Shown: positions 1 to 64,000 of the stretch, in pieces
Layout of the letters: each line of letters starts with the position of its first letter
How positions within the stretch are numbered: position 1 is the first letter of the stretch
NCBI GenBank assembly: GCA_963768705.1
Contig: CAVYJE010000001.1
Location: 65,122 to 129,121 of the forward strand
Source of the DNA: an uncultured Chloroflexia bacterium
GTDB taxonomy: Bacteria; Chloroflexota; Dehalococcoidia; DSTF01; WHTK01
DNA: 64,000 nt
Direction: 5' to 3'
Notes under the pieces: model-generated
Databases searched by the model: none
Told to the model about the DNA's origin: nothing
What the model saw: the letters and a program-made list of their open reading frames with translations, nothing else
Position numbers and translations under genes: made by a program

Positions 1-629
1 GCGACCTCGCCGTCGTCCAGGTAGGTGATGTGGCCGTTGGGACCGGCGAGGGCCAGCGCCTGGAGCTGCATCTGCGCGCTCATCTCCAGGTAGACGCTGC
101 GCCCGATCGAGCGCGCGATGTTCTCGCCGACCACCGTGGCGCCGTGGCCGCGCATGATCGCCGCCGGTGCATCGCCGAGCACCTTCGCGAGCGCGGCGCC
201 GAGCATCGGGTTGCTCACGAGAAGGTCGGTGTGCTGAGCGAAGTCGCGGATCTCGAACAACGGCACGCCCTGACCGACGAAGGCCGCCATGTGGAACAGG
301 GGCCGTAGCTGCACGCCCGTCACGCTGAACGGCACGACCGTGGGTGAGTGGTTGTGCACGACGGACATCACGTCCGGCCGGGCCTTGTAGATCTCGCCGT
401 GGATGAAGCGCTCCTTCACGGAGGCGCGGCCGTTGGCGTCGAGCGGGTTGCTGTCGAGGTCGTAGGTGATGATGTCGTCAGGCTGCACGATCTCGGGCGC
501 CACGGAGCGCGCCAGCAGGTACTGGTTGGGGTCGGACTCCGACCGCAGGCTGACATGCCCGTAGGCATCGATAATCCCGTGCGCCGCCAGCACCCTGTAC
601 CCGGCAACGATGTCTTCGATCTGGCTCAT
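1..629 (-). CDS. class II aldolase/adducin-family protein (3' end runs off the window)
   Basis: Own minus-strand translation from ATG 629-627 gives MSQIEDIVAGYRVLAAHGIIDAYGHVSLR...HGEIYKARPDVMSVVHNHSP...MRGHGATVVG. The frame is open to base 1. It is absent from the ORF track because it has no stop in the window. Confidence 0.75.
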   Translation of the reverse strand, partial: MSQIEDIVAGYRVLAAHGIIDAYGHVSLRSESDPNQYLLARSVAPEIVQPDDIITYDLDSNPLDANGRASVKERFIHGEIYKARPDVMSVVHNHSPTVVPFSVTGVQLRPLFHMAAFVGQGVPLFEIRDFAQHTDLLVSNPMLGAALAKVLGDAPAAIMRGHGATVVGENIARSIGRSVYLEMSAQMQLQALALAGPNGHITYLDDGEV

Positions 630-718
630 GACTGCCCTCCGGCGGCGAGTATAGCCGTCCCCGGCACCTCTGGCGGCGCTAACTGGCCAGCCGTCGGAAC
701 GGATCGTAAGCTAGCGAC

Positions 719-1129
719 ATGCCCCCGATGCGCAAGCCCGCCGGATCGAGCACTGCTCGAAAGCCGCCTGAGCCCACGGACAGCCACGCCGAGATCGAGG
801 ATTGGATTCGACGCGTGATGCCCGATTTGAACCCGATGGTCCATCATCTGGACGAACTGATCCGCGAAACGATTCCCGGGCTTCAATACGCGGTGAAGTG
901 GAAGAAGGCCTACTACGGGTTGCCGGAACAAGGATGGATCATCGAGATGGTTGCCTACGATGTCTCGGTAAACGTGGTCTTCTTTGGTGGCGCCGACTTC
1001 GACTCTCCACCGCCGCTTGGTGATACCGACCGCTCCCGCTACGTGAAGCTGAGGACCGCTGACGAGGCGCAGCAACCCTCGATGCGCAAGTGGATCGAGC
1101 AGGCGGCCGGGATTCGGGGATGGCAATAG
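719..1129 (+). CDS. DUF1801 (YdhG-like) domain protein
   Basis: 136-aa ORF. The segment IEDWI...LDELIRETIPGLQYAVKWKKAYYG...VNVVFFGG is typical of DUF1801. Confidence 0.65.
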   Translation: MPPMRKPAGSSTARKPPEPTDSHAEIEDWIRRVMPDLNPMVHHLDELIRETIPGLQYAVKWKKAYYGLPEQGWIIEMVAYDVSVNVVFFGGADFDSPPPLGDTDRSRYVKLRTADEAQQPSMRKWIEQAAGIRGWQ

Positions 1130-1187
1130 GCCTGCCCCTCTAGCGCAAAGGGCTGAGCCGAGGCGGCCCGGTCCCTCTCCGTTTGCT

Positions 1188-3203
1188 TTAGATCTTCTTG
1201 CGCTTGTTCCGCAGGTAGTCGACCAGGACGTAGCGACCCATCTGGCCCGGCATGCCGAAGAACACGCGACCCTTGTTCATGCGCATCATGTGCTGTGCCA
1301 GCGCCATCGAAGACGGGGCCGAGTCCATCATGAAGGTGTTGATGCGGATGCCGGAGCGCGTGCAGCGCTTGACCTCCTTGAGCATGCCTTCGATCGTGCC
1401 TTCGTCGCCGTAGGGACCCCATGTCGGGCGAGGGCGCCAGTCCGTGATCAGGATGATCTGGCGGTTGGTCGACTTGTGCTTGTCGAGCAGCTCCCGCGAC
1501 TTCGCCAGGGCGAGCTCGATGTTCGTGCCGTTCCAGTCGACCCAGTCGGACTGCAGGAGGCGCTCCGGCTTCAGCTCCATGGCGAAGTAGGAGAAGACCA
1601 CCAGCTCCAGGAAGTCGCGCGGGAAGCGGGTCTTGATCAGCGTGTTGAGGGCGAAGGCGACGCGCTTGGCCTCGAAGAAGGCGCCGTTCGTGAACATCGA
1701 GCGGCTCATGTCGACGGCGATCACGGTGGACGACTGCGTCAGCGCCTCCCGCCGGTGCACCTCGAGGTCCTTCGGCTCGATCTCGACCGGGATGCCAGGG
1801 CCGTTGCGGAACACGGCGTTGCTCACGCTCTTGCTGATGTCGAGCAGGAACGGATCGCCGAACTCCCAGGGCTTCGTCTCGGTCACCTGCTCGGCGCTGG
1901 CGCCACGGCTCTGCTCGTCGTGCTGGCCCATGCGGTCCTGACGCAGCTCGGCGAATAGGTCGCGTAGCGTGCGCTCGCCGAGAACCCGGATGCCCCGCGG
2001 CGTGAGCTGCATGTCGCGGCCCACGCGCTTCGCCAGACCGGCCTCCTCCAGCAGGTCCGTCACGCGCCGCATCTCGTTCAGGATGTCCTGCGCGTCGGGG
2101 CCGAGGAGGCGCTTGGCCAGGTCTTCGTCGATGTTGTCGAAGTCCAGGTTGCGGATGGCGTCGCGTAGCTGGCGCTCCAACTCGTCAGCGCTGTTGAGGT
2201 CGCGCATGATCTGGGCTGCCTTGTCGACATCCAGGGGCTCGTCGCCGGAGAAGTTGAACCGGCGCCCCAGAGGGCGGCCCGTGATCTGCTCCACGAGGTC
2301 GGCCATCTGCATGATGTCGTCCTGCAGGTCGTCGTCCTGGAGCAGCGCCTGCATGGTTTCCAGCATTTCGCGGCGCATGTCTTCGGGCATGCTCGCAAGC
2401 ATCGAAGCCATCTGGGCTGCTTGCTCTTCGAGGTAGTTGACGAGGTCTTCGATGTTGTTGATGCCGGGCGGGAAGAAGTGCCCGAACTCTGCCATGAACT
2501 CGAGGAAGTCCTGCTCCGTGGCCCCGCCTCTGACGTGCTTCGCGAGCAGGAGGTTGAGGGCGCGCATCATCTCCCGCATGGGCTCGAGGTCCTCTTTGGT
2601 CAGGCTCTCGAGGTTCTGCTGCATCATCTTGAACTGGTCGCCCAGCATCTGCTGGCGTAGCTCGTTCACCAACTCCTGGAAGTTCTCGCGCGCTTCCTGG
2701 TCCAGGAATTCGTAGTCCATGAGCTCACGGAGCTGGCCGGGCGCGTCGTCCGGCATCTGGTCCATCAGCTCTTGCTTGCGTTGGGCCATCTGCTGCGCCA
2801 TGCGGCGCATCGATTCGTCGGCACTGGGGTCGTTGCCTTGCTCTCGCAGGCGGTCGATGCCGCGCTGCTCCTGGTCGATGACCTCCTGCAGGCGGTCGGC
2901 GATGTCGTCCATCATGGAGCCGAGGTTGTAGCGCGAGAGCTGCTCTTCGCGACGCTGTCGCAGGCGCTCCAGGAGGTCTCGCATGCCCGGCGTGCGCTGG
3001 CCGTCCTGGCGGTTGGCGCCGCGCATGAGCAGGCGTTCGAGGGCTCGCCGCAGGTCACCGTCCTCCAGGAGGTCGCGACCCAGCAGGTCGAGGAGCTGTT
3101 CGGGGTCCAGCGGCTCAATGGTCTGGCTGCCGTCCCACTCGTAATAGCGGTAGAACATCTCGCTAAAATTATAGGGCGGCTGGCCAGTGCACATCCGTTG
3201 CAA
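1188..3203 (-). CDS. von Willebrand factor type A (VWA) domain protein with long acidic coiled-coil N-terminal region
   Basis: 671-aa ORF. The C-terminal VWA has a MIDAS-like VIAVDMSRSM motif. The start is uncertain and may be the internal MFYRYYEWDG. Confidence 0.75.
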   Translation of the reverse strand: MQRMCTGQPPYNFSEMFYRYYEWDGSQTIEPLDPEQLLDLLGRDLLEDGDLRRALERLLMRGANRQDGQRTPGMRDLLERLRQRREEQLSRYNLGSMMDDIADRLQEVIDQEQRGIDRLREQGNDPSADESMRRMAQQMAQRKQELMDQMPDDAPGQLRELMDYEFLDQEARENFQELVNELRQQMLGDQFKMMQQNLESLTKEDLEPMREMMRALNLLLAKHVRGGATEQDFLEFMAEFGHFFPPGINNIEDLVNYLEEQAAQMASMLASMPEDMRREMLETMQALLQDDDLQDDIMQMADLVEQITGRPLGRRFNFSGDEPLDVDKAAQIMRDLNSADELERQLRDAIRNLDFDNIDEDLAKRLLGPDAQDILNEMRRVTDLLEEAGLAKRVGRDMQLTPRGIRVLGERTLRDLFAELRQDRMGQHDEQSRGASAEQVTETKPWEFGDPFLLDISKSVSNAVFRNGPGIPVEIEPKDLEVHRREALTQSSTVIAVDMSRSMFTNGAFFEAKRVAFALNTLIKTRFPRDFLELVVFSYFAMELKPERLLQSDWVDWNGTNIELALAKSRELLDKHKSTNRQIILITDWRPRPTWGPYGDEGTIEGMLKEVKRCTRSGIRINTFMMDSAPSSMALAQHMMRMNKGRVFFGMPGQMGRYVLVDYLRNKRKKI

Positions 3204-3246
3204 GGCGCCTGAATCGCACGATTCGGTATTTCGAGGTCATAAACCT

Positions 3247-4350
3247 ATGTATTTCAAGCAGATCCTCAACGAAGAGGCCGGCTGTTCCTCCTACGTCATC
3301 GCTTCTCGACAGAGCCGCGAGGCCCTGGTGGTGGACCCCGCGCTCGATATCGACCAGTACATCGAGCTGGCGAAGGCGCGCGATTTCACGATCAAGCTGG
3401 TCATCGACACCCACATCCACGCCGACCACGTCTCGGGCGCGCGCAAGCTCGCCGCCGCGACCGGTGCCGAGCACTGCATGTACGAATCGGCCGACCTGCT
3501 GTTCCCGTTTCGCAAGCTCAAGGACGGCGAGCGATTGCACCTCGGGCAGCTGTTTATCGACGTCTGGCATACGCCGGGTCATCGCCCCGAGGCGATCTCG
3601 CTGCTCGTGACCAACCCGCCGCGGGGTGAGGAAGTCTCGTTCGTGCTCACGGGCGACTGCCTCTTCGTAGGCGATGTCGGCCGGCCCGACTTCGGCGGCG
3701 CCGAGGGCGCCCGCCAGCAGTACGAGAGCGTGCATCGCCTGATGGGGCTGGACGACTTCGTCGCGGTCTTCCCGGCCCACTTCGAGGGCTCCTGCGGCAA
3801 AGGCATGTGCGGCCGCCCCAACACGACCATCGGCTGGGAGCGCCGCCATAACCCGCTGCTCCAGCTCGATCGCGAAGGCTTCATCGAGGCCACCTCAGAG
3901 ACGCCGGCGCGTCCGTTGAACATGACCGCCATCATCGCCACAAACCGCGGTGAGGCCAGCTACGAGTTCGCCGAGCCGCGGGCAGAAGGCGACGTGAAGC
4001 ACGTTTCCATCGCAGCGGCGCCGGCCTGGATCGAAGAGCACGCCGCGACGGTCGTCGACGTACGAGAGCCGGACGAGTACGCGGCCGGCCACATCCCTGG
4101 CGCGATGTCGCTGCCGCAGTCCGAGGTCGCCCTCCACCTCTCGGATCTCGACAAGTCGAAGCACTACCTCGTCGCCTGTGCGGGCGGCGTACGTTCGTTG
4201 CGCACCACCTACTACCTCACATGGGCCGGCTACGACGCCACCAGCCTCGAAGACGGCACCGCGGGCTGGGCAGAAGCCGGCAACCCGATCGAAGGCGACC
4301 ACAGCGAGCCGATCGCAGAGGAGCACCGGTACCAGCACGCTGCGGGGTAG
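3247..4350 (+). CDS. MBL-fold hydrolase (persulfide dioxygenase-like) fused to a C-terminal rhodanese domain
   Basis: HIHADHVSG metal motif. The rhodanese part reads VDVREPDEYAAGHIPGAMSLP...CAGGVRS. ATG 3247 (MYFKQILNEE) is preferred over the ORF-track start 3187. Confidence 0.85.
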   Translation: MYFKQILNEEAGCSSYVIASRQSREALVVDPALDIDQYIELAKARDFTIKLVIDTHIHADHVSGARKLAAATGAEHCMYESADLLFPFRKLKDGERLHLGQLFIDVWHTPGHRPEAISLLVTNPPRGEEVSFVLTGDCLFVGDVGRPDFGGAEGARQQYESVHRLMGLDDFVAVFPAHFEGSCGKGMCGRPNTTIGWERRHNPLLQLDREGFIEATSETPARPLNMTAIIATNRGEASYEFAEPRAEGDVKHVSIAAAPAWIEEHAATVVDVREPDEYAAGHIPGAMSLPQSEVALHLSDLDKSKHYLVACAGGVRSLRTTYYLTWAGYDATSLEDGTAGWAEAGNPIEGDHSEPIAEEHRYQHAAG

Positions 4351-4359
4351 GTGGGCTGA

Positions 4360-4395
4360 CCTCACCCCCGGCCCCTCTCCTTGCGAGGAGAGGGG
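4360..4395. repeat. left terminal inverted repeat (palindromic element, family B)
   Basis: Sequence is cctcacccccggcccctctccttgcgaggagagggg. It contains the 9-bp perfect hairpin cccctctcc/ggagagggg. Confidence 0.9.
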
Positions 4396-4431
4396 GCGAC
4401 CTGTAAGGTACTCCCTTCGGCCGCTGCCTGG

Positions 4432-4791
4432 CGAATGTTGAGTCAGGACTGCGGAGATGTTGCTCAGGACGTCTTCGTTCGTAAATCGAAGCACTCTTAG
4501 CTCCATCGCCCTGAGATAAGCGTCTCTCTCGCGATCTTTTTCTTGGCGGCTTTCGTGAACCGGACCATCTACCTCAACGATGAGGCGAGCTTGCACGCAG
4601 TAGAAATCGGCGATAAAGCGGCCAACGGGATGCTGACGGCGGAAACGAAGGCCGTCTAGCCTGCCTGCTCGGAGCTCTCGCCAGAGTGCGTTCTCCGCTG
4701 GAGTCGGAGCAGCGCGCATTCGAAGTGCCTGGGGTTGAAGGTCTTCCCACATAGAGGGCACCGCGAGTTCCTTCCGCCGACGATTCTTCAT
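4432..4791 (-). CDS. DUF559 (Vsr-like) endonuclease domain protein; 3' end undefined
   Basis: Reads MKNRRRKELAV...AENALWRELRAGRLDGLRFRRQHPVGRFIADFYCVQARLIVEVDGPVHES...LRVLRFTNEDVL. The ATG is at 4791-4789. The coordinates cover the conserved domain only, because the frame stays open down to 3895. Confidence 0.7.
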
Positions 4792-4814
4792 CGCTGGCGA
4801 GGCTACCGTGTTCA

Positions 4815-4850
4815 CCCCTCTCCTCGCAAGGAGAGGGGCTGGGGGTGAGG
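4815..4850. repeat. right terminal inverted repeat (palindromic element, family B)
   Basis: Sequence is cccctctcctcgcaaggagaggggctgggggtgagg, the inverted copy of 4360-4395 with one mismatch. Confidence 0.9.
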
Positions 4851-4906
4851 ACCCTCCAGTTGCCTCCCTGCGCTCCGTGGTGCTTAATGCGCGCGGAGGT
4901 GCAGCC

Positions 4907-5929
4907 ATGATTGTCGACATCCACGCCCACTACCACCCGGTTGCCTACTGCGAGGCGCTTTCGAAGCTCTACGGTCGCACCGTGACCAACTTCCGGCCCC
5001 ATCCCGATACGGACGCGCCGGAGCACATTGCGACGCGACTGCAGCAGATGGACGAGGCGGGCGTGCGACTGCAGGTGCTCTCGCCGGCCGCCGGCCACGC
5101 ACCATACGGCGAGGACGAGGCGCTGGCTGTCGAAGCCGCGAGGATGATCAACGACATGAACGCGGCGCTGGTAAAGCAGCACCCCGACAAGTTCAAGTCG
5201 TTCGTATCCCTGCCTTTGCCGCACATCGAGGCGTCGCTCACGGAGCTGAGGCGCGCCATGGACGACCTCGGCATGATCGGCGTCAACCTGCACATCTCCG
5301 CCCTCGACCGCTCCGTGGCCGAGGACGAGTTCCTGCCGATCTACGAGGAGGTGAACCGCCGCAAGGGCGTGATTTTTTATCACCCCTTCGGCAACAGCAT
5401 CTGCTCGCCCATGATCGCCGACTACGGCTTCAGCGGCGCCGTCGGCACGTCGCTGGAAGATGCCGTGATCGCCCTACACCTCATCGCCAAGCAGATTCCG
5501 TCGAAGTACCCGGACATCACCTTCATCATTCCTCACCTCGGTGGGCCGATCCCGATGCTGCTGCCGCGGCTTAACAACCAGTTCTCGATGCAGTCGCGCG
5601 GGCTGCCGGAGCCACCGCGGGACACGGCGCGCCGGTTCTACTACGACACCGTGGCCCACGGCTCCGAGGCCGCCCTGACCTGCGCCGTCATGGCCTTCGG
5701 CGCCGACCACGTCCTGCCCGGCTCCGACTACCCCGTCTTGCTCTCCTTCGAGACGTACAAGGACACGTTCGACTGGATTCGGCACACGGCGCTCTCCCCG
5801 AGGCGGAAAGGACCGCATCCTGGAGAAGAACGTGTCGGAGCTGCTGGGGCTGTAGGACTCGGCCATCATTTTCGAGGTGATCCAGGCGCTATTAGAATGC
5901 GAACTACGAACGTTATCCGGGCAGGCTAG
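4907..5929 (+). CDS. amidohydrolase-2 family protein (ACMSD/decarboxylase-like); probable frameshift near 5807-5810
   Basis: MIVDIHAHYHP carries the HxH motif, with SD ggaggt at 4895-4900. The family-typical C-terminus DRILEKNVSELLGL-stop is in the +1 frame and ends at 5855. Confidence 0.8.
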   Translation: MIVDIHAHYHPVAYCEALSKLYGRTVTNFRPHPDTDAPEHIATRLQQMDEAGVRLQVLSPAAGHAPYGEDEALAVEAARMINDMNAALVKQHPDKFKSFVSLPLPHIEASLTELRRAMDDLGMIGVNLHISALDRSVAEDEFLPIYEEVNRRKGVIFYHPFGNSICSPMIADYGFSGAVGTSLEDAVIALHLIAKQIPSKYPDITFIIPHLGGPIPMLLPRLNNQFSMQSRGLPEPPRDTARRFYYDTVAHGSEAALTCAVMAFGADHVLPGSDYPVLLSFETYKDTFDWIRHTALSPRRKGPHPGEERVGAAGAVGLGHHFRGDPGAIRMRTTNVIRAG

Positions 5930-5950
5930 AGGTAGAAAGAGGCATACAGA

Positions 5951-6244
5951 ATGGCAATCTGCGTGATGATCTCGTGGCCGGGCATTTCCACGGATCAATA
6001 CAACCTGGCGCGGGAGACTGTTGGTTGGGAGCGGGAAGCTCCGGACGGCGGACTCTTCCACATCGCGGTGGACGACGGCAGCGGCTTCCGCATCGTCGAC
6101 CTCTGGGAGAGCCCTGAGAAGTTTCAGGCCTTCGTAGACAACCGGCTCACCCCGGGCTTGCAGCAGGCCGGCATTTCCACCGAACCTGTGGTCGAGGTGT
6201 TCCCTCCGCACGCGGTGTTCACACCGGGATATACGAAGAAGTAG
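5951..6244 (+). CDS. small hypothetical protein (possibly ABM/ferredoxin-like fold)
   Basis: 97-aa ORF with a purine-rich SD-like stretch upstream. No family is firmly recognised. Confidence 0.45.
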   Translation: MAICVMISWPGISTDQYNLARETVGWEREAPDGGLFHIAVDDGSGFRIVDLWESPEKFQAFVDNRLTPGLQQAGISTEPVVEVFPPHAVFTPGYTKK

Positions 6245-6257
6245 TGCTCTCAACACC

Positions 6258-7067
6258 TTGCTGACAGATTGGGCAACCCGCTACCTGCGTCTTCTGGGCC
6301 TCGAAGCCGAGTCGCCGAGCCTCGACTGGCTGCGGCGCTTCGGGGCGGCGCATCTGCGGGCCGTTCCCTTCTGCAATGTCACGTCGATTCTGCGTCGCAG
6401 CGCCGCGGATGGGGAGACTGTGCCGCCAGTGGATCGCGAGTCGCAACTCGCGGCCTGGGAGCAGCGCACGGGCGGCGGCGTCTGCTTCGAGGTGGCCGAG
6501 ATGGTCTCGACCCTGCTTCGGGAGCTGGGCTACGAGACCCACATCGTGCTCGGGCAGATCACGTTCCCGGCCTCACATCAGGCGGTGGTCGTGCGCCTGC
6601 GCGAGGGGCCGTACATGGTCGACCTCGGCTGCGGGGCGCCCTTGCCGGAGCCGATCCCGCTGATCCGCGAATCCGAGTACCACGTCGCGGGCCTGGGCTA
6701 TCGCTTCCGCCCCGACCTCGCCTCGATGACCTGCGTGCAGGACCGGTTCATCGACGGCGTCTGGACGGAGTTCTGTCACTACGACCTGCGACCCGCGACG
6801 GACGAGGAGCGCGACGCCGGCTACCAGCGCCACCACATCCCCGGCGAGACCTGGGTCGTCGGTAGCATCACGCTCGTGCGGTTTCTCGACGGCAACGTCC
6901 TCGCCCTGCGCGACGGCCGCTTCACGCGCTACGAGGACGCCGGCAAGCAGAGCTTCGAGGTCACCACGGATGCTGAGTACGCCCACCACCTCCTCGATGA
7001 CCTGCGTTGGCCTGAGCTGCCGGTCGATGACGCCCTGCGGGCGCTGCGAGAGCTAACCCAGGGCTGA
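6258..7067 (+). CDS. arylamine N-acetyltransferase (NAT) family protein
   Basis: GGVCFEVAE carries the catalytic Cys motif, and there is a later YMVDLGCGAP segment. TTG start. Confidence 0.7.
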   Translation: MLTDWATRYLRLLGLEAESPSLDWLRRFGAAHLRAVPFCNVTSILRRSAADGETVPPVDRESQLAAWEQRTGGGVCFEVAEMVSTLLRELGYETHIVLGQITFPASHQAVVVRLREGPYMVDLGCGAPLPEPIPLIRESEYHVAGLGYRFRPDLASMTCVQDRFIDGVWTEFCHYDLRPATDEERDAGYQRHHIPGETWVVGSITLVRFLDGNVLALRDGRFTRYEDAGKQSFEVTTDAEYAHHLLDDLRWPELPVDDALRALRELTQG

Positions 7068-7094
7068 GGCCGGGGCCGCCAGCACCAGCCCGGC

Positions 7095-7636
7095 TTAGTG
7101 CTCTTTCTCTCCGCGACCGACGAACCACTGGGCGGCGCTGAGACCCACGAGGCCCACGATGAGGAGCTCGCCGCTGAGAAATCGCCCTCCGACGAAGATC
7201 AACCCGATCAACGCGGCCGACAGTGCGAATCGCACGGGCTTTACCCAGGCTCGAGGGTCAGCCGCGGGCGTCGCCGGCTTCGGGGGCACTTGCTGGTCCC
7301 ATTCGGGCGCAGGTCCTGTAGGAACGTCCGGCGACCGCTCGATCGAGTCCTGATTCCACGCCGGGCTGGGAGCCCGGCCGACGGGCTCAGGTTGCTTTTG
7401 GTCTTCGCCCGCGTCGGCGGCCGTCGAGTGACGTGTCGCTTCGCCGAACTGCCAGCCGTCAGGTTCCCTCGTGATACCGGATGCGCGTATCCTGGAATCG
7501 CAGGCTGTGTCCGCGTGCGGTCCAGGCGTGCGTCGTCCGCTCGGAATCGTTTGCCGCAGGCGGGGCAGCGTATGACGCGGCCTTCTCCTTCGACCCAGGT
7601 GCGGCAGGACGGACAAACGAATGCTTCAGGTGCCAT
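7095..7636 (-). pseudogene. zinc-ribbon protein with C-terminal TM helix, split over two frames (apparent frameshift)
   Basis: The frame from 7636 gives MAPEAFVCPSCRTWVEGEGRVIRCPACGKRF (CxxC..CxxC). The frame ending at 7095 gives an acidic/Pro-rich linker plus the TM segment FALSAALIGLIFVGGRFLSGELLIVGLVGL. Confidence 0.5.
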
Positions 7637-7689
7637 ATCTCCAGTATGGCAGGGCGTAAGGGCTCGCCTGCGCGCGTTACAATGCGGGC

Positions 7690-8532
7690 GTGAATGATAC
7701 CTTCCTCGCCAAGCTCCACACCGCCGCCGAAGACCACAAGAGCCTCGTCTGTGTCGGCCTCGACCCGGACCCCGCGCTCATGCCCGTGCCCGCCGACGAA
7801 GTCACAATGTTCTGTCGCAAGATCATCGATGCAACCGCCGATCTCGTCTGCGCCTTCAAGCCCAACATCGCCTTCTTCGAGGCGCTGGGCCGGCCCGGCA
7901 TCGATGCGCTCGTGGACGTGCTCGGCGCCATCCCGCAGGAGGTGCCGGTGATCATCGATGCCAAGCGCGGTGACATCGGCAACAGCGCCGCCGGTTACGC
8001 CCACTACCTGTTCGACGTGCTGGGTGCCGACGCGGCGACCGTGAACCCATACGGTGGTACGGATGCCGTCGAGCCGTTTCTGGAGTACGAGGACAAGGGC
8101 ATCATCGTCTGGTGTCGCTCCTCCAACCCCAGCGCCATCGACTTCCAGGACCTCGAAATCAACGACAAGGGCAAGAAGCGCCCGTTCTGGCAGGCAGTCG
8201 CCCTCAAATCACGCGAATGGAACCGCAAGCACGGCAACGTCGGCCTCGTCATGGGCGCGACCTACCCGCAGCAGCTCAGCGAGGCGCGCGAGCTCTGTCC
8301 CGACATGCCGATCCTCGTACCGGGCATCGGCGCCCAGGAAGGCGCGCTGAGGGACGCCGTACGGGCCGGTCTCGACACCGACAACGCCGGCATCATCGTC
8401 AACGCCTCGCGCTCGGTGCTCTACGCTTCGCGCGACAACGACTATGCGACGGCGGCGCGCGCCGCGACTGCCCTGCTGCGAGAACACATCAACCGCTATC
8501 GCGAAGAGCCCAGCTTCCCGGCCGGGGTGTAG
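7690..8532 (+). CDS. pyrF: orotidine 5'-phosphate decarboxylase, type 2
   Basis: LVCVGLDPDP and IIDAKRGDIGNSA motifs; 280 aa. Confidence 0.9.
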   Translation: MNDTFLAKLHTAAEDHKSLVCVGLDPDPALMPVPADEVTMFCRKIIDATADLVCAFKPNIAFFEALGRPGIDALVDVLGAIPQEVPVIIDAKRGDIGNSAAGYAHYLFDVLGADAATVNPYGGTDAVEPFLEYEDKGIIVWCRSSNPSAIDFQDLEINDKGKKRPFWQAVALKSREWNRKHGNVGLVMGATYPQQLSEARELCPDMPILVPGIGAQEGALRDAVRAGLDTDNAGIIVNASRSVLYASRDNDYATAARAATALLREHINRYREEPSFPAGV

Positions 8533-8561
8533 CCACGCCCCTCGAGCTCAACCTCGATGAC

Positions 8562-8822
8562 GTGGTGCGGCTCAAGAAGCCTCACCCCTGCGGCGGCACA
8601 GACTGGCAGGTCACCCGCCTCGGCGCCGACATCGGTCTGCGCTGCCTCACCTGCAACCGCCGCCTCCTCCTCGAACGCGCGACGCTGGAAAAGCGCCTGA
8701 AGCAGTTCGTCTCCAGGGCCGAGCCTGAGGGCAATCCAGAGTCCGTTGTCTCCGTCGTCGCAGCGAACGAGAAAGGCATTTCCCCCTCTCCGCCAGCGGG
8801 GAGGGGCCAGGGGGAAGGGTAA
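8562..8822 (+). CDS. DUF951 family protein with repeat-derived C-terminal extension
   Basis: VRLKKPHPCGGTDWQVTRLGADIGLRCLTCNRRLLLERATLEKRLKQF matches the DUF951 pattern. The start is uncertain (GTG 8562 or 8565). The last 13 codons are encoded by the palindromic element. Confidence 0.6.
   Translation: MVRLKKPHPCGGTDWQVTRLGADIGLRCLTCNRRLLLERATLEKRLKQFVSRAEPEGNPESVVSVVAANEKGISPSPPAGRGQGEG
8782..8819 (+). repeat. GC-rich palindromic element, family A
   Basis: Sequence is ccccctctccgccagcggggaggggccagggggaaggg. The first 24 nt are identical to the copies at 17323 and 27805. Confidence 0.9.
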
Positions 8823-10186
8823 GTGTCTGAGGCCACGGCCCCCCGCCGCAACCGCTTCCTCCTCGCCCAGTGGGCCCAGCTACTGGACGACGATTCGTTT
8901 CGCCGCTACTGGTTCATGCGCCTGGCTAGCCACGGCGCCACGAACGCCCTGAGCTACGCGATGCTGGTGCTGGTCGTGCGCCAGTCGGATAGCGCCATCG
9001 CCACGGGTGTGTTTCTCCTCACGATCATCGGCCCGGCCGCCATGCTGGGCGCGATCGCCGGCGTCGCCGTCGACCGCCTGCCGCGGGGCCTCATGCTCTT
9101 CGCCTGCAACCTGCTGCGCGCCGTGCTCGTCTTCGCCCTCATCGGCGCCAAGACCAGTCTGCCGGGCATCTACCTCGTGGCCCTGGGCTTCGGCACCGTC
9201 AACCAGTTCGCCGCGCCGGCGGAGAGCGCCGTGCTGCCGTACATCATCCGTGACCGCAGCTACATCGCCGCGAACTCCTTCATCAACCTCGGCACGCTGC
9301 TCAGCCAGGTCGTCGGCATGCTGATCCTGGCGCCGATCCTGCTCAAGACGACGAACGGCGACTCGCTGCTGTTCATCCTGCTTGTGCTCTACGTGGTCTC
9401 CGCTGTGCTGGTGACGATCATCCCGCAGTTCCACTTCGCCTCGACCGAAGGCTCACAGGACCTCTCGATGCGGGCGATCCGGCGCGAGTTCGCCACAGAG
9501 CTGGCTGCATCTCTGCCGCGACACGACCGCCTTCCTGGCCCTGATTTTGCTTGTCATAACGACTATCTCGACGCTGATCATCGCCACCATGCTGCCGAAG
9601 TTCGCCATCCAGGTGCTGCATCTGCAGGCGGAGAACATCGTCTTCGTCCTGGCGCCCGTGGGCATCGCGATCTTCGTCGGGCCTGCGCAGTGTCGAGTAC
9701 CTCTCGGACCGCTTCAACAAGCTCATGACGATCAGCGCAGCCTACGTGGTCATGGCCGTGTCGCTGATCGCCCTCGGCTTCGTGCCCGCGACGGGCGACC
9801 TGCTGCAGAGCATCGATCCCGTCGGCGTGTTTGCGGGTGACATGCTGGGCGAGAAGGGCGCCCGTATCGCCGCGACGATCATCTTCGGCAACGCCTACGG
9901 CTTCGCGTTGACGGTCGTGATGACCATGGGCCGCGCCCTGATCAACGAGCGCATCCCGGTCGCCATGCAGGGCCGGGTATTCGCCGCCCAGTCGATCCTC
10001 TCGAACCTCGTGGCCATCGTGCCGGTCGTGCTCGCGAGCCTCGTCGCCGATGCGATCGGCGTGGCGCCGGTGCTGATCTGCGCGGGTGTGGCAGCGCTGC
10101 TCGCGGCGGCCTGGTCGAAGGCCCGTAGCAGCCGCGTCGTGGCGTCGTCAGACCAGCCGATGGCCGGCTTTGGCAGCGCCGGTTAG
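8823..10186 (+). pseudogene. MFS transporter (MFS_3/EntS-like), two apparent frameshifts
   Basis: The TM-rich sequence continues across three frames: 8823-~9490, ~9496-9681 and ~9683-10186. The second junction lies at the run cggg (9679-9682). Confidence 0.7.
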
Positions 10187-10209
10187 ATTCGGCGGAGGCT
10201 CTCGTTACG

Positions 10210-10239
10210 TTGACACTCGAATCTGCCGACTCTTAGACT
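10210..10239 (+). promoter_or_regulatory. sigma-70-like promoter candidate
   Basis: TTGACA (10210-10215), an 18-nt spacer, then TAGACT (10234-10239), about 35 nt upstream of the nuclease gene. Confidence 0.35.
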
Positions 10240-10274
10240 GAAGTGTACCTACTGACCTTCAGGAGGGCGGCGTC

Positions 10275-10823
10275 ATGATTGAAATGAATGTTGAGTTCGT
10301 GCGTGTCAGCATGCAGAACTACAACCGTGTCGTCATTCTCAAGGAGAAGGAATCCGAACGTTACCTCCTGATCTGGATCGGGCCGTCCGAGGCCGAAGCC
10401 ATTGCCATGCGCCTCGGTGACGTGCAGCCGCCGCGACCGCAGACGCACGACCTACTTCGCAGCGTGATCGACCAGCTGGAAGCCCAGGTGTCGTACGTCG
10501 TAGTCAACGACCTCAACAACGACACCTTCTACGCCCGCATCGTGCTCGAGCACAACGGCCACACCGTCGAGGTGGACTCGCGGACCAGCGACGCCATTGC
10601 CCTCGCCGTACGCGCCCAGGTGCCGATCTACGCCGACGAGTCCGTGCTCGACCGCGCGGGCATCTTCATCGACCGCGAGCAGGACGAAGTCGTCACGCCC
10701 GCCGCCGCCGGCGGCAGCGAGTCCACGTCACGGGTCAACGAGGACGAGATCGAGAAGATGTCGGCCTTCAAGGACTTCATCGAGGGCCTGGACCTGGACG
10801 ACTTCGACAAGCGCAAGCAGTAG
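10275..10823 (+). CDS. bifunctional nuclease (BFN/DUF151) family protein
   Basis: VVILKEKESERYLLIWIGPSEAEAIA...PRPQTHDLL...DTFYARIVLE...VDSRTSDAIALAVRAQVPIY. SD aggagg at 10261-10266. Confidence 0.8.
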   Translation: MIEMNVEFVRVSMQNYNRVVILKEKESERYLLIWIGPSEAEAIAMRLGDVQPPRPQTHDLLRSVIDQLEAQVSYVVVNDLNNDTFYARIVLEHNGHTVEVDSRTSDAIALAVRAQVPIYADESVLDRAGIFIDREQDEVVTPAAAGGSESTSRVNEDEIEKMSAFKDFIEGLDLDDFDKRKQ

Positions 10824-10862
10824 AAGCCCAGCAAGCGCACCTCCAACCCCTTCGTTCTTCCC

Positions 10863-10893
10863 AGTAGGGTCACTCTTCCTAGTAGGGTCACTC
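10863..10893 (+). repeat. tandem direct repeat (agtagggtcactc x2, 18-bp period)
   Basis: Copies at 10863-10875 and 10881-10893. Confidence 0.8.
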
Positions 10894-10896
10894 CGT

Positions 10897-10926
10897 CACG
10901 GCATGCTGAGCCTGTCGAAGGACGTC
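10897..10926 (+). repeat. dispersed intergenic repeat, copy 1
   Basis: cacggcatgctgagcctgtcgaaggacgtc. It shares acggcatgctgagcctgtcgaag with 11037-11065. Confidence 0.85.
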
Positions 10927-11036
10927 CCCACCCGTAAGCTGTCGGGCACCTCGTTGTGTTGGCTACATATCGTCACGGCTCGTAGGGGCGGTTCGTACTT
11001 GGTCTGGTGGCTCCTGTCTGAGTCAGGGCCTCATTT

Positions 11037-11065
11037 ACGGCATGCTGAGCCTGTCGAAGTACGTC
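11037..11065 (+). repeat. dispersed intergenic repeat, copy 2
   Basis: acggcatgctgagcctgtcgaagtacgtc. Confidence 0.85.
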
Positions 11066-11511
11066 GTCCACCCGGGAGCAGCGAGGAACTCCGTGGTGAT
11101 GCCTGGCGGTGTCACAGCTCGCACCAACCCGGGCGCATGCAGTGGCTCGCTCGCTGCGATGCGCACGTCCTTCGACCCTTCGACCGGGCTCAGGGGAGCC
11201 AAGCTCATGATGCCGTTGAGCCGTGCACGGCATCCGTGGCGGTTCGTGGTCCTGGTGACGTTCTCGTGATGACCTGCACTCTCGAGAAGGTGGAGCCGCT
11301 CTGCTGGACGCGGACTCCTGCGCAATATGTGACATAAGACAAATCTGAACCTACTGAGGGTACGCTGAAGCCTTACTGAAGGTGGCCTGACCTGTTACCC
11401 TCAACCAACGGTTACAGAATTGTTGAAATTCGAAGGACTAGAGCCTTTTTCCATACTGATCGCTGTGATATTGTTCCGAGCGTCACGAATGGGAAGGCGC
11501 TCATAACGCCC

Positions 11512-11742
11512 ATGGGCGGGCTCCCTCCCAGTGGCAGGCTTGTTGGCATCGGTTTCTACATCGGAGTGACCATCGTCCTGTTTACGGTCGGTGGCGTTCA
11601 GGTAGACAAGATGCTCGATACCGGCAAGCTGTTTACGGTGGCAGGACTGGCCATCGGTCTGACTTTGGCGTTATACGGCGCGTATCAACAGTTGATGGAA
11701 GTCCTGGACGCCATCGACCGGAGACGCAAGGCGGGGAAATAG
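11512..11742 (+). CDS. atpZ: AtpZ/AtpI-family small membrane protein at the head of the ATP synthase operon
   Basis: 76 aa with two TM helices (GIGFYIGVTIVLFTVGG, FTVAGLAIGLTLALYGAY). It lies immediately upstream of atpB. Confidence 0.6.
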   Translation: MGGLPPSGRLVGIGFYIGVTIVLFTVGGVQVDKMLDTGKLFTVAGLAIGLTLALYGAYQQLMEVLDAIDRRRKAGK

Positions 11743-11746
11743 GGTT

Positions 11747-12835
11747 TTGAAACTGCCACTGATTCTGGGAGGAGTTGTCGCGACCGTTGCGCTCGTGGCT
11801 TTCTCGCTTCTGGTCCTTCAGCCCACCAAGCCGATCGTCGTCATTCACGGCGAGGCCCTCGCAACCGTGGGCCCGGTTAACATCCTCAACACGCTGCTGA
11901 CCTCGTGGGTCGTGATGATCCTGCTGCTGACCATGTGCTTCCTGGCCGTGCGCAAGATGTCGCTGATCCCGACCGGCTTCTACAACTTCTTCGAGGCGGT
12001 CATCGAGGGCATCTACAGCTTCGTCGTCGGCATCGCCGGCGAGAAGAACGGCCGGATGTTCTTCCCCCTCATCGCAACCTTCTTTATCTATATCGCCTTC
12101 GCGAACTGGCTGAGCCTGACACCGGTCTTCAACTCGGTCGGCATCTTCGTCGAGCCCCATGCGGAAGAGAGCAAGTTCCACGCAGAAGGCAAGGTCTTCA
12201 AGGACAGCGGCATCTCATTGATCATGCCCGGCTCCGACCTGGTTGAGATCGATGGCGCTGCTTGTGCCGAAGGCGCAGCCGGGGACGAGTGCCGCCACGA
12301 GGCGATCCTGACGGCCCAGGAAGAGAACCTCGGTGACGGCGAGAAGCTCGGCGTCCTGTTCCCGTACCTGCGCGGTATCAACACGGACCTGATGACGACG
12401 CTCTCGTTCGCCATCATGTCGGCGATCTTCGTCGAGTACTGGGGTATCCGGTCCCAGGGCCTCTTCCGCTACATGAGCCGTTTCTTCACGCTGAAGAGCC
12501 CCATTGCGTTCTTCGTCGGCCTGCTGGAGTTCATCGCGGAGCTCGCAAGACTGGTCAGTTTCTCCGCCCGTCTATTCGGAAACATGCTGGCCGGCGAGAT
12601 CCTGCTGTTCGTCATGACCTTCCTCGTCGGTGCGGCGGCGCCCATTCTGGTCGTCTTCTACGGTCTCGAGGTATTTGTTGGCGCCATCCAGGCGTTCGTG
12701 TTCGGTGCTCTGACCCTCGTGTTCGCCATGCTGGCGGTTACGAGCCATGAGGACCACGATCACAACGAGGAGCACGCCGCGCACGAGCACTCAACGCTCA
12801 TCAATGAGGAACAAGCGCATAACGCGCAAGCTTAG
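11747..12835 (+). CDS. atpB: F0F1 ATP synthase subunit a (unusually long, 362 aa)
   Basis: SARLFGNMLAGE carries the conserved Arg. TTG start. It has a large loop insertion and a His-rich tail (see findings). Confidence 0.85.
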   Translation: MKLPLILGGVVATVALVAFSLLVLQPTKPIVVIHGEALATVGPVNILNTLLTSWVVMILLLTMCFLAVRKMSLIPTGFYNFFEAVIEGIYSFVVGIAGEKNGRMFFPLIATFFIYIAFANWLSLTPVFNSVGIFVEPHAEESKFHAEGKVFKDSGISLIMPGSDLVEIDGAACAEGAAGDECRHEAILTAQEENLGDGEKLGVLFPYLRGINTDLMTTLSFAIMSAIFVEYWGIRSQGLFRYMSRFFTLKSPIAFFVGLLEFIAELARLVSFSARLFGNMLAGEILLFVMTFLVGAAAPILVVFYGLEVFVGAIQAFVFGALTLVFAMLAVTSHEDHDHNEEHAAHEHSTLINEEQAHNAQA

Positions 12836-12890
12836 TTAGTTAACGGTCAATTGCCCAAACTCGGGCTGAAGACAAGAGGAGGAAACAAGT

Positions 12891-13136
12891 ATGCCCCTGC
12901 TGGAGATCAGCGACGAAGCACTCCGGTTCGTAGGCGCAGCCCTTGCCATCGGTATCGGTGGTCTTGGCCCGGGTCTGGCCATCGGTAACCTGGTCGGTAA
13001 GGCCATGGAAGCCCTCGGTCGCAACCCGGAGGCACAACCTGCGATTCAGACCAACATGATTCTTGGTGTCGCATTCGCCGAGGCCATCGCGATTTACGCC
13101 TTCGTGGTCGCGGTTATGGTCGGCTTCGTCTTCTAG
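12891..13136 (+). CDS. atpE: F0F1 ATP synthase subunit c
   Basis: 81 aa hairpin with the GLGPGLAIGNLVG glycine motif and AFAEAIAIY carrying the carboxylate. Confidence 0.9.
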   Translation: MPLLEISDEALRFVGAALAIGIGGLGPGLAIGNLVGKAMEALGRNPEAQPAIQTNMILGVAFAEAIAIYAFVVAVMVGFVF

Positions 13137-13181
13137 GCAAAGCCCGATAGGCATCTGCGAGAGTAGCGAGAGGAGGTAAGC

Positions 13182-13706
13182 ATGGTCATCCTGGGTATTA
13201 CAGACCTTGGCATTGACGTGCCGGTTCTGATCATTCAGACCATTAACTTCGCGTTCCTCTTGTTCTTGCTCAAGGCGTTTGTTTACAAGCCCATCCTCAA
13301 GATGCTGGATGAGCGGCGTGAACGCATTCGCGAAGGCCTCAACGCCGCAGACCGCGGTCGCGAGCAGGCAGCCGAAGCGGAGCGCCAGGCAGCGGAGCAG
13401 ATCGAGGCGGCGCGCCGGGAGGGTCAGACGATCATCCAGAACGCGCAGCAGATTGCTCAACGTTTGCAGGAAGACGGACGGCAGCAGGCTCAGCAGCAGG
13501 CGGAAACCCTGCTGGAGCGTGCCCGCAGCGAGATTCAGCTGGAGCGCGACAACGCCATCGCCGAACTTCGCAAGGAGTTCGCCGACCTGACGATCAGCGC
13601 CGCCGAGAAGGTCATCGGTCAGTCACTCGACCGTAACGCTCACCAGCGGTTGATCGAGCAGGCACTGGCGGAGTCGTCATTCCGCGAGACCGGCCGGCAG
13701 AACTAG
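13182..13706 (+). CDS. atpF: F0F1 ATP synthase subunit b
   Basis: N-terminal TM helix, then a long charged helix (ERRERIREGLNAADRGREQAAEAERQAAEQ), in the operon position expected for b. Confidence 0.85.
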   Translation: MVILGITDLGIDVPVLIIQTINFAFLLFLLKAFVYKPILKMLDERRERIREGLNAADRGREQAAEAERQAAEQIEAARREGQTIIQNAQQIAQRLQEDGRQQAQQQAETLLERARSEIQLERDNAIAELRKEFADLTISAAEKVIGQSLDRNAHQRLIEQALAESSFRETGRQN

Positions 13707-13721
13707 GGCAAAGAGGAAAGC

Positions 13722-14306
13722 GTGACGAGCGAACAGAACGCAAGCGCAGACAAGTTCCAGGCCATCGCCTCGGGCGAGATGCTGGCTGCGAAGCGCTACG
13801 CTCTGGCCGCCTTCGAAATCGCCAGGGAACACGGTGACATCGACGCATGGCGTGACGCCATTGCGCAGATCGCCGAGTTCATGAGCGACCCGGAGGTCCG
13901 GCGGGTGCTGGAGAACACGCGTGTCAGTCAGGAGCCTAAACAGCGCCTGATCGGTGCGGCTCTGAGCGACCTGCCGGCGCTGCCTCTGAACCTCGCGCGA
14001 CTGTTGGTTCGCAAGCACCGCACGGCGCTGGCGTCCGACATTGCCCTGGCGTTTAGCGAGATGATCGAAGAAGAACGCGGCATCACACACGCCCACGCCC
14101 GGACTGCGGTGCCGCTTAACGAAGCGGAGACTGCAGACCTGGCGCGGCGCCTGCAAGAGCAGACCGGCCACGAGGTCATCCTGGATGTAGAGGTCGACCC
14201 AAGCCTGCTCGGCGGCGTCGTCGTCCAGATCGGCGACCGGCTCATAGACGCGAGCACGCGCGCAAAGCTCCAGGCGATGCGCGCGAGTCTAGTCGGGGCG
14301 TTTTAG
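13722..14306 (+). CDS. atpH: F0F1 ATP synthase subunit delta
   Basis: AAKRYALAAFEIA...LLGGVVVQIGDRLIDASTRAKL is typical of OSCP/delta. GTG start. Confidence 0.85.
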   Translation: MTSEQNASADKFQAIASGEMLAAKRYALAAFEIAREHGDIDAWRDAIAQIAEFMSDPEVRRVLENTRVSQEPKQRLIGAALSDLPALPLNLARLLVRKHRTALASDIALAFSEMIEEERGITHAHARTAVPLNEAETADLARRLQEQTGHEVILDVEVDPSLLGGVVVQIGDRLIDASTRAKLQAMRASLVGAF

Positions 14307-14400
14307 CTCGGACATTTCAGCCTGTCTTTGAGGCAGGGACCCTGTTTCGGCAGGCGGGCCCGCGTGGGCGGGCAGCAACCATATTGAGCGGAGGACGCCC

Positions 14401-15912
14401 ATGGCGGTTCGACCAGAAGAGATCACAGCAATCCTCAAGGAGCAGATCGAACAGTTCGGCTCCGAGACCAGCGCCGTCAACGTCGGCACCGTCATCGAAG
14501 CCGGTGACGGTATCGCGCGCGCCCATGGCCTATCCGACTGCATGTACAGCGAGCTGGTCGAGTTCGAGAACGGCGCCAGCGGCCTCGCCATGAACCTGGA
14601 AGAAGAGACCGTCGGTATCCTCGTCCTCGGCGACTACACCAACATCTCAGAGGGCATGCAGATCAAGACCACCGGCCGCGTCGCCGATGTCCCGGTCGGC
14701 AACGCCCTCCTCGGTCGTGTCGTGGACGCGCTCGGCAACCCGATCGATGGCAAAGGCCCGATTAACACGGACCGCCGCCGCCCCATCGAGCGCATCGCCC
14801 CCAACGTCGTGACCCGAAAGGGCGTGAACGTGCCGGTGCAGACCGGTATCAAGGCGATCGACTCGATGATTCCCGTCGGCCGTGGCCAGCGCGAGCTGAT
14901 CATCGGTGACCGCTCCACCGGTAAGTCGACGATCGCCATCGACACGATCATCAACCAGAAGGGTGGCGACCTGGTCTGCATCTACGTCGCCATCGGCCAG
15001 AAGGACTCGAAGGTGGCCCAGACCGTCGGTCTCCTGGAGCGCTACGGCGCCATGGAGCACACGATCGTGGTCAACGCCGGCGCCTCCGCTCCCGCGCCGA
15101 TGCAGTACCTGGCGCCGTACGCCGGTTGTGCCATGGGCGAGGAGTTCATGGAGTCCGGCAAGGACGCCCTCATCGTCTATGACGACCTTTCCAAGCACGC
15201 CTGGGCGTACCGCCAGGTTTCCCTCCTCCTTCGCCGCCCTCCCGGCCGTGAGGCCTACCCGGGCGACGTCTTCTACCTGCACAGCCGCCTGCTGGAGCGC
15301 TCCGCTCGCGTCGAAGAGGCGTACGGTGGTGGCTCGCTCACGGCGCTGCCGATCATCGAGACGCAGGCCAACGACATTTCGGCCTACATTCCGACGAACG
15401 TGATTTCGATCACGGACGGTCAGATCTTCCTTGAGGCTGACCTCTTCAACGCCGGTATCCGTCCTGCCATTAACGTCGGCCTTTCGGTGTCCCGTGTCGG
15501 TGGTTCGGCCCAGCGCCGCGCCATCCGCCAGGTCGCCGGTTCCCTGAAGCTGGAGCTGGCGCAGTTCCGAGAGCTGCAGGCCTTCGCCCAGTTCGGTACC
15601 AGCGACCTCGACGCCGGTACGGTGCGACAGCTCGAACGTGGTCAGCGCATCACAGAGGTACTGAAGCAGCCCCAGTACTCGCCGGTGATCTTCCACAACC
15701 AGGTGCTGATCTTCTTCGCGGCCTCGAGGGGCCTCCTGGACGACGTGCCGGTGGACAAGATCCGCGCTTTCGAGACGGCCCTGTACGACTTCATGGACAC
15801 CAACCGCCCCGACATCGTGGTCGAGATCAACGAGAAGATGATCCTCTCAGGCGAGCTGGAAGAGAAGATGACCACGGCTATCCGCGAGTTCAAGCAGGCT
15901 GTGCCGCTGTGA
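14401..15912 (+). CDS. atpA: F0F1 ATP synthase subunit alpha
   Basis: [10 protein letters not shown]-loop; 503 aa. Confidence 0.95.
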
Positions 15913-15936
15913 GGATCGCCTGAGGCGAGGAATTAG

Positions 15937-16806
15937 ATGCCTACCCTACGACAGATCAACCGCCGCATCCGCTCCGTCCAGTCGACGGCGAAGACGACGC
16001 GCGCCATGTCCCTGGTCGCGGGCTCGAAGATGCGCCGTGCCCAGCAGATGGCCCTGGCTCACCGCCCCTACGCGGAGCAGCTGGACTATCTGCTGAGCGA
16101 CGTCGTCCAGGGCATTCGCGGTGCCACCGAAGAGGGGGCGTTGCATCCCTTGCTGGAACGTCGCGAGGTCAAGACTCACGGCCTCGTAATGCTGACGCCG
16201 GACCGCGGTCTCTGCGGTGGTCTGCCGACCAACCTGCTGCGCCGCGCCGGCGTCTTCCTGGGCGAGCACCCGGACACGAAGATCATCGCGGTGGGCCGCA
16301 AGGGTGTCGATTTCTTCCGGCGCTCCCAGAACCTCATCGGCGAGTTCGTGCGCCTGGGCGACTACCCCTCCTACGAGGACGCGCTGCCGATCTCACGTGT
16401 CGTCATGGACGCCTACATCAACCACGAGGTCGATAGCGTCACGATCATCTACCCGCACTTCATCAACACGGTGGTCCAGCGGCCGGAAGCACTACAGCTC
16501 CTGCCGGTGACTCTGCCCGAATCGGCAGAATCGGCGAACGTCGAGTACATCTACGAGCCGGACGCCCAGTCCGTGCTGACCACGCTGATGCCGCGCTACG
16601 TCGAAGTCGAGGTCTACCGCGCCGTCCTCGAGATGGCCGCGAGTGAGCAGTCGGCCCGCATGGTCGCGATGCGTAACGCGACCGACGCCGCCCAGGAGCT
16701 CATCGAGGAGCTGACCCTGCTGCGCAACAAGGTGCGCCAGGAGCAGATCACGAAGGAGCTGCTGGACATCACCGGCGGCGTCGAAGCCATGTCGGCGGCA
16801 GGCTAG
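15937..16806 (+). CDS. atpG: F0F1 ATP synthase subunit gamma
   Basis: N-terminus reads LRQINRRIRSVQSTAKTTRAM and C-terminus reads NKVRQEQITKELLDI. Confidence 0.9.
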   Translation: MPTLRQINRRIRSVQSTAKTTRAMSLVAGSKMRRAQQMALAHRPYAEQLDYLLSDVVQGIRGATEEGALHPLLERREVKTHGLVMLTPDRGLCGGLPTNLLRRAGVFLGEHPDTKIIAVGRKGVDFFRRSQNLIGEFVRLGDYPSYEDALPISRVVMDAYINHEVDSVTIIYPHFINTVVQRPEALQLLPVTLPESAESANVEYIYEPDAQSVLTTLMPRYVEVEVYRAVLEMAASEQSARMVAMRNATDAAQELIEELTLLRNKVRQEQITKELLDITGGVEAMSAAG

Positions 16807-16903
16807 GAACGAAACATGACGAGCGAGCCACAGTCGACTATCTTGTTCCTAAGTCCCTGGTTCTTTCGCCCCTCGGGCGAGGATCGGGTTTAGGAGGATC
16901 CCA

Positions 16904-17311
16904 ATGCGCTCTTGGCCTAACAGTGATTTTGAGAACCTGTTCGAGTGGGGCAAGGTCGAAGGCATGACCAACCTGCTCAACACGACTGTTTCAGAGATGG
17001 ACCTGGGTCGCGACCAGGAATGGATTATCGAGGTGATCAAGGAGGCGGCCGAGCTGCTGCCGGAATCGATCATCGAAGGGCAGCACAGCGATTACCTGGC
17101 CGAGTACATCCTCGGTCTCAGCGCTGCCCGCAACGCCCTCGTCGTGGCGAGTTACTGCTTCCGATTCCTCAAGGGCCAGGGCCTGATCCCGGCCGAGAAG
17201 GCCGACTTCGTGGACGGCCGTTTGGAGGAGCTGGAAGAGGAGCTCGGCTCGGTGACAGACACGCTGCGCGCGTCGCTCGCCAGCGGGCAGGGGCAGCACT
17301 CCAACAACTGA
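16904..17311 (+). CDS. hypothetical protein inserted between atpG and atpD
   Basis: 135-aa ORF with a strong SD (aggagg, 16891-16896, a 7-nt spacer before ATG 16904). No family recognised. The 5' half has lower GC. Confidence 0.55.
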   Translation: MRSWPNSDFENLFEWGKVEGMTNLLNTTVSEMDLGRDQEWIIEVIKEAAELLPESIIEGQHSDYLAEYILGLSAARNALVVASYCFRFLKGQGLIPAEKADFVDGRLEELEEELGSVTDTLRASLASGQGQHSNN

Positions 17312-17322
17312 TAGCCCCTCGT

Positions 17323-17358
17323 CCCCCTCTCCGCCAGCGGGGAGGGATGGGGAGGGGT
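17323..17358 (+). repeat. GC-rich palindromic element, family A
   Basis: ccccctctccgccagcggggagggatggggaggggt. It lies between the inserted ORF and atpD. Confidence 0.9.
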
Positions 17359-17378
17359 CAACAACACGGGAGGACTAA

Positions 17379-18797
<1,419 letters not shown>

Positions 18798-18815
18798 GCC
18801 ACATCGTGAAAGAAG

Positions 18816-18878
18816 CAGGGGTAGCGGGGGCGAAGCCCATGCGCGGGGGGCATGGGGGGTGTCCCCCCAGCTACCCTG
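18816..18878 (+). other. nested GC-rich hairpin element in the atpD-atpC spacer
   Basis: Outer arms are caggggtagcggggg (18816-18830) and ccccccagctaccctg (18863-18878), an imperfect pairing. The inner stem is cccatgc (18836-18842) with gcatggg (18850-18856). Confidence 0.6.
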
Positions 18879-18942
18879 TTAACGTCCCGCGGAGCAGCGC
18901 GAGAGCGATGCGAAGCGTTCCCCCAGTACGGGAGTACAGCTA

Positions 18943-19383
18943 ATGCCTCTCACCCTCCAGATCATCACGCCAGAGCGCATCGTCTTCGAGGAGGACGGTG
19001 TCGATTCGCTGACGGTGCCCGGCGCCGATGGCGAGCTCACGATCCTTCCCGAGCACGCTGCCCTGATGACGGCGCTGAAGCCGGGGCCGGTCGTCTTCCA
19101 CCGCGGCGGGGACGAGATCGACCTCGCGCTATCGGGTGGCTTCATGGAAGTGCGTGACGACAAGGTGATCGTGCTCGCGGACACCGCTGAGCGTTCCGAT
19201 GAGATCGACCAGGCGCGTGCCGAAGAGGCCCGCCAGCGTGCTCAGAACCTCATCGCCAGCCACGAGACCACGGTGGACTTCGCGCGGGCCTTTGCGGCCC
19301 TCGAGCGCGCCCAGGCCCGCCTGCGCGTCAGCGAGCGTCGGCGCCGGCGTCCCCGCTCGACACCGCCGTCTGTCCAGCAGTAG
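18943..19383 (+). CDS. atpC: F0F1 ATP synthase subunit epsilon
   Basis: LQIITPERIVFEEDGVDSLTVPGADGELTILPEHAALMTALKPG. Confidence 0.9.
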   Translation: MPLTLQIITPERIVFEEDGVDSLTVPGADGELTILPEHAALMTALKPGPVVFHRGGDEIDLALSGGFMEVRDDKVIVLADTAERSDEIDQARAEEARQRAQNLIASHETTVDFARAFAALERAQARLRVSERRRRRPRSTPPSVQQ

Positions 19384-19408
19384 TCCGGGAAAGATTACCG
19401 GAGATAAA

Positions 19409-19441
19409 GAAGAAGGCCCGCTATCACAGCGGGCCTTCTTC
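19409..19441. terminator. bidirectional rho-independent terminator
   Basis: 14-bp perfect stem gaagaaggcccgct/agcgggccttcttc with loop atcac, and T-rich flanks on both strands. It lies between the convergent atpC and methyltransferase genes. Confidence 0.8.
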
Positions 19442-19456
19442 GCGTTCCTGCGTGGT

Positions 19457-20311
19457 CTACTTCTGCGCCATCACGCAGAGGCAAGACGCTGCCAGGCGTA
19501 TCGTGCCGTCCGGCGACTTCCGCGCCTCGATCGCGTCGATGCATCCCTGACGCACGGCCTCGCGATCGGCGTCGCTCAGCCGGCGCAGGCGAGCGCCAAG
19601 GGGGGCGTTCAGCTCCGTCTGCATGGCAAACCACGACTCACCGGAAGAGAACTGGAACTCGAACGGCTGGATCTCCACCGTGACCGTATCGAACCCGGCA
19701 TCCCGGACCATCCTCTCGAGGTGAGCAGGATCCATGAAGCGCTGGGGGCTGGGCGCGGAAGGGTCCGGAGGCGGCGGCGGTGAAACCGGGTCGAGCTCCT
19801 TCTGGAACACCTCGGAGGCAAACCAGCGGTTGCGGGCCGGGATGTCCCAGGTCGCGGTGGTCAGCCGGCTGCCCGGTTTGAGCACCCGGCGTGACGCTGC
19901 GAACGCTTTGACCGTGTCCGGCGCGAACATGAAGCCCCAGCGGCAGATCACGGCATCGAAGCTCTCATCTGGATAGTCGAGCTCCTCCATGTCCATGACT
20001 TGGGCCTCGAGGTTCGCGATGTTGGCTGATTTGGCGAGCCTGGCTACTGCGTCCACCATCTCGGGTGCGATGTCGGTTGCCACCACGCGTCCATCTGGTG
20101 CAACCTTCGCGGCCGCCAGCTCGGCAGGTTGCCCTGCACCGCATGCCAGGTCAAGCACGCGCATGCCGGGCGCCAGGCCTGCGTTGGTGCAGAGCCATTC
20201 GTTAACCGGTTGAGTGTTGGCTTCTAGCTCCCGGTGCCATTTCGCCCAGGCATCGGCGGTGCCGCCCCAAAGGGTACGCTGCATTGCTTTCACTTCATCG
20301 TTGGTAGGCAT
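19457..20311 (-). CDS. class I SAM-dependent methyltransferase
   Basis: VLDLACGAGQPA (motif I). Confidence 0.8.
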   Translation of the reverse strand: MPTNDEVKAMQRTLWGGTADAWAKWHRELEANTQPVNEWLCTNAGLAPGMRVLDLACGAGQPAELAAAKVAPDGRVVATDIAPEMVDAVARLAKSANIANLEAQVMDMEELDYPDESFDAVICRWGFMFAPDTVKAFAASRRVLKPGSRLTTATWDIPARNRWFASEVFQKELDPVSPPPPPDPSAPSPQRFMDPAHLERMVRDAGFDTVTVEIQPFEFQFSSGESWFAMQTELNAPLGARLRRLSDADREAVRQGCIDAIEARKSPDGTIRLAASCLCVMAQK

Positions 20312-20429
20312 TCGTTCCTTTCGAGAGACCCTTAATCGGTTAAAGAGCGGTCTGCATCGTGTTCGCTCTCCGAAGGTGTGTCAAGGTTCCCTGGTGTGAA
20401 GGACCGAACCTCGTGTGGAAGGACGGCAG

Positions 20430-21317
20430 TTAGGGCGAGTCAGGCAGGCGCTTTCTCAGCCAAATGGCGATGCCGATCGCTGCGAGTCCGCCGCCGCCCG
20501 CGACCGGCCACCAGAGCAACGACCCAGCCGGCCGCTCCTGCTCGATGACGGGCTGGTCCATTGATGCCGCGTCGTCCAGCACGCCTGCGACCGATGCGGC
20601 ATCGTAGCGCTCCGTGCCAAGGCCCTCAGTGAGCGTGGTGCCGTCGTAGTAATAGCGCAGAGACCTACCCTCCACGAGCGTAACGATGAGCCACTCCCCC
20701 TCGCCGGTGTCCACTGGCGGCACCCGTGGGTCTACCGCCGGCGCCGGGTTGGCTTCGGCGATCGAGGTCAGCAAGGCGTCGCCGGTCGCCGGGTCGAGCA
20801 CGTCATCGCCCACTTCGAAGCCAAACGCCTCGCTTTCGGCGGCGGCGGCGAGCACGTCCAGCGTCGAGGGGTGCTCCCCGACTCGCTCGTCTTCGGCGAG
20901 CCGGATGTAGCGGTCGAGGATGGCGCGCTGACGCAGGCTGAGCACCATCCACACGTCATCGCCAGCCAGGGTCACGCGCAGGTAGCCGCCGTCCGGGTAG
21001 TAGTCGCCCTTCACGGAGACGTCCAGGTAATCTTCGTCTTCTTCCAGGCGAATGGCCTCAGACCAGTAGCTGGTGGTTACCGTATACGCCGTGCCGGAGA
21101 CGCTCGGCGGGTCTTCCAGGCGCGGCAGGAGGTTGACGCGTCGCCGGAAGGCGTCGGCGTCCGCGGGGGCAAGCGATATCGGGTAGGGCAGGTCGCCCCC
21201 GGAAATCGCCACGGTGGGGATGTCGAACTCCTGGGCGTGGGCGTGCGCTGTCAGCATGAAACCAAGGGCAAGCAGGAGTGCCAGAAGACGAAGCACGCCG
21301 AGATCGTACCGTGACAC
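20430..21317 (-). CDS. hypothetical exported protein with N-terminal signal peptide and C-terminal TM anchor
   Basis: The signal is LRLLALLLALGFMLTAHAHAQ and the C-terminal TM is LLWWPVAGGGGLAAIGIAIWL. No family recognised. Confidence 0.6.
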   Translation of the reverse strand: MSRYDLGVLRLLALLLALGFMLTAHAHAQEFDIPTVAISGGDLPYPISLAPADADAFRRRVNLLPRLEDPPSVSGTAYTVTTSYWSEAIRLEEDEDYLDVSVKGDYYPDGGYLRVTLAGDDVWMVLSLRQRAILDRYIRLAEDERVGEHPSTLDVLAAAAESEAFGFEVGDDVLDPATGDALLTSIAEANPAPAVDPRVPPVDTGEGEWLIVTLVEGRSLRYYYDGTTLTEGLGTERYDAASVAGVLDDAASMDQPVIEQERPAGSLLWWPVAGGGGLAAIGIAIWLRKRLPDSP

Positions 21318-21383
21318 CGATCTTTAACCAAAGGGCTGTAGCCGGGACGACGTATCGGCGGCTATTCTGGCCTCGGAGGATCC

Positions 21384-22049
21384 GTGATGACTGCGCGTGT
21401 CGTGACCTTCTCGGTTCAGGTCGGTAGTGGTGGCAATGCGATCTCTCGCACCGTCGCCGAACGGCTAGGCTATCGCTTCTACGACTGGGAGATCATCTCG
21501 CAGGCGGCCCAGGAGGCGGGCGTCTCGCCGGAGATCCTCGCGGTTGCCACGTCCGAGCGCAGGCCCAGCTTTATCGAGCGCGTGCTCGGCCGCCTCGCCG
21601 GCTTCGATGCCGACGACGAGACGACGGCAACGGGCCTGGGTGGCCTCTCCGGAAACCTTCTGAGCTCCGAGGACTATCGCCAGTTTATCGAACACGTCGT
21701 CAAGGAGCTCGGCAGCCAGGGTGAGGCGGTGATCGTCAACCGCGCCGGCCAGGCTTTGCTCAAGGACGTGCCAGGCATCTTCCGCGTGCTGATCTACGGC
21801 AGCCCGGAAAAGCGGGCACAGCGCTTCGCTGCCAGCCAGGGGCGCGAAATCACTGAGGTGCGCAAGATGCTCGTCGAGTCCGACCGGCAGCGCGGCGAAT
21901 ACCTCAAGCGCGTATACCACATCGACTGGCTAGCCTGCACCAACTACGACATCGCCGTGAACTCGGATGCCATCAACGACAAGTTGGCCGTCGACATGAT
22001 CGTCACGGCGTCGCGCGAGCTGCCCTCACAACACTCGCTAGCGCCGTGA
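21384..22049 (+). CDS. cytidylate kinase-like family protein
   Basis: GSGGNAISRTVAERLGYRFYDWEII is an N-terminal P-loop-like motif typical of the family. Confidence 0.65.
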   Translation: MMTARVVTFSVQVGSGGNAISRTVAERLGYRFYDWEIISQAAQEAGVSPEILAVATSERRPSFIERVLGRLAGFDADDETTATGLGGLSGNLLSSEDYRQFIEHVVKELGSQGEAVIVNRAGQALLKDVPGIFRVLIYGSPEKRAQRFAASQGREITEVRKMLVESDRQRGEYLKRVYHIDWLACTNYDIAVNSDAINDKLAVDMIVTASRELPSQHSLAP

Positions 22050-23024
22050 GAAGAGACGGCGCAGGGCATCCGAAATGCCGCCTCGCTTCCTCACGTACAG
22101 CCCCTCGTTCGTGGCGCCGTTGCCCATCGGCAGCCATCGGTGCACCGGCAGCAGCTCGCGTTTGACGAAGCCGTCTGTGTTGAACGCGACGGCCTCTTTG
22201 ATTTGTCTGCAGGCCAGCGCGGCCCGCGGGATATCCCGACCGACGTTCGTGATGTCGTGGCCCGGCGAGTCGACGCCGGGGAAGAAGTCGAAGCCTTCGA
22301 TTGACGCGGGGTCGGGGTTGATCAGCTCCCCGGCGAGGGTGCCGACCCAGCTGTTGGCCCAGTAGTGCACGGCGTACGTGCCACTGTCGACCAGGCTCGC
22401 TTTCAGCGCCTCCGCGTCGCCGATGCGCAGGCGCTCCAGCTCCGGCGTCCGCACGGGGTATGGGAAGGCGACGTGGCTGGGCAGCACGGTCACGTCCTGG
22501 CCGCTGTACTCGGCGAGCGCCGCGTCCAGCATTAGCGGCCCCGTGGTCGCCAGCACGTCACGATGCGTGAGTCCCGGCGACGGGTCCTGCATCAGCCGTT
22601 CGATCACGGCTTCGAGGAAGGGGTGGCCGGGGCGGGCTGCCATGAAGGCGTTCGATGCCAGGGAGGTCTTGCCGAGCCATGCTCCCTGTTCGTCGGGCTC
22701 GAGCACAACGAGGAAATCGCGGCCGGCGATCAGGCTGTCGAGTGGCTGCAGGCACTCGATGTCCATATCGACGTATACGCCGCCGTAGTGGTGCAGCAGG
22801 CAGTAGCGGACCGCATCGGCGCGCTGGATGTTGTAAGAGTAGGCGTCGTAGGTTGGGAGGAACGCAGGGTAGTGCTCGGCGATGAACGCGCGATTGGCTT
22901 CGTCCGTCCAGAATCGGTACTGCCAGCGGGGGTGCATCGCCTTCCACGAATCGGCATATCGCGCCCAATCCTCGGGCACCTGCTCGGTCTTCCAGGTCTG
23001 GTGCAGAATCGTCGGGATGGTCAG
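22038..23024 (-). CDS. glycosyltransferase with GT32-like (DXD sugar-binding) N-terminal domain and uncharacterised C-terminal domain
   Basis: PTILHQTW...WQYRFWTD...YGGVYVDMDIE. The conserved PTILHQTW lies upstream of the first canonical start (GTG 22979). A CTG at 23024 with the SD-like gagggtga is proposed. Confidence 0.65.
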   Translation of the reverse strand: MTIPTILHQTWKTEQVPEDWARYADSWKAMHPRWQYRFWTDEANRAFIAEHYPAFLPTYDAYSYNIQRADAVRYCLLHHYGGVYVDMDIECLQPLDSLIAGRDFLVVLEPDEQGAWLGKTSLASNAFMAARPGHPFLEAVIERLMQDPSPGLTHRDVLATTGPLMLDAALAEYSGQDVTVLPSHVAFPYPVRTPELERLRIGDAEALKASLVDSGTYAVHYWANSWVGTLAGELINPDPASIEGFDFFPGVDSPGHDITNVGRDIPRAALACRQIKEAVAFNTDGFVKRELLPVHRWLPMGNGATNEGLYVRKRGGISDALRRLFSRR

Positions 23025-23039
23025 GGCGTCACCCTCGGT

Positions 23040-24209
23040 TCAGGGCAGTGATGCCGGTCGCGCGAGGGCGGAGAGCCAGATGCGCCAAACCGTCTTCGGG
23101 TTGCCTTCGGCGTCGTGCAGACCCATGTGCGAAAGCGGCGCGAAGCCGGCCGGTACGGCCTCTGGGTCGCGGCCCAGGTACCAGACCAGCATGCGCGCAT
23201 CGAGATGCTCGGCGGCCGTGAGCACGCGATAGAGGAACGACACCTGAGCGGAGTCTGACGGGTCGGTGGACGGGTCCTCGCTGGAGTTCCAACCCACCGA
23301 GGCGAAGATCACCGGCTTGTCGAGGCGGCCTGCGAGGGCATCGTAGTAGTCGGAGGGCAGCTCGGAGACGCTGCTGAATACGAGGCTGGGGTAGGAGGTG
23401 ACCGCGAGCATGTCGATCTTGGGCTCGAAGCGGTTGACCAGGCTCCATGAGGGCAATGTGGGTGAGCCCGTGTTGAGCAGGCCCAGCATGTCCTCGTACT
23501 GGAACGTCGGGAACACCATCGTATCCGGGGAGACGGACTTCACGGCGTCGTAGGCCTCGAAGTACAGGCTGAGGAAGTTGCGGAAGGAGCCGTCGCCTCG
23601 ACCGCGGTAAATCATGTCGACCTCGACGCCGAGGGCCATGTAAGCGGGCTTGTAGTTCAGCGCGAGGTACTTGGCATAGGAGATGAAGGCGGCGCGCACG
23701 TCCGGGTTGGCGAAGCCCTCACCCGCCAGGTCCTCCGGCAGGTTGGCGAGCTGGCTGCGGTCGCCGGGCAGGGTGGGGTCGATGGCAAGGAAGAGCTTCA
23801 GGTCGTGTTTTTGGGCCAGGTCTTCTTCTAGGAGGGTGAGTTGCTCCGTACGGTGGGAGATGCTGCCGCCCGGGACGAACTCGCTCCAGGGCGGTGTGCG
23901 CTGGATCAGGACGACCTCGCCGGCGGCCTCGGCCACGTCGAAGGCGTCGCTGTAGGCATCCTCGGTGGTTTGGGCGGGCTGGGAGCTCACGCCCATAAGG
24001 AAGCTGCGCTGAAGGCCGCCGGCCCCTGCGGTGGAGTCGATGACGGCGCCGCCAACGTCGTCCTTGGAGTCATGGCTACACGCTGCGACCAGCGGCAGCA
24101 GCAGCACCACCACCATGACACGCAGCGAAATAAGCCTTAGCAATTCTTCATAACTACGATACGTTTTACCAAGGTTTGCCCTGTACGGCTCTTGACCCAT
24201 CCTACCCAT
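23040..24209 (-). CDS. putative lipoprotein, possibly glycoside-hydrolase-like TIM barrel
   Basis: The lipobox is LLLPLVAAC-SHDSK. The functional assignment is weak. The start is uncertain (ATG 24209, TTG 24143 or ATG 24116). Confidence 0.6.
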   Translation of the reverse strand: MGRMGQEPYRANLGKTYRSYEELLRLISLRVMVVVLLLPLVAACSHDSKDDVGGAVIDSTAGAGGLQRSFLMGVSSQPAQTTEDAYSDAFDVAEAAGEVVLIQRTPPWSEFVPGGSISHRTEQLTLLEEDLAQKHDLKLFLAIDPTLPGDRSQLANLPEDLAGEGFANPDVRAAFISYAKYLALNYKPAYMALGVEVDMIYRGRGDGSFRNFLSLYFEAYDAVKSVSPDTMVFPTFQYEDMLGLLNTGSPTLPSWSLVNRFEPKIDMLAVTSYPSLVFSSVSELPSDYYDALAGRLDKPVIFASVGWNSSEDPSTDPSDSAQVSFLYRVLTAAEHLDARMLVWYLGRDPEAVPAGFAPLSHMGLHDAEGNPKTVWRIWLSALARPASLP

Positions 24210-24213
24210 CCGT

Positions 24214-24243
24214 TTGACCGGCGGGAAGCGTCAGGCATACAAT
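24214..24243 (+). promoter_or_regulatory. sigma-70-like promoter candidate for purF
   Basis: TTGACC (24214-24219), an 18-nt spacer, then TACAAT (24238-24243). Confidence 0.4.
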
Positions 24244-24285
24244 TCATTTGCAGCCCGCACCGATGGATACCGAGGGAGAGCCTTC

Positions 24286-25767
24286 TTGGAGAGCCTCCAC
24301 GAGGCATGTGGCGTTTTTGGGGTCTATGCACCCAGTGAAGACGTCGCGAGAGTAACTTTTTTTGGACTTTATGCTCTTCAGCATAGAGGGCAGGAGAGCG
24401 CAGGTATCGCCACCACCGATGGTGATGGCATCAAGGTACGCAAGGACATGGGTCTCGTGTCGCAGGTCTTCCAAGAGGAAGACCTTTTGCATCTCCAGGG
24501 ATTCGCGGCAGTCGGCCATACTCGCTACTCCACCACCGGTTCTTCCCGCATCGAAAACGCCCAGCCCTTCGTTATGGACGGCCCCAACGGCAGGATCGCC
24601 CTGGGCCACAACGGCAATATCGTCAACGCCGACCTCCTGCGCACCGAGCTCGAGGCGGAAGGCCGCGAGTTCGTCACCTCCACAGACTCCGAGGTGATCG
24701 CCCACCTCGTCGCCACCGCACCCGGCCGCGACTGGGGCGAGCGCATGAGTTACGTCATGCGACGGGCCCGCGGCGCTTACTGCCTGACGATCCTCACGGA
24801 CGACGGCGTTATCGCTGCGCGCGACCCGTACGGCCTGCGTCCGCTCTCGCTTGGGCGCATCGATGGCGGGTTCTGCTTTGCTTCCGAGACCTGCGCCTTC
24901 GACCACCTCGGGGCCACGCTCATCCGCGACATCGAGCCGGGCGAGACGGTGCTGCTCGACGGCGAGGGCGTGCACAGCTTCAAGCTGGCGCCGGAGAACT
25001 TCCCGGAAGGCAGCCACGAGTCCTTCTGCGTCTTCGAGTTCATCTACTTCTCTCGCCTGGACAGCTACCTGCGCGGCCAGCGTGTCTATCCCGTGCGCAT
25101 GAACCTCGGTTGCCAGCTCGCCCGGGAGCACCCGACCGAGGCCGACATCGTCATCGGCGTACCGGACTCTGCGACCGCCGCGGCCGTAGGCTACGCGCGC
25201 GAATCGGGCATCCCGTTCGCCGAGGCGCTGGTGAAGAACCGCTACGTGGGCCGGACGTTCATCATGCCGGACCAGCGCATTCGCGATCAGGGCGCCCACC
25301 TCAAGTACAACGTGCTGCGCGAGGTCCTCGAAGGTCAGCGCGTCGTCGTGGTCGACGACACGATCGTGCGTGCGACGACGACCAAGCGCGTGATCGCCAT
25401 GCTGCGCGAGGCCGGCGCCGCCGAAGTCCACATGCGCGTGACGGCGCCACCGATCACGCACCCGTGCTTCTTCGGCATCGACATGGGACGTCGCTGGGAG
25501 CTCATCGCCGCCCGCGAGACCGTCGAGGAGATCCGCCAGAGCATCGGCGCCGACACGCTGGGCTATCTCACGCCCGAAGGCCTGGTCAGCGCCATCGGAC
25601 AGCCGGCCGACTGCTTCTGCATGTCCTGCTTCACGGGCAAGTACCCGATGCCGGTGCCAATGGAGCTCGACAAGCTCAGCCTGGAGGCGCCCCGCTGGGT
25701 CCGCGATGCCCACGACATCGACTGGGAGGCCCACCAGGCCGTCGAGGCAGTCCCTCCCGCCAACTAG
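24286..25767 (+). CDS. purF: amidophosphoribosyltransferase
   Basis: CGVFGV carries the N-terminal nucleophile, and VVVVDDTIVRATT is the PRPP site. Fe-S cysteines lie in CFFGID and CMSCFTGKYP. TTG 24286 with SD gagggagag is preferred, because the track start 24214 coincides with the -35 box. Confidence 0.9.
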   Translation: MESLHEACGVFGVYAPSEDVARVTFFGLYALQHRGQESAGIATTDGDGIKVRKDMGLVSQVFQEEDLLHLQGFAAVGHTRYSTTGSSRIENAQPFVMDGPNGRIALGHNGNIVNADLLRTELEAEGREFVTSTDSEVIAHLVATAPGRDWGERMSYVMRRARGAYCLTILTDDGVIAARDPYGLRPLSLGRIDGGFCFASETCAFDHLGATLIRDIEPGETVLLDGEGVHSFKLAPENFPEGSHESFCVFEFIYFSRLDSYLRGQRVYPVRMNLGCQLAREHPTEADIVIGVPDSATAAAVGYARESGIPFAEALVKNRYVGRTFIMPDQRIRDQGAHLKYNVLREVLEGQRVVVVDDTIVRATTTKRVIAMLREAGAAEVHMRVTAPPITHPCFFGIDMGRRWELIAARETVEEIRQSIGADTLGYLTPEGLVSAIGQPADCFCMSCFTGKYPMPVPMELDKLSLEAPRWVRDAHDIDWEAHQAVEAVPPAN

Positions 25768-25775
25768 CTTCGCGG

Positions 25776-26921
25776 CTACCGGTTCGTAAACGCCGGCATC
25801 ACGTCGCTGGCAAACCACGCTAGCTGTTCGCGGAACTCATCCGGTGGCATGCCCTCCGCCCAGTGGATCATCACCTGGTCCAGTCCCGGATAGCGTGCCT
25901 CGAACTCCTTGAGCTGCTCGATCACCTGTGAGGGCGGCCCGCAGAGCCACGCCCTCTGCTCGACGCCGTCCTTGATCGTCGGTTGCCGCGCCGGTGCGCC
26001 GGGCGTGCCCCACGGCCGTCCGTCCGCATCGGCGTAGCGTACGAAGCCGAACGGCGCGAACCACTTGTAGCGCTCGTCGTGATACGGCTCGACGCGCCGG
26101 ACCGCTTCCTCCTGCGAATCCGCCAGATACAGACCGACGCCCCAGCACAGGTCCTCGCCCAGCTCAAGCTGCCGTCCCGCCTTGGCCGCCTCGGTCTGGT
26201 AGACGTGCGCCACGTCATCGAAGATCTTCTCGCCGTTCAGCGTCACCATGCCCTTGATGCCGCGCTGAGCGATGTACGGCAGCGTCTTGCCGCTGGCGAT
26301 CGGCTGCCACAGCTCGACCGGCAGGTGGACCGGTCGCGGCACCAGCGTGATCTCGGACAATCGATAGCCCCGGTAGTCGACATCCGGCGGGATCTGGTAG
26401 TGCTTGCCGTGATGCGAGAAGGACTCCTGGTTCAGGGCCTTCTGCAGCACCTCCATCTGCTCCTCGAACAGCTCGCGATTGGCGTCGTTGTCCAGCAGCG
26501 GCGCCCCGAAGGTCTCGACCTCGCGCGTGTGATAGCCGCGCCCGACACCCAGGATGATGCGGCCGTCCGTCATGATGTCGGCCATCGCGTAGTCCTCGGC
26601 GAGCCGCAGCGGGTGCCACATCGGCAGGACGTTAAACGCGCAACCGAATTTCAGGCGCGACGTCTGGGTCGCCAGCCATGTCCCGAGCAAGATCAGGTTG
26701 GGGAACACCTCGTAGCCCTCGCGCTGGAAGTGATGCTCCGCCGTCCACAGGCAGTAGTAGCCCAGGCGGTCCATGTCCTGGGCGATGTCCTTTGCCGTCG
26801 AGAAGGCCTCGACCAGGCGCTCGTTCGGGTAGCGGCGCTCGTCGGCCGGCGTCCCCGACAGGCCCACGTTGTCGAGCTCGATTTGTCCCACGTAGAGCAC
26901 TGAGAACTTGCTGATCATCAC
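25776..26921 (-). CDS. LLM-class flavin-dependent oxidoreductase (luciferase-like monooxygenase)
   Basis: LGYYCLWTAEHHFQREGYEVFPN...ILGVGRGYH. Confidence 0.8.
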   Translation of the reverse strand: MMISKFSVLYVGQIELDNVGLSGTPADERRYPNERLVEAFSTAKDIAQDMDRLGYYCLWTAEHHFQREGYEVFPNLILLGTWLATQTSRLKFGCAFNVLPMWHPLRLAEDYAMADIMTDGRIILGVGRGYHTREVETFGAPLLDNDANRELFEEQMEVLQKALNQESFSHHGKHYQIPPDVDYRGYRLSEITLVPRPVHLPVELWQPIASGKTLPYIAQRGIKGMVTLNGEKIFDDVAHVYQTEAAKAGRQLELGEDLCWGVGLYLADSQEEAVRRVEPYHDERYKWFAPFGFVRYADADGRPWGTPGAPARQPTIKDGVEQRAWLCGPPSQVIEQLKEFEARYPGLDQVMIHWAEGMPPDEFREQLAWFASDVMPAFTNR

Positions 26922-27049
26922 GACCTCCTCTTTGTGCCCGTGATGCTAACTCAGCACGGGCAATCGATGGTGGTGTTCTCGCGCAAGCCGGTCCGCTCTG
27001 ACCGGCTGCCACCTGTTACTTGTGAGCCGTTACTTGCTACTCTCCTCAC

Positions 27050-28141
27050 ATGACAGAAGAGCGCAGTCGCAAGCCCCTGACCTACGAGAGCGCCGGTGTG
27101 AACCTGCAGGCGCGTCAGGACGTTGTCGGGCGCTACCGGGAGGTGGCGAAGGCGGCGCGACGGCCGGAGGTGCTCGGCGGTATTGGTCCTTTCGCGGGCC
27201 TGTTCGCGCTCGGCCAGCGGTTCAAGGACCCCGTGATCGTCTCCAGCACGGACGGCGTCGGCACCAAGACGAAGATCGCCGGCCTCGTCCAGCGCTACGA
27301 GTCGCTAGGGCACGACATCGTCGCCAACTGCGTCAATGACGCCTTCACGACCGGCGCCGAGCCCCTGTTCTTCCTCGACTACATCGGCAGCTTCGAGCTG
27401 CCGGCCGACGCCAAGGTCGCCATCGTCAAGGGCATCGCCGACGCCTGTGCCGCGCTCGATTGCGCCCTGCTAGGCGGCGAGACGGCCGACATGCCCGGCG
27501 TCTACCCGCCCGGCGAGTTCGACCTCGTCGGATTCATCGTCGGTGCTGTGGAGCGCGACCAGCTCATCGACGGCACGAAGATCGTGGCGGGCGACCTGCT
27601 GTTCGGGCTGCCCTCCAACGGCCTGCACACCAACGGCTACTCGCTCGCCCGCCGTGCGCTCGATATCGCCATGGTCGAGGACCGCGCCGTCACCGACCGC
27701 GCCCGTCTCGAACGCCACGACCCCGACCTCGGCGAATCGCTGGCCGACGCCATCCTGCGCCCGCACCACTGCTATGTCCCTGACTTGAAACCCGCGCTCG
27801 ATCTCCCCCTCTCCGCCAGCGGGGAGGGGGCTGGGGGGAGGGGTCTGATCAAGGGCATGGCCCACATCACGGGCGGTGGCTTCGAGGAGAACGTGCCGCG
27901 CATTTTGCCCGAAGGCCTCGGCGCTCGCATCGACCGCAGCGCCTGGTCTGTGCCGCCGATCTTCCCGTACATCCAGCGCGCCGGCGGCATCGAAGACGCG
28001 GAGATGTACCGCGTGTTCAACATGGGCCTCGGCATCGTCTTCGCCGTCGCGCCCGAAGACGCCGATAAGCTGCGTACCGCAGTGCCCGCCGCCCTCTTGG
28101 TGGGCGAGGTCACGGCTTCGCAGGGAGTAACGCTCGCCTAA
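27050..28141 (+). CDS. purM: phosphoribosylformylglycinamidine cyclo-ligase (AIR synthetase) with in-frame palindromic-element insertion
   Basis: STDGVGTKTK and GMAHITGGGFEENVPRILP motifs. Confidence 0.9.
   Translation: MTEERSRKPLTYESAGVNLQARQDVVGRYREVAKAARRPEVLGGIGPFAGLFALGQRFKDPVIVSSTDGVGTKTKIAGLVQRYESLGHDIVANCVNDAFTTGAEPLFFLDYIGSFELPADAKVAIVKGIADACAALDCALLGGETADMPGVYPPGEFDLVGFIVGAVERDQLIDGTKIVAGDLLFGLPSNGLHTNGYSLARRALDIAMVEDRAVTDRARLERHDPDLGESLADAILRPHHCYVPDLKPALDLPLSASGEGAGGRGLIKGMAHITGGGFEENVPRILPEGLGARIDRSAWSVPPIFPYIQRAGGIEDAEMYRVFNMGLGIVFAVAPEDADKLRTAVPAALLVGEVTASQGVTLA
27805..27844 (+). repeat. GC-rich palindromic element, family A, inside the purM coding sequence
   Basis: ccccctctccgccagcggggagggggctggggggaggggt, translated in-frame as PLSASGEGAGGRG. 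Confidence 0.9.
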
Positions 28142-28159
28142 CCTCGTCGCGACTACGTC

Positions 28160-28894
28160 CTACACCACCGCCCCGTCGATGAGCCTGCCGATCCCGTAGG
28201 TCACCGCCATGGCTATCGCGCCGCCGAAGACAAGCCGAAACACCGCAGGCAGCTTGGGCGACTTGCCGAGCGTCGCGCTGATGGCGCCCGTGATCGCCAG
28301 CGCGAAGAGCACGGCAATGAAGGTCACCGGTATGCGCAGCGACGCCGGCGGCAGGAGGATGGCGACGAGGGGTAGCAGCGACCCCAGGGTGAAGGCGAGG
28401 GCCGAGGCCAGCGCGGCGGTCCATGGGCTGGCAATCTCCTCGCGGTTGATGCCGAGCTCCAGGCGGAGGTGGGCTGAAAGCACGTCCCTCTCTGTCAGCT
28501 CCTCTGCTACGGTCTGCGCCGTCTCCGGGGTGAGTCCGTTTTCCTTGAGCAGCCCAACCAACTCGCTGAATTCGGCATCGGGCATCGTCTGCAGCTCGGA
28601 TTCCTCGAGTTTGATCAGGGATTGCTCGCTGTCGCGCTGCGTGCTTACCGAGACGTACTCGCCCAGAGCCATCGAGACCGCTCCGGCGACCAGGCCCGCG
28701 AAGCCCGCCGTAGCGATCGTGCTGGACGTCGTTGTCGCCGCGGCCACGCCGATCACCAAACCGGCGGTAGAGACGATGCCGTCGTTGGCGCCAAGTACGC
28801 CGGCCCGCAGCCAGTTCAGCATGCCGGAAACGGAACCGGCGTGGCTCTCTCGCGGATGAAGGGGACCGCCTCGCGCACCTCTGGCCTGACTCAT
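28160..28894 (-). CDS. VIT1/CCC1-family iron/manganese transporter
   Basis: GANDGIVSTAGLVIGVAAA...EYVSVSTQRDSE. Confidence 0.8.
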   Translation of the reverse strand: MSQARGARGGPLHPRESHAGSVSGMLNWLRAGVLGANDGIVSTAGLVIGVAAATTTSSTIATAGFAGLVAGAVSMALGEYVSVSTQRDSEQSLIKLEESELQTMPDAEFSELVGLLKENGLTPETAQTVAEELTERDVLSAHLRLELGINREEIASPWTAALASALAFTLGSLLPLVAILLPPASLRIPVTFIAVLFALAITGAISATLGKSPKLPAVFRLVFGGAIAMAVTYGIGRLIDGAVV

Positions 28895-28987
28895 GCCCGT
28901 ATTGTGACCCTACCGGACCTGCCCGGCTACGGCTTTGTACCGTTTTGGCAGGAGGTTCCTAATCGACGTGCTGGCTATAATCGCCGC

Positions 28988-30566
28988 ATGCGTGCACTTC
29001 TCGCCCCTTACGACAAGACCGGATTGATCGAATTCGCCCGTGGCCTTACCGGCATGGGTTGGAGCCTGCTGGCGACCGGCAACACGGAACGCATCTTGCG
29101 TGAAGCCGGGCTGCCCGTGACCAGCGTCGCCGAGGTCATCGGCTTCCCCGAGATCCTCGACGGGCGGGTGAAGACGCTGCATCCGGCGATTCATGGCGGC
29201 CTCCTCGCTCGCCGCGACAAGCCGGAGCACATGCAGGAGCTGGCGCAGCACGGTATTGAGGCCATCGACCTCGTCGTCAACAACCTCTACCCCTTCGAAG
29301 CGACGATCGGCAAGGACGGCGTGACCGAGGAAGAGGCGATCGAGAACATCGATATCGGCGGGCCGGCCATGCTGCGCGCTGCCGCGAAGAACTTCCAGGC
29401 CGTCGTCGTGCTCTGCGACCCGGCCGATTACGACCAGACCCTGGCATCGCTGCAGGCCGGCGGTGTCAGCGAGGAGCAGCGACGCGCCCTCGCCGCCAAG
29501 GCCTTCCAGCACGTCGCTCTATACGACACGCTGGTCTCGCGTTACCTGCGGGGCGACGACGACAAGCTCTCGTACCCGGACGAGCTCACGATCGGCCTGC
29601 GCAAGCGCGAAGACCTCGACCTGCGCTACGGCGAGAACCCTCACCAGTCCGGCGCGCTCTACCTGGAGGCTGGACGCAAAGCAGCAGGGCATCTCCGGCT
29701 TCGAGCAGCTGCATGGCATCCCGATGTCGTTCAACAACGTGCTCGACGCCGACGCCGCGTGGCGGACCGCCATTGACTTCGCGGACCCCACGATCGCGAT
29801 CGTGAAACACCTCAATCCCTGCGGCCTCGCGAGCCACGAAGACCTCAAGGTCGCCTACGAGCGCGCGCTTTCGGGCGACCCCATTTCGGCCTTCGGGGGC
29901 ATCGTCGCCTGCAACCGGCCGATCGACGGTGAGCTGGCGGCTACGATGCGCGCCAGCGTCAGCCCCTCGAGCGGCCAGCGCATGCTCTACGAGATCATCG
30001 TCGCGCCGGACTTCACGGAGGAGGCGCTCGAAGCCCTGCGACGCTGGCGCAACGTGCGCATCCTCAAGGTGTCGGGCGCCCGCGGCGCATCTCAGGTCGA
30101 TGACGCCTTCCCGTACGACCTGCGGCGGGTCGGCGGCGGCTTCCTCATACAGGACCCCGACCTCAAGCCGGACGACTCCCTGGAGCTGAAGGTCGCGAGC
30201 CAGCGAGAGCCGACCGAGGAAGAGCTGGCCGACATGCGATTCGCCTGGCGGGCCTGCAAGCACATCAAGTCCAACGCCATCGTGCTCGCCAAAGACCGTA
30301 CCTTGCTGGGCATGGGCGCCGGTCAGCCGAACCGCATCACCAGCGTCAAGATCGCCGTCGAGCGCGCCGGTGAACGCGCCCGCGGCAGCGTCCTCGCCTC
30401 TGACGCCTTCTTCCCCTTCTTCGACGGCATGGCCACCGCAGCCGCAGCCGGCATCGCCGCCGCCATCGAGCCGGGCGGCTCCGTCCGCGACGCCGAAGTC
30501 ATCGCCGTCGCCGACGCAGCGGGCATGGCCCTCGTGTTCAGCGGCGAACGCCACTTCCGGCACTAG
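28988..30566 (+). pseudogene. purH: bifunctional IMP cyclohydrolase/AICAR formyltransferase, apparent frameshift near 29660-29685 (probably a sequence error)
   Basis: MRALLAPYDKTGLIEFARGL...RYGENPHQSGALY is in one frame. GISGFEQLHGIPMSFNNVLDADAAW...KHLNPCG continues in the +1 frame. Confidence 0.85.
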
Positions 30567-30595
30567 CGTGACGGATGGCGACGGGCTAATAGCGA

Positions 30596-30997
30596 TTGGC
30601 GATTAGCGTGAGAGACTTCACCAAACTGACTGTGTGGACTAGGGCGCACGAACTAACACTTCACATCTATGACATCACATCACGGTTCCCCAGGGAGGAG
30701 ATGTATGGCCTTACAAGCCAGTTGCGACGAGCTGCAGTCTCAATACCCTCAAATATCGCCGAAGGCTGTGGCCGGGAAGGAGATCCTGAGCTTGCCAGGT
30801 TCCTACGGATCTCGATGGGATCAGCCAGTGAAGTTGAGTATCAACTGCGTCTGGCCAACGACCTGAAGTACCTCGCTGATGATGAGTATGCGAGGAGTCG
30901 GGATCATCTCTTTGAGGTCAAGCGAATGCAGGTTCGCCTCCTGCAGCGACTCACGGGAAGCCGGAGATCGGACATGGGTGCGGATGCAGAAGGCTAG
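30596..30997 (+). CDS. four-helix-bundle protein (23S rRNA intervening-sequence protein / Avd-like family)
   Basis: LTVWTRAHELTLHIY...FPREEMYGLTSQLRRAAVSIPSNIAEGCGR...FLRISMGSASEVEYQL. GC is visibly lower than in the flanks. The start is TTG 30596 or GTG 30608. Confidence 0.8.
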   Translation: MAISVRDFTKLTVWTRAHELTLHIYDITSRFPREEMYGLTSQLRRAAVSIPSNIAEGCGREGDPELARFLRISMGSASEVEYQLRLANDLKYLADDEYARSRDHLFEVKRMQVRLLQRLTGSRRSDMGADAEG

Positions 30998-31045
30998 CAG
31001 TCTACAGCTGAGGGCTAACCGCCAGCAGCCAAGAGCCCGTCGCCC

Positions 31046-31774
31046 ATGGCGACGATAGACGTTGTCCTGCCGGTGTACAACGAGGCGCACGTGCTCGAGC
31101 GCAGCGTGCGGGCGCTGCATGCGTTTCTTACAGACCACCTGACGCATGAATGGCGCATCGTCATCGCCGACAACGGGTCGAAGGACGGTACCGCCGAGGT
31201 GGCGAAGCGGCTCGAGGCGGAGTTGCCGGACGTCGCGGTGATGCGGATACCGGAGGCCGGCCGGGGAAGGGCGCTGACGCGCGCCTGGCTGGCCAGCAAG
31301 GCCGATGTTCTCGCCTACATGGACATCGACCTGTCGACGGACCTGGAGGCGTTTCCGCGCCTCGTCAGCCTCGTGGCGGACCAGGGTTACGATGTTGCCG
31401 CCGGCAGCCGCCTCGATCGTGCCAGTGAGACGGAGCGCTCCTTGAAGCGCGAGGTCCTCTCGCGCGGCTTCGTGTGGCTGATCACGCTGATGTTCCGGGC
31501 CCGGCTGGACGACACCCAGTGCGGCTTCAAGGCGATCGGCCGGGATTGCGCCCAGCAGTTGCTGCCGTTGGTGCGCGATACGGGCTGGTTCTGGGATACG
31601 GAGCTCCTGCTCATGGCGCGCAAGGGAGGCTGGCAGGTGGCTTTTGTGCCCGTGCGTTGGGTGGAGGATAGGGATTCCCGGGTAAGGGTCGTGCAGACCG
31701 TCCTGAAGGACGTAAAGGGCCTTCTGCGCATGCTGCGCTTCGATTGGTCTAGGGCGCGAAAGCCAGATGCATAG
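31046..31774 (+). CDS. family 2 glycosyltransferase (polyprenol-phosphate sugar synthase-like)
   Basis: VVLPVYNE, IADNGSKDGT and AYMDIDLSTD motifs. Confidence 0.8.
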   Translation: MATIDVVLPVYNEAHVLERSVRALHAFLTDHLTHEWRIVIADNGSKDGTAEVAKRLEAELPDVAVMRIPEAGRGRALTRAWLASKADVLAYMDIDLSTDLEAFPRLVSLVADQGYDVAAGSRLDRASETERSLKREVLSRGFVWLITLMFRARLDDTQCGFKAIGRDCAQQLLPLVRDTGWFWDTELLLMARKGGWQVAFVPVRWVEDRDSRVRVVQTVLKDVKGLLRMLRFDWSRARKPDA

Positions 31775-31855
31775 GAAGCTCCCGTGTCGCGTCATAGACG
31801 TTTCCATGACGTTTCAGGCAGGCCGTTTTGAATCTAAAAACGGCGAGGGGCTTGG

Positions 31856-31884
31856 TTGACACTAATAGGGGCCGATGCTAGATT
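31856..31884 (+). promoter_or_regulatory. sigma-70-like promoter candidate for the cytochrome bc operon
   Basis: TTGACA (31856-31861), a 17-nt spacer, then TAGATT (31879-31884). Confidence 0.45.
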
Positions 31885-31957
31885 GCGGCTTGCTAACGCC
31901 TTCACAAACCTGCGCGAATTTGCGAAGTGAAGGTGCTCATAAAGCGAACGGGGCGAG

Positions 31958-32110
31958 ATGGATTTCTCACTACTCTTCAACGGTTTTCACCCCGACGACG
32001 TCTTCGGTCGAGCTATCTCCGTCGATGGAGCTGAGCTCGTCCTCGTATTCGGCACCATTGCCATCAGCCTTGCGATCATGGTCTGGTTCGGCAATTGGTG
32101 GTCTCGCTAA
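31958..32110 (+). CDS. small (50 aa) single-TM ORF, first cistron of the cytochrome bc operon (not in ORF track)
   Basis: Own translation gives MDFSLLFNGFHPDDVFGRAISVDGAELVLVFGTIAISLAIMVWFGNWWSR-stop. It ends 15 nt before the cyt b start. Confidence 0.35.
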   Translation: MDFSLLFNGFHPDDVFGRAISVDGAELVLVFGTIAISLAIMVWFGNWWSR

Positions 32111-32125
32111 CCAGGAGGCTCGGCT

Positions 32126-32896
32126 ATGGCCGCAAGTAATCGTCCGAAAACAGAAAGGCCGAAAGGAACCGGCCTTCTGGGGTCGATCTACGACAAGGTC
32201 TTTCACAACTACGTCTGGCAGTCGATCTTCCGGAGCGGTTACCCGAACACTCCTCGAAATCAGATGCTGGTCGTCGCGACCAACGTCTTCCTGCACCTTC
32301 ACCCGACGCGTATCCACAAGACGCACGTCAAGATCACGCACACCTACTGCCTCGGCGGTCTGAGCTTCTTCCTGTTCTTAGGACTCACCGTCACAGGCGT
32401 CTTACTTATGTTCTATTACGTACCGTCAGTCGAGCGCGCCTACACAGACATCGCCGCGCTGGAGACGAACGTCCGGTACGGTTCCCTCATGCGCAACATG
32501 CACCGCTGGATGGCGCACGGCATGGTCCTGACCGTCCTGTTGCATATGATGCGCGTGTTCTACACGGGCGCTTATAAGCCCCCACGCGAGTTCAACTGGG
32601 TGGTTGGCGTCATCCTTCTTATCCTGACGCTCCTGCTCAGCTTCACCGGCTACCTTCTGCCGTGGGACCAGCTGGCACTCTGGGCCATCACCGTGGGTAC
32701 CAACATGGTGGGTTCGGCTCCAGTCCTCGGTGACTCCGTCGTGTTCGTCATGCGCGGTGGCTTCGAGGTCGGCCCCAACGCTCTTATCCGCTTCTACACG
32801 CTGCACGTCATCGGCTTGCCCCTTGTCGCAGCGATCTTTATGGCCGTTCACTTCTGGCGTATCCGTCGCGACGGCGGTATGGCTCGGCCTCTGTAA
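32126..32896 (+). CDS. cytochrome b6-like subunit (cytochrome b N-terminal domain)
   Basis: LHLHPTRI...[22 protein letters not shown]...[30 protein letters not shown]...[12 protein letters not shown] aggagg. Confidence 0.9.
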
Positions 32897-32917
32897 GCGG
32901 ACCGGAGAGAGAAAGCT

Positions 32918-33949
32918 TTGGCAGCAACTACTACGACCCCATCCCAGGTAAGACCGCGACGCGAGCGCGAGGAAGAACTCCTCGTCTGGCCTGACCTGGT
33001 ATTTGTCGAGTTCATCTGTGCGGTCCTCTTCACGTTGTCGTTCACGTTGCTCTCGTCGGTGATCAACGCACCGCTGATCAACCGCGCGAACGGCGACGTT
33101 ACCCCGAACCCTTCGAAGGCGCCGTGGTACTTCCTGAACCTGCAGGAGTTGCTCCTGCACATGAACCCGGCCCTCGCCGGTGTGGTTGTGCCGACCGTCT
33201 TCCTGATCGTTCTCGCCGCGGTGCCTTACCTGGACCGCAGCAAGGATGGCCAGGGTGAGTGGTTCGGTACGGCGAACGCCGTCCGCATCAGCGTTTTCTC
33301 CGGCCTGTTCTCATTCTTCGGAACTTTGACCCTCATCCTCTTCGACGCGGGCAAGCACGCCCAGATCTACGAAAAGATCACTGGCTCGGCGTGGCCTGTC
33401 GGTGAAGACCGGCCGGGCTGGTTGCCGGACGTCGGCATCGTCAATGCGATCTGGGACCTTGTCTTCACGCGTGACATCCGCTCGATTCAGACCAGCTGGC
33501 ACTGGAGCATCAACTTCTTCGGCATCGAAGGTCCAACCGGCAACGATGGTCGCCTGACCTGGCCGGCAGACTTCACACGCATCCCGCTGCCGATCATCAA
33601 CGGCACCTGGTGGCCGAAGTGGGGCACCACCCACGGCGAACCGCCGCCAACCTGGTATCAGCACCTGCCAGACTGGTTGACGGGCCTCTACCCGTACGAC
33701 CTCAACATCAACTTCCCGGCGAACCTGGTCGAGATCATCATCCCGAGCACGATCATGATCGCGTTGCCTGCGCTGCTCATCTACATCCTGTGGCGCATCG
33801 GCTGGGTAAACACACGGCGAGACGTCATGCTCAGCCTGTTCAGCGGCTTCATCGTTGCTTACTGGCTCATGACTATCGTTGGTGCACTGTTCCGCGGTGC
33901 CGGCCAGGAGCTGGTCTGGCCCTGGGACGTGCCACGAATCGACGGGTAG
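32918..33949 (+). CDS. cytochrome bc subunit IV-like protein (cytochrome b C-terminal domain) with long C-terminal extension
   Basis: WPDLVFVEF...NPSKAPWYFLNLQELL, followed by about 200 extra residues with additional TM helices. TTG start. Confidence 0.8.
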   Translation: MAATTTTPSQVRPRREREEELLVWPDLVFVEFICAVLFTLSFTLLSSVINAPLINRANGDVTPNPSKAPWYFLNLQELLLHMNPALAGVVVPTVFLIVLAAVPYLDRSKDGQGEWFGTANAVRISVFSGLFSFFGTLTLILFDAGKHAQIYEKITGSAWPVGEDRPGWLPDVGIVNAIWDLVFTRDIRSIQTSWHWSINFFGIEGPTGNDGRLTWPADFTRIPLPIINGTWWPKWGTTHGEPPPTWYQHLPDWLTGLYPYDLNINFPANLVEIIIPSTIMIALPALLIYILWRIGWVNTRRDVMLSLFSGFIVAYWLMTIVGALFRGAGQELVWPWDVPRIDG

Positions 33950-34024
33950 GCAACGAAACTAGACCTTAACGCCGCCCTGTAAGACGCTAGAGCGGCGAAA
34001 ATCTTGGGGAAGGAAGGCAGAACT

Positions 34025-35043
34025 ATGGGGCGCTTGAGCCTTTGGCCTGCAATCCTCGGCATAGCACTTGCGATGATCGTCGTCGTGCTCATCGAGCCCG
34101 TCGCGAACTCTATGGCCTACGCTGCGGGTGCTGTCGTATTGATTGCCCTGCTCGGCTGGGTCACCGAGGCTCGCGCGGTCGCTGGACCGCCGCCGGCCGT
34201 CGAGCCTGAGCACGAGGAAGAAGAAGAGGCGCCCGGCCCCAGCTACTGGCCTGTCGTGCTCGCCCTCGGCATCGTCGGCATCGCCGCCGGCATTGTTTAC
34301 GACTTCAAAGAGGGCGCCCTGGTTGTGGCCGTGCCGCTGGCCCTGTGGTCGGGCGGTGCCTGGGCCAACGCCATCAAGGCAGAGATGATGCCGGAGGGAG
34401 GCGACGCTGAGTTCGAAGCCGAGCCCATCGTCACGTCCGGTGGCCGAGTGCTCATGCCTGTTCAGCCCAACATGCTGGCCACCCAGGCCGCCGGTGGCGC
34501 TGCCATCGCCCTGGAGCGCGTCCAGCAGAAGGAAATTTCCCGTCGCGGCCTGCTGCGCATCACGTTTTGGAGCGGCCTTGGCGCCGGCCTCCTGGCTTTC
34601 GCCGGCACACTGGTCGACTTCCTGTACCCGCGCGGCATTACCGGTTTCGGTAGTGTCGTTTCGGCCGGACCGGTGGCAGTTCCCTCCCGGCACGAAGACC
34701 CAGAACTTTGCAGGCCACTTCTGGCTCGTCAACCTGACCGAGGAGCAGGGTGGTTCCGGTTTCCTTGCACTCTGGTGGAAGTGCCCGCACCTTGGTTGCA
34801 CGGTGCCGTGGCGCGACAACTTCTCCTTCGTCGACCCGACGACGGGCGCGAACAAGCAGGGTTGGTTCCGCTGCCCCTGCCACGGTTCGACATACACGGA
34901 CGCCGGTGTTCGCGTGTTCGGTCCGGCACCCCGCTCCATGGACCACATGGAACTCGACGATTACGGACGGCAACATCAGCGTGAACACGGGCGCCATCAC
35001 TAAAGGCACCGAAGATAACGCCAGCTTCGCCGTCCAGGCGTAG
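34025..35043 (+). pseudogene. Rieske [2Fe-2S] subunit with multi-TM N-terminal extension; two apparent frameshifts (probably sequence errors)
   Basis: CPHLGC...CPCHGS are in the middle frame. The TM-rich N-terminus is in the first frame and switches near 34675-34682. The C-terminus [17 protein letters not shown] is in a third frame and switches near 34953-34957. Confidence 0.8.
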
Positions 35044-35084
35044 GGGAATATGACCAGGGGAGGCCGCAGCTTAGAGGCGGACGC

Positions 35085-36398
35085 ATGAACACACGAAAAC
35101 AAGTCCTCATCATGTCTGGTCTGCTGCTGGTGATGCTCATGGTCATCGCCGTTTACGCTGCCTGGTACCCGAGCCGTGCGGATAGCTCCGCGGAGCACTT
35201 CCAGGAGGCTACCGCAGAGCGTGGCGCCATCCTTTTCGCCCGCAACTGCCGCCTCTGTCACGGTGACGTAGCTGAAGGTGGCGCTTTGGGTGGCCGGCTG
35301 GCCGCCGCACCGGCACTCCACCGCCCCGACCTGCAGGGCTTCCAGGACAGCGACGCCAAAATCGCCGCCGAGGTTGGTCTGACCAACACCACCGTCGAAG
35401 TCGACGATGGCTCGAAGTTGAAGGTAGACGACACCATCCTCCTGGACGAAGAGCGCATGAAGGTCACCGCGATCGACGGCACAACCCTTACCGTCGAGCG
35501 CGCAGTCGAGAACACGGAAGCGGGCGGTCACTTCCCTGGCGGTATTGTCTACGTCTTTGCTCAGGCTCTCCTTAACGAGAAGATCGACCTGATAACGAAC
35601 ACGATTACCTGTGGGCGCGTCGGTACGGCGATGCCCGCATGGGCCAAGACCCAGGGCGGCCCGCTCAGCGACGAGCAGATTCGTCAGCTCATGACTTTGA
35701 TTACCAACGGTCGTTGGGACCTCGTGGCGGACGAAGTCAACATCGAAGACCTGATTACGGCTCAGCTCACGGACGCGGTCAGCGCCGACACCACACAGAT
35801 CAGCGTGACGGACATCACCCGATTCAACCAGAACGACGCCATCCGGCTCGGCACCGAGCGCCTGCGCGTGACGGAGGTCCCGGCATTCGAGAACGGGGCA
35901 ACGCATGTCGCCGGCACCCTGACCGTCGAGCGCGCGGTGGACAACTCGTTCGCTTCGGAGCACCCCCAGGACACGACGATCTACAAGTTCCCTGAGGTCG
36001 CCGAGCCGGCAGTCAACAAGCAGTCCTGTGGCCAGACAGCGAAGGCGCCGGTGCCACAGGGCACGCCTGAGCTCATCGAGAACTTCGACGGCGACCAGAC
36101 GGTGGAAGTCACGGCTCAGAACATCGCCTTCGACACGGACAACATCACGATTAAGGCTGACGGCGAGGTCCGTATCCGCTTCACCAACAAGGACCCGGCC
36201 ACGCCGCACAACATCGCCTTCTACAACAGCGAGTCCGACACGACGCCGGTCTCAGATGGCAGCGTTGGCATCCAGTTCGATGGCACTGCCGACGGCGTAA
36301 CGGATGACACGGTGTTCGCTATCCCGGATCCAGGTACCTACTACTTCCGGTGTGACGTTCACCCCACGATCATGTTTGGTACCTTCACCGTCGAATAG
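35085..36398 (+). CDS. membrane-anchored monoheme cytochrome c fused to a type-1 copper (cupredoxin) domain
   Basis: N-terminal TM helix, then C55-R-L-C-H59 and distal GTAM183PAW. The C-terminal copper ligands are H375 (PHNIAF) and C423/H426/M430 (FRCDVHPTIM). Confidence 0.85.
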   Translation: MNTRKQVLIMSGLLLVMLMVIAVYAAWYPSRADSSAEHFQEATAERGAILFARNCRLCHGDVAEGGALGGRLAAAPALHRPDLQGFQDSDAKIAAEVGLTNTTVEVDDGSKLKVDDTILLDEERMKVTAIDGTTLTVERAVENTEAGGHFPGGIVYVFAQALLNEKIDLITNTITCGRVGTAMPAWAKTQGGPLSDEQIRQLMTLITNGRWDLVADEVNIEDLITAQLTDAVSADTTQISVTDITRFNQNDAIRLGTERLRVTEVPAFENGATHVAGTLTVERAVDNSFASEHPQDTTIYKFPEVAEPAVNKQSCGQTAKAPVPQGTPELIENFDGDQTVEVTAQNIAFDTDNITIKADGEVRIRFTNKDPATPHNIAFYNSESDTTPVSDGSVGIQFDGTADGVTDDTVFAIPDPGTYYFRCDVHPTIMFGTFTVE

Positions 36399-36421
36399 AG
36401 ACAACAGCAAACCAAGTCCAG

Positions 36422-36449
36422 AGGGCCGGCAAATCCGCCGGCCCTTTTC
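36422..36449 (+). terminator. rho-independent terminator of the cytochrome bc operon
   Basis: gggccggc-aaatcc-gccggccc followed by tttt. Confidence 0.75.
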
Positions 36450-36567
36450 ACGTCTTCGTCTCTGCGCTGATGCCGCCCTCGCCTCGAGCGTTGCCTGCGT
36501 CAATTGGCGGGCGGGCCTGCGAGAAGGTTTCGCCGGTGGCAGGTTCCTGCTATGGTGATCTTGGCGG

Positions 36568-38172
36568 GTGCAAAAAGTAGGTTCAGTGCGTCTACCCGAC
36601 CTCCTCACTTCCAATCTGTCTCTGCTAACGAAGGCCGTCCTCGCGGCAGGGTTGCTGACGGCGTTCGTCGTGTTCGCATCCGGCGGCAGCGAGACGGCGA
36701 AGGCGACCACTGGCTACTCCTTCGGCGTCGAGAACTCCTGGATCCGCGTCCAGAACATCGGTAACTACGACGCGACCGTGCAGCTCGACTACTTCGACCC
36801 CGATGGCAACCTCGCCGGCACGGACAACTGCCCGTCTGCCACCTGCCCGCCCATGTACCCCGGCAGCGGCTGGACCTTCTTCCAGGGCGATAACGCCACG
36901 CTGCCCCAGGGCTTCGCGGGCTCCTCCGTGATCTCGACAGACCAGCCTGTCGTCGCCGTGCTCGCGAAGGACGTGCGGCGCAACGGCAAGTTCTCGATTG
37001 CGGGCGACACGCTGGAGACGGGGCCCGGCTCCCACCGCCTCTACCTGCCCGTGACCGGCAAGTACGATGGCCCGAACCAGGACTGGAGCGGGCGCTTCGT
37101 GATTCAGAACATGAGCGATAGCGTCACGGCCTGCGTCACCATCACCTACCTGAGCAACTACACCGACTCGGAGGTCGCCTGGGAGCCTTACAAGCCCTCC
37201 GAGTCCTCGTCCTCCGTGGCATTCGCCGATTGCCCTCACGGCGGCATGCCGTTGCCGCCCCGGGGCAGCATCCTCAAGTACCCGGACAACATGGCGGTGC
37301 CGGCGCCGTTTACCGGCTCCGTGCGCATCGATCTCAGCACCAACAAGAAGGGACAGGGGCCGGAGAAGCAGTTCATCTCCGCCACGGCCGACTCCTGGAA
37401 CCTCAACCTCGCGTCCTTCGGCTCCTACCGTGGCTTCTCGGACGACGACCTGGGGCACGAGGTCCTTCTGCCGCTGGTCGACCGTGAGGTGGGGCCGGAG
37501 AACTCCTGGAGCACGCGCTTCTTTATCGCCAACAAGGACCCGAACAAGCCAGCCGTGGTCAACGTCGAGTTTCGGGGCTACGACGTCGATAGCGCCACGC
37601 CCGATGCGCTCATCGTCAAGACGAACACCTTCACCATCAAAGGCGGTCGTATGTGCTTCCAGGCCTGGGATGACGCCGCCAACTGCCTCGCCGAGGGCGA
37701 TAGGCTGCCCACGAACTTCGTGGGCACGGCTCGTCTTACCTCGACGGAGCCGATCGCCGTGATCGTCGACCGCGACACCTGGCTCACGGAGTCGTTCACG
37801 GACTATCGCGGCATCCGGCCGGAGGACGCTTCGACCAAGGTACTGCTGCCCGTGCTCAACAAGAACTACGGCCCGGAGAACGGTGTCGGCGCGGGCTGGA
37901 ACAGCTGGTTCCGCGTCATGGTCGCCGACGGTGGCACCGCGAACGTTACGGTGACCTACTACGGCCTCGACATTCCCGGCGGCAGCACGTCCTACACCGT
38001 GCCCGTCGACCGCGAGTTCACGGTGTTCCAGTTCAACGAGAACTTGCCCGATGGCTTCGCGGGCACCGCGATTATCTCGTCCGACCGCCCCGTCGTCGCG
38101 CTCGCCAACATCTACACCGACAGCTTCACGGGCGACCCGGATGTGCTCTACAACGGTGTGCCTCTGAACTAG
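36568..38172 (+). CDS. secreted or membrane-anchored protein with four internal ~100-120 aa repeats, unknown family
   Basis: An N-terminal hydrophobic anchor is followed by a repeated pattern: LLP-x-(Y)-GP-x-N-x-W-x-(R)F-x-(I/V)-x-N...V-x-V-x-Y...LP-x-GF-x-G(S/T)-x-(V/I)IS-x-(D/E)-x-P-(V/I). Confidence 0.7.
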   Translation: MQKVGSVRLPDLLTSNLSLLTKAVLAAGLLTAFVVFASGGSETAKATTGYSFGVENSWIRVQNIGNYDATVQLDYFDPDGNLAGTDNCPSATCPPMYPGSGWTFFQGDNATLPQGFAGSSVISTDQPVVAVLAKDVRRNGKFSIAGDTLETGPGSHRLYLPVTGKYDGPNQDWSGRFVIQNMSDSVTACVTITYLSNYTDSEVAWEPYKPSESSSSVAFADCPHGGMPLPPRGSILKYPDNMAVPAPFTGSVRIDLSTNKKGQGPEKQFISATADSWNLNLASFGSYRGFSDDDLGHEVLLPLVDREVGPENSWSTRFFIANKDPNKPAVVNVEFRGYDVDSATPDALIVKTNTFTIKGGRMCFQAWDDAANCLAEGDRLPTNFVGTARLTSTEPIAVIVDRDTWLTESFTDYRGIRPEDASTKVLLPVLNKNYGPENGVGAGWNSWFRVMVADGGTANVTVTYYGLDIPGGSTSYTVPVDREFTVFQFNENLPDGFAGTAIISSDRPVVALANIYTDSFTGDPDVLYNGVPLN

Positions 38173-38235
38173 GTTTGTCCTGCTCTTAACACGACATCGC
38201 TATCCCTGGGCCTGGCGATGTGAAACGATGCTCGC

Positions 38236-39015
38236 GTGCTTCTGCGCGCGTCTTGTCACCTGGGCTTCGTGAACTCTGGACCGGTCTCGATGATCCTCAT
38301 GCTTCGGCCTCGAAGCGGCGAGGGGCAGTGGGTGCGGTCTGAGTCGTACGATGTCGCGCCCAAGATCCAGCTCACGGAGTACACCGACTTCTACGGCAAC
38401 CTTTGCCAGCGCCTCACGGCCACCGAGGGCGATTCCGCCATCAGCGCTTCTTGCGAGGTCGAAGTGCCGGACGAGGTCGATCACGGGCCCGGCGAGCCGC
38501 CGGTGCCGATCGAGGAGCTGCCGAGCCCTCTGCTGCACTACTTGCTGCCGAGCCGCTACTGCGAGTCCGACAAGCTGCACGCTGAGGCGACAGAGATTGC
38601 CGGCGGATGCACGCCCGGCTACGACCAGGCCGAGCAGGTACGCACCTGGGTGCATGACCACATCGTCTACGTACCCGGTAGCACGAACGCATCCACCTCG
38701 GCTCACGACGTGTGGGGCCAGCGCGAGGGCGTCTGCCGCGACCAGGCCCACCTCGGTATCGCCCTCTGCCGGGCGCTTGACCTGCCCAGCCGGATGGTCG
38801 TCGGGTACCTGTACGGCCTCGAGCCGATGGACCTGCACGCCTGGTTCGAGTGCTACATCGGCCAACACTGGTGGACCTTCGATGCCAAGGAGCCCACGAG
38901 CGAAGGCGGGCGCATCGTCATCGGCTACGGCCGGGACGCCGCTGACGTGGCGCTCGTGACCCAGTTCGGGCCGGCGGAGATGCGCGACATGCGGGTATCT
39001 GTCGAGCGACTCTAA
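38236..39015 (+). CDS. transglutaminase-like cysteine protease family protein
   Basis: GVCRDQAHLGIALCRALDLPSRMVVGY...HAWFECY...FD gives a Cys-His-Asp arrangement. Confidence 0.75.
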   Translation: MLLRASCHLGFVNSGPVSMILMLRPRSGEGQWVRSESYDVAPKIQLTEYTDFYGNLCQRLTATEGDSAISASCEVEVPDEVDHGPGEPPVPIEELPSPLLHYLLPSRYCESDKLHAEATEIAGGCTPGYDQAEQVRTWVHDHIVYVPGSTNASTSAHDVWGQREGVCRDQAHLGIALCRALDLPSRMVVGYLYGLEPMDLHAWFECYIGQHWWTFDAKEPTSEGGRIVIGYGRDAADVALVTQFGPAEMRDMRVSVERL

Positions 39016-39063
39016 GCGTCACGACTCCCCAACAGACACACTGGGCAGGCGCTTCGGGGCGCT

Positions 39064-40141
39064 ATGATCCTCTCGATGCGTATCGTCTACCTCGCCGACG
39101 CGCCCTACCCTCACACTTGGCGCTGGGTGCAGCACTTCGCCGCCGCCGGCCACGAATGTCACGTGGTCTCCTTCCGGCCCGCCGAAATCGACGGCGCCAC
39201 GGTGCACTACGTCGATGGCGGCGAGAAGCTGGGCAAGGCGCGCTACCTCCTGCACGCCCGCCGTGTCGCCCGCCTGATCCGGGAGCTGCAGCCGGACCTT
39301 CTGCACGCCCTCCACCTCACCAGCTACGGCTTCCTCGGCTCGCTGGCCGACTTCCACCCCTTCCTGCTCTCGGTCTGGGGCACGGACGTCCTGGAAGCGC
39401 CGCAGCTTACGCCCTTCCACCGCTGGCTCACCCGGCACGCCCTCGCTCGCGCCGACGCGATCACGGCCACGGGGCTCCACCTGGCCCTCGAGACGACGCG
39501 CTATACGCCGTACAGCACATCGGTGACCGTCGTGCCCTACGGCGTCGACCTGGAGCGCTTTGGTCCCTCGACCCGCCCGCCGGGCGACAGGGTGGTCATC
39601 GGCACGACGGCGAGGCTATCGCCGGAGAAGGGGCTGCCGTATCTGATCGATGCCTTTGCGCGCCTGCGAGAGCGCTACGGCGAGCGGGTCAGCCTGCGCA
39701 TCGCCGGTGAAGGCCCCGAGCGCGGCGCCCTGGAGCAGCAGATCGCCCGGACTCGGTCTCGGTGAATCGGTGGAGCTTTCGGGCTGGCTGGAGCACGAAG
39801 CAGTACCGGCCTTCCTGCAGCAGCTCGATGTCTTCGTCCTGCCGTCGACCTGGGAGGGCTTCGGCGTCTCCGCTGTCGAAGCATCGGCAGTCGGCCTGCC
39901 GGTTGTGGCCTCGAACATCCACGGCATCCCGGACGCTGTGATCGACGGCCGCACGGGCCTTCTCGTGCCATCGAAGGACTCCGCCGCCCTCGCAGACGCC
40001 ATCGCGCGCCTCATCGACGCCTCCGAATTGCGCACACAGCTCGGTGTTGCCGGCCGGGCATTCGTCACTCGCAACTACGACTGGTCTCGCAACGCCGCCC
40101 AGATGCAGCTGCTCTACGAGGACCTGACCTCCTCTACCTGA
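39064..40141 (+). pseudogene. family 4 (GT-B) glycosyltransferase, apparent frameshift near 39748-39752
   Basis: The N-terminal domain runs through ARLSPEKGLPYLIDAF...IAGEGPERGALEQQIAR. The +2 frame continues GLGESVELSGWLEHE...STWEGFGVSAVEASAVGLPVVASNIHGIPD. Confidence 0.8.
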
Positions 40142-40203
40142 CGTTCGAGGGAACCTTCACGACCGCACCGGGGTACTAACTGCAAACCCACGGGAGGTGA
40201 GTT

Positions 40204-41499
40204 GTGCTGCAGCGAGTTCTAATCGGTTCGGGTGTGTTTGCGGTGGCCGCGATTCTGGTCATGGCCGTCGCGGTATTCGACGACAACGCGCCGGCCACGT
40301 CCGATACGGGCGCCCTGCCCGGTGTTACGGCCTTGGACGTCGAGGTGTTGCCGGATACCGGCGAGGCAGGCGTCGCCGACCCGCGCGCTCGGGGCGTGAT
40401 CATCGCCAGTCTCAACGGCCAGTTCTTCGCCTACGCGCCGGACGGTGAGGCTGGCGCAAGACCGGTTCAGGGACCCTACGAAGACGGTACGTCGCCGGAC
40501 GGAGCCTGGCAGGCGATGCAGTTCTGTCCCGACGCGGAAACCTGCAAGCTCGTGATCCTGCCTGCTGGTGCCAGCTACCAGCAGGAGGATATCGAAGCTG
40601 CTTCGGTTGAGCTTGGCGCCAACTTCGTCGAAGGGCAGTGGGCGCGTACGGGTGCGACGTTCGCGGCCCTGGATCAGTCCGGCAGCCTGTACCTTGTCGA
40701 GCCCGACACGCTCGCGGCGCGGACCGTGCAGGCGTGCTGTGTGACGGCGTACGCCTGGACCACGGACGGTGACCTGCTCATCGGCGGTGCAGGCAAGCCC
40801 GGCAACTTCTGGGTCGCCCGCGCCGGCCTCACCGACACCATCGAGCAGGTGGCCAGCGTCTCCTCTCCCGTCGATCGCTTCTACGAGTCGCCCGACGCCT
40901 CGCAGTTCGCCTTTGCCCAGAGCGACGCAGCAGGTCTGCGCCTCATGACCATCGACACGCGCAACGGCGACCGCCTGGTGGACTACGGCGTGTTGCACGA
41001 GGCCGTGGAGGCGGGCGGGCCCCAGTTCGCCATCGCCTGGTCTCGCGACGAGCGATACATCGCCGTCGGGCCGGTGAGTGCGCCGTACAGCCTGAGCGTC
41101 CTCGATACGGTCGCGGGCCAGCTCGTGAGTCAGTACAGCTTCGAGGAGGGCTACGCGGGTGAGCTGGTGTGGTCGCCCGTGGCCGACAGCCTGGCGATCT
41201 CGACCTACAGCCCGGACCGTCTCCAGCACGAGGTCTACGTCGTCGACCCGGCGTCCGGGGATGCGCCGCGGCACCTGCTGGGCGGCTGCCGCATCGTCTG
41301 GTCGCCGGACGGTCGGTTCATCGCCGCCAAGGCGGAACCCCACGACCTCGGCGCCAGGGCAGTCGATGTGGAAACCGGCGTCTCGTGGCAGATCGCCGCG
41401 GCGCCGGGGTTGACGCCGGTCGCCTGGGGCGTCGACGAAGCCACGGCGATCGAGCACATCAGGATCCCGGGTCGCACGGCGGCGGTCCTGGGCAAGTAG
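40204..41499 (+). CDS. membrane-anchored TolB-like (PD40 beta-propeller repeat) protein
   Basis: An N-terminal TM helix is followed by AWSRDERYIAV, VWSPVADSLAIS and VWSPDGRFIAA repeats. SD gggaggtg. Confidence 0.65.
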   Translation: MLQRVLIGSGVFAVAAILVMAVAVFDDNAPATSDTGALPGVTALDVEVLPDTGEAGVADPRARGVIIASLNGQFFAYAPDGEAGARPVQGPYEDGTSPDGAWQAMQFCPDAETCKLVILPAGASYQQEDIEAASVELGANFVEGQWARTGATFAALDQSGSLYLVEPDTLAARTVQACCVTAYAWTTDGDLLIGGAGKPGNFWVARAGLTDTIEQVASVSSPVDRFYESPDASQFAFAQSDAAGLRLMTIDTRNGDRLVDYGVLHEAVEAGGPQFAIAWSRDERYIAVGPVSAPYSLSVLDTVAGQLVSQYSFEEGYAGELVWSPVADSLAISTYSPDRLQHEVYVVDPASGDAPRHLLGGCRIVWSPDGRFIAAKAEPHDLGARAVDVETGVSWQIAAAPGLTPVAWGVDEATAIEHIRIPGRTAAVLGK

Positions 41500-41547
41500 G
41501 AGGCGCAGGGCCGCTCGGCCTCGGCCTGCGCCTTAGGGATTGCCTGC

Positions 41548-42291
41548 CTAGACCGACAGGTAGTGACGCAATGTGTCGAGGTCGAGTTCGCCCGGGGCGC
41601 CTTTGAGCACGATGCGGCCCTGCTCCATGACGAAGCACTGATCGGCTACCGCCATGGAGAAGTCAAGAAACTGCTCGATCAGCAGGACGGAGAGGCGGCC
41701 CTTGAAGGACGCCACCACGCGCTGAATCTCGTCCACCAGCGAGGGCTGGATGCCCTCTGTGGGCTCGTCGAACAGCAGCATCTTCGGCCGGCCGACGAGG
41801 GCGCGGGCAATCGCGAGCTGCTGCTGCTGGCCGCCGGAGAGCAGGCCGGCCTGTCGCTTGCCCATCTCCTTGAGCACCGGGAACAGCTCGAACGCCTCCT
41901 CGATTTGTCCGGTGTCCTTGCCCTTCACCGGCTCCAGGCCGACGAGGATGTTCTCCATCACCGAGAGGTAGGGGAAGATGCCGCGGCCCTGGGGCACGTA
42001 GCCGATACCGGCCTGGGCGCGCCGGTAGGGCGGCCAGCGTCGCATGTCCTGACCGAAGGCGGCGACAGAGCCGCCACGCAGGGGCAAGATGCCCATGATT
42101 GCCTTCATCAGCGTCGTCTTGCCGGCGCCGTTGCGGCCGATGAGGCAGGAAACCTCGCCGGGCTTCACATAGAGGCTGGCGCCATCTACGACGTTGCTCT
42201 CGCCGTAGCTCACGCGGGCGTCTTTGACCTCCAGGTGCAGGTTCGTATCGGGCGATTCGTCGGTCCGGGTGGACATGGCTGCCGTCGTCAT
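41548..42291 (-). CDS. urtE: urea ABC transporter ATP-binding protein
   Basis: GRNGAGKTT, and GIGYVPQGRGIFPYLSVMENI is typical of UrtE. ATG 42291 overlaps the urtD stop (ATGA). The ORF-track N-terminal extension is rejected. Confidence 0.7.
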   Translation of the reverse strand: MTTAAMSTRTDESPDTNLHLEVKDARVSYGESNVVDGASLYVKPGEVSCLIGRNGAGKTTLMKAIMGILPLRGGSVAAFGQDMRRWPPYRRAQAGIGYVPQGRGIFPYLSVMENILVGLEPVKGKDTGQIEEAFELFPVLKEMGKRQAGLLSGGQQQQLAIARALVGRPKMLLFDEPTEGIQPSLVDEIQRVVASFKGRLSVLLIEQFLDFSMAVADQCFVMEQGRIVLKGAPGELDLDTLRHYLSV

Positions 42292-43049
42292 CAAATCTCT
42301 CCGTCCGTGCGGCCTAGGTAGACATCCATGACCGTCTCGTCGGCCTGTACCTCTTCCATCGTGCCTTCCTTGAGGACGCGGCCAAGGTGTAGCACCGTCA
42401 CCTTGTTGGAGAAGCGGCGGACAAAATCCATGTCGTGCTCGGTGACCACGATCGTGCGGTCGCCCTTGAGCGTGTGCAGGAGCTCGCCGGTCTTCTCCCG
42501 CTCCTGCCCTGTCATGCCCGCGACGGGCTCGTCCAGGAGCAGGAGCTTGGGGTCCTGCACAAGGAGCATGCCGATCTCGAGCCACTGACGCTCACCATGA
42601 GAAAGGGCGCCCGCCGTGATGTTCGCCCGCTCCGTGAGGCCGACGACCTCGAGAGCGGCCTCGATGCGCTCGCGCTCGGGGTTGGATAGCAGGCCGAACA
42701 GGGCCGGCACCGGCTTGCGGAAGCCCAGCGCAACTTCCAGGTGCTCGTAGCAGGTGAGGCTGCGGTAGACCGCCGGCGTCTGGAACTTGCGCCCGATCCC
42801 GAGGCGCACGAGCTTGTGCTCGGGCTGCTTCGTGATATCGACGTTGCCGTCGTAGATTGCGGTGCCGGCCTGTGGCCTCACCTTGCCGCTGAGCATGTCC
42901 AGCAGCGTCGTCTTGCCGGCGCCATTGGGGCCGATGAGGAACCTTAGTTCACCCTCTTCTACGTTGAGGCTGAGGTTGTTGAGCACCGTGAAGCCGTCGA
43001 AGCCCAGGGTGATGTCGTCAAGCTTGAGCACTCTACCGGCCTCCTTCAC
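42291..43049 (-). CDS. urtD: urea ABC transporter ATP-binding protein
   Basis: [27 protein letters not shown]...[12 protein letters not shown]. Confidence 0.7.
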
Positions 43050-44175
43050 CCTGCGACGCGACCTGGGCCGACGAGACGCCGGAGGTCGCTGCTGCGGGTG
43101 TTGGCGACCTCAGCCCGCCGAGCCTTCGCAGAGTCCACTGCAGCCCGTCGCGCGCTGTGCCCGCGATGCCTGCAGGGAAGAGCACGACGGCGCCGATGAA
43201 CAGGGCACCGAGGAAGAACAGCCAGAAGTCGGGGTAGGATTCGCTCAGCCAGTTGCGCGCCAGGCCGACCACGACAGCGCCGAGGGCAGCGCCCCAGAGC
43301 GTGCCGCGGCCACCGACGGCGACCCAGATCACCATCTCTATCGAAGGCACGATCGCCATGTTGGCGGGCGAGATGATGCCGACCTGCGGCACGAACAGGG
43401 CGCCCGCGACGCCGGCCATGGCGCAGGCGATGGCGAAGATCGTCGCCTTCACGGCCGCCACGTTGTAGCCGGTGAAGCGCACGCGGTCCTCGTCGTCACG
43501 CAGGGCCACGAGCAGGCGCCCGAAGCGCGATCGCGTGATGCCGACAGCGATGAGGTAGCAGATCAGCATCGCGATGACGCTGACGGTGTACAGAAGGTGC
43601 TGCGTCTCGTCCGCCAGCAGGCGATGCCCGAACAGCTCGGAGAAGTTCGTGATGCCGTTGGTGCCGCCTGTGTAGGGCTGCTGGCCAATGAACAGCGTGC
43701 TCATGATCAGGGCCAGGGCCTGCGTGATGATCGCGAAGTACACGCCTTTGACGCGACTCCGGAACACCATGTAGCCGAGCGCGAACGCCAGGACACCGGG
43801 CGCGATGATCGCCAGGGGCAGGGCGACCCAGGCGTGCTGGAACGGCTGCCAGAACCACGGCAGGGAATGGAGGCCGCTCCAGACCATGAAGTCAGGCATC
43901 TTGCCGTCGGAGGCGACTAGCTTCATGTACATGGCCATCGAGTAGCCGCCGATGCCGAAAAACACGCCCTGGCCCAGGCTGAGCATGCCGCCATAGCCCC
44001 ACAGCAGGTCGAGGCCGATGGCGATGATCGCGAACGTGAACAGCTTGCCGAGCACGTTCTGGCGGAAGTCGGAGATCATGGCGGGCACGATGAAGATGAG
44101 GACGAGGCCGACGGCGATCGCGAAGACGATCTGCATCAGCCACGTCTGACGGTTAGAGAATCGGCTAACGAGCAT
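43033..44175 (-). CDS. urtC: urea ABC transporter permease
   Basis: 380-aa LivM-like permease in the urt gene order. Confidence 0.7.
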
Positions 44176-44187
44176 GATGAGGCTCCA

Positions 44188-45087
44188 TCATGAGCGTGAC
44201 TTCCGGGCGATCAGCCCGGCAGGACGCCATTGCAAGAACACGATGATTGCAGCGAACACGAACACCTTGCCCAGCGAGGCGGACGTGCCCCACTCGAAGA
44301 AGGTGTTGAGGCCGCCAATCGAGAAGGCGGCGGCGACTGTGCCTGCCAGCATGCCGACGCCACCGAGGACGACGACCATGAACGCATCGACGATGTAGTA
44401 AGTGCCCAGCGAGGGGCCGATGGGACCGAGCAGCGCAAGGGCACACCCCGCGACGCCGGCGAGTCCGGAGCTAAGGGCGAAGGTCAGCGTATCGACGGTG
44501 GGAGTGCGGACGCCGAGCGAGGAGGCGATCTCGCGGTTCTGCATGACGGCCCGGATGCGGCGGCCGCCCGCCGTGCGCGTCAGGTACAGCGCTACGCCGG
44601 AGAGGCAGAGCGCCGCCAGCGCCAGGATGAAGATTCTCGAGTAGGGCATCACGAAGCCGTCCATGACTTCGAGGCCGCTTCGCAACCAGGGTGGGGCGAT
44701 GACTTGCACGTTGGGCGCGCCAAAAATGCTCCGCGCTGCCTGCTGCAGGATCAAACTCAATCCCCACGTTGCGAGCAATGTATCTAAGGGCCGTCCGTAG
44801 AGCCGGCGAATGAGTACGCGCTCCACAACGGCGCCCATCGCAGCCGCCACGACGAAGGCGATGGGCAGGGCGATGAACAGATAGACGTCGAGCCCGGCAC
44901 TGCCGAAGGGCCCGACGAGCTTTGTCTGCACCACGTAGGCCGTGTAGGCGCCGGCCATGATCAGCTCGCCGTGCGCCATGTTGATGACATTCATCAGGCC
45001 GAAAGAAAACGCTAGCCCGATCGCTATGAGTAGCAAGATCGAGCCAATACTGATCGCATTGAAACCTTGGGATAACCAGATCGCCAA
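44188..45087 (-). CDS. urtB: urea ABC transporter permease
   Basis: 299-aa LivH-like permease with NVINMAHGELIMAGAY. Confidence 0.7.
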   Translation of the reverse strand: MAIWLSQGFNAISIGSILLLIAIGLAFSFGLMNVINMAHGELIMAGAYTAYVVQTKLVGPFGSAGLDVYLFIALPIAFVVAAAMGAVVERVLIRRLYGRPLDTLLATWGLSLILQQAARSIFGAPNVQVIAPPWLRSGLEVMDGFVMPYSRIFILALAALCLSGVALYLTRTAGGRRIRAVMQNREIASSLGVRTPTVDTLTFALSSGLAGVAGCALALLGPIGPSLGTYYIVDAFMVVVLGGVGMLAGTVAAAFSIGGLNTFFEWGTSASLGKVFVFAAIIVFLQWRPAGLIARKSRS

Positions 45088-45161
45088 ACCACACCCCTCT
45101 CACTCTGGCAACGGAGTGAGGGAGCCGCCGGTGCCAGGACCGGCGGCTCCCCGGGATTAGA

Positions 45162-46478
45162 TCACTTGGGCTTTTCAGCCGCGAACTCACCCCCCCACGA
45201 GTACGTCTCGAGGTACGGGTCCGGCTCAACCGGGCCGTCCGTGGCCCAGATCTCGTCGATCAGGCCTTCGGTGTTGATCTTGCCGATGCGGACCGTCTTG
45301 GAGATGTGCTGGTTCTCGCCGTTGATCGTCACGGTGCCTTCCGGCGCATCGAACGAGAGGCCCTTTGCGGCCGCGCGGACCTTGTCGACGTCGGTCGATC
45401 CCGCCGCCTCGACAGCCTTGGCCCACAGGTAGACGCCGATGTAGCCGGCCTCGATCGGGTCAGCCGTAACCCGGTCCTGACCGTACTTGGCCTTGTACGC
45501 CGCCACGAACTTCTCGTTGGCCGCGCCCGGCGTCGTCTGGTAGTAGTTCCAGGCGACGAGGTGGCCGGCCATGACGTCGGCACCGATACCGCGGACTTCT
45601 TCCTCGGCAACGGAGACGGACATCGTAGGCATGGACTCCGGCGTGAAACCGGCATCCTTGAACTGCTTGAAGAAGGCCACGTTGCTGTCGCCGTTCAGCG
45701 TGTTGTAGATGACGTCCGCGCCGGAGCTGCGAATCTTGTTGATCACGGTGCTGTAGTCCGTGTGACCGAGGGGGGTGTACTCCTCAGCTACGGTCTCGCC
45801 GCCGCTGGCCTCCAGCTGCGCCTTGATGATGCGGTTGGCTGTGCGCGGGAACACGTAGTCGGAGGCGAGGAGGAAGAACTTCGTCATGCCTTCGCCCAGC
45901 AGGTATTCCACGCTGGGGACGATCTGCTGGTTGGTCGTGGCGCCCATGTAGAAGATGTTGGGAGAGGACTCCAGGCCCTCGTACTGCACGGGATACCACA
46001 GCAGCCCGTTCGAGCCCTCGAACACCGGCAGCACCGCCTTGCGGCTGGCGGACGTCCAGCAGCCGAAGACCGTAGCCACCTTGTCTGAATCGAGGAGCTT
46101 CTTCGACTTCTCTGCGAAGGTCGGCCAGTCAGATGCGCCGTCCTCCACGATCCACTCCAGTTGCTTGCCCAGGACACCGCCCGCGGCGTTGATCTCCTCC
46201 AGGGCCATGACCTCGGAGTCCTTTACCGACACCTCGCTGATCGACATCGTGCCGGAGAGCGAGTGAAGGACACCGACCTTGATCGTGTCGCCGCCGCCGG
46301 GGGTTGCCTCCGAGCCACCCGTGCTGGCGCTTGTGTCATCGTCATCGTCGTCGCCACATGCGACGGCGAGTCCGCCCAGGGCTGTCAGTGCCCCGAGACC
46401 AGCTCCTGCCCGCAGCAGCCGCCGGCGGGAGACTTTTCGGGCCCAGTAGGAGCCCGGGTCCAGTAGTTCGCCTGCCAT
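45162..46478 (-). CDS. urtA: urea ABC transporter substrate-binding lipoprotein (Tat-type signal)
   Basis: [20 protein letters not shown], then [17 protein letters not shown]...GGVLGKQLE...[17 protein letters not shown]...YPVQYEG. Confidence 0.75.
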
Positions 46479-47126
46479 AGATTGAGAAATCCTCCTGCTC
46501 TAATGACACCCTGACCGAACCGGTTGATCATGGGTGTGGTGTGATGTGTGGGAGGTTACTTAGGTGCTGTTACCGCGCCGTGTCCGCGTTATGAACTACT
46601 CATGACCGTAAAGTTTCTGATTTCTTTCATGGCGGTTTCAGCATCGTTTCGGAGCGGTTCGAAACGGCAGGGCCAATACGTTTGGACGCTGTTAACGTCC
46701 GCGCAACGTACGTGAGCTTTTGAGGCGGCATTCCAGCTTGCGAGATTGACGTCCGGGAGTTCTTATGTCGTACGACCTTGTCCCAAACAGACTAGTTGCC
46801 CGCAGGAGAGGGACCACGCGGTCATGGACCGCTCTCTGCATTTCGGTGACTCTCGCCGCGTTGGAGTGCGGAAATTTTCGTCAGCCTGGAGAAGCGCTTC
46901 GGGGTCGCAGCACCCTCTCGGACGAGGCGCCAAGGCAGGCTCTGAGGACTTCTGCGAGGCGGTCAAGCGCCACGCAGGCCAGCACCGAAGCGGTTCTTAG
47001 CACGGTGGGGTGTCGCCATGGGCCACCCTTTCCTGAATACTGTGCGGAGCAGACCGAGAGGGATGCGTAGCGGCTCCAGAGAAGTCGCTTCAGGCGCGCC
47101 CTGCAGGCAACAAAAGGAGTTCTCCC

Positions 47127-48758
47127 ATGCCAACCATGACAGGCGGGCAGGCGCTGGTGCGTCAGCTCAAGCTCGAAGGCCTCGATACGCTGTTCGGGTT
47201 GCCGGGAATCCAGATGGACTGGGCCTTCGACGCCTTCTGGGAGGAGAAGGACCACTTTCGCATCTACTACACGCGCCACGAGCAGGCCTGCGCCTACATG
47301 GCGGACGGCTTTGCGCGCGCTACAGGCCGCATCGGTATGTGTATGGTCGTGCCGGGGCCGGGGCTGCTCAACGCCAGCGCCGCGCTCTCGACGGCGTATG
47401 CCTGCTCCTCGCCGGTGTTGTGCATCACCGGCGAGATTCACTCGGAGCAAATCGGCAAGGGCCGCGGCATGCTTCACGAGATCAACGACCAGAAGGGCAT
47501 GATCGCCCACGTGACGAAGTGGCAGGGCCGGGCGATGACGCCCCAGGAGATCCCCGCCCTCGTGCACCGCGCCGCACAGGAGTTGGGGACGGGTCGACCG
47601 CGCCCGGTCGAGATCGAGGTGCCTCCGAACATCTTCGAGGCGTCGGCGGACGTGCAGCTCATCGACCCTCAGGCTGCACCGGTCGTCGCACCCGACCCGG
47701 ACCTCATCGACAAGGCGGCGCGCTTGCTCGGTGGCGCCAAGAGCCCGGTGATCTTCTCGGGTGGCGGCATCATCCGCGGTGGTGCCTGGGCGGAGCTGCA
47801 GCAGGTGGCTGAGATCCTGGAAGCGCCCGTGATCATGACGAACAACGGTCGCGGCGCCCTTTCGGAGCGACATCACCTCGCCGTGGGCATGCGCGGTGCC
47901 CGGGAGCTCGCCCCGGACGCCGACGCGATCCTCGTAGTCGGCACGCGGTTCGCGCAGGGCCTGATGCAGCGCGACGTTCCGGCCTGGCTCAGCGCCGAGG
48001 TACCGATCGTACAGATGGACATCGATGGCGAGGAGATCGGGCGCAACGCGACGCCGTCCATCGGCATCGTCTCGGATGCCCGGCTGGGCCTCGGCGCCTT
48101 GGCGACTGCGCTGGAAAAGCACAACGTATCCAGGCCATCGCGCCGGGAGGAGATGGTCGACCTCAAGCGCTATCTGGAGGAGGACGCGGCGCGCAACCAG
48201 CCCCAGGCCGGCTTCGGGCTGGCGATTCGGGCGGCGCTGCCGGAGGATGGCATCTACGTGCAGGAGAGCACTCAGGTCGGGTACTGGTCCTCGCAGGGCT
48301 TCCCCGTCTACCAGCCGCGCACCTACATCACGTCCGGTTACCAGGGCACCCTGGGCTACGGATTCGCGACGGCGCTGGGCGTGCAGGTCGGCCAGCCGGA
48401 CCGCAAGGTCGTCTCCGTCAACGGCGACGGCGGCTTCTTCTACAACGTGCAGGAGCTCTCGACGATGGTGCAGCAGAAGATCCCCCTCGTCGCGGTCGTG
48501 TTCAACGACAACGCCTATGGCAACGTGAAGCGCATCCAGGAGACCCGATTCAATGGCCATACGATCGCGACGGAGCTGCATAACCCGGACATGCTCAAGC
48601 TGGCAGACGCATACGGCCTCGAAGGCCGGCGCGCGACCACGCCCGAGGAGCTGCGTACGACGCTCGAAGAGGTGATGAAGCACGACGAGCCGGTGCTCAT
48701 TGAAGTGCCCGTGGGGCCGATGCCGCAGGTGCGCTACACGCCGCGGCCGCGCGACTAG
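47127..48758 (+). CDS. thiamine-diphosphate-dependent enzyme (acetolactate synthase large-subunit-like)
   Basis: GGQALVRQLKLEGLDTLFGLPG, plus the ThDP motif GDGGFFYNVQELSTMVQQKIPLVAVVFNDNAYG. Confidence 0.8.
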   Translation: MPTMTGGQALVRQLKLEGLDTLFGLPGIQMDWAFDAFWEEKDHFRIYYTRHEQACAYMADGFARATGRIGMCMVVPGPGLLNASAALSTAYACSSPVLCITGEIHSEQIGKGRGMLHEINDQKGMIAHVTKWQGRAMTPQEIPALVHRAAQELGTGRPRPVEIEVPPNIFEASADVQLIDPQAAPVVAPDPDLIDKAARLLGGAKSPVIFSGGGIIRGGAWAELQQVAEILEAPVIMTNNGRGALSERHHLAVGMRGARELAPDADAILVVGTRFAQGLMQRDVPAWLSAEVPIVQMDIDGEEIGRNATPSIGIVSDARLGLGALATALEKHNVSRPSRREEMVDLKRYLEEDAARNQPQAGFGLAIRAALPEDGIYVQESTQVGYWSSQGFPVYQPRTYITSGYQGTLGYGFATALGVQVGQPDRKVVSVNGDGGFFYNVQELSTMVQQKIPLVAVVFNDNAYGNVKRIQETRFNGHTIATELHNPDMLKLADAYGLEGRRATTPEELRTTLEEVMKHDEPVLIEVPVGPMPQVRYTPRPRD

Positions 48759-48909
48759 GGGATACGCGCTTCGACGGCACGGCACGCCATTCGCACTTCG
48801 GGAGCGCGAGCGGACGGATCTAAAGATGCGTCCCTACATCCTGTCCTCGCTGTCGCTCGGAGACTGACTCGATGCGACCCGCCCGCGTCCGAAAGCGCCC
48901 TGCGCGTGC

Positions 48910-49792
48910 CTACAGGTCGACGCCGGTCCAGGTACGGCGGTCGTTCACCAGCACCATACGCCCGAAGATCGGCCCCTCGTCCAGATGCGAGCCCGTGATC
49001 AGGGCGTTGCGCCCAAGGGCCTCCTCGACGACGCGAGTGCGGGAGCGCACGGACTCCTCGCGGTCCATCTCGTAGCGCGGCGACCACTCGGGCTGCGTCG
49101 AGCTGCACGCACAGGTGGGCGAGGTCGCCGATGAAGATCGCCGCCTCGCCGCCCGATTGCACCAGGATGCTCACGGAGCCATCGGTGTGGCCGGGCGTGT
49201 GCAGGATCGTGACGCCCTTCGTGACCTCTGCCTCCGACGAGACGAGGTCCATCAGCCCGGCGTCCCGAATCGGCATCAGGCAGGTGTCGACGTAGGGCAC
49301 GTACTCGTGAGGCGTCGCACTTTCGCGCTGGAGAAACTCCGGCGAGGTGAAGTGGTCCCAGTCTGCCTGGTGGAACAGGTGGCGCGCGTTCGGGAACGTG
49401 ATCACCGGCTCGCCGTCCGGGCCGGGGTGGGTGTTCCAGCCGATGTGGTCGAGGTGCAGATGGCTCGGGATCACGTAATCGACTTCTTCCGGCTTCACGT
49501 CCAGCGCGGCGAGCGAGTCCAGCAGGTGGCCATCGCCGAAGCGCCAGAAGCCCCACGCGCCTACACCGGCGTCCAGGAGGATCGTCTTGCCCTCGCTCTT
49601 CACGACGAAGGAGATCACGCGCGACCGGATCACCTCGTCCGGGTCGCGGCCGTCGAGGGCGTCTCGAATGCGGTCGTTCGGTATCGCTTCGTTCTTCAGG
49701 TCGCGCAGGTGGGTCGACGGCGCCGCTTCCCAGTACCCGTCTCGGGCAACCGCGACTTCGATGCTGCCGATCCTCGTCTTCTCGACCGCCAC
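48910..49792 (-). pseudogene. MBL-fold hydrolase (lactonase-like), apparent frameshift near 49090-49100
   Basis: HLHLDHIGW...HTPGHTDGS...GDLAH are in one frame. The family-like tail EWSPRYEMDREESVRSRTRVVEEALGRNALITGSHLDEGPIFGRMV...TGVDL-stop (48912-48910) is in another. GTG start with SD aggagg. Confidence 0.75.
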
Positions 49793-49816
49793 TGCGTCCT
49801 CCTACCGGACCGCGCC

Positions 49817-50176
49817 CTAGGCGCCGTCGTTGCTTCTGGACTGCTCTTCTGCCATCGTACGCACCCGGGTCAGTGGTTGCTTGTGGATCGCGCGCAGCCT
49901 CGGGTTGCCGTTGACGCGCTCGAGCCGGTTGAGCATTTCGAGCACTTCAGCCTCCTTGCCGAGCGCCTCGATGGTGCCGTCGCTCAGGCCCTGCTCGGCC
50001 GCGGCCAGGAAGAGCGCTTCCTTGTCACCGAAGCGCTGCGTCAGGTCATCCCAAGTCATGCCGGTGGCCGTTTCGAGCTCGCCGAGCGGGATGGCGTGAA
50101 AGCCGTGGGTGAGGAAGGCGCCCAGAGCGCTCCGCAGCAGAAGCCGCTGCTCATCCTCTGTTTCACCCACCGTCAC
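49817..50176 (-). CDS. short TetR/AcrR-type HTH protein (~119 aa, lacks a full ligand-binding domain)
   Basis: EQRLLLRSALGAFLTHGFHAIPLGELETATGMTWDDLTQRFGDKEALF. The GTG overlaps the SDR stop (GTGA). Confidence 0.55.
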   Translation of the reverse strand: MTVGETEDEQRLLLRSALGAFLTHGFHAIPLGELETATGMTWDDLTQRFGDKEALFLAAAEQGLSDGTIEALGKEAEVLEMLNRLERVNGNPRLRAIHKQPLTRVRTMAEEQSRSNDGA

Positions 50177-50926
50177 GGCATCAAGGCTCCACCGTTCATG
50201 AAGATCGCCTGGCCGGTAATGTAGCGCACGTCCGGTCCGCAAAGCATGCGCACCATCGCCGCGATTTCTTCCATCTTGCCGAGGCGCCCGAGCGGCGTCG
50301 TGGCGGTGGCGTGCACCAGCTCGCCATCCGGCCGCAGGGTGTCGACCACCCAGGGCACGACCGTGTTCACCGTGATGTTGTAGGGCGCCAGGTCCAGCGC
50401 CATCGCCTTGCTCATGCCGATCACGCCCATCTTGGCGGCGCCGACGTGGGCGCTCTGGCGGGCGCCCTGATGTGCCGCCTGCCCGCCGATGTTGACGATG
50501 GCGCCTCCGCCGGCCGCCTTCATGTGCGGTACGGCAGCGCGGGCGCACAGGAAGGCGCCGTCCAGGATCACGGACGTGGCCTGGCGCCACTGCTCGTAGG
50601 TCATCTCATCGAACGGCGCTCGGGCACGGGCCGTGTGGTTGTTGACGAGGAAGTCGAGCCGGCCGAAACGGGCGACCGTCTCGGCGAACATGGCTTCGAC
50701 CGCCTCCGGGTCGCTGACGTCCGCCAGGTAGTACGCCGCCGTGCCACCGGCCGCCTCGATCAGGCGCTACGGTCTCCTTCGCGGCGTCCTCGGAGGTGCG
50801 CGCGTTGACCATGACGCTGGCGCCGCCTGCCGCTAACGAGCGCGCGATCGCCCGTCCGATGTTGCGTGCGGCGCCGGTCACGAGCGCCACTTTGCCCTCC
50901 AGCTCGTCGCCCGGTCTCAACGTCAT
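50173..50926 (-). pseudogene. short-chain dehydrogenase/reductase (FabG-like), apparent frameshift near 50762-50768
   Basis: [17 protein letters not shown] is in the upstream frame. [41 protein letters not shown] continues after removing one C. The usual YxxxK appears as HVGAAK, so the catalytic Tyr is not evident. Confidence 0.75.
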
Positions 50927-50933
50927 CGGTGGC

Positions 50934-51950
50934 TCACTTTCCAGTCGAGAGGGCGCGCGCCTTCTCGATTAGCCGGTCTTCGTGGCTGAAGTCGATCTCG
51001 ATCTTGTCCAGGACGCCTTCGCGCAGGCACCACTCGAACGTCTCGGTCATGCCTGCCCTGAACGAGTGCTCCTGCGCGTAGCCGACGTGCGCCTCGAACT
51101 TGCGTGTCGAGAACAGCGAGTTCTCCCGCCAGTCCACCAGGCGCACGCCGTGGCGTTGCATGATCGGGTACGGCATCGTCGCGTAGGCCTCGTCCGTCAG
51201 CGCCGCTCCCAAGAGCAGCTTGTCCGGCTCCACGCCTGCGATGTCTGCAAGCGTGTCTACGTAGCCCTCGTCGCTGATGTACTCGGTCGAAGCCATGTTG
51301 TAAGCCTGCCCGAACGTGCGCGGGTTCAGCATCATCGTGACCAGCGCTTTCGCCTGGTCGTGCACGTAGCTCAGGTGGCTCAGGGTCGTACCGTCGCCGG
51401 GGATCAGGATCGGGCGTCCGTCCAGCAGGCGCTTGAACATCAGCGCCTCGCGCACGGGGCTGAAGTTGCGTGGGCCGTAGACCATCGGGTAGCGCGTGAT
51501 CGAGGCCGGGAAGCCGTGCTCGCGGTGCTGGGCGACGAGGTAGCGCTCGCAAATCGACTTGTTGCGCCCGTAGTTGTTGCTGGCGTCCTCGCTCTCGTTG
51601 TGCGGGTAGTCCTCCGCGATCGGCAGGATCGTATGCTTCGGCTCGTAGACGGCGCAGGAGCTGGCGAACACGTAGTGTCCGATGCGGCCCCGAAAGATAT
51701 CGACGATGCTCTGAACGTCTTCGAGGACGTAGGCGCTGGTGTCCTGGACCACATCGAACTGCAGGCCCTGCAACCCCTCGCGCAGACCGGCCACGTCCTT
51801 GCGGTCGCCGTGAAGCTGGCGCACGCCCCGAGGCAGGTCCAGGTTTGTGATGCCGCGATTGAAGGTCGTGACGTTGTGTCCGGCCTTCACCAGCGCCTCC
51901 ACAAGCGCGAGGCCGTTAAACCGGGAGCCCCCCATGACCAGGACGTCCAT
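50934..51950 (-). CDS. NAD-dependent epimerase/dehydratase family protein
   Basis: [33 protein letters not shown]. Confidence 0.8.
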
Positions 51951-51981
51951 CGCTACCTCCCGCGTATCGAGACGGCGTCCG

Positions 51982-53367
51982 TCAGGACGCGATCGTCAGC
52001 TTGATCAGTGCGTCGGCCCGGTCCAGCGTATCGAGGTTGCGGCAGGCGTCGATGAGCTGGTCGAACTGCGCTTCGCTAATCGGGATACCGGGCGTGATGT
52101 CCTTGATCCGCCGAACCTCCTCCTCGAAGTCCCACATGAACTCGCGCCCCGTCGCCGCTTTCGTGTGCTGCTTGCCGTCCTTGGTGTAGATCGTCACCGT
52201 CGGCCCGAACAGGGTCTGGGTCTTCGAGGGGATGATCGTCACGCGCTGCATGAGGTCCAGGACCTCCGGCGGGTCGGAGTCGGACGGGCGGTCCTGCAGC
52301 ATGGGGTACATGCGCTTGGCGGCGCCCCAGGCGGAGAAGTAGTGGGTGCTGCCGGGGCGCGGCTGGTTGTCCATCAGGCGCGACGGGAAGGCCGGACTCG
52401 GGTAAAGCGTCTCCATCCAATGCACGGTGGACTCGATGCGATCGATGTCCTCGTACTCGATGCCGTCTTCCGCGCAGAGGGCGGCGGTGACGTCGACGTG
52501 GGCGATGTTGTAGCCCGGCGTCGAATAGATGCGGTACAGGGTCTCGAGGAACTGCCAGCGCTCGCCCAGCCCTTCCGTCACCGATTCGAGGCTGGTCTGC
52601 TCCGGGCCGGCGAAGACATAGGGCTGCTTGCCCGTGTTCGTGCCGGCGTAGGAGTGGTAGAAGCCAGCCTGGCCTTCCAGGACGGTTTCGCCGCCCTTCA
52701 TCCCCTGCTTGGCCAGCGCCACCGCCAGCAGCCCATTGCGCACGGAGCCGCCCTCGCGCAGGGAGCGACCGCCGCTGCGAGCGCCCTCCAGGTTGCCGGC
52801 CGCCAGGTTGACGCACTGGGCGATGGCGCCGTGGATCTGCTCCGCGTCCATGCCCTGGATCTTCGCGGCCGCGATTGCGGCGCCGAAGATGCCGAACACC
52901 GGCCCGGCGTGGAAGCCGCGCGACATCAGGGTCGGGATGTAATCGGCGGCCATGCGCTCCATGACCTCGTAGGCGGCGACGATACCGGTGAGGTACTGCT
53001 TGCCCGTGGCGCCCTCGAGCTCGGAGGCCACGAAGGCCGTCGGGAGGATGTTGCAGCTCGGGTGAGTGAGCATGCGGAAGGTGTCCCACTTGCCGCCGGC
53101 ATAGATCATCTCCGAATTCACGAAGGCGGCGCCGGCCTTCGTGAGCTTGTCGCCGTGCACGAACACCGTCGCGACGCCGCCCGCAGTGCCTTCCTCCTCC
53201 CGCATCAGCGCCAGCGCCTGCTTGCCCGATGGCATGTTGGCACCCAGCAGCGCCGAGGAGATGCCGTGCAGCGTCACGCCTTTGGCTCTATCGATAACTT
53301 CAGGCGGCAGGTCTTCGTACTTTAGGTTGGCCACCCAGGTGGCCAGTGTGCGGCTTAGAGATGGCAT
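51982..53367 (-). CDS. MmgE/PrpD family protein (2-methylcitrate dehydratase-like)
   Basis: LATWVANLKYEDLPPEVIDRAKGVTLHGISSALLG. ATG 53367 with SD aaggag. Confidence 0.8.
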   Translation of the reverse strand: MPSLSRTLATWVANLKYEDLPPEVIDRAKGVTLHGISSALLGANMPSGKQALALMREEEGTAGGVATVFVHGDKLTKAGAAFVNSEMIYAGGKWDTFRMLTHPSCNILPTAFVASELEGATGKQYLTGIVAAYEVMERMAADYIPTLMSRGFHAGPVFGIFGAAIAAAKIQGMDAEQIHGAIAQCVNLAAGNLEGARSGGRSLREGGSVRNGLLAVALAKQGMKGGETVLEGQAGFYHSYAGTNTGKQPYVFAGPEQTSLESVTEGLGERWQFLETLYRIYSTPGYNIAHVDVTAALCAEDGIEYEDIDRIESTVHWMETLYPSPAFPSRLMDNQPRPGSTHYFSAWGAAKRMYPMLQDRPSDSDPPEVLDLMQRVTIIPSKTQTLFGPTVTIYTKDGKQHTKAATGREFMWDFEEEVRRIKDITPGIPISEAQFDQLIDACRNLDTLDRADALIKLTIAS

Positions 53368-53463
53368 GCGGAGACTCCTTGGCGGATTCTGCGACGGGCG
53401 CGTAATTCGGTAGTGCCCCAGCATGCTGGGGCACTACGGGAGACGAGTTTACGCCGGTCTTGC

Positions 53464-54564
53464 CTACACCGGCAGGCTGTACAGCTCCTTCACGTTCTCG
53501 TACGTGATGGCGCGACGCTCGTCGTCCGGGATGCCGTCGAAGATGTCTTCGAGGACGTCCTGGGAGCGCGGGAAGGTGGAGTCGTGGTGCGGGAAGTCGC
53601 TGCCCCACATGAGGTTCTTGATGCCGATCTCGTGGCGAGTCGCCAGGCCGACGCGGTCGTCCTCGAAGGTCACGGTGAAGTTCTGCTGGAAGTAGTGGGT
53701 GAAGGACTCCGTAGACCAACTGCCCTTGTAGGTCACCCAGTCCATGCGCTGGAGGAAGTGAGCCACCCAGCCGGTCTCCCACTCCGTCGGCACGAACTTG
53801 AGCTTCGGGTGTCGCTCGCATATGCCGCTGCCGATGATGTCGACGATCACGCGCTGGATGGCGAAGGCGGCGAGGCCGTAGCCGGTGCCGTAGCTCATGC
53901 CGTCCGGCAGGCCGTGGTTCGGCTGCGTGGAGGTGAGGAAGTGCATGACCAGGGGTGTGCCGGCTTCCTCCGCCGCGGCCCAGAAGGGCTCGTAGAACGG
54001 GTCTGAGTACGGCTTGTCCTTCGGCGGCACGCAGGGGATGTTCACGCCAACGTGGCCCTGGGCGACCGTGCGCTCCAGCTCCGCGATCGCCATGTCGATG
54101 TCGTGCAGCGGCAGGCAGGAGGTGGGAAATAGGCGCTCCGGCTGGTGCCGCGTGTAGTTGAGCACCCAGTCGTTGTAGTTCTTGTAGGTCGCCGCGATGA
54201 CGTCCTTGTTGTCGATCGTGTTGATGCCCATGAGCACGCTCGGGAGCAGCACCTCGGCGTCGATGCCGTCCAGGTCCTGGTCCTTGATGCGCAGGTCCGG
54301 GTCGAGGACGCCGGGGCGCATCGCCGGGTAGCCCTGCTTCACCATCTCAATCGTCTCGGGGTCGTTGGCGAAGTGGCCGGCAATGCCGAAGCGGCCGATG
54401 TTCACGAAGGCGTTGTGGCCCGGGATGTCGAGCACGGCACCGCGCTCCGGGTCGAAAATGATCTTCGGCGCTTCATCGCCGTAACGCTCCTGCAGGCCGT
54501 TGAAGATCTCGGGTACCTCGAGAATATGCGAGTCGCAGGAAATGCAGGGACCTTCGTAGGCCAT
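53464..54564 (-). CDS. amidohydrolase-2 family protein, paralog A
   Basis: ISCDSHILEVPEIFNGLQERYGDEAP...GRFGIAGHFANDPET...MWGSDFPHHDSTFPRSQ. ATG 54564 with SD gaggagg. Confidence 0.85.
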   Translation of the reverse strand: MAYEGPCISCDSHILEVPEIFNGLQERYGDEAPKIIFDPERGAVLDIPGHNAFVNIGRFGIAGHFANDPETIEMVKQGYPAMRPGVLDPDLRIKDQDLDGIDAEVLLPSVLMGINTIDNKDVIAATYKNYNDWVLNYTRHQPERLFPTSCLPLHDIDMAIAELERTVAQGHVGVNIPCVPPKDKPYSDPFYEPFWAAAEEAGTPLVMHFLTSTQPNHGLPDGMSYGTGYGLAAFAIQRVIVDIIGSGICERHPKLKFVPTEWETGWVAHFLQRMDWVTYKGSWSTESFTHYFQQNFTVTFEDDRVGLATRHEIGIKNLMWGSDFPHHDSTFPRSQDVLEDIFDGIPDDERRAITYENVKELYSLPV

Positions 54565-54709
54565 TGGAGCTCCTCCTCTGCTGGCGGACGTCAATACTGG
54601 TTGCTGATGCTACGAATTCCTTACGCGCACGTCAACCATTCATCATGACAATATGCCAAAACTGGACGTCATCCGCCTTTGGCGATAGCCTGACGGACGG
54701 ATATTCGAT

Positions 54710-55147
54710 ATGACAATCGACGAAGACACGATTCCTCTGGTCACTCGCGAAGAGTTCAACCGCATCGAGTGCAACCGCTGTGGCGTCTGCTGCGAGCGCA
54801 TCCACATGCCCAGCCCCCTCGTGTTGGCGCAGGAGATGGGGCGCTACGCCCTGGACCGCGCTCGATGGCCCCGGGAGGCGATCGAGGCGATGGGGTTAGA
54901 AGACGCCATGCTGGACCGCGAGCGCCTGATCGACTGGTGGTCGCAGTTCATCCCCGTCGAACGCGTCGAGGAGGAAGGCAAGCCGTTGCAGTACCAGTAC
55001 CGCTGCTCGCGCTTCTACAGGGACTTCGAAGGCGCCGGCTCCTGCACCGCCTACGACGACCGGCCGAGCACCTGTCGCAGCTTCCCCAACGGCCGGGTGA
55101 TGAACGCAATCCCGGAGTGCAGCTGGAATGTCCGGGTTATCGACTGA
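54710..55147 (+). CDS. YkgJ-family cysteine-cluster protein (CxxCxxCC)
   Basis: CNRCGVCCE...CSRFYRDFEGAGSCTAYDDRPSTCRSFP. Confidence 0.7.
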   Translation: MTIDEDTIPLVTREEFNRIECNRCGVCCERIHMPSPLVLAQEMGRYALDRARWPREAIEAMGLEDAMLDRERLIDWWSQFIPVERVEEEGKPLQYQYRCSRFYRDFEGAGSCTAYDDRPSTCRSFPNGRVMNAIPECSWNVRVID

Positions 55148-55426
55148 CTGCCGTCGCGCCGGCGGATCGTGTGGCAAACGTGGCAGAACAGTGTCCAACG
55201 CACACCGTTCTTTGGACGTAGACATCCGTATCTTGACAGGGCCTGTACGATTCTGGGACCGTCACCGCTGTCCAGTAGCGGCGGAGATTGGTGCTCCCGG
55301 AGGGGCGGGGCGAGCAGTCCCGCCCCCAGACTTCGATACTCCACCGATCTTGCGCGAGGACGGCAAATGTCACCTGGTTTGGGTGTGGACACGGAGATCC
55401 AAATTACGGAAGTGAACGACCACATG

Positions 55427-55455
55427 TTGACTCATCGAATAACGATGAGTACGTT
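55427..55455 (+). promoter_or_regulatory. promoter candidate with embedded palindromic operator
   Basis: TTGACT (55427-55432), a 17-nt spacer, then TACGTT (55450-55455). The inverted repeat ctcatcg-aataa-cgatgag (55431-55449) overlaps the last 2 nt of the -35 box and fills the 17-nt spacer. Confidence 0.35.
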
Positions 55456-55598
55456 ACGCTCGTCGTATTTCCGGGGTGGTTATTAGTCTCTGGCAATCAT
55501 CGATTGATGAAATGGATTGTGAATAAGGTCTCGATCATTGGTTAGGCGCCCAAAACGGGGCATTCAAGTCGGGTAGCCGACGGACGTGGGAGGTCTAA

Positions 55599-57530
55599 AT
55601 GGCTAATAGCTACTGGGACAAGGTACTGACGCGGCGCGTCGGCAGACGGCGTGCCCTCATGGCGACGGGAGGAACGGCGTTCAGCGCTGCCTTCCTGGCA
55701 GCCTGCGGCGGCGACGATGATGACGGCGGTGCGGCCACTGGCTCGACGAGCTCGGGCAGCACCGGCTCCACCGGCGCTTCTGGTTCCACTGCCTCCTCTG
55801 GGGCGTCCGGTTCCACGGGCAGCACCGGTAGCACCGGTTCGGCAAGCCCGTCGCCGACCTCGGCGCCGAGCTCGCTGGTCGCGCAGCCGATGGACACCAC
55901 CTCGAGCGCAGTCTTCGGCGGCACCTTCATTGGCCAGGCCGATACGGACCCGACGACCTTCGACGTGATCACGGGTCTGCCGGAAGACGTGAACATGGCG
56001 GCCCGGTGCTACAGCCGCATCATCAAGTACAAGAGCTTCAAGTACCCGGACCCGATCCAGCCGGCGGCAGAGCCGGACGCGGCGTCATCCTGGGAGTACT
56101 CCGGCGATGGCACCCAGGTGACATACAAGATCCGGAAGGGCATGAAGTTCGACCCCCGACCACCGACAAACGGTCGCGTGGTGACGGCGCAGGACGTGAA
56201 ATTCTCCTTCGACCGCTTCCTGGAGCTTTCCACGCAGCGCTCGATCTTCGACAACTCGATCGACCCCGATGCGCCCGTGCTCTCGACCGAGGCGGTGGAC
56301 GACGAGACGTTCGTGGTGAACCTGGCGTTCCCTTACGCGCCGTTCGACATGCTAGTCGCCGCGTATCGCTTCATCGCGGTCATGCCGGTCGAGGCGGAGA
56401 GTGACTACGACGTCGCCAACACGATCCGTGGCAGTGGCGCGTACCGGCTGGACAACTTCCAGTCCAGCTCCCGCTACGAATTCGTCAAGAACGAGGACTG
56501 GTACGACGCGGACAAGCTCCACCTCGATGGCATGAACTATGTCGTTTTGCCGGACGCAGCCTCCACCCAGGCTCAGTTCCTGGCCGGCAATGTCTGGTGG
56601 TGGGACGCGTACCCTCAGGACCAGCTGGTCATGACCAAGAAGGACCAGCCCGAATTGCTGATGATCCCGCGCGAGGAGTTCAGTGCCGGCGGGCGTTGGC
56701 TTCGCTTCGGTTACCTGCCGGAGTCGCCGTTCATCGATGAGCGAGTTCGCAAGGCGGCCTCCATGTCGCTGGACCGTGACCTCTTCGTGGACACCTTCGG
56801 CAACGTCGACGTCTTCGCCGCTGAGGGCATCGATGTGCCACGGGCCTGGAACAGCTCGTTGCCTGCTGGCGAGAGCTTCTGGATGGACCCCAAGGACGAG
56901 GCAACGTACGGCGACAGCGCTGCGTTCTACAAGTACGACCCGGCGGAAGCCAAGAAGCTTATCGAGGCGGCCGGCCTCCAGACGCCGGTAGAGTCTCAGT
57001 TCCACTGGCACAGCGGCGGCCTCTGGGGCCCCGGCTTCAACCAGGAGATGGAAGTCCTCCACGCCATGTGGAACGACAGTGGCAACTTCAACCTGGACCA
57101 GAAGACCTACGCCGACTACCGCGCCGAGTTCCAGGGGCCCTTCACCAACGGTGGCGACCAGTGGAACGGCATCGCGGCCGCCGCAACCGCCGCGCGTGCA
57201 GAGCTGGATGCGTTGCTCTTTGAGTACTACTACGGCAATGACCGGCGCTCCGGTCACGTGGACGCAAACGGCAACCCGGACCCGGAGCTCCAGACGCTGA
57301 TCCAGAAGCAGCGCGCGACCCTGGACATCGACGAGCGCCGCTCGATCGTCCAGGACATCCAGCGTAACGTTTCTTCTCACATGTACCTCATGTGGTCGCC
57401 GGGCCAGTGGCTGCCTTTCGACATCGTGCAGCCCCGTCTGCAGAACTTCGGTCTCTGGCGAAGCAAGGCCGGTGGCTCTCAGGACCAGGAGGGTCACGTC
57501 TACTGGTGGAACGACGAGAGCAAGGCGTAG
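55599..57530 (+). CDS. ABC transporter family-5 (peptide/nickel-type) substrate-binding lipoprotein, Tat-type signal
   Basis: RRVGRRRALMATGG..AFLAACGGDDDD, then a G/S/T-rich linker and an SBP_bac_5-like body. Confidence 0.8.
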   Translation: MANSYWDKVLTRRVGRRRALMATGGTAFSAAFLAACGGDDDDGGAATGSTSSGSTGSTGASGSTASSGASGSTGSTGSTGSASPSPTSAPSSLVAQPMDTTSSAVFGGTFIGQADTDPTTFDVITGLPEDVNMAARCYSRIIKYKSFKYPDPIQPAAEPDAASSWEYSGDGTQVTYKIRKGMKFDPRPPTNGRVVTAQDVKFSFDRFLELSTQRSIFDNSIDPDAPVLSTEAVDDETFVVNLAFPYAPFDMLVAAYRFIAVMPVEAESDYDVANTIRGSGAYRLDNFQSSSRYEFVKNEDWYDADKLHLDGMNYVVLPDAASTQAQFLAGNVWWWDAYPQDQLVMTKKDQPELLMIPREEFSAGGRWLRFGYLPESPFIDERVRKAASMSLDRDLFVDTFGNVDVFAAEGIDVPRAWNSSLPAGESFWMDPKDEATYGDSAAFYKYDPAEAKKLIEAAGLQTPVESQFHWHSGGLWGPGFNQEMEVLHAMWNDSGNFNLDQKTYADYRAEFQGPFTNGGDQWNGIAAAATAARAELDALLFEYYYGNDRRSGHVDANGNPDPELQTLIQKQRATLDIDERRSIVQDIQRNVSSHMYLMWSPGQWLPFDIVQPRLQNFGLWRSKAGGSQDQEGHVYWWNDESKA

Positions 57531-57558
57531 AACCGAGCTCCTCACGAGTCACAACAAG

Positions 57559-57592
57559 GAACCGGCCCTCGATTTCGAGGGCCGGTTCTTTG
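57559..57592. terminator. bidirectional rho-independent terminator between the convergent SBP genes
   Basis: 13-bp stem gaaccggccctcg/cgagggccggttc, loop attt, followed by tttg. Confidence 0.8.
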
Positions 57593-57610
57593 CGTTTGCT
57601 TGCTGAGCCG

Positions 57611-59599
57611 CTAGGCCAGCGGCGCCTTGGATTCGTCCACCCACCACTCGCGGCGGCGGTCCACCCAGACACCGGAGTTGGCGTACCAGGCGTAAGCACC
57701 GGCGTTGCCGACGGCGGGCCACCACAGCGTGAAGGTCTTGGCGGAGGATGCCCGCGGGATGTAGTACATGTTCTCCGCCGTGTAGCGGATGAGGTCATGT
57801 ACCAGGTCGATCTGGGCGTCCGTGTCGAACTCCTGCTTGATCTTCACCGTGAGGTCGTTCAGGAAGGGGTCGCCCTCCAGAACGGTGCCACCCTCCGGGA
57901 CAGCACCGCGGTAGCCGCCGCCGTCCTTGTGGAACTGGTTGTAGAGCTGCAGTGCAACGGTGACGTAGCCGCGCTCCGGGATCACCGCGATGCCATCGAA
58001 GCCAGCGCCTGGCTCATAGGTGTTGGTGCGGTAGACGCGGCTGTAGTTGGTGAGCCAGTCGTCAGAGTTGGTGATCGGGGAGAGCTTGGACTTCTGGCCC
58101 GCGTTTCGGAACATGCCGTCGTACAGCTCAACCTGGCGCTCATAGGCGGCGCCGTAGCGTCCCGGCGGGCCCTGGTAGAGGTCGAACTCCAGGCCGTCCG
58201 GGTAGCCCGCGGCGCTCATGAGCGCTTTGGCCTCTTCGACGTTGAAGTTGAGGTACTTCGCCTCGGGGCCGAAGCTGGCCTCGTCGGTCGGGTCCAGCCA
58301 GTAGCCGGTCCAGCCGCCAGGGACAGCGGAGATGCGGCGGATGCTGGTGTCCAGACCTTCCTTTTCAAAGTTTTCCCGATTATCCAATACGTCGATGATC
58401 GCCTCGCGGTCGATCATCATCGAAAGCGCCTGCCGGACACGGACGTCCAGGTAAGGCACGCCGGCCTCCCACCCGAAGGTCGTCATGGCCGTGCTCGTCG
58501 TCGGGTAGTTGTTCTCCTGAAGTAGGAGCGTGTCTGGCGCGTCCTTCTTGGTGACGACGATGTCTTCCTGGACGTTCTCCAGAATGTCGGTGTAGATGTT
58601 GCCGGCCTTGAACTGGGCCAGTCGCTGGGCGTAGTCGCTAACGATCGGCACCTCCACCTTCTCGGGGAAGGGGTGGTCCTTGATGTAGAAGTCAGGGTTG
58701 CGCGCCCAGTTGAAGTGCGAGGACGGGACGTACTCGTCCAGGATGTAGAGGCCGTGGCCGCGAACCGTCTGGCGTGGGTCGAAACCGCCATCGGCTTCCG
58801 TGGGCTGGATGTAGAAGAGGTCATACGCGCTGAACATCGGGATGATCGAAGCGTCGGGTAGGGCCAGCTTGACCACGATGGTCTCGGCGTCGGTGGCCGA
58901 AATCGACTCGACCGGCGACTGGGAGCCGCCGCCCTGGTAGGCGATGGCTGACGAGTTCGGGTTCAGCTCCTTGTACTTCTCCCAGGAGAAGACCACGTCG
59001 TCGGCGTTGATCTGGCGGCCGTTTGTCGGGTCACGGCGGTCCCAGACCATACCCTGGCGAATCTTGAACGTGATCGAGAGGCGATCGGGACTGACTTCCC
59101 AGCTCTCTGCCAATTCGCCTTCTGAGCTGCCATCCGCCTCCCCGGGTACCGGCACTGACTTCATCCGCAGCATGCGTGGGTAGAACAACGAGGAGGAGAG
59201 ACTGACGACCGCGGCTGACGAGTCGGCTACGGAGTCGAAGTGCGTGGCGTCAGCGGCTGAGTAGTGCTTGAGTGTGCCGCCTGGCTTGCCCTGTGTGGCC
59301 GTCGGCGAGTACAGCAGGCCGGACGAGGCCGTACTGCCTGTCGCGCCCGTGGCCCCCGTCGTGCCTGTCGCACCGGTTGAACCCGTTGCGCCGGTAGAGC
59401 CTGTACTGCCCGTGGCGCCGGTGCTGCCGCTACTGCCGCTGCTGCTCGTGGTCGCGGTCGCCGCGGGTGCGTCGTCATCGTCGCCGCCACACGCCATCAG
59501 GAACATGGCGGCGCTGCTGAGACCGGCCGTGCCGGCAACGGCCCGCCGTCGCGTGACCCTCCGCCTGAGAACTTTCGACCAGTAACCTTCCGTTGTCAT
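57611..59599 (-). CDS. ABC transporter family-5 substrate-binding lipoprotein, Tat-type signal
   Basis: RRRVTRRRAVAGTAG..FLMACGGDDDD, then 12 consecutive G-x-(S/T) triplets and an SBP_bac_5-like body. Confidence 0.8.
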   Translation of the reverse strand: MTTEGYWSKVLRRRVTRRRAVAGTAGLSSAAMFLMACGGDDDDAPAATATTSSSGSSGSTGATGSTGSTGATGSTGATGTTGATGATGSTASSGLLYSPTATQGKPGGTLKHYSAADATHFDSVADSSAAVVSLSSSLFYPRMLRMKSVPVPGEADGSSEGELAESWEVSPDRLSITFKIRQGMVWDRRDPTNGRQINADDVVFSWEKYKELNPNSSAIAYQGGGSQSPVESISATDAETIVVKLALPDASIIPMFSAYDLFYIQPTEADGGFDPRQTVRGHGLYILDEYVPSSHFNWARNPDFYIKDHPFPEKVEVPIVSDYAQRLAQFKAGNIYTDILENVQEDIVVTKKDAPDTLLLQENNYPTTSTAMTTFGWEAGVPYLDVRVRQALSMMIDREAIIDVLDNRENFEKEGLDTSIRRISAVPGGWTGYWLDPTDEASFGPEAKYLNFNVEEAKALMSAAGYPDGLEFDLYQGPPGRYGAAYERQVELYDGMFRNAGQKSKLSPITNSDDWLTNYSRVYRTNTYEPGAGFDGIAVIPERGYVTVALQLYNQFHKDGGGYRGAVPEGGTVLEGDPFLNDLTVKIKQEFDTDAQIDLVHDLIRYTAENMYYIPRASSAKTFTLWWPAVGNAGAYAWYANSGVWVDRRREWWVDESKAPLA

Positions 59600-59733
59600 G
59601 GACTCCCCTTTCTGATTCCGGTGGGCCGTTCGCCAGGGATGGCGTCCGGTGTCAGTCGGCGAAGCTCAGTGCCTTCGCAATCGACTAATTCACTTGGTTT
59701 ACTAATCACGAAACAAAATATAAGCGGGGTGTC

Positions 59734-59763
59734 TGGTAGCCGAGCGAACTCGCTCAGCTACCA
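59734..59763 (-). terminator. intercistronic hairpin (terminator or attenuator candidate) between amidohydrolase B and the SBP gene
   Basis: tggtagc-c-gagcg aact cgctc-a-gctacca. There is no clean U-tract. Confidence 0.35.
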
Positions 59764-59774
59764 AACCTTGCCCG

Positions 59775-60893
59775 CTAGTAGTCGAAGGGCAGGTGGTACA
59801 GCTCGCAGCAGTTGGCCACTGTGATGCGGTAGCGGTCCTCCGCCGAGACGCCGTCGAAGATCTCGTCCAGGACGGCCTGCGAGCGCGGGAACGTGGAGTC
59901 GTGGTGGGGGAAGTCGCTGCCCCACATGAGGTTGTTCACGCCGATTTCGTTGCGTGTCATCACGCCGACCGCATCGTCCTCGAACGTGGCGAGGAAGTTG
60001 CGGTGGAAGTAGAAGGTGCCGGATTCGGTGACCTCTTCCGGGATGATGTGCGACGGCACGCGGTGGATCGACCAGTCGAGGCGGTTGAGGAACTGTGCGA
60101 TCCAGCCCGTCTCGAACTCGGTCTGCACGAAGCGCAGGTTGGGGTAACGGGCGCAGACGCCGCTCCAGATAAGGTCACCGACTACCTTGGCCATGCCGGT
60201 GGGCCAGAGGCAGTAGCTCATCACCGGACCCCAATCGGGCAGGCCGTGGTTGGGCTGGGCGGAGCAGTTGACGTGCATGATCAGCGGCATCTCCAGCTCC
60301 TGCGCCGCGGCCCAGAACGGCTCGTAGAACTCGCGGTCGGTGTACGGGCGGTTGGCCGGAGGCACGCAGGGAATGTTGGCACCGACGTGGCCCATCTTCT
60401 TCACCCGGTGCAGCTCCTCGACGGCGTCATCGATGTCCAGGAGAGAGATGCAGGCCGACGGGAAGAGTCGATCGGGCGCCTGGCTCGTGTAGTTGACTAT
60501 CCAGTCGTTGAAGTTCTTGAACGTGGCCGAGACGATCTCGGCATTGTCGACGGGGTAGATGCCGAACATGACGCTGGGCAGCAGCACTTCAGCGTCGAGG
60601 CCGTCCAGCTTCTGGTCTTCGACGCGCGCCGCCGGGTCGACGATGCTCTTGCGGAGGCCGCGGTAGCCCTCCTTCATCATCGCGATCGTCTCGGGGTCGT
60701 TGGCGAAGTGCCCGGCGATGCCGAAGCGACCGATGTTCAGGCCGCTGCGTCCGTTCACGTGGAGGATGTCGCCGCGTCCCTCTTCGAAGACGATGCGCGG
60801 CGCCAGATCGCCGAACTTGGCTTCCAGCCCGTCGAAGATGTCCGGCGTCTCGACAACATGCGAGTCGGACGAAATACAAAGATCCTTGACCAA
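59775..60893 (-). CDS. amidohydrolase-2 family protein, paralog B
   Basis: ISSDSHVVETPDIFDGLEAKFGDLAP...GRFGIAGHFANDPET...MWGSDFPHHDSTFPRSQ. Confidence 0.85.
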   Translation of the reverse strand: MVKDLCISSDSHVVETPDIFDGLEAKFGDLAPRIVFEEGRGDILHVNGRSGLNIGRFGIAGHFANDPETIAMMKEGYRGLRKSIVDPAARVEDQKLDGLDAEVLLPSVMFGIYPVDNAEIVSATFKNFNDWIVNYTSQAPDRLFPSACISLLDIDDAVEELHRVKKMGHVGANIPCVPPANRPYTDREFYEPFWAAAQELEMPLIMHVNCSAQPNHGLPDWGPVMSYCLWPTGMAKVVGDLIWSGVCARYPNLRFVQTEFETGWIAQFLNRLDWSIHRVPSHIIPEEVTESGTFYFHRNFLATFEDDAVGVMTRNEIGVNNLMWGSDFPHHDSTFPRSQAVLDEIFDGVSAEDRYRITVANCCELYHLPFDY

Positions 60894-61065
60894 AGTGTGC
60901 CTCCGTGTGCGCGCTAGCTCGACAACGCGATCATGATGCGCTAGAAATGTCGCGAGTGTATGGATGCCGTACTCGCAATGTCAATATTCGGTGCATTCTA
61001 GACCAATAAACGATCGTACCTGTTCAGACTGCAGGAAATAGATCACGTATTAGGGAGGCGACCTC

Positions 61066-61218
61066 GTGCAGGCGGCAGTGCAACGAAGCTCTGACGGCCC
61101 GCTGCCATCGCGAAAGATCGACGGCGTCGAGTTCGATTCGCCCGCCCCGAACGAGGTCCTGGTGCGCACCGTCGCGACCGGCGGCCGCAATATTCGACTA
61201 GGTCGCGACGGTCGTTGA
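61066..61218 (+). pseudogene. N-terminal remnant of a zinc-type (MDR) alcohol dehydrogenase
   Basis: Own translation gives VQAAVQRSSDGPLPSRKIDGVEFDSPAPNEVLVRTVATGGRNIRLGRDGR-stop. The GroES-like fold signature breaks where the GxCHxD zinc motif should be. SD gggagg. Confidence 0.5.
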
Positions 61219-61282
61219 CACGCTCGACCTTGGGTATAACATTAGGTCATTTCCTGACGAACCAAGCTTACGGAGGATCCCA

Positions 61283-62422
61283 GTGGCATACGACGAAGTA
61301 GTGATCTCCTGCGACTCCCACATCGTGGAGGTGCCGGAAATCTTCGATGGCCTGCAAGAGAAGTACGGCGACGAAGCGCCGGGCATCGTGCACGACCCCG
61401 AGAAGGGGGAGGTCCTGAACCTCGGCAGCGGCAAGACGTTCTTCGTCAGCGTGGGCCGCTTCGGCATCGCCGGCCACTTCGCCAACGACCCCGAGACGCA
61501 GGAGATGATCAAGAAGGGCTACGCGGGCCTGCGCCCCGGCGTCCTCGACCCGATCGCGCGCATCAAGGATCAGGACATGGATGGTGTCGACGCGGAGGTG
61601 CTGCTCCCGAGCGTGCTGCTCGGCCTGAACACGCTCCCGAACCCGCACATCATCTCCGACACCTACCACAGCTACAACGACTGGGTGTACAACTACGCCT
61701 CCCAGGCGCCCGACCGCCTCTTCCCCACCTCCTGCGTGCCGCTGCACGACGTCGACCTCGCCATCGATGAGCTGTACCGATCGAAGAAGATGGGGCACTT
61801 CGGCGCCAACATCCCCTGCGTGCCGCCGGAGGACAGGCCGTACTCGGACCCCGCCTACAACCGGTTCTGGGAAGTTGCCCAGGAGCTGCAGATGCCCCTG
61901 GTCATGCACTTCCTCACGTCCGCGCAGCCCAACCACGGCCTGCCGGACCCGCTGCCCTTTGGCACCGGCTACGGCCTGGCGAGCTTCGGCATGTCCCGCG
62001 TGATCGTCGACCTGATCAGCAGCGGCGTGTGCGCCCGGTACCCCGGCCTGCGCTTCGTAGTCACGGAGTTCGAGACGGGCTGGGTGGCGCACTTCCTGCA
62101 GCGCATGGACTGGGCCACGGTCGCCCACTACCGCAACAAGCCGCCGGAGCTGACGGAGTCCTTCAGCCATTACTTCCACCAGAACTTCGCGGTGACCTTC
62201 GAGGACGACCGCATTGGTCTGGCGACGCGGCACGAGATCGGTATCAAGAACCTCATGTGGGGCAGCGACTTCCCCCACCATGACTCGACCTTCCCGCGCT
62301 CGCAGCAGGTCCTCGATGACATCTTCGAGGACGTCCCGCACGACGAGCGCTACGCGATCACGGCCGGCAACGTCAGTGAGCTGTACCACCTGCCCGTGAT
62401 CCAGAAGGCGGTCGTAGGCTAA
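61283..62422 (+). CDS. amidohydrolase-2 family protein, paralog C
   Basis: ISCDSHIVEVPEIFDGLQEKYGDEAP...GRFGIAGHFANDPET...MWGSDFPHHDSTFPRSQ. GTG start with SD ggagga. Confidence 0.85.
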   Translation: MAYDEVVISCDSHIVEVPEIFDGLQEKYGDEAPGIVHDPEKGEVLNLGSGKTFFVSVGRFGIAGHFANDPETQEMIKKGYAGLRPGVLDPIARIKDQDMDGVDAEVLLPSVLLGLNTLPNPHIISDTYHSYNDWVYNYASQAPDRLFPTSCVPLHDVDLAIDELYRSKKMGHFGANIPCVPPEDRPYSDPAYNRFWEVAQELQMPLVMHFLTSAQPNHGLPDPLPFGTGYGLASFGMSRVIVDLISSGVCARYPGLRFVVTEFETGWVAHFLQRMDWATVAHYRNKPPELTESFSHYFHQNFAVTFEDDRIGLATRHEIGIKNLMWGSDFPHHDSTFPRSQQVLDDIFEDVPHDERYAITAGNVSELYHLPVIQKAVVG

Positions 62423-62441
62423 GCAAGACGCGAACTGCAGT

Positions 62442-62476
62442 GAAACGGCGGTGGCTCAACAGGCCGCCGCCGTTTC
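62442..62476 (+). terminator. hairpin downstream of amidohydrolase C (weak terminator candidate)
   Basis: gaaacggcggtggc / gccgccgccgtttc with one mismatch and no U-tract. Confidence 0.3.
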
Positions 62477-62499
62477 GCGTCTGAGAGTTGGAGGTAACG

Positions 62500-64000
62500 A
62501 TGCCTGAACCATCGCCCGTGTTGGCCGTGACGCCCGACTTCGAGGTGACCTGGCGCGACCCCGAGGACGCCAACTACAGCTGGCTGCTGGACGACGCCCA
62601 CTACGACCGCCCCATGCCACCGATGGCCCAGGAAGTCTTCGCGGCGATCATGAAGCGTCAGGGCAGGCGTACGGCCTTCATCAACGGCTACGGTTACGCC
62701 CTCAACAGCGGCCCGACGATGCCCGGCCCAGAGCTGGAGGGCCGCGACGTCTTTCAGGTCTGGCGCGACGAGTACTTCCCGCGCCTCAAGGCCGGCTGTG
62801 CGGACATCCGAAGCCGCGACTACGCCTCGATATCCAGCGTCGAGCTGGCGGAACAGCTTCCCAGCATCTTTACCGAGGCGGCCGAGCTGCACTACCTGTC
62901 CATGGCCGTCGTGCAGCCCTTCCTGGCGCCGACGATGGCGCTGATCGAGTTCTGCGATACGAACCTGGGCGAAGAAGCCGGTCTGCTCGCGGCGACGGCG
63001 CTGCAGGAATCGCACAACGAGACCTCCGCTGCCGCCCTCGCGCTCGCCCGTCTGGCAGACTTGGCGCGAGAGAACCCCGTGCTCGCCGAGATCGTGCGCT
63101 CCGGTCAGACCGAGGGCCTCGATGAGGTCCCCGGCGGCGCCGATTTTGCCCGAGAGCTTCAGCAGTTCCTCGATGCCTACGGCTGGCGCGCCGAACGCTG
63201 GAGCGGCCTGCACATCCCGACATGGGCAGAGTCGCCGCGGGTGCCGTTGCGCCTGATCGCCCGGTTCATGGAGGAGCCTTCGTGGTCGCCGGGCTCGGCC
63301 CTACCGCGTGCGGGTGGTACGAAGGCAGAGGCCGTCGCCCAGATCGAGGCGCGACTCGAGTCCGAGCAGCTATCGGAGTTTCGCCGTCTTCTCGATCGTT
63401 GTCGCGCTCACGTGCCGATGAGCGAGGAGCGTACGTTTCTGCCAGCTCCTCGTCTGGGGCAGCCTGCGCGTCCCCCTCGTCGAGCTAGGCCGCCGCTTCG
63501 CCCAGGCCGGGATGCTCGACTCTCCCGACGACGTTGCCTATCTCTCGACTGACGAAGCCGCGAAGGCCGCCGCCTTGGGCGACCTGCGTTTGCAGGACAC
63601 CGTCTCGAGCCGCAAGCAGGCGATCGATGCGTGGTTGAAGCTGACGCCGCCTTTGCACGTCGGCGTGCCGGCGGCGGCGCGCTCGCTGAGACCGGCTCAG
63701 CGCCTGTTCGTGAAGCACTTCCGCGGCCCGGACGAGCGCGTCCTGCAGGAGGGTCGCGTGCTGCGGGGCCTCGCGGCCAGTCAGGGCGTCGTGCGCGGTA
63801 CCGCGCGCGTGATCCGCGACCTCAGCGACGCCGACCGGCTCGGCACCGGCGAGGTCCTTGTCTGCGGCGTGACCTCGGCGCCCTGGACGCCGCTGTTCGC
63901 CATCGCCGGAGCCGTCGTCACGGACGCCGGGGGCATCCTCGCCCACTCGGCGATTTGCGCGCGTGAGTACGGTATCGCCGCCGTCGTCGGCACCAGCATG
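62500..64000 (+). pseudogene. PEP-utilising-enzyme family protein (PEP synthase / phosphotransferase-like); apparent frameshift near 63436-63442; 3' end off window
   Basis: After the frame switch the C-terminus carries the mobile domain GVVRGTARVIRDLSDADRLGTGEVLVCGVTSAPWTPLFAIAGAVVTDAGGILAHSAICAREYGIAAVVGT. ATG 62500 with SD ggaggt. Confidence 0.7.

Follow-up and report, generated by a model that had tools for sequence, protein, structure and literature searches.

Gene organization at the locus

Which redox proteins are encoded with the Rieske/cytochrome b genes of this uncultured soil member of the Dehalococcoidia? In the window—the whole stretch of 64,000 nucleotides that was analyzed—an operon leads from a small open reading frame (ORF) through genes for a cytochrome b6-like protein, a subunit IV-like protein, and a Rieske protein to a gene for a 437-aa protein predicted to join a cytochrome c to a cupredoxin. 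The features are as follows, with amino acid positions below the gene line referring to the 437-aa protein.

31856-31884, forward strand: promoter-like site TTGACA-17-TAGATT, from a consensus scan, upstream of the operon
31958-32110, forward strand: 50-aa ORF with a single transmembrane segment, first cistron, with homologous small ORFs at related loci
32126-32896, forward strand: cytochrome b6-like subunit, 256 aa (PF00033, 2.4e-46)
32918-33949, forward strand: extended subunit IV-like protein, 343 aa (PF00032, 1.7e-6)
34025-35043, forward strand: Rieske iron-sulfur subunit with an N-terminal transmembrane extension, in three frames in the assembly (PF00355 on the middle frame)
35085-36398, forward strand: gene for 437 aa plus stop, with a transmembrane anchor, a cytochrome c holding module 1, module 2, and a cupredoxin
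35103-35165, forward strand: N-terminal transmembrane anchor, aa 7-27, a hydrophobic stretch preceded by basic MNTRKQ
35196-35339, forward strand: N-terminal half of the cytochrome c, aa 38-85, with C55xxCH59 at 35247-35261 and PF13442 at aa 43-75
35367-35561, forward strand: module 1, aa 95-159, predicted six-stranded beta-barrel within the cytochrome c fold (profile match 2.4e-26)
35562-35750, forward strand: C-terminal half of the cytochrome c, aa 160-222, with C176 at 35610-35612 and the putative axial M183 at 35631-35633
35775-35996, forward strand: module 2, aa 231-304, second barrel copy (profile match 1e-24)
35997-36095, forward strand: linker, aa 305-337, with the invariant C315 (36027-36029) in an S-C-G-Q motif
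36096-36398, forward strand: predicted type-1 cupredoxin, aa 338-437 plus stop, with ligands H375, C423, H426, and M430

The order of small ORF, b6, subunit IV, Rieske, and 437-aa gene is kept in about 50 loci. A preliminary description of this DNA had named the gene the last of a b6-like/subunit IV/Rieske operon and suggested a survey next to petB/petD-like genes; in every related locus examined, the gene holds the slot after the Rieske gene. Its product is both the only cytochrome c and the only cupredoxin of the operon. Where the related loci extend far enough upstream, most have a homologue of the small ORF immediately ahead of b6 (phmmer E 1e-5 to 4e-28), and in loci L001 and L002 a gene is called at this position. 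The promoter-like site is the sole one in 31700-36700, a count no higher than in shuffled sequence, so it is weak evidence. In the b6-like subunit the sequence reads YCLGG, which we take to be the motif holding the heme ci/cn Cys of b6 proteins. The Qo motif of the subunit IV-like protein reads APWY, and a clade with this motif has been described (PMC4122944). An intact 339-aa Rieske orthologue from L001 covers the whole Rieske region across its three frames (tblastn), and relative to L001 two nucleotides are missing near 34680 and one is added near 34956. The Rieske gene and both COX1 genes of the assembly read in several frames, which we take for probable assembly error.

Could the 437-aa architecture likewise be a false gene fusion or a false insertion, made by assembly indels? 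The assembly does have indels in the Rieske gene, purH, and both COX1 copies. However, the ORF at 35085-36398 (forward strand) has a stop-free translation of 437 aa, many MAGs contain the same ORF in their genome records, and 42 homologues, 52-79% identical, can be aligned with the protein end to end with every cofactor ligand invariant. Because its length, architecture, and domain order recur in at least 291 homologues, drawn from independent metagenomes (ENA, JGI, NCBI, and Logan), the gene is not an indel-made fusion. The homologue set, the alignment, and the MAG records thus refute the artefact reading, to which we assign virtually no probability.

In the alignment of 42 homologues, C55, C58, H59, M183, C176, C315, H375, C423, H426, and M430 are invariant, and the N-terminus, MNTRKQV, is almost so. 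Together with the translation, the alignment upholds the ligand numbering that had been read from the DNA (C55-R-L-C58-H59, M183 in GTAMPAW, H375, C423, H426, and M430). The N-terminal anchor that had been proposed is borne out by the hydrophobic stretch at aa 7-27 and by the AF2 model, in which a helix at aa 3-27 covers it; the whole-protein model has a pTM of 0.63, and its inter-domain geometry is uncertain. Some match to the 437-aa protein was present in 117 of the 301 sampled genomes of the class, many of these matches being to one domain only.

A split cytochrome c joined to a copper domain

The protein has a single CxxCH. As it stands, its Pfam match to PF13442 covers only the N-terminal half of the cytochrome c (model positions 2-33 of 68; aa 43-75). 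When aa 86-158 were excised in silico, PF13442 matched over positions 2-65 of 68 (8.7e-10) and PF00034 over positions 1-86 of 90. After excision, the sequence can be aligned with CcoP heme domains across the GR.G.MPxW Met loop and the C-terminal helix, and M183 then coincides with the Met of MPxW in CcoP. In sister families, natural orthologues carry this cytochrome without the interruption (PF13442 match 3-68 of 68). That the CxxCH region belongs to a class-I cytochrome c split by an inserted module, as had been claimed, is thus supported both by the full-length profile matches restored on excision and by uninterrupted orthologues. At the level of sequence comparison, we regard a single class-I His/Met cytochrome c, split by the 65-aa module 1, as confirmed. 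The class-I cytochrome c fold is small, and the nesting of an entire foreign domain inside it is rare. The genome has a CcsA-type gene for cytochrome c maturation. Pfam and NCBIfam scans at E up to 1 returned no match to the cytochrome c1 and cytochrome f families, and the NCBIfam QcrC model NF050122 matched no more than aa 6-70, scoring 25 bits where its cut-off is 200.

Two Pfam families match the C-terminal domain above their cut-offs: Cupredoxin_1 (PF13473) at aa 335-436 (2.5e-8; 34.3 bits against 27) and Copper-bind (PF00127) at aa 340-437 (1.4e-6; 29.1 bits against 21.2). H375, C423, H426, and M430 align with the plastocyanin ligands. Foldseek matched the modeled domain to amicyanin and auracyanins A and B (TM 0.54-0.62 by target length) and gave a probability of 1.00 for amicyanin, auracyanin, and N2OR CuA domains; with the whole model as query, the best 50 matches in the PDB were all cupredoxin-containing. 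The type-1 copper domain proposed at the C-terminus is therefore confirmed by predicted fold and by ligand set. The auracyanin structural match (TM 0.59-0.62) comes at 23-24% identity, and phmmer against auracyanin 2aan_A gave a partial, marginal match (E 0.062).

The inserted modules are predicted phage-type barrels

How are the two modules related to each other and to known domains? They are 33% identical (E 3e-10), with a hairpin nine residues longer in module 2, and a profile places the copies at aa 95-159 and 231-304, which agrees with the earlier proposal of two copies of one module. That proposal had also spoken of a duplicated inserted domain; module 1 lies inside the cytochrome fold and module 2 outside it, in the variable loop between the cytochrome and the conserved Cys. 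The suggested likeness to phage minor-tail proteins proved well founded: The module profile (A2) matched 8vjh_A, a "Minor tail protein," at 5.9e-13 in two copies and the JBD30 hub (8rk3_o) at 6.2e-7 in the PDB, and the modules matched PHROG tail families 1101 and 4406, the former with 32 of 35 module sequences. A structure model of the module by itself (pLDDT 94.8) had its best PDB fold match in the JBD30 hub (8rk3_b; TM 0.83, rmsd 1.7 Å), and phage proteins in BFVD matched it at TM 0.9-0.95 (rmsd 0.7-1.3 Å). Profile matches and modeled fold together confirm the modules as predicted six-stranded beta-barrels homologous to phage tail-tip protein domains of Chi and JBD30. The solved homologues, domain VI of JBD30 hub gp53 (8rk3) and the Chi central fiber/hub repeat (8vjh), belong to virion proteins, whereas the host here is a respiratory cytochrome.

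The module was found in 8,466 representative proteins (E up to 1e-3), with a maximum of 33 copies in one protein. Its typical hosts include phage tail fibers, tailspikes, hub proteins, and capsid proteins as well as giant surface proteins with RTX, TadE, or Peptidase_S74 parts. In Pfam, the isolated modules hit no family model, with sub-threshold matches only, to NfeD_C and PA14, which are likewise small barrels, and multi-copy relatives gave faint MJ0548_C, SH3_15, and DUF6531 only. Thus, a very common beta-barrel repeat, in about 8,500 representative proteins, stands without a Pfam family.

Members of the family share the motif E-x-[ML]-x-V...G-x-[LV]-x-V-x-R-[GA]...T...H; at the point where most of the wider family reads EQ, EL, or EI, the copies borne by the cytochrome read ER. 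A metal site formed by the invariant E, R, and H was considered and rejected: Module copies in phage and surface proteins conserve these residues too, and because the three are hallmarks of the whole domain family they are no special mark of a metal site. The modules would carry no cofactor and have a passive role. The paper on JBD30 assigns the homologue of the module a structural role only (PMC11445458). In a module tree, the inserted copies form one clade (SH-like support 0.70); with 65 columns, the tree has too few to say whether module 1 derives from module 2.

Variants in the same operon slot

How does the protein vary across the Chloroflexota? In the same slot, other loci encode an uninterrupted cytochrome c with one module and a copper domain (L070-L075 and L077-L079), a cytochrome c with about seven modules and a copper domain (L076), a cytochrome c with LysM repeats and a copper domain, in a Tepidiformaceae MAG (L032; PF01476, 5.7e-36), or the cytochrome c and copper domain with no insert (L047 and L060). 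Module number among close lineages with the same core is 0, 1, 2, 3, or about 7, and at least four LysM repeats stand in exactly the loop of module 2 in another Dehalococcoidia lineage. Other Dehalococcoidia have a diheme cc protein in the slot (L030, L044, and L049), and three Anaerolineae loci (L058, L062, and L066) have a homologous cytochrome fused to subunit IV. Because diheme cc and c-Cu variants share the operon slot, the copper domain is interchangeable with a second heme.

Every Chloroflexota variant with the CGR Met-loop motif retains a pair of cysteines (CGR...MPxW plus a second Cys), at spacings of 66-444 residues. Downstream of C176, diheme forms have exactly one nonheme Cys, and in most copper forms the number is exactly two: the pair partner and the copper ligand. 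The surroundings of C315 (aa 312-321) have a pLDDT below 50 in the AF2 model. The loop in which the inserts lie is probably closed by a C176-C315 disulfide. C315 would bond C176 beside the Met loop, and inserts of any size would be side excursions—module 1 occupying the variable loop between the heme-binding and Met-donating halves of the cytochrome and module 2 the loop from the cytochrome's last helix to C315. With the disulfide in place, the tether of the copper domain would still start next to the heme.

A proposed exit subunit and its alternatives

What might the protein do? We consider it likely to be the cytochrome c exit subunit of a b6c-type Rieske/cytochrome b complex, equivalent to c1, f, or QcrC, and we infer an electron path from Rieske through heme c and copper to an aa3 oxidase. 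One N-terminal helix would anchor the protein, with the remainder on the outer face; the single His/Met heme c would accept an electron from the Rieske cluster and pass it to the type-1 copper at the C-terminus of the same chain, and from the copper it would reach the CuA site of an aa3-type oxidase, with or without a free membrane-tethered cupredoxin of the organism in between. The genome has two A-family heme-copper oxidase (aa3-type) loci, a cupredoxin gene directly after COX1, and oxidase subunit II genes in which Pfam finds no cytochrome c domain. It encodes eight cupredoxin ORFs versus only two class-I cytochromes c, and it includes free paralogous cupredoxins with membrane anchors of their own. 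The hard-wired relay of the preliminary description has gained comparative support from the diheme cc and c-Cu variants in one slot; the relay itself is still something that we infer.

Might the protein instead be a separate, co-transcribed, membrane-tethered carrier that shuttles by diffusion between complex and oxidases, in the manner of cytochrome cy or Bacillus c550/c551? Its N-terminal anchor and flexible linkers, the low inter-domain confidence of the model, and the free anchored cupredoxins of the genome would suit a carrier. However, the operon offers the Rieske protein no other cytochrome c or cupredoxin as acceptor, the gene is always in the slot after Rieske in the roughly 50 loci, and the Anaerolineae fusion of the cytochrome to subunit IV points to a subunit, which together make a carrier improbable. 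Electron flow through bc complexes can also run in reverse, and the copper domain could be an entry point at which an outer-face donor (metal, nitrite, or cupredoxin) feeds electrons uphill, as with rusticyanin and bc1 in Acidithiobacillus. Many cupredoxins in the genome fit such a scheme, but no lithotrophic donor enzyme lies in the operon neighborhood, two aa3-type oxidase loci are present, and the copper domain trades places with the second heme of diheme subunits, whose counterpart in actinobacteria, QcrC, passes electrons on to the oxidase; we hold electron entry to be very improbable.

A further reading concerns the inserts and would add to an electron relay rather than replace it. The modules might be functional binding elements that attach the redox head to a component of the cell envelope (glycan, peptidoglycan, or S-layer) or to some partner, for example the oxidase. 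The LysM repeats found in the loop of module 2 are peptidoglycan-binding, the module family is typical of tail fibers, tailspikes, hubs, and giant surface proteins, and two modules are strictly kept in the family. The strict retention of two modules in more than 100 homologues, with LysM repeats elsewhere, hints that the inserts do more than be tolerated. Yet the variation in module number around one core fits a tolerated or spacer role, the conserved E, R, and H are hallmarks of the fold, and the module has no defined ligand-binding site, its JBD30 homologue having been assigned a structural role only. Docking is therefore possible, though we think it unlikely.

Comparison with known systems

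With the exit subunit as the favored reading, one of the closest parallels is QcrC (6hwh, 8ovc, and 7e1v), likewise a c-type subunit that is anchored in the membrane, has its gene beside those for Rieske and cytochrome b, and bears two redox centers in series on one chain, a Rieske-to-oxidase wire without a soluble carrier. Actinobacterial QcrC delivers electrons to the oxidase, and actinobacterial QcrA has three TM helices; the Rieske protein here is similar in having a multi-TM N-terminal extension before its iron-sulfur domain. QcrC is also among the closest sequence matches of solved structure to the heme motif region. Unlike the diheme QcrC, the protein here would have one heme, with type-1 copper as its distal center; it also differs in its N-terminal anchor, a cytochrome b split into b6 and subunit IV, and the inserted barrel modules. 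The Firmicute b6c complex (QcrABC) resembles it in the split b6/subunit IV and the monoheme class-I cytochrome c exit, and the conserved Cys for heme ci is common to Firmicute b6c and the b6 here. In Firmicute QcrABC, however, the cytochrome c is fused to subunit IV, whereas here it is a separate gene product with its own anchor, copper domain, and barrels.

Subunit II of caa3 oxidases (Thermus; Bacillus CtaC) also unites an anchored cupredoxin and a class-I cytochrome c, which exchange electrons. It is an oxidase protein with binuclear CuA and the order transmembrane segment, CuA, cytochrome c; here the copper site would be mononuclear type-1 (H, C, H, M), the operon is that of a bc complex, and the order is transmembrane segment, cytochrome c, copper. 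Auracyanins A and B of Chloroflexus rank among the top structural matches to the C-terminal domain. Auracyanin, halocyanin, and SoxE are separate proteins that work with ACIII or with cytochrome-c-free complexes, whereas the copper domain here is covalently joined to a predicted heme c subunit. Like auracyanin, halocyanin and sulfocyanin SoxE of archaeal Rieske/b-oxidase supercomplexes are membrane-tethered blue-copper proteins, through which electrons leave a quinol oxidase module for the terminal oxidase (PMC4122944 for the archaeal proteins). The full-text literature that we searched, outside subscription journals, contains no description of a cytochrome c-cupredoxin bc subunit.

Implications

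Soil Dehalococcoidia may even have a distinct, hitherto undescribed "b6c-Cu" class of complex III, with a disulfide-stapled heme c/copper wire, a carrier-free aa3 supercomplex, and an insert slot coupling the redox head to the envelope, but we rate this full picture as unlikely. The complexes of the bc/b6f group are classed largely by exit subunit: c1, f, diheme cc, or none together with a copper protein (in archaea). If the present reading is true, a heme c subunit with built-in blue copper would stand, in bacteria, midway between the "cytochrome" and the "copper" solutions. The natural series of variants—second heme, copper, zero to seven barrels, or LysM repeats—lends itself to the study of tethered electron transfer. 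Among the uncultured bacteria of soils and aquifers, the c-Cu subunit seems to be standard in one large and abundant group.

Results and Discussion

A Cytochrome c–Cupredoxin Fusion under Selection

Is the multidomain protein encoded beside the bc complex real? The open frame at 35085-36398 (+) yields a 437-aa protein, and its translation bears out the residue numbers of the preliminary description exactly. In Pfam scans, a cupredoxin was found at aa 335-436 (PF13473, 2.5e-8; PF00127, 1.4e-6; both above the curated cut-offs), while a class-I cytochrome c was visible in the intact protein only as its first half (aa 43-75, positions 2-33 of the 68 in PF13442). The two beta-barrel modules, one within the cytochrome (module 1, aa 95-159) and one behind it (module 2, aa 231-304), are 33% identical (E 3e-10). 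At least 291 homologues were found among 5.8 billion proteins; the 120 best cover the whole query at 51-79% identity, and almost all of them are 423-457 aa long. A few homologues carry the names of Dehalococcoidia MAGs at NCBI, and the majority come from metagenomes of soil and other sources. When 42 homologues were aligned, C55, C58, and H59 of the haem motif, the axial ligand M183, the copper ligands (H375/C423/H426/M430), two extra cysteines (C176 and C315), and an E-R...R...H set in each module were invariant. The described combination of a split cytochrome c, two modules, and a type-1 copper domain is confirmed. The number and lengths of the homologues and their invariant residues show that the gene is real and under selection, and we reject a fusion created by an assembly indel.

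Operon and Assembly Quality

The gene lies in the following order:

31958-32110: 50-aa single-TM ORF, the first cistron
32126-32896: b6 protein (PF00033), with a YCLGG motif
32918-33949: extended subunit IV-like protein (PF00032), 343 aa, Qo motif APWY
34025-35043: Rieske protein, in three frames
35085-36398 (+): cytochrome c–cupredoxin fusion, 437 aa
36568-38172: 534-aa exported protein, downstream of the fusion

We take YCLGG to be the motif with the haem ci/cn cysteine in b6f and b6c complexes. A canonical subunit IV is about half the length of the one encoded here. Small ORFs homologous to the first cistron lie directly 5' of b6 in most related loci that reach there (phmmer E 1e-5 to 4e-28), and the complex may include its product as a small subunit. 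The exported protein has no Pfam match, and its gene is missing at the equivalent position in two related loci, L001 and L002; it is therefore not a conserved part of the operon.

Compared with the intact 339-aa orthologue of L001 (80% identical), the Rieske gene has lost 2 nt near 34680 and gained 1 nt near 34956; its 2Fe-2S motifs fall between the two frame shifts. Because purH (28622-30566) and both COX1 genes (contigs C11 and C25) are also split, and estimated genome completeness is 69% although the contigs are long, these breaks are likely consensus indel errors of the assembly rather than marks of pseudogenes. The N-terminal part of the Rieske protein (34025-34560) is an extension of ~170 aa with hydrophobic helices, and a twin-arginine-like motif stands just before the last helix, after the earlier ones. 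This arrangement resembles the multi-TM Rieske proteins reported from Actinobacteria, which are inserted by dual Sec/Tat (PMC5449189).

One Operon Position, Many Contents

How constant is this arrangement among relatives? Across loci from a scan of one genome per species (59) and a class survey (11), the order from the small ORF through b6, subunit IV, and Rieske to the fusion gene or its homologue was identical wherever enough flank was available. The gene after Rieske always encodes a homologous, N-terminally anchored cytochrome c, and its C-terminal part varies.

Table. Architectures encoded after Rieske (c, cytochrome c; Cu, copper domain; cc, dihaem cytochrome)
Own family: c split by a module, second module, Cu; third module in a few; about 430-445 aa
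A second family of this order and one more family in the class: c without interruption, single module, Cu; 360-410 aa
L076: c, about seven modules, Cu; 702 aa (stop-to-stop frame)
L032-L043, L046: c, LysM repeats (PF01476, 5.7e-36), Cu; 614-623 aa (stop-to-stop frames)
L041, L047, L060: c, Cu; insert absent
L030, L044, L049: dihaem cc
Some Anaerolineae: multihaem, partly fused to subunit IV

The LysM loci belong to Dehalococcoidia and Tepidiformaceae MAGs; their repeats, four or more, sit between haem domain and cupredoxin, in the same cysteine-bounded loop as module 2. From this series of variants it follows that the copper domain occupies the place that a second haem c domain has in sister lineages, and that the slot separating the cytochrome from the second redox domain accommodates unrelated, cofactor-free extracellular domains. 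Actinobacterial QcrC likewise has its second haem c domain where the copper domain stands here.

Every Chloroflexota variant with a 'C-G-R...M-P-x-W' Met loop has a second cysteine 66-444 residues downstream, usually in 'x-C-G-Q'. After the first cysteine, the dihaem forms have exactly one that is not a haem cysteine; in most copper forms there are exactly two, of which one is the partner and the other binds the copper. This pattern is best explained by a disulfide between the pair on the outer membrane face, which would tie the beginning of the tether back to the haem domain's Met loop. Module 2, extra modules, and LysM repeats would then all lie inside a disulfide-closed loop, so that the slot could accept varied contents with the haem-copper geometry undisturbed. 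The linker itself is predicted by AF2 at low confidence (aa 312-321, pLDDT < 50).

A Cytochrome Fold Split by Module 1

The preliminary description held that module 1 is inserted into the cytochrome c fold. When aa 86-158 were excised in silico, leaving 120 residues, the PF13442 match extended to positions 2-65 of 68 (8.7e-10, against 7.8e-7 for the intact protein), PF00034 matched over positions 1-86 of 90, and the sequence aligned with CcoP haem domains through the 'I..tI..GR.G.MPxW' Met loop and C-terminal helix. Natural orthologues with an uninterrupted cytochrome occur in sister families within the order and in one other family of the class; that of L070 matches PF13442 at positions 3-68 of 68, and genome matches in these families span query residues 1-90 and 166-436 and skip the stretch in between. 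Both the regained profile match and these orthologues bear the insertion out. Its site is flanked by the conserved 'RPDLQG' loop and the helix running to C176-G-R-V-G-T-A-M183, in the loop region that varies most among class-I cytochromes c. In the AF2 model of the whole protein (pLDDT 84, pTM 0.63), helices flank a well-predicted beta module (pLDDT 92-96 over aa 81-170). Reassembly of the cytochrome around module 1 is predicted from profile, CcoP alignment, and uninterrupted orthologues.

In the module tree, the inserted copies group in one clade (SH-like support 0.70) and the same family's post-cytochrome copies in another (0.77), as a single insertion at the root of the family would produce. 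Among the 301 genomes of the class survey, the two-module form was found in this family only. Module 1 may be a copy of module 2, and the family-specific 'ER' is in both. Three homologues (P0018, P0019 (L025), and P0095) are 510-523 aa long with a third module; the extra copy of P0018 and P0019 groups with the inserted rather than the post-cytochrome type, with negligible support (SH-like 0.03).

A Phage-Tail-Type Barrel

Where else does the module occur? A profile of 35 module copies matches, with two copies, the 'Minor tail protein' of PDB 8vjh (5.9e-13), the phage Chi tip protein (PMC11945409), and the 'Tip attachment protein J' chain of PDB 8rk3 (6.2e-7), which is phage JBD30's baseplate hub gp53. 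Of the 35 copies, 32 match PHROG 1101, 'tail protein'. The likeness to phage minor-tail proteins named in the preliminary description was therefore correct. Modeled alone (AF2, pLDDT 94.8), the module has 8rk3_b as its best PDB match (TM 0.83, rmsd 1.7 A), after which come tailspike, tail-tube, and capsid decoration domains as well as other small barrels; many tail-fibre, tail, and capsid proteins of phages match it in BFVD (TM 0.9-0.95). When 1.84 billion representative proteins were scanned in full, 8,466 had the module at E up to 1e-3, with up to 33 tandem copies and lengths to about 8,000 aa. No Pfam model matched the module in scans of isolated modules and multi-copy relatives; the barrel defines a very large family without a Pfam model. 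RTX repeats, TadE-like N-termini, or a tail-fibre chaperone domain (Peptidase_S74) also occur in some of the module proteins found with the profile (P0121-P0269).

The wider-family consensus is 'I.ID.EQMLVT.V.GNTLTV.RG..GT.A..H..G..V'. Because it shares the E, R, and H of the cytochrome-borne modules, these residues are hallmarks of the fold, and we reject a special site formed by them; what sets the cytochrome family apart is only the second residue of 'ER'.

A Copper-Rich Respiratory Chain

How might the protein serve its respiratory chain? The source genome (28 contigs, 4.1 Mb) has two A-family haem-copper oxidase loci; their subunit II has the TM and CuA domains, and no cytochrome c domain was detected in it. 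In one of the two, an aa3-type locus (C11; COX2, COX3, COX1, cupredoxin), a TM-anchored cupredoxin of 152 aa directly follows COX1 (C11:24566-25054; L008:7600-8058) and is 38% identical to the fused copper domain. Free cupredoxins include C14:222604-223119 (45% identical) and C28:201406-201867, with a lipoprotein-like signal; of the eight cupredoxin ORFs in the genome, several have TM or lipoprotein anchors and are 38-45% identical to the fused domain. Class-I cytochromes c number only two, the fusion protein among them, and a CcsA-type maturation gene is present. This copper-rich, cytochrome-poor respiratory chain fits an electron path that would run from Rieske to haem c, to the fused type-1 copper, optionally to a free tethered cupredoxin, and on to CuA. 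Slot variants and genome content support the relay from bc complex through haem c to blue copper suggested earlier, a function that we infer from sequence, fold, and context only.

Pfam and NCBIfam scans gave no c1 or f family signal, and the QcrC model scored 25 bits against a cut-off of 200, with one haem in the protein. Actinobacterial QcrC is closest in proposed function, the fusion having copper instead of the distal haem. Closest in domain content is caa3 oxidase subunit II, which, however, belongs to the oxidase and has CuA, whereas the fusion is encoded with the bc complex and has type-1 copper. A full-text literature search that covered few subscription journals found no description of this respiratory-chain design. 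This form of respiratory subunit is widespread in uncultured Dehalococcoidia.
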